A stretch of DNA of 10,078 nucleotides, taken from contig JBDGTY010000013.1 in assembly GCA_042216335.1 (NCBI GenBank), forward strand, positions 13,355 through 23,432, in the 5' to 3' direction. The stretch comes from Candidatus Nanohalobium sp. Lineage in GTDB: Archaea > Nanohalarchaeota > Nanosalinia > Nanosalinales > Nanosalinaceae. This document shows, one piece after another, positions 1-10,078 of this stretch (its first letter is position 1; each line of letters opens with the position of its first letter). The translations under genes were made by a program, and so were the position numbers. Below the pieces are notes generated by a model. That model did no database searches. It saw only the letters and a list, made by a program, of their open reading frames with translations, and had not been told where the DNA came from.

Positions 1-288
1 GAAGCTGTTGTCGTGGAACTGGTGGACCTTCTCGCCCTCCTCTGCAGGTAATTGAATCATCTGGATGGCGTTATCGTATGGGTACTTGTTGATCGCCATC
101 TTGTGAGCCTCCATCACGTCCTCCTCAGCGATGTGGAGTTCCTCGTTCTCGTCGATGTAGAAACCGCCCTCTTTTCCTGCACGATTCAAGGGGTCGTAGT
201 TGATGACTGTTTCACGGGCCAGGTCAGGCTCGATCTTGTCCTGATCGATTACGACGACGAAGCGCTTGCTGTTTTTACCTTTCTCCAT
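1..288 (-). CDS. rli: ABCE1/RLI ribosome-recycling ATPase, N-terminal 96 aa (partial, continues beyond window start); Fe-S-like domain lacks Cys
   Basis: Manual translation from ATG 288: MEKGKNSKRFVVVIDQDKIEPDLARETVINYDPLNRAGKEGGFYIDENEELHIAEEDVMEAHKMAINKYPYDNAIQMIQLPAEEGEKVHQFHDNSF. It follows the archaeal ABCE1 N-terminal pattern (IAVID.DKC.P..C...C...CP.NR.G...I.EE.C..C..C..KCPF.AI.I.NLP......VHRYG.N.F) colinearly. GAGGT SD-like motif upstream. The ATPase domains lie outside the window. Confidence 0.85.
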   Translation of the reverse strand, partial: MEKGKNSKRFVVVIDQDKIEPDLARETVINYDPLNRAGKEGGFYIDENEELHIAEEDVMEAHKMAINKYPYDNAIQMIQLPAEEGEKVHQFHDNSF

Positions 289-319
289 AACTGGAAGTTT
301 ACCTCAAAGAATTAAAGTT

Positions 320-1321
320 CTAGTTAAGCTTCCGGCTCCTCTTCCTCAGTTCATCCATGTCCAGATCCTCAAGCTCGGCAGAATAGTACCTGTCCCTCAG
401 TTCTTTCAGCTCCTCTCTTCCGTACGGGAATGTCAGCCTCTTCCACAGACCTTTCCATTCCATGTAGTTAGGTAGCTGGTCGGCGTACGTTCTGCCGGCG
501 CGGAAAAGGTCCTGGAACGTGTCTAACTTTGTGGGCTCGATCACTTTCATATCTTTGATTTCACCTAGTGGTATCTCTCCGCTCTCAAGTTTCTCTATCG
601 CAGAATCTTCCAGCAGTCCGATTCCTCCGAGGCCGCTGGGCAGGTGGACGTGATGGTCGTGCTCCACTATCATCTGCGCATCGTATTTTTCTGCAAGTCT
701 TTGTACGTTGATTTCGCTGTCTGTTTCTCCACGCGCGTTCCTGTCGATGTTGACAGGGTATGCGTACGTGTAAGGTATGAAGAGTTCTGCGGAGGATTCT
801 TTAATCGTTTCACATACTTCTTCCAGTTCCTCCATATCCATGCCGAATTCCCCGAGGAAGGGGTGCGCAGGATGAGCAAAAGCTGCGTCTTCAAGAACTT
901 CTGAAAGCTCTTCCCCTTCTATGTTGTAGTACTCTTTTTCTTCGCGCAGTGGGAGGCCTACCAGAACCAGATGGCTGTCCCTCCTCCTGTAGGATGCCTC
1001 CACTCCGTTGATTATCGCTACCTTGGAATCTTCGTGCTCCATTACCAGGCTTCGCTCGTTCAGTTCGTAGCTGCCGCCCAGTTCTTCGGCTTCCTCACCA
1101 AGTTCCCTGAAGAAACCTTCTCTGTTTGTCCTGTAGTGTTCTGTCAGTACTATGACTGCCTTCTGGCCTTCCCCCAGTTTTTCCAGTATCTTCACCGGGT
1201 CGCCAAGATGGTTGATTCCTTTCCACTCCGGCTCCTCCGTCAGTTCGTTAACGTAATCTGTTGACTTCTCGGTGTGGAAGTGGTGGAGGAATAGGGTGTT
1301 CCTGGTTTCTGTGGCGTCCAT
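320..1321 (-). CDS. PHP-family (polymerase/histidinol phosphatase-like) metal-dependent phosphoesterase
   Basis: Ordered PHP motifs: HHFHTEKSTD (HxHT..SD), LTEH (TDH-like), GVE, HLVLVGL, AHPF, EHDHH (SDAH-like). Acidic 333-aa ORF. Confidence 0.7.
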   Translation of the reverse strand: MDATETRNTLFLHHFHTEKSTDYVNELTEEPEWKGINHLGDPVKILEKLGEGQKAVIVLTEHYRTNREGFFRELGEEAEELGGSYELNERSLVMEHEDSKVAIINGVEASYRRRDSHLVLVGLPLREEKEYYNIEGEELSEVLEDAAFAHPAHPFLGEFGMDMEELEEVCETIKESSAELFIPYTYAYPVNIDRNARGETDSEINVQRLAEKYDAQMIVEHDHHVHLPSGLGGIGLLEDSAIEKLESGEIPLGEIKDMKVIEPTKLDTFQDLFRAGRTYADQLPNYMEWKGLWKRLTFPYGREELKELRDRYYSAELEDLDMDELRKRSRKLN

Positions 1322-1359
1322 GTGTGGTTTTCGGAAGCTAGTTAGAAATAAGTTTTTGG

Positions 1360-1746
1360 TCAGAGGCTGGTGTCAATCGCGCTTACAATCTTATTTTCTA
1401 TGTCTCTGACCTCGTTCCTTGTCAGCCCCCATACGCGTGTCATGTCCTCTGTCTCTGCGTCCCAGATCCCGGCGTATCCATGGTTCTCAAGTGCCTCGTT
1501 CAAACTGCCTGTGTACTGGGAGGTCTTGCCGAGGTAGTGCTGGATCTCCTGGTTAGTTATCTTGCTGACAGGGATGTTGTTGAATGAGGAGCCTTCTCGC
1601 TCCGGCTTCTCGGTGATTATCTCATCCACTGCTCCGTAAACCTGTGAGAAACCGCCGAGAATAGAGGAGTTGCCGTCGGGCCTGTAAACCCACGAGGCTT
1701 TCTTCTCCCTGATAAATTCGGAAAGCTCCTCCCTAGGCCCTTTCAT
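1360..1746 (-). CDS. hypothetical protein (about 128 aa)
   Basis: Acidic ORF. ATG at 1746 lies 4 nt after the stop of the NusA-like gene, preferred over the TTG at 1758. No recognisable motif. Confidence 0.65.
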   Translation of the reverse strand: MKGPREELSEFIREKKASWVYRPDGNSSILGGFSQVYGAVDEIITEKPEREGSSFNNIPVSKITNQEIQHYLGKTSQYTGSLNEALENHGYAGIWDAETEDMTRVWGLTRNEVRDIENKIVSAIDTSL

Positions 1747-1750
1747 GGCT

Positions 1751-2254
1751 TTATTCAAAGCTGATCTGGTAGTAGGTTCCTGTGATCTTCTCGATGATGT
1801 CCTCTAGTTCGTCCGTGGACATGTTGATCTTGCCCTCGAACTCCTCATCGACCACTACCTTCTTGTGCTCGCCTTCAGGAGCGAACACCGTGTTAACTGA
1901 CTCGATCTCCGCCGGGCTCAGCAGTCCTTTGATGACTTCTCGGTCGCTCTCGCTCTTCTCAACGACACGGATACTTTTCTCGATTTCTTCCGCGACTTTC
2001 TTTACTATTTCTCCGCTTCTGCCGACTACCTTGGCTCCGTCGCCTTCGGCAGTTACCACGACGACAACGTTTTCCGTGTCGTAGATGTGGAGGATCTCCG
2101 AGTCCCGGAGGCTTCCGTATTCGTCGCTGAGTTCTTTCAGCTTTCTTGAGATTTTGATCTCGAGTTCGTTGATCTCGCCGTTCTCCAGCTTCTCCTCGCA
2201 GTTGCTGCAGAGAACGTCGCTCTTCAGACATACATTACAGATTGGCGCCTTCAT
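1751..2254 (-). CDS. nusA: archaeal NusA-like protein (NusA2 type) with N-terminal C4 zinc finger and KH domain
   Basis: MKAPICNVCLKSDVLCSNCEEKL (CxxC-x6-CxxC), KH GxxG loop VVGRSGEIVKKV, IRVVE, LLSPA..ESVNTVF. ATG 2254 lies about 24 nt below a TTTAAT box on the minus strand. Confidence 0.85.
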   Translation of the reverse strand: MKAPICNVCLKSDVLCSNCEEKLENGEINELEIKISRKLKELSDEYGSLRDSEILHIYDTENVVVVVTAEGDGAKVVGRSGEIVKKVAEEIEKSIRVVEKSESDREVIKGLLSPAEIESVNTVFAPEGEHKKVVVDEEFEGKINMSTDELEDIIEKITGTYYQISFE

Positions 2255-2293
2255 ATACAAGTCCGCGTCGTGAAAAATTAAATAGGTGGAGAC

Positions 2294-2788
2294 TCACCGC
2301 AGGGAAAGGAAAAGCTGGCGCCCCGACTCAACAACGGCGGCGCCGCCGACAACTAGAAGGCCGTAGAACACTATGTACTCGTTGAAGGATCCTGCGACCA
2401 GTGTTGCAGCAAGTATAGCGACTCTCTCCTGCCTGCCGATTATCTCGACATTGGAAGACCTGAGTCTGTCCTTCAGCATCAGGTGGAACGAGTTCTGGAA
2501 GCCGACGGCCACGGCTGCGAAGAAAACCGGTAGAGCAGCCGGTGAGAAAAAGTAGGCTGAGAACAATCCCAGGAACTCGATAAGATTAGCAGAGAGAGAA
2601 TGCAGCACCTTCGATGTATCAGTTCGTCCCTTCATCCTCGCCACTTTCACGCCCTGCCTGTAGAGCAGGAATGAAGCTGCCACGGATGTTCCGGTTATCG
2701 CCGGGTTCCCGACGATGATGCTTGCTCCCGTTCCGAGCACCATTGCTGCTATCGATGCAAGCGTCCACATGTAGTAATTGTTTGCCAC
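2294..2788 (-). CDS. multi-pass membrane protein resembling CDP-alcohol phosphatidyltransferases, catalytic Asp motif degenerate
   Basis: Several hydrophobic segments, a G-x-x-x-AR-x-x-G segment and a C-terminal IGRQERVAIL (GR.ER motif). Start uncertain: GTG 2788 or ATG 2770; the TTG extension to 2857 runs through a promoter-like and hairpin sequence. Confidence 0.6.
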   Translation of the reverse strand: MANNYYMWTLASIAAMVLGTGASIIVGNPAITGTSVAASFLLYRQGVKVARMKGRTDTSKVLHSLSANLIEFLGLFSAYFFSPAALPVFFAAVAVGFQNSFHLMLKDRLRSSNVEIIGRQERVAILAATLVAGSFNEYIVFYGLLVVGGAAVVESGRQLFLSLR

Positions 2789-2812
2789 TGTGAGAATGTT
2801 ATCGATGTCAAG

Positions 2813-2828
2813 TGTTAACAGTTTTTCG
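2813..2828 (-). promoter_or_regulatory. putative BRE+TATA promoter for the membrane-protein gene
   Basis: Minus strand CGAAAAACTGTTAACA, about 25 nt upstream of GTG 2788. Confidence 0.4.
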
Positions 2829-2829
2829 A

Positions 2830-3300
2830 TGCGGAAATCCCGGGGATTTTCCCGCAAACCGAAGATAATTCTTGTCCTGGATTTTTAGAAGATAAAGCCC
2901 GGTCGGGTGAACGCTTCCGGTGCAGGAAAAGGGGGGGAGGGGAGTGTTTTTCGAGATTTTTTCTCGAAAAGGTTCCTGCAGTCCTTCCACGTTCACCCAT
3001 CTGGGCTGTTGAAAATATTGTGTTTGGGAGGAGCCCGAGCCTGAAACAAAAAGGGGGGGGAGGGGAGTGTTTTTGCTTTGGGCTCATGACTCCTCCTAAC
3101 ATAGCGACGAAAATCGAAGATTTTCTGGAGTCGAAGACTTCTCTGTCTTCTGTGCCGAGAAACCTGTCAGGGTTTCGGCCCAGAAACCTTCGGTTTTCGT
3201 ACTTTAGGCCTCTAAGAGGCCCTTGCTGAAATCCTGGTGGACTCCAGCTTGGCGAAAATCCTCTCGGATTTTCTGGATTCACAAAATTCAAAGAGTTTTG
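2830..3300. ncRNA. putative structured non-coding element (RNA or ssDNA structure) downstream of ftsZ
   Basis: About ten hairpins or nested helices readable by eye (e.g. GGGTGAACG/CGTTCACCC, TGCAGGAA/TTCCTGCA, TTTTCGAGA/TCTCGAAAA, TGGAGTC/GACTCCA, GAAAATCC/GGATTTTC). No credible protein-coding ORF. Confidence 0.55.
2927..3074 (+). repeat. direct repeat AAAAG7-8AGGGGAGTGTTTTT, two copies (2927-2951, 3049-3074)
   Basis: Seen directly; the copies differ only by one G in the G-run. Confidence 0.95.
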
Positions 3301-3301
3301 A

Positions 3302-4372
3302 TCATCCGTTCATTACTTCCAGTCCGAGGTCGTTGACGTCGCCTGTGACTTCTGTCTCTGATTCTTCGTCGATGTCTCCGAGGACGTATGGGCTTTCCAC
3401 TCCTGTGATGATGGAGATTACCTGAATCTTACCCTGAAGTTCTTCCTTGACTCTTGCGCCCCAGATCGTCTGTGCCTGGTTGTTGAGTTTGGATTTGACG
3501 TGCTGCCCGACCTCGTTGATTTCGTTAAGTGTAAGGTCGTTGCCTCCTGCGACGTGGAGCAGTGCTCCGTTTGCGCCGTCGAAGTTGACGTCTAGCAGCG
3601 GGTTGCTTAGTGCTTCGTGGATTGCTTCCTTTCCTTTGTTGTTTGTATCTGACTCTCCGTATCCTACTACTGCTACGCCTCCGTCATTCATGATCGCCTG
3701 GACGTCTGCGTAGTCCAGATTGACGAGTGAAGGCTTTGATATCGTCTCCGTTATGCCTTTGATCATCGTGGTGATGAGTTCGTCGGCTACTCCGAATGCC
3801 TGGTCGAGAGGCATGTCTCCTGCGATATCGAGGAGTTTGTCGTTTTCAATAACGATCGCGGTGTCGACGTGCTGCCTCAGTTTGTAGAGACCATCTTCTG
3901 CCTTGCTCATCCTTGCGCCCTCGATCTCGAATGGCATAGTCACTGTTCCAATCACTATGCAGTCCTCCTTCTTCGCGATCTCTGCAAGTACAGGTGAGAC
4001 TCCTGTTCCTGTTCCTCCTCCCATCCCTGCGGTGAGGAAGACCATGTCAGCGTCCTTGAACAGGTTTCTCAGTTCGGCACGGTTTTCTTCGGCGGCACGG
4101 GACCCTGTCTCTGGGTCTCCACCTGCTCCAAGGCCCTTAGTCAGGTCTCTTCCTACCAGTATCTTCCTGTCAGCGGAAGACATCTCCAGGTGCTGCTTGT
4201 CTGTGTTGATTGCGACAGTCTCGGCACCTTCAACATCCTTGTTCTGGATACGAGTTACCTGGTTGTTCCCGGCACCCCCAGCGCCGACTACCAGGATTTT
4301 GGCATCTCTTACATCATCTAGGTTTTCCGAGGTTTTGGAGTCGTTTTCAGCGTTGTCGATTATAGATTCCAT
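3302..4372 (-). CDS. ftsZ: cell division GTPase FtsZ (archaeal FtsZ2-like)
   Basis: VVGAGGAGNN, NTDKQHL, GLGAGGDP, tubulin signature GMGGGTGTG, NLDYADV, IWGAR, C-terminal DLGLEVM. NTDKQHL, GAGGDP, LDYAD and GGVAV resemble haloarchaeal FtsZ2 more than FtsZ1. Confidence 0.97.
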   Translation of the reverse strand: MESIIDNAENDSKTSENLDDVRDAKILVVGAGGAGNNQVTRIQNKDVEGAETVAINTDKQHLEMSSADRKILVGRDLTKGLGAGGDPETGSRAAEENRAELRNLFKDADMVFLTAGMGGGTGTGVSPVLAEIAKKEDCIVIGTVTMPFEIEGARMSKAEDGLYKLRQHVDTAIVIENDKLLDIAGDMPLDQAFGVADELITTMIKGITETISKPSLVNLDYADVQAIMNDGGVAVVGYGESDTNNKGKEAIHEALSNPLLDVNFDGANGALLHVAGGNDLTLNEINEVGQHVKSKLNNQAQTIWGARVKEELQGKIQVISIITGVESPYVLGDIDEESETEVTGDVNDLGLEVMNG

Positions 4373-4442
4373 TGTAGTACCAGCCTTGCGTTTAGCACAA
4401 CCTTTTTAAGTGCAGAGACCTAACTCTACCTGTAGAAAGACT

Positions 4443-4600
4443 GAGTCTTGCCCAAGACTCGATACATGCCCAAATACTGATTCGAACTTTGCCCAAAGTT
4501 CGAGACTGATACCAAACGTTCAATCGTAATCTGTAAGCCCGTTTCGAACTCGTGCCCGCGAGTCGAAACATGAATCATGTCATCGTCCGCCCAAGGACGA
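4443..4600. ncRNA. array of GCCC(+)/GGGC(-)-loop hairpins; putative structured ftsZ 5' leader or sRNA
   Basis: GAGTCTT-GCCC-AAGACTC (4443-4460), weak ATACAT-GCCC-AAATAC (4462-4477), TCGAACTTT-GCCC-AAAGTTCGA (4482-4503), GTTTCGAACTCGT-GCCC-GCGAGTCGAAAC (4541-4569), TCGTCC-GCCCAA-GGACGA (4583-4600). Confidence 0.6.
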
Positions 4601-4636
4601 ATCAAATCTATCTTAAACTAACATTTCAACTCCCGC

Positions 4637-4651
4637 TTTATAAATCTTCTG
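4637..4651 (-). promoter_or_regulatory. putative BRE+TATA promoter for ftsZ
   Basis: TTTATAAA at 4637-4644, preceded by purine-rich CAGAAGA on the minus strand only; implies a transcription start near 4612. Confidence 0.5.
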
Positions 4652-4752
4652 TTACCTCGACGTTTCAACTCCACTGTTCACGAACGTTCACAGAACTGAA
4701 AACATTCCCTGCCCAGATTAATACTATAAGAATTCACACCTGCGAACTACCT

Positions 4753-5031
4753 ATGGTCGACGCAGAAGAAGTCAGACAGGTAGCGGAGAACGCCAGAATC
4801 AAGGTAGAAGATGGGGAAGCGGAAAACTTTGCAGAAGACTTCGAAGACATACTCGAGATGTTCGAAACACTCGACGAGATAGACACGGAAGGCGTCGAAC
4901 CAGCCTTCCACCCGGTAGAAACAGGATCCAAAGCCAGGGAGGACGAGGAAGAGGAGACGCTGGAAAAAGAAAAAGTCTTCCAGAATACCGAAAACGAGGA
5001 AGACGGATACTTCAAAGGCCCGAGTGCATAG
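4753..5031 (+). CDS. gatC: Asp-tRNA(Asn)/Glu-tRNA(Gln) amidotransferase subunit C
   Basis: 92 aa from ATG 4753: EEVRQVAENARI..., ILEMFETLDEIDTEGVEP..HP, RED, DGYFKGP. The ORF-track extension from 4552 is non-coding-like. Confidence 0.93.
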   Translation: MVDAEEVRQVAENARIKVEDGEAENFAEDFEDILEMFETLDEIDTEGVEPAFHPVETGSKAREDEEEETLEKEKVFQNTENEEDGYFKGPSA

Positions 5032-5040
5032 AGTGAAATC

Positions 5041-5652
5041 ATGGAAGAGGGAGATCCTGTAGAATTTCACGACAGGCTGGCGGAAGATTATCTAGACGCC
5101 TTTTCAGAGCCCTCTGATTATCTGGAGAACTTTTTGCAAAAGCTTGACGTTGGCTCGAAAGTTCTCGATGCTGGCTGCGGGGCCGAAGTCGACACTTCTT
5201 ACATTGCTTCTGAAGGTTTTGAAGTCATAGGCGTTGACCTGTCCGATGAGATGCTGAGGGTTGCCCAAGAAAACTTTGGCGATCTGGACTTCAGGAAACA
5301 GGACTTGAGAAACCTCGATTTTCCAGAAAACAGTTTTGATGGCATAGTAGCTTCTTTCTCCTTAATCTATCTTGAAAAATCAGATGTTCCAAAGGCTCTG
5401 GAGGACTTCAGAGAAATGATAAAAGACGACGGGCTGCTTTTCATATCTGTACAGATAGGAGAATCCAGAGAACTCCTCGTTGACGATCCAGTGGTTGAAG
5501 GAGACATTTTCATGAACGTGGTGACAAAAAACGAGATCCACAAACTACTCACAGAGAACGGTTTCAAGGTTATGGAGGAACACCAGAGGGAGCCTAAGTC
5601 ACCTGACGAATTCAACTTCAATAAACTGTACATAATAGCAGAAGCCTCATGA
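5041..5652 (+). CDS. class I SAM-dependent methyltransferase
   Basis: Motif I VLDAGCG, GVDLS..ML, QDLRNLDFPENSFDGI, IKDDGLLFIS. Confidence 0.9.
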   Translation: MEEGDPVEFHDRLAEDYLDAFSEPSDYLENFLQKLDVGSKVLDAGCGAEVDTSYIASEGFEVIGVDLSDEMLRVAQENFGDLDFRKQDLRNLDFPENSFDGIVASFSLIYLEKSDVPKALEDFREMIKDDGLLFISVQIGESRELLVDDPVVEGDIFMNVVTKNEIHKLLTENGFKVMEEHQREPKSPDEFNFNKLYIIAEAS

Positions 5653-6315
5653 CAGATCCAGATTAATGTAGTGCTTCACTTTTCCTTCAATTTCTCTGAT
5701 TAGTTTTTCTCCGACTTTGACTTCCACCTTTTCATCAAATATCGGCCCGTCTGTTACGAAGCTGTGGAATTCTCCGTTCTCGCCGCATGAATCAACTTTT
5801 TCCGGGAGTTCTTTAACGAACTCTCTGTCTACCCTGCGACCAGCAAATACTTCGCCTAGTTCTTCGTCCACGCAGACGGTTCTGGCTTTGAATCCGGGCT
5901 CGATGAACTCTTGAATAAGTTCCTCGGTGTCTTCTCCCCAGATTGGCAGTACTGCTTCCAGCGCCACATCTGCCATTGTTTCCTTTCTCTTTTCCCTGGC
6001 TTCTTCAAGGAATATGTCGCCGAACACAACTGCTTCGTACTCTCCCTTGTTCTCCTTCAACCTGTCCGACGCAAGTTCCTGGTATTTTTCCATTGAGCAG
6101 TTCTCCGGAATTTCTATCTTTTCCAGAGGAATGCCGATTGCTTCCGCCTGTCTCTCAATCAGTTTGGGGGACACTCCGTGGATGCTAACCCGGTTGCTTG
6201 AACCTGAAAAACAGGTGATCAATTTGTCCACGCTTATGTCATTCCTTTGCTGGATTCGATTCAGGGCCAGCGCCGAATCTTTTCCACCGCTCCAGAACAT
6301 TACCGCCTTCTTCAT
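5647..6315 (-). CDS. diphthine-ammonia ligase-like (Dph6/DUF71) PP-loop ATPase
   Basis: WSGGKDS PP-loop, HGV...I..QAEAIGIPL, VFGDIFLE, LPIWG, DSCGENGEFHSFVTDGPIF. Confidence 0.88.
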   Translation of the reverse strand: MKKAVMFWSGGKDSALALNRIQQRNDISVDKLITCFSGSSNRVSIHGVSPKLIERQAEAIGIPLEKIEIPENCSMEKYQELASDRLKENKGEYEAVVFGDIFLEEAREKRKETMADVALEAVLPIWGEDTEELIQEFIEPGFKARTVCVDEELGEVFAGRRVDREFVKELPEKVDSCGENGEFHSFVTDGPIFDEKVEVKVGEKLIREIEGKVKHYINLDLS

Positions 6316-6369
6316 AAGAAAAACTGTCGCTGGAAAAACTGATAACTTTCAACTTTCCCAAAGTTCTGC

Positions 6370-6828
6370 ATGATACTGATTCTGGCCGGGAGAAAAGATA
6401 TTCAGAAAGGGCCTGTGAAAGAACTATACTCGCGGTTGTCACTGGATAAGGCCTCGGAACTCATGGAGCTGGAACCGCCCTCTGAGGTAGTCTTCGGCGA
6501 CCAACTGGATAAAATCAGAAAGAAACTAGAACCAGGTACGGAGTTAATAGGCTACTGTTTTGGAGGGACTTACGCACTTAATATTGAGGACGACTGGATC
6601 GATTCAAAGATCGTTATCGATCCGCCTGAAGGAGTAGAAGACTCAAATGGAGAAACAATAGCTCCGGATTTCTCTACAGCAACGTTCCTGATAGGCTCCG
6701 GCAGCATGGATGAGGACGAAGTTCCGGATAGTGTTGAGTCGAAGTTCTTCGATACGGATCACTGGTTTTCAGATTCTAGAGATGGGCTTGTGGATGCCGT
6801 GGCTGAAAGACTGGAAGAAACCTATTAA
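6370..6828 (+). CDS. small alpha/beta-hydrolase-fold protein, dienelactone hydrolase-like
   Basis: Nucleophile elbow IGYCFGG (G-x-C-x-G-G), GSMD, DHWF; 152 aa. Confidence 0.65.
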   Translation: MILILAGRKDIQKGPVKELYSRLSLDKASELMELEPPSEVVFGDQLDKIRKKLEPGTELIGYCFGGTYALNIEDDWIDSKIVIDPPEGVEDSNGETIAPDFSTATFLIGSGSMDEDEVPDSVESKFFDTDHWFSDSRDGLVDAVAERLEETY

Positions 6829-6851
6829 GACTCAAGAACTCAAAGAAAAGT

Positions 6852-7346
6852 ATGAAACTGGGAATAATATCCGACACACACGACCATTTCGACAAGGCGG
6901 AGGAGGCCGCTGACTTCTTCGAAGAAAAGAAAGTGGACAAAGTCATTCACTGTGGTGATATGATCTGTCCCGCGACCGCCGAACTTTTCGACCGTGGCTT
7001 CGACTTCTACGCTGTCCGCGGCAACAATGATGGTGAATGGGGCCTGAAATCCAAGGTGGAAACTTTCGGAAACTTCTACAACAATATCGCAGAGCTCAAG
7101 TTTGATGGATCTGAGATCGCAGTTTATCACGGAACTGAGGAGGAGATGGTCGATGCGATGGTAGAATCAGGAGAGTACGATTATGTTTTCCGTGGCCATA
7201 CTCACGAGAAAAAGGTCAGGGAGGTTGACGGTACTGTCGAGATCAATCCTGGAGGGGTCAGGCTGCCGTGGCAGGAGGAGAGGATTCACACGGTGATCCT
7301 CGATCTGGAGTCGGGCGAGTTCGAGTTCCACAGATTAGAGGTGTAG
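6852..7346 (+). CDS. YfcE/MJ0936-family calcineurin-like metallophosphoesterase
   Basis: ISDTHD, HCGD, RGNND, YHG, GHTH and NPG motifs in canonical order. Confidence 0.93.
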   Translation: MKLGIISDTHDHFDKAEEAADFFEEKKVDKVIHCGDMICPATAELFDRGFDFYAVRGNNDGEWGLKSKVETFGNFYNNIAELKFDGSEIAVYHGTEEEMVDAMVESGEYDYVFRGHTHEKKVREVDGTVEINPGGVRLPWQEERIHTVILDLESGEFEFHRLEV

Positions 7347-7350
7347 AATC

Positions 7351-7470
7351 ATCAAACTGAAGTGTCCGGAGTGCGGTGGGGAGATGAGTTTTGAAGGTTA
7401 CCGACCTCTTTTTCCGGAATGTGTTGAATGTGATGAAAGTTTCCACATCGAAGACTGTGTTGAGGAGTAG
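7351..7470 (+). CDS. small CPxCG-type zinc-finger protein (39 aa), apparent ATC start
   Basis: Manual translation (I/M)KLKCPECGGEMSFEGYRPLFPECVECDESFHIEDCVEE*. CPECG plus CVEC, acidic, fills the gap between neighbours; SD GAGGTG at 7338-7343. Confidence 0.7.
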   Translation: MKLKCPECGGEMSFEGYRPLFPECVECDESFHIEDCVEE

Positions 7471-7502
7471 GTAGTTAAAGTATTGTGGTTGTCTGGTTGG
7501 TT

Positions 7503-7799
7503 ATGTCTATGGAGTATTTGCGTCAGGAGCTGGGAGTGCCTGATGATGCCGAGGAGAAAAGTGTGGATTCCCGTTTCGATAATGTGGATGGTTTTGAGGC
7601 ACTGGAGTTCGAGGGAGATGACTACACCACGGCCTATATAGAGGTTGAGGACTTCAGAAACAAACTGGGTTTCACGCTGGACGAGGTGACAGAGTGGCTG
7701 GACACGCGTTATGAGACAGACTTTGGCTCTGTTGAGATAGATGATTTTGAGTATGGCAATGACTGGATCATCCTGAGAAGACAGAAAACAGGAGAGTGA
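7503..7799 (+). CDS. hypothetical acidic protein (about 98 aa)
   Basis: Highly acidic ORF. ATG 7503 lies about 24 nt below GTTAAAG, consistent with a leaderless start, preferred over GTG 7485. Confidence 0.7.
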   Translation: MSMEYLRQELGVPDDAEEKSVDSRFDNVDGFEALEFEGDDYTTAYIEVEDFRNKLGFTLDEVTEWLDTRYETDFGSVEIDDFEYGNDWIILRRQKTGE

Positions 7800-7808
7800 A
7801 TTTTTAAG
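7800..7808 (+). promoter_or_regulatory. TATA box for leaderless gatA-gatB transcript (the T-run may also terminate the upstream gene)
   Basis: TTTTTAAG ending 22 nt upstream of ATG 7831. Confidence 0.55.
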
Positions 7809-7830
7809 ATTCCTCTGAAACCCTTTCTAC

Positions 7831-9234
7831 ATGAGCATCAGGGAAGTAGTCGAAGGAGACCAGACTGTAGATCAGGAAAGATTCCTGGAAGAGCTGAAGG
7901 AGAAAAACCAGGAACTCAACTTCATGAGAGAAATAGACGAAGACGAAAATTCTTCTGTGTCGAATACCTCTAATGAGGAATCCGGAGAAGAACTGGATAA
8001 TATCCCTTTCGTGGTCAAGGACGCGATCTGCACAGAGGACACGACTACTTCAGCAGGAAGCAAGATACTGGAAAACTATCAACCGGTATTCGACGCAACA
8101 GTAGTTGAAAGATTGAAAGAATCTGGAGCAAAGTTCTACGGCAAGACACAGCAGGACGAGTTCGGCTTCGGAACATTCTCCACGAACTGCGCGTTCGGAA
8201 CACCGAAAAACCCACATGACGACGAGAGGGTTGTCGGAGGTTCTTCTGGAGGCGCTGGAGCAGTGGTCGCAGCGATGGATCAGCCGCTTATCTCCATCGG
8301 AGAATCTACGGGAGGATCCATCACGAATCCAGCAGCATACAACGGAGTCGTCGGCATCACTCCGACCTATGGAAGAGTCTCCCGTTACGGCCTGGTAGAT
8401 TACGCAAACAGCCTGGACAAGATAGGCGTTCTCGCCAAAACAGTATTTGGAGCAGCAAAAGGATTGGAGGTAATCGCCGGTGAAGACGAGAATGACCAGA
8501 CCATCAGCTCCGGGGAAGTCGGAGAGTACTCGGAACTCGAGAAAAAAGATGGTCTGAAAATCGGAGTGCCTAAACAGTACGCGGAACTTGAGGGAATCGA
8601 GGAAGGAGTCAAGGAAAACTTTGAGAACTCTCTGGAAAGGTTCAGGGGCCAGGGTCACGAAATCGTGGAGCTTGACATGCCCCTGCTCTCGGCTGATTAT
8701 GCGCTACCTGCGTACTACGTACTGGCGATGAGCGAAGCTTCAACCAACCTGGCGAAGATGTCAGGCATGCGATACGGCCTAGAGAAAGATCCGGAGAACT
8801 TTGATGACTTCAACGAGTACTTCTCCCAGGTCAGGAGCGAGGGCTTCGGCGAAGAAGCCAAGAGAAGGATACTTCTAGGAACATATACACGCCAGGCAGG
8901 ATACAGGGACCAGTACTACATCAAGGCCGCAGAAGTACGGCAGAAGATAATCAACCAGTTCAAGGAAGCGTTCGAGGAAGTCGACGTACTTGCCTCGCCT
9001 TCCATGCCAAATATCGCGCCGAAGATCGAGGAGGCAGAGGAGATGTCGCCGACCGAGATCTACGCCATGGATACTCTGACTGTCGGACCGAATTTGGCAG
9101 GGATGCCGATGATCTCCGTGCCGAACGGGAAGTCGGAGGGAATGCCGACAGGACTCCACATCATCGGCGACCACTTCGAGGAAGAGAAGATACTTGATGC
9201 AGCCTATACATACACTGGAGGTGAATCGAGATGA
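7831..9234 (+). CDS. gatA: amidotransferase subunit A (amidase signature family)
   Basis: VKD, TSAGSKILENY, GGSSGG, GGSI..PAA, PTYGRVSRYGL, SEASTNLA, RSEGFGEEAKRRILLGTY, NLAGMP.IS.P. Confidence 0.97.
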   Translation: MSIREVVEGDQTVDQERFLEELKEKNQELNFMREIDEDENSSVSNTSNEESGEELDNIPFVVKDAICTEDTTTSAGSKILENYQPVFDATVVERLKESGAKFYGKTQQDEFGFGTFSTNCAFGTPKNPHDDERVVGGSSGGAGAVVAAMDQPLISIGESTGGSITNPAAYNGVVGITPTYGRVSRYGLVDYANSLDKIGVLAKTVFGAAKGLEVIAGEDENDQTISSGEVGEYSELEKKDGLKIGVPKQYAELEGIEEGVKENFENSLERFRGQGHEIVELDMPLLSADYALPAYYVLAMSEASTNLAKMSGMRYGLEKDPENFDDFNEYFSQVRSEGFGEEAKRRILLGTYTRQAGYRDQYYIKAAEVRQKIINQFKEAFEEVDVLASPSMPNIAPKIEEAEEMSPTEIYAMDTLTVGPNLAGMPMISVPNGKSEGMPTGLHIIGDHFEEEKILDAAYTYTGGESR

Positions 9235-10078
9235 GCAATTCAGAAACTGACGTGATGATCGGACTGGAGACTCACGTCCAGCTGGACACGAATACCAAGC
9301 TTTTCTGCGGCTGTCCAAACAAGGAAGCAGAGGAAACCAACACGCACGTCTGTGAAACGTGTCTCGGTCATCCTGGAAGCAAACCACGGCTGAACAGAAA
9401 GGTTCTGAGGCAGGCGGTCAAGACATCTCAGGCACTGCAGTGTGATATCAATGAGGATATCTTCTTCTCAAGGAAGACGTACTTCTACCCTGACATGTCG
9501 AAGAGCTACCAGATCACACAGTACGAGGTGCCTGTCGGAGAGGATGGAGAGATAGAGGTCAAGGTCGGCGACGAAAGGAAAGATATCGGCATCACACGCC
9601 TTCACATCGAAGAAGATCCTGCGAAGATGAAGCACGTCGGCGGCGACATCGGAGACTCGGAATACACCAAGGTAGATTACAACAGGGCCGGAACACCGTT
9701 GCTGGAGATAGTAACAGAACCCGACTTCGAATCGCCGAAGGAAGCAAGGGCCTACCTCCAGCAGCTGGCCCAGATGCTAGAATACCTGAAGATTTACTTC
9801 TCTGAAAGCGACTACTCAATCAAGTCCGACGCCAACATATCTATCGACGGAGGACAGAGGGTAGAGGTCAAGAACATAACGGGGACCGCAGGGATCGAGA
9901 AAGCGTTGAGCTACGAGATCTCCAGACAGAAACAGCTGAAGAAGAGAGGCCGTGAAGTGGAACAGCAGACAAGGAACTACGATGCAAACCAGGAGATCAC
10001 CGAGATGATGAGGGAGAAGGAAACGGAGAAAGACTACGGATACATCTTCGACCCTGACCTCACCAGACAGGAACTCGA
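9231..10078 (+). CDS. gatB: amidotransferase subunit B (partial, 3' end beyond window)
   Basis: Manual translation: MSNSETDVMIGLETHVQLDTNTKLFCGC, RKTYFYPDMSKSYQITQY, LHIEEDPAK, DYNRAGTPLLEIVTEPDF, RVEVKNI, DYGYIFDPDL. ATGA overlap with the gatA stop, SD GGAGGTG; frame open to the window end. Confidence 0.97.
   Translation, partial: MSNSETDVMIGLETHVQLDTNTKLFCGCPNKEAEETNTHVCETCLGHPGSKPRLNRKVLRQAVKTSQALQCDINEDIFFSRKTYFYPDMSKSYQITQYEVPVGEDGEIEVKVGDERKDIGITRLHIEEDPAKMKHVGGDIGDSEYTKVDYNRAGTPLLEIVTEPDFESPKEARAYLQQLAQMLEYLKIYFSESDYSIKSDANISIDGGQRVEVKNITGTAGIEKALSYEISRQKQLKKRGREVEQQTRNYDANQEITEMMREKETEKDYGYIFDPDLTRQEL

Follow-up and report, generated by a model that had tools for sequence, protein, structure and literature searches.

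A conserved cysteine-free N-terminal domain in the ABCE1 of nanohaloarchaea

Results and discussion

The sole ABCE1 gene in the genome of a Candidatus Nanohalobium species begins with an N-terminal domain (N-domain) that contains no cysteine. The Cys-free form of ABCE1 is a clade-wide trait in nanohaloarchaea, and its N-domain is under strong purifying selection and is not decaying. The explanation that we favor, and consider likely from the sequences compared here, is that the gene encodes a single functional ABCE1 recycling ATPase, in which the N-domain would act as a purely protein-built wedge without Fe-S clusters, the clusters having been lost stepwise. Few proteins in archaea and eukaryotes are as conserved as ABCE1, and yeast genetics has shown that removal of its clusters is lethal. 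In a 2026 review (PMC13255074) and a 2018 review, the eight cysteines are described as conserved and the clusters as essential. No paper on an ABCE1 without cluster cysteines was found in the full-text literature, with subscription journals outside its coverage. A search of the same literature for ABCE1 together with Nanohaloarchaea or DPANN gave one paper only, and its mentions are unrelated.

Identity of the gene

The window, which is the whole stretch of 10,078 nucleotides that was analyzed, corresponds to G000:C5:13355-23432. The first 96 codons of the ABCE1 gene occupy positions 1..288 on the minus strand, with the ATG start codon at 286-288. The frame is open throughout and leaves the start of the window to enter a scaffold gap of 100 N. 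Its translation holds zero Cys, as had been claimed in the preliminary description and was reproduced here. A spacer of 31 bases (289..319, minus strand) separates the stop codon of the upstream ORF (320-322) from the ABCE1 start codon; it contains an A/T-rich stretch, and GAGGT lies 14 bases ahead of the ATG. The neighboring genes in the window are housekeeping genes, namely those for FtsZ, GatC/A/B, a diphthamide synthase family protein, a NusA-like KH protein, a methyltransferase, and a metallophosphoesterase. Five ORFs without a Pfam family are also located there.

The ORF had been assigned to ABCE1/RLI from its first 96 codons, and several lines of evidence bear this out. When the 96 residues were compared to the PDB, ABCE1 chains were the exclusive matches (3bk7, 3j15/5lw7, and 6tmf; 3 of 177,635 distinct sequences), with E values of 0.0011-0.0046 and the N-terminal register kept. 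Twin ABC NBDs had been predicted to lie downstream. The contig was extended and the remainder of the gene was found past the gap at G000:C5:12109-13257, on the same minus strand and in another frame, with the NBD1 signature and Walker B motif, the hinge, and a complete NBD2. Both LSGGELQR signatures, both Walker B motifs, and the NBD2 Walker A could be read in this gene. The two pieces were aligned with the orthologue of a genome from the same genus (G003), which has 596 residues; identity was 91% to residues 1-97 and 85% to residues 214-596, the latter being covered by the C-terminal part of 383 residues. Since the pieces match these two segments, about 116 codons are absent from the assembly. 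These include the NBD1 Walker A, which falls in the 100-N gap and is present in the same-genus orthologue. Colinearity of the orthologue with solved ABCE1 extends over the whole chain, both hinges included, as its residues 11-594 align with residues 21-605 of P. abyssi ABCE1 (3bk7) at an E value of 2.5e-159. In comparison with the P. abyssi protein, the NBDs, the hinge, and the signature motifs show no departure from the canonical pattern.

The family models for the cluster domain did not recognize this N-domain. A Pfam search of the 96 residues returned no family at E values up to 10, neither Fer4_RLI nor Fer4, and a search of the whole genome with PF04068 (Fer4_RLI) gave no match; the same search was positive in four of four archaeal control genomes. 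No second copy of ABCE1 was found in the genome, which is rated 96% complete, and the other matches were generic ABC proteins with E values of 1.8e-9 or weaker.

An ORF that adjoins a 100-N gap and continues in a different frame on the other side could be the product of mis-assembly, or it could be a decaying paralogue alongside a canonical copy, the latter being a condition that the preliminary description had named as refuting its reading. However, 100 N is the conventional placeholder for a gap and the change of frame across it is therefore uninformative. In the three genomes of the same genus, one of which is a single contig, unbroken frames of 599-601 codons begin with this domain at 91-93% identity, and Cys-free N-domains were read in 54 genomes. 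Only one ABCE1 locus was found in the genome, and its N-domain is conserved (dN/dS 0.008-0.079). An artifact or pseudogene is not supported by the intact same-genus frames and the single-copy result, and we consider this explanation to be extremely improbable.

Ligand positions and their replacements

Ligand columns were assigned from an alignment to 3bk7, 6tmf, and the canonical relative from the same phylum, with the CP-proximal ends as anchors. Ligand positions C1 to C8 are occupied by I19, A24, V28, D32, M59 (or V58), H62, A65, and Y69, and none of the eight is Cys. Cys accounts for 0.70% of the residues in the long ORFs of this genome, and 96 residues with zero Cys are expected about half of the time. 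As such a stretch would arise by chance in roughly one case in two, the signal is the replacement of eight of eight homologous ligand columns and not the absence of Cys itself.

The ligand sets of human ABCE1, as given in Table 1 of PMC13255074, are C16-C21-C25-C65 and C29-C55-C58-C61. It follows from these sets that cluster A is held by C1, C2, C3, and C8 and cluster B by C4-C7. By this assignment, the cluster A site of the nanohaloarchaeal domain now reads I/A/V/Y and the cluster B site D/M/H/A. All of the codons lie on the minus strand and were placed by alignment. Those of the cluster A site are I19 (C1, 232..234), A24 (C2, 217..219), V28 (C3, 205..207), and Y69 (C8, 82..84), the last of which is followed by the conserved P70. 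Those of the cluster B site are D32 (C4, 193..195), which is invariant in every form without cluster B, the invariant M59 (C5, 112..114), the invariant H62 (C6, 103..105), and A65 (C7, 94..96). An alternative placement of a one-residue gap would put V58 at C5. In the rows from family f1, the replacement residues at C2, C3, C4, C6, C7, and C8 are uniform (32/32), C1 is I in 30/32, and both candidate residues for C5 are fixed.

The substitutions had been read in the preliminary description as I, A, V, D, V, A, A, and Y. This reading stands at C1-C4, C7, and C8, but C6 is H and not A, and C5 is V58 or M59 depending on the placement of the gap. The residues filling the sites had also been called mostly hydrophobic, which is accurate for the cluster A site (I, A, V, and Y) but not for the cluster B site with its invariant Asp, Met, and His.

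Since the domain has no Cys, it presumably cannot bind the classical Cys-ligated [4Fe-4S] pair. We propose that the cluster A cavity would be filled by the packed side chains of I19, A24, V28, and Y69, and that the shape of site B would be kept by an Asp-His(-Met) arrangement of D32, H62, and M59, plus A65. The invariant Asp/His/Met trio could bind metal, so it is not proven that the domain is cofactor-free. The metal may have been exchanged and not abolished, in which case D32, M59, and H62, and perhaps E60, would form a mononuclear Fe, Zn, or Cu site or hold a non-cysteinyl cluster at site B. All 26 Cys-free domains compared, which come from two families, have D32, M59, and H62, and D and H are present in all four of the intermediates with four or five Cys that are described below. 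Also, positions C4-C7 hold one cluster in canonical ABCE1, going by the same table of PMC13255074, and the side chains of the trio should therefore be close to one another. On the other hand, three mixed ligands, with no Cys among them, are ill suited to a [4Fe-4S] cluster, and there is no other metal-like motif in the domain. A hydrogen-bonded, packed substitute for the cluster would account just as well for the Asp-His pair and a buried Met. A metal site of this kind is, in our estimation, unlikely.

Distribution and conservation of the Cys-free form

ABCE1 was present in 56 of the 70 species genomes of the phylum. By family, it was found in 46/49 genomes of f1, 8/8 of f4, 1/1 of f5, 0/10 of f3, and 0/1 of f2. 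The N-domain could be read in 56/56 of the genomes with ABCE1; 54 are without ligand Cys, one has five (G006), and one is canonical (G028). Two of the 54 call for qualification, as the domain of G057 ends at a contig edge with C1 out of view and that of G050 has a stray Cys in its N-terminal tail. The 96-residue query was also searched against 5.8 billion proteins and gave 155 matches. Among the 120 matches listed, no precomputed Fer4_RLI or Fer4 domain was present, and the source names were almost all those of nanohaloarchaea, including Candidatus Nanohalobium, Nanosalina, and Nanohalococcus. One partial protein among the matches listed is labelled Candidatus Aenigmatarchaeota.

Substitutions were compared in 15 pairs among six f1 genomes. 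Nonsynonymous differences were rare compared to synonymous differences (pN 0.013-0.105 vs pS 0.49-0.85), and the range of dN/dS given above comes from the 10 of 15 pairs with computable dS. In an alignment of 26 Cys-free domains from families f1 and f4, 22 columns are invariant, including D32, P33, L34, N35, R36, G38, M59, H62, and P70.

Haloarchaea were surveyed as well. Haloferax volcanii gave a PF04068 match above cut-off, and in the class around a Halobacteriales genome ABCE1 was found in 81/81 genomes. Loci were returned for 30 of these 81 matching genomes, and 28 of the 30 full N-domains read in these ordinary haloarchaea are canonical. The two exceptions, G096 and G073, have genomes of 1.9-2.1 Mb, and a four-Cys gene of the nanohaloarchaeal type is their sole ABCE1. 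Two other approaches were less productive. No haloarchaeal ABCE1 was recognized by net charge in the best 150 of 428 library representatives, the haloarchaeal proteins evidently being ranked lower. A degenerate DNA pattern for LSGGELQR was non-specific, as the matches listed were mostly bacterial ABC genes with one Halobacteriales locus among them.

Structure models and ribosome contacts

The full-length orthologue was modeled with a 37-row alignment. The model had a mean pLDDT of 88.3, with values of 64-82 in the blocks of the N-domain and mostly >90 in the NBDs, and its best fold matches were solved ABCE1 structures (TM 0.72-0.84). A domain-only model was built from the 96 residues of the window and 26 Cys-free rows. 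It has the predicted element order strand-helix-strand-strand-helix-strand, with a mean pLDDT of 71.6 and about 80 in the core. The structural matches of the domain-only model were weak. In Foldseek, the best was 3bk7 at an E value of 0.034, a TM of 0.38, and an rmsd of 9 Å, and there was no match at E <=0.001. In VIA, the best Z was 3.8, to a small ferredoxin, with 2.8-3.2 to ABCE1 and none >=5; such values are common. The small [3Fe-4S]/[4Fe-4S] ferredoxins (P. furiosus 1SIZ/2Z8Q and R. palustris 4OV1) have the same order of elements as the domain-only model, and their VIA matches are weak and generic (Z 3.5-3.8, rmsd 2.5-2.8 Å over 49-51 residues). Small ferredoxins are electron carriers with Cys-bound clusters. 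With fold matches of this strength, retention of the N-domain fold is likely but weakly supported.

Contacts with the ribosome were compared to those of the S. solfataricus post-splitting complex. In PMC7196836, P25, R28, and S29 are given as contacts of uS12, and E74 and E76 as cantilever residues. The loop P33-L34-N35-R36-A37 (178..192, minus strand) aligns with the first group, and all 26 Cys-free domains have its P, L, N, and R. Thus, P25 and R28 of that description are kept as P33 and R36, and S29 is replaced by A here and is S in many relatives. The pair E83-E84 (37..42, minus strand) aligns with the cantilever residues E74 and E76. Four rRNA contacts of S. solfataricus ABCE1, taken from the same paper, are altered: K15 to L23, N17 to R25, E19 to T27, and K59 to N67.

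These alterations, together with the finding for family f3, could be taken to mean that the N-domain is a vestige, that its role in splitting has been relaxed or taken over, and that the ATPase does another job, such as anti-association or a step in ribosome biogenesis. In family f3 of the same order, searches with two single-protein queries and a profile of 37 rows found no ABCE1 in any of the 10 genomes, four of which have a completeness of 91% or more, so that this group may depend less on ABCE1. However, a vestige would not be under selection as strong as that on the N-domain (dN/dS <=0.079 and 22 invariant columns). In addition, the uS12-contact loop and the cantilever residues, as defined in S. 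solfataricus, are conserved, and the NBDs, hinge, and signature motifs have remained canonical. We find a vestigial domain to be improbable, more so than a metal at site B. In the recycling ATPase that we favor, ATP-driven closure of the NBDs would swing the N-domain against the A-site factor and on into the h44/uS12 pocket, and the ribosome would be split in the manner of canonical ABCE1.

Comparison with known ATPases

Canonical ABCE1/Rli1/RLI, represented by P. abyssi 3BK7, S. solfataricus 6TMF, yeast Rli1, and human ABCE1, belongs to the same family. The canonical proteins and the nanohaloarchaeal orthologue have in common an N-terminal domain, which is probably ferredoxin-like in the orthologue as well, NBD1 with a helix-loop-helix, hinge 1, NBD2, and hinge 2. 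They differ in that canonical ABCE1 has eight Cys (CX4CX3-4CX3CP ... CX2CX2CX3CP) and Fer4_RLI, whereas the Cys-free form has neither. ABCE1 without the FeS domain has been made in the laboratory (PDB 1YQT, 3OZX, and 5YV5), and these structures, which are likewise twin-NBD cores without bound Fe-S, were among the best sequence and fold matches. Those proteins were engineered to lack the entire domain, while here the domain is conserved and the ligands alone are gone. The FeS domain was reportedly found to be required for splitting by Barthelme et al. in 2011. The next-best PDB matches were ABCF ATPases (EttA, YheS, and ARE-ABCF), which were about 18-20% identical in the fold matches. ABCF proteins are soluble twin-NBD ribosome ATPases without an Fe-S cofactor; they are bacterial or eukaryotic paralogues and not orthologues, and they have an inter-domain linker reaching the E or P site and no N-terminal wedge domain.

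Intermediate forms and a proposed order of loss

The series of forms (INTERMEDIATES) and the history proposed from it were drawn from the best 150 of 428 strong library representatives and from the haloarchaeal survey. The canonical form, with 8-9 Cys, is found in G028 and in ordinary haloarchaea. A four-Cys form with exactly C1, C2, C3, and C8 is found in G096, G073, and P0191. The five-Cys form of G006 has C7 in addition to these four, the one-Cys form of P0123 has C7 only, and the Cys-free form completes the series. Common to all the non-canonical forms of the series are D at C4 and H at C6, and the loop that follows C4 is similar among them. The one-cluster forms G096, G073, P0191, and G006 share with the Cys-free form D at C4, M or T at C5, H at C6, and a DPLNR-type loop. 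They differ from it in having kept C1, C2, C3, and C8, and with these every ligand of one [4Fe-4S] cluster. P0143 is the reverse form, in which C4-C7 are kept and C1-C3 and C8 are lost. No description of these one-cluster or reverse forms was found in the literature.

Trees were built from the NBD part alone, with the N-domain excluded. The forms with zero to five Cys make up one clade (SH-aLRT 98 in a quick tree; UFBoot 82 and SH-aLRT 94 in a careful tree), except for the long-branch P0135. The reverse form P0143 falls outside this clade. The sister of the clade is the canonical G028, with weak support (77/48).

Intermediates that keep the ligands of exactly one cluster point to a stepwise loss. 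The first step would have been a single loss of cluster B, in the stem of the nanohaloarchaeal ABCE1 clade, with the loss of cluster A following later. The cluster A site is filled differently in the two families, with I/A/V/Y in f1 and V/-/A/I in f4, where there is a one-residue deletion. This difference fits two separate losses of cluster A, although it is not proof of them.

The ABCE1 of G006 is a mosaic, in which the NBD part shares 72-76% identity with f1 neighbors. Its N-domain, with the Cys columns excluded, is 58-62% identical to the four-Cys group and 45-47% identical to f1. It therefore seems that cluster-bearing and cluster-free N-domains can replace each other in natural proteins. 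We lean toward a broader interpretation in which one clade holds two-, one-, and zero-cluster ABCE1, with N-domains swapped between lineages as in G006, the clusters would be replaceable props, and f3 would recycle its ribosomes without ABCE1.

Fe-S biogenesis and possible advantage of the loss

It had been suggested in the preliminary description that the Cys-free domain would free a reduced symbiont from Fe-S biogenesis. The gene content of the genome contradicts this suggestion. Contig C58 encodes SufB with a LAGLIDADG intein, SufD, a class-V aminotransferase that is SufS-like (E 1.4e-130), and a NifU_N/SufU scaffold. The genome also encodes the radical-SAM protein Elp3, and there is one Radical_SAM match genome-wide. 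Fe-S biogenesis genes were also counted across the phylum. The SufBD core was found in 47/49 genomes of f1, a Cys-free family, and NifU_N in 48/49; the respective counts were 6/8 and 6/8 in f4, 0/1 and 1/1 in f5, and 3/10 and 7/10 in f3. In G028, the sole canonical genome, SufBD was not found and a strong IscU/NifU-type match (6.4e-45) was present. Fe-S biogenesis is retained, which means that a single protein can lose its cofactor in a cell that keeps the pathway. The Fe-S proteome of the window's genome looks very small, going by its ORFs. Classical Cys motifs occur in four ORFs of at least 100 residues, and one of the four is in an Fe-S family. The Fe-S domain of the primase large subunit gave a sub-threshold PF04104 match (E 0.009).

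The organisms would be aerotolerant fermenters that do not respire and inhabit oxic brines. A possible advantage is that the supply of an oxidant-sensitive cofactor would be removed from an essential translation factor under such conditions; this is the weakest step of our explanation. A cultured relative from the same genus is an aerotolerant anaerobe without respiratory complexes, according to PMC7443923. In yeast, the supply of Fe-S to Rli1 is described as a main oxidant target in PMC3442406. The idea that oxygen-insensitivity was the advantage is speculative, and a counterpoint is that aerobic haloarchaea keep all eight cysteines.

Significance

If the Cys-free protein splits ribosomes, then the clusters of ABCE1 would be purely structural props that can be replaced by side chains. 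The view that Fe-S biogenesis is indispensable because of ABCE1 would then be contingent and not fundamental. If family f3 has truly dispensed with ABCE1, an unknown archaeal route of ribosome recycling would be implied. The Cys-free ABCE1 and the one-cluster intermediates offer a direct handle on whether the role of the clusters lies in structure, redox sensing, or regulation, and the Cys-free form could also serve as a template for an oxygen-insensitive ABCE1. Database proteins that are 92% identical to the 96-residue domain carry the source label of a named, cultured nanohaloarchaeon; thus, the protein can be produced and assayed.

Variant ABCE1 forms

The ABCE1 gene of the source genome (G000), which starts in the window, is interrupted by a scaffold gap of exactly 100 N at G000:C5:13255-13354, immediately preceding window position 1. 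This gap replaces about 116 ABCE1 codons, the NBD1 Walker A among them, and the reading frame is not the same on either side of it.

Two genomes of 1.9-2.1 Mb, G096 and G073, were assigned to the class of a Halobacteriales genome. The sole ABCE1 of each (L217, G096:C40:8300-10051, and L218, G073:C1:1175014-1176765) is a four-Cys form with Cys at C1, C2, C3, and C8, the ligand positions of cluster A. In trees built on the NBD part alone, both proteins were placed within the nanohaloarchaeal clade, apart from the eight ordinary haloarchaeal rows. A possible explanation for this conflict between genome assignment and NBD placement is that an essential translation gene has been transferred. Another possible explanation is that the lineage to which the two genomes belong has been misplaced.

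The two parts of the ABCE1 in genome G006 (L050, G006:C20:5119-6894) have different closest relatives. Its NBD part is closest to that of family f1, where the Cys-free form is typical, with 72-76% identity. The N-domain, however, is closest to the four-Cys group, with 58-62% identity, compared to 45-47% with f1. Judged from these identities, the protein is a mosaic.

Other arrangements were seen among the protein library representatives. P0143 (586 aa) showed the reverse one-cluster pattern, in which C4-C7 are retained and C1-C3 and C8 are substituted; in the NBD trees it fell outside the nanohaloarchaeal clade and clustered with representatives of canonical type. Eight ABCE1-like representatives had a rebuilt first motif: P0161, P0173, P0185, P0195, P0198, P0217, P0250, and P0259. 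These carry 2-8 Cys across the N-domain region, and in their first motif C1 alone is in the usual position, followed by a long Cys-poor stretch.

Apparent absence of ABCE1 in family f3

With the Cys-free orthologue from the same genus as query, ABCE1 was found in none of the 10 genomes of family f3, which belongs to the same order (G026, G029, G031, G033, G035, G037, G039, G041, G042, and G043). Four of the 10 are at least 91% complete. A canonical relative was also used as query in four genomes and a 37-row profile in five. The searches returned generic single-NBD ABC matches alone, none stronger than E 1e-19. An archaeal family free of ABCE1, if true, would be remarkable.

Fe-S biogenesis and the Fe-S proteome

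The SufB ORF of the source genome (L093 1562-4087, equal to G000:C58:19561-22086; 841 residues) contains an intein insertion with a LAGLIDADG domain. SufD comes after it, and SufS-like and NifU_N genes lie about 6-8 kb beyond on that contig. G028 (family f5; 93% complete), the only nanohaloarchaeal genome with a canonical, eight-Cys ABCE1, gave no SufBD match. An IscU/NifU-type scaffold was matched strongly there (E 6.4e-45) and is present in several f3 genomes too.

The Fe-S proteome of the source genome appears to be very small. Its single Radical_SAM match was Elp3, classical Fe-S Cys motifs were found in just four ORFs of at least 100 residues, a single one of which is an Fe-S family member, and Cys makes up 0.70% of residues. 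The sole match to the primase large-subunit family (E 0.009, below the family's cut-off) falls within a 462-residue ORF (G000:C44:8228-9616, minus strand). It has few Cys, mostly in a C-terminal CxxC...C stretch, and the usual PriL Fe-S domain was not evident in it.

Window ORFs without a Pfam family

Five window ORFs of 104-333 residues matched no Pfam family at E ≤0.001: 320-1321, 1360-1758, and 2294-2857 on the minus strand, and 6370-6828 and 7485-7799 on the plus strand. The first of these, with 333 residues, is the immediate upstream neighbour of ABCE1, with a spacer of 31 bases between the two.

Follow-up and report, generated by a model that had tools for sequence, protein, structure and literature searches.

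A conserved array of hairpins with UGGG-type loops before ftsZ is probably a cell-division control element of nanohaloarchaea

Hairpins between ftsZ and gatC

The window, by which we mean the whole 10,078-nt stretch of DNA that was analysed, comes from a nanohaloarchaeal genome of 1.02 Mb (74 contigs, 49% G+C, 96.2% complete). Two of its genes, ftsZ on the minus strand (3302-4372; Pfam Tubulin 1.5e-45, FtsZ_C 8.8e-31; TIGR00065 391 bits, above the cut-off) and gatC on the plus strand (4753-5031), diverge from a 380-nt spacer, and this spacer holds an array of small hairpins. The gene that bears the array is the ftsZ orthologue at 3302-4372; upstream of the second ftsZ paralogue of this genome (contig C52) no such array is found. 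A TATA-like box of gatC's own, (A/T)TTCAAAAA, lies at 4719-4730 in the window and recurs in homologues about 28 nt before the ATG, so the gatC message would be leaderless or nearly so, and independent of the array.

The first-pass annotation had listed five hairpins in the spacer, one of them weak, each with GCCC at its apex as read on the plus strand. Sequence reading, a repeat finder and folds of both strands confirm four of these, at 4443-4460, 4482-4503, 4541-4569 and 4583-4600, whereas the weak one at 4462-4477 proves to be a copy of the motif without a stem. On the ftsZ strand, where the plus-strand GCCC becomes (U)UGGGC, the loops read UUGGGC, GGGC closed by a U-A pair, or CGGGCA. Described on that strand, hairpin Ha (4583-4600; UCGUCC-UUGGGC-GGACGA) has 6 bp and a plus-strand loop of GCCCAA, and would be the first element of the leader predicted below. 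Hairpin Hb (4541-4569; GUUUCGA-CUCG-CGGGCA-CGAG-U-UCGAAAC) has 7 + 4 bp separated by a bulge, and its inner CUCG/CGAG helix is almost invariant in the family. Beside it, at 4537-4540, an additional GGGC falls outside any hairpin loop in our scans, and by eye some relatives carry CGGGC at the counterpart position. Hairpin Hc (4482-4503; UCGAACUUU-GGGC-AAAGUUCGA) has 9 bp and a plus-strand loop of GCCC; the repeat finder gives its arms as 4482-4491 and 4494-4503, 10 nt each and 100% complementary.

The stemless site UAUUUGGGCAUGUAU (4462-4477, minus strand), which is TGCCCAA on the plus strand, is unpaired in both folds and is degenerate or lost in the three genomes of the same genus. The last hairpin (4443-4460; GAGUCUU-GGGC-AAGACUC, 7 bp, plus-strand loop GCCC), whose arms at 4443-4450 and 4453-4460 are 8 nt long and 100% complementary in the repeat finder, is kept in the genus and in several further genera. 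Additional GCCC copies at 4537 and 4711, and the pentamer ACTGA at 4440, 4476 and 4505, are all present where they had been reported, the recurrence of ACTGA being confined by eye to the same genus. One further candidate, a stem closing the array through the CTTAGAA and TTCTAAG boxes at its two ends, was dropped on finding no covariation by eye.

This concentration of motif and stem is unusual for the genome. TGCCCAA occurs 33 times in all (16 copies on the plus and 17 on the minus strand), and three of these copies lie within 50 nt at the array. Among 1048 perfect hairpins in the genome with a stem of at least 5 bp and a 4-nt loop, only eight have GCCC or GGGC as the loop; the two longest stems in this set, of 7 and 9 bp, are both in the array, and the other six have 5. 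Folding of the array gives z = -4.38 for the plus strand (0 of 200 shuffles as good) and z = -2.05 for the minus strand (3 of 200). The array is real and lies far above chance expectation.

Conservation and covariation of the array

The spacer DNA is conserved in all three genomes of the same genus and in part in four other genera. We took the regions upstream of the ftsZ orthologue from 46 genomes of the family, 45 of which could be parsed, and all 45 share a single layout in which 224-292 nt separate the first TATA box from the ATG. This layout begins with TTTATAAA, about 10 nt and AGAAAATGTTAG, continues with Ha, Hb and Hc, and ends with one to three UUGGGC sites that are short or unpaired, a box TTCTAAGGTAGAATTA, a TATA box TTTAAAAAGG and ftsZ itself. 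The 46th locus (L123) has UGGGA hairpins too. A scan of the 45 loci finds 2-5 perfect hairpins and 2-7 motif copies at each, some sites retaining the motif without the stem, and the loops of the 152 hairpins scored include TTGGGC (41), TTTGGGCG (31), GGGC (27), CGGGCA (16) and GTGGGA (12).

The arrangement extends well beyond the family. In all five families of the phylum that were examined, a TATA box is followed by 2-5 hairpins whose stems differ around a UGGG-type loop, and then by ftsZ; by eye this holds for 9 of 9 loci in family f3, 5 of 5 in f4, and the single loci available for f2 and f5. The loop drifts within narrow bounds: the f2 locus has UGGGCG sites, the f5 loop is UUUGGCGA, other lineages use UGGGA or UUGGCG, and some genera have GUGGGA or UUGGGA. 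Loops that varied among homologues had been named at the outset as a finding that would count against the array, and a UGGG-type loop is instead kept across five families. One record in the collection, L062, is a contig titled as a Colwellia polaris MAG that encodes an FtsZ 89% identical to the nanohaloarchaeal FtsZ of the window; this record is probably mis-binned or mislabelled.

Since two loci that lack gatC upstream nevertheless keep the array beside ftsZ, we conclude that the array belongs to ftsZ. Its placement is equally specific in a set of 30 related loci of about 4 kb each, where 69 of 72 perfect hairpins with a TGGG[CA] loop on the ftsZ strand fall in the 300 nt before ftsZ and three lie elsewhere, and the opposite strand of the same loci has none. 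A model of three hairpins matches the window's own genome once, with its core at 4537-4606; the array occurs once per genome.

A genome-wide scan for stem-GCCC-stem hairpins, suggested earlier as a way to define a regulon, reveals no regulon in this genome. Hairpins with TGGGC in the loop account for 30 of 1041 copies of the motif genome-wide, a fraction like that of control 5-mers, and hairpins with GCCC or GGGC tetraloops are not enriched elsewhere. A hairpin CTGTT-TGGGC-AACAG with identical flanks does occur at two contig ends of the genome (C22:16 and C66:14436), and it is probably one repeat split by the assembly.

We next consider whether the stems are maintained as stems. RNAalifold recovers Ha and Hb from the plain alignment, with compensatory changes in 10 of 13 pairs. 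A covariance model built from the three hairpins and searched against the loci at E <= 1 matches 52 of 62, every time before ftsZ. In the resulting 52-sequence alignment, whose figures overstate independence, the sequences being related and the alignment model-fitted, 94.5% of cells pair, compared with 70.1% in shuffles and 24-45% in slid controls; double changes affect 21 of 23 pairs, the covariation score is 0.596 against 0.186, and the 260 double-change cells compare with 69.7 in shuffles, none of 500 of which equals that count. By helix, this same alignment has changes on both sides in 7 of 7 pairs of Ha (helix 1; 94.8% of cells paired), 5 of 7 pairs of Hb (helix 2) and 9 of 9 pairs of Hc (helix 3; 95.1% of cells paired). 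Many pair types are found per position, and there is thus little doubt that the stems were selected as stems. The earlier description of stems that differ around an invariant loop is borne out by both methods in homologous ftsZ upstream regions.

Two alternatives can be set against these results. It is scarcely credible that the array is a product of chance, the remnant of a mobile element or a small gene for a conserved peptide. The region does contain open frames of 39-73 codons, and a conserved peptide that explained the repeats had been foreseen as a competing account, but the longest frame changes strand and reading frame between genomes and no peptide is shared among the 45 sequences. 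A single copy per genome, at a place before ftsZ that is fixed across five families, likewise argues against chance or mobility.

An element acting as DNA, whether an array of protein sites, a set of cruciforms or a replication origin, is very improbable in our judgement. The location between divergent genes, the presence of other conserved DNA boxes and the scarcity of wobble bias in the stems would all suit such an element. Sites for dimeric DNA-binding proteins typically have conserved arms and a free centre. The array is the reverse of this, with arms that covary freely around a fixed, asymmetric centre; moreover, all of its copies point in one orientation, and no repeat family of this kind exists elsewhere in the genome. 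The idea of an origin was abandoned, as the sole Cdc6/Orc1 match of the genome (Cdc6_C) is on another contig, C18, and skew across the window tracks the direction of the genes.

Predicted promoters, strand and leader

The first-pass annotation had left the strand undecided between a leader of ftsZ, about 240 nt long, bearing UGGGC loops and transcribed from TTTATAAA, and a plus-strand RNA that starts near 4433 downstream of TTTTTAAG. The former fits best, while the latter also has promoter-like features that face the array.

On the minus strand, a distal promoter is predicted at 4614-4650. It consists of a BRE-like AGAAGA (4645-4650), the TATA box TTTATAAA (4637-4644) and AA at -11/-10 (4624-4625), with transcription predicted to begin at A4614, just after T4615. 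We aligned 57 sequences from four families, anchored on this TATA box. The fourth and third bases before the box are A in 56 and 57 of the 57 sequences, positions 20 and 21 from the anchor are A in 54 and 55, and T30 and A31 are kept in 47 and 48. Comparable conservation is missing from the non-ftsZ side of the box (mean information 0.27 versus 0.48 bits). Haloarchaeal promoters, as described in PMC2151090 (see also PMC6085418), have a BRE with AA and a TATA element centred near -27/-28, followed by WW at -10/-11 and transcription from a purine. If position 31 is taken as the start, these basal-promoter features are present at the distal element, and in the ftsZ direction only. This promoter geometry points to the ftsZ strand and to a start near A4614, and predicts an ftsZ leader of 242 nt.

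Would such a transcript continue into ftsZ? A run of five T residues occurs between the predicted start and the ATG in only 1 of 45 leaders, at 28% T, and we infer read-through from this near absence of U-runs. Many relatives do have a U-rich, UUAUUCU-like stretch after the last hairpin. This stretch resembles a sequence that is reported in PMC2151090 to terminate transcription in a haloarchaeon, and on this basis a separate small RNA may be produced.

The opposite orientation has its own candidate promoter. A second TATA box lies at 4403-4410, 31 nt before the ftsZ ATG, and reads TTTTTAAG on the plus and CTTAAAAA on the minus strand. Next to it, at 4420-4439, is a conserved box with the family consensus TTCTAAGGTAGAATTA, which forms the palindrome TTCTA-N3-TAGAA. 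Read on the plus strand, this palindromic box contains both the AA (positions 20/21) and the TA (30/31) of a promoter-like element directed at the array. Among 58 sequences read toward the array from the proximal TATA box, AA precedes the box in 50 and 53, AA is found at positions 20/21 in 45 and 55, T30 is kept in 47 and A31 in 38, which would place a start near 4433-4434.

An RNA from the gatC strand, beginning at about 4433-4434 from the TTTTTAAG box and displaying (U)GCCCAA loops, might act independently as a small RNA, or it might be antisense to the ftsZ leader and contact it by way of complementary loops. We regard this as unlikely, although several observations speak for it and correspondingly count against assigning the array to the ftsZ strand. 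The proximal box has promoter geometry in 38-55 of the 58 sequences and faces the opposite way, and the fold z-score is better on the plus strand (-4.38 versus -2.05). Furthermore, 784 of 833 internal stem cells are Watson-Crick, and stems so nearly pure would suit folding on both strands, as expected if both had to fold. Wobble counts disagree with one another: on the ftsZ strand, G-U to A-C stands at 93:38 in the model-fitted alignment, whereas two finders that make no distinction between the strands give 41:32 and 14:26, the last of these placing A-C ahead of G-U and so favouring the plus strand.

Against a plus-strand RNA, the box that provides its promoter features is palindromic and might just as well serve as an operator. 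Most tRNA promoters of the genome have TT(T)AAAA on the sense strand, in agreement with the proximal box as read toward ftsZ, and at loci that lack gatC the array is still found beside ftsZ. In addition, the C-rich loops behind ftsZ, described below, are on the ftsZ strand.

Transcription of the ftsZ unit may itself be regulated. Tandem GTGAAC(AGT) repeats, about 10 nt apart, occupy 4673-4695 on the minus strand, 30-55 nt upstream of the distal TATA box, and 32 of 45 family sequences (L010-L054) carry at least two TGAAC copies within 80 nt upstream of that box; the repeats look like a candidate transcription-factor site for the distal promoter. The palindrome at 4420-4439 could be an operator for ftsZ transcription or a part of an antisense promoter. 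Around the proximal TATA box, in the interval 4386-4439 of the window (alignment columns 312-345), an inverted repeat changes in step between genera (for example CTATACC/GGTATAG versus CTATGCC/GGCATAG) and is followed by a direct copy. This covarying repeat could be either an operator or an alternative RNA stem. Together, the GTGAAC repeats, the palindrome and the covarying repeat suggest that the ftsZ unit is under transcriptional control.

C-rich loops behind ftsZ and possible partners of the array

Directly after the ftsZ stop codon, a structured trailer extends over 442 nt on the same strand (2860-3301, minus), with a fold of -170.7 kcal/mol and z = -8.81. Its loops contain C-runs (ACACUCCCCUCCCCCCCC) at 3053-3060 and 2931-2937, two large loops read ACACUCCCCUCCCCCCC, and two of the eight C or G runs of at least 7 nt in the genome are located here. 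An open reading frame listed at 2815-3291 is probably spurious, given that its product is basic, of low complexity and without a family. C-runs of at least 5 nt occur within 400 nt after ftsZ at 39 of 40 loci from three families, where G-runs are nearly absent, and the f2 and f5 loci have C-runs after ftsZ too. In folds, 550 of 583 C-run positions are unpaired, compared with 44% of all positions. Thus ftsZ is bracketed on one strand by G-rich loops in front and C-rich loops behind. The latter, absent from the first-pass annotation, provide a possible RNA partner for the array.

Two features of the trailer are specific to this genome. A hairpin GGUUUC-UGGGCC-GAAACC at 3171-3188 (minus strand) bears the upstream loop motif and is found in the window's own genome only, among 30 loci. 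The sequence GCCCAAAG, the exact complement of the top of one array hairpin, was set aside as a pairing candidate on finding it confined to the same genome.

The complementarity between the two kinds of loop is short, namely GGG:CCC in the window's own family and 4 bp (UGGG:CCCA or UUGG:CCAA) in some others, and both the G-loop motif and the C-run motif are nearly invariant. Complementarity and co-location are what lead us to propose that they meet. Our preferred account, a tentative one whose prospects we judge a little short of even, is that ftsZ has a structured leader from about 4614 whose G-loops dock onto the C-loops of the trailer and thereby set the translation or stability of the message. 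Transcription from the TTTATAAA promoter would start near 4614, cross the hairpins and continue into ftsZ, giving the leader of about 242 nt. Each hairpin would display the same short G-run, UUGGGC, in a loop that opens with UUGG. According to PMC4485353, YUNR loops enhance RNA pairing in antisense systems; UUGG at the start of the loop fits the YUNR motif as given there, and such an arrangement would suit fast loop-to-loop pairing. The message would end in the strongly folded trailer, with its long C-runs in loops, and several G-loops could then dock onto C-loops, joining the two ends of the ftsZ mRNA. A loop-binding protein may assist this docking or compete with it.

Such a protein could also be the principal reader of the array. 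The loops of the ftsZ-strand RNA would then be protein sites, occupied by several copies or by one oligomer, with control of ftsZ if the protein binds the leader and titration of the protein if it binds a small RNA. We lean against this possibility, while giving it more weight than any other alternative to docking. In its favour, the loop is conserved throughout the phylum and 2-7 sites per locus are more than pairing purely in cis requires; some sites keep the motif without the stem, a trait of RNAs with many protein-binding sites; and the U-rich tract behind the last hairpin could end a small RNA. On the other side, no candidate protein was identified, and a titrated protein would be left without visible other targets, given that the genome has no further hairpins of this type.

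One gene product considered was a NusA-like protein of 169 aa with a zinc ribbon and a KH domain (1751-2260, minus strand; NF005013 E = 5.5e-43, below the cut-off; similar to PDB entries 9fjl and 9f9u), encoded by a second NusA-like gene of the genome. At 26 of 30 family loci this gene follows ftsZ, but it does so at none of the 14 loci of f3 and f4, two families that bear the array, and the protein was dropped as a general loop binder. A search for distant relatives of this protein returned only two close ones.

Comparison with known RNAs and proteins yields partial likenesses. Searched with cmscan on both strands, the whole window had no Rfam match at E <= 1, in keeping with the first impression that the array belongs to no known family. 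That first impression had also included a parallel with CsrB and RsmZ, which is sound as regards architecture: in both, a single short G-rich motif is repeated in the loops of numerous small hairpins, with some copies left unpaired. In contrast to these bacterial RNAs with GGA loops, the array has UGGGC, UGGGA or UUGGCG loops, belongs to an archaeon, is fixed before one gene and is probably part of that gene's mRNA. GGA is found in array loops only within UGGGA in a few genera, which falls short of the CsrB-type ANGGA motif, and the genome shows no regulon of such hairpins. With Pfam PF02599 (E <= 0.01), CsrA was detected in control genomes but had no match in this 96.2% complete genome.

Leader-binding proteins such as TRAP on the trp leader and HutP on the hut leader are multi-site readers of short motif copies in a 5' leader, and the array similarly offers several copies of a short motif in a putative 5' leader. 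The motifs of TRAP and HutP are unstructured and regularly spaced, whereas those of the array sit in hairpin loops at irregular intervals, and we know of no protein of the TRAP or HutP type in the nanohaloarchaeal phylum.

In the icaR mRNA of Staphylococcus aureus, a C-rich motif in the 3' UTR reportedly faces a G-rich motif in the 5' region of the same message, and the ftsZ locus also has a G-motif before and a C-motif after its coding region. The differences are that the ftsZ G-motifs sit in a series of hairpin loops, a good distance upstream of the ribosome-binding region, that the C-motifs are in loops as well, and that the contact we propose is many-to-many. The kissing RNAs that control plasmid copy number, as covered in PMC4485353, share with the array a YUNR-type loop start (UUGG). 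The array also resembles kissing antisense control in that promoter-like elements face each other across it, from which an antisense transcript might arise. Those RNAs are plasmid-borne and bacterial, and they have no need of one identical loop in every hairpin.

We consider it most likely that the array is a structured ftsZ leader whose identical G-loops serve as several docking points, with the C-loops as our first choice of partner and a protein as the second. A plus-strand or antisense RNA is a live alternative to this view. A bolder version is that the nanohaloarchaeal ftsZ message is looped by many-to-many contacts, in which GGG leader loops would engage C-run trailer loops much as anticodons do, so that a phylum-wide, RNA-only switch would govern division in these tiny symbionts. 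Release of the loop, by a loop-binding protein or through a facing antisense promoter, could then follow the state of the host. This version is speculative and we hold it as doubtful, slightly more so than a protein as the main reader of the loops.

The cis-regulatory RNAs known from archaea are very few, and to our knowledge none of them concerns cell division. A listing-level literature search found no earlier description of the ftsZ element, and the array is probably a previously undescribed control element for cell division. The covariance model is new and can be used for annotating nanohaloarchaeal genomes. An easily recognised pair of conserved RNA elements around ftsZ also offers a concrete handle, in the form of a predicted start, a predicted leader and loops to mutate. 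With their genomes of about 1 Mb and their dependence on life with haloarchaeal hosts, nanohaloarchaea are organisms for which the timing of division would be central to the symbiosis.
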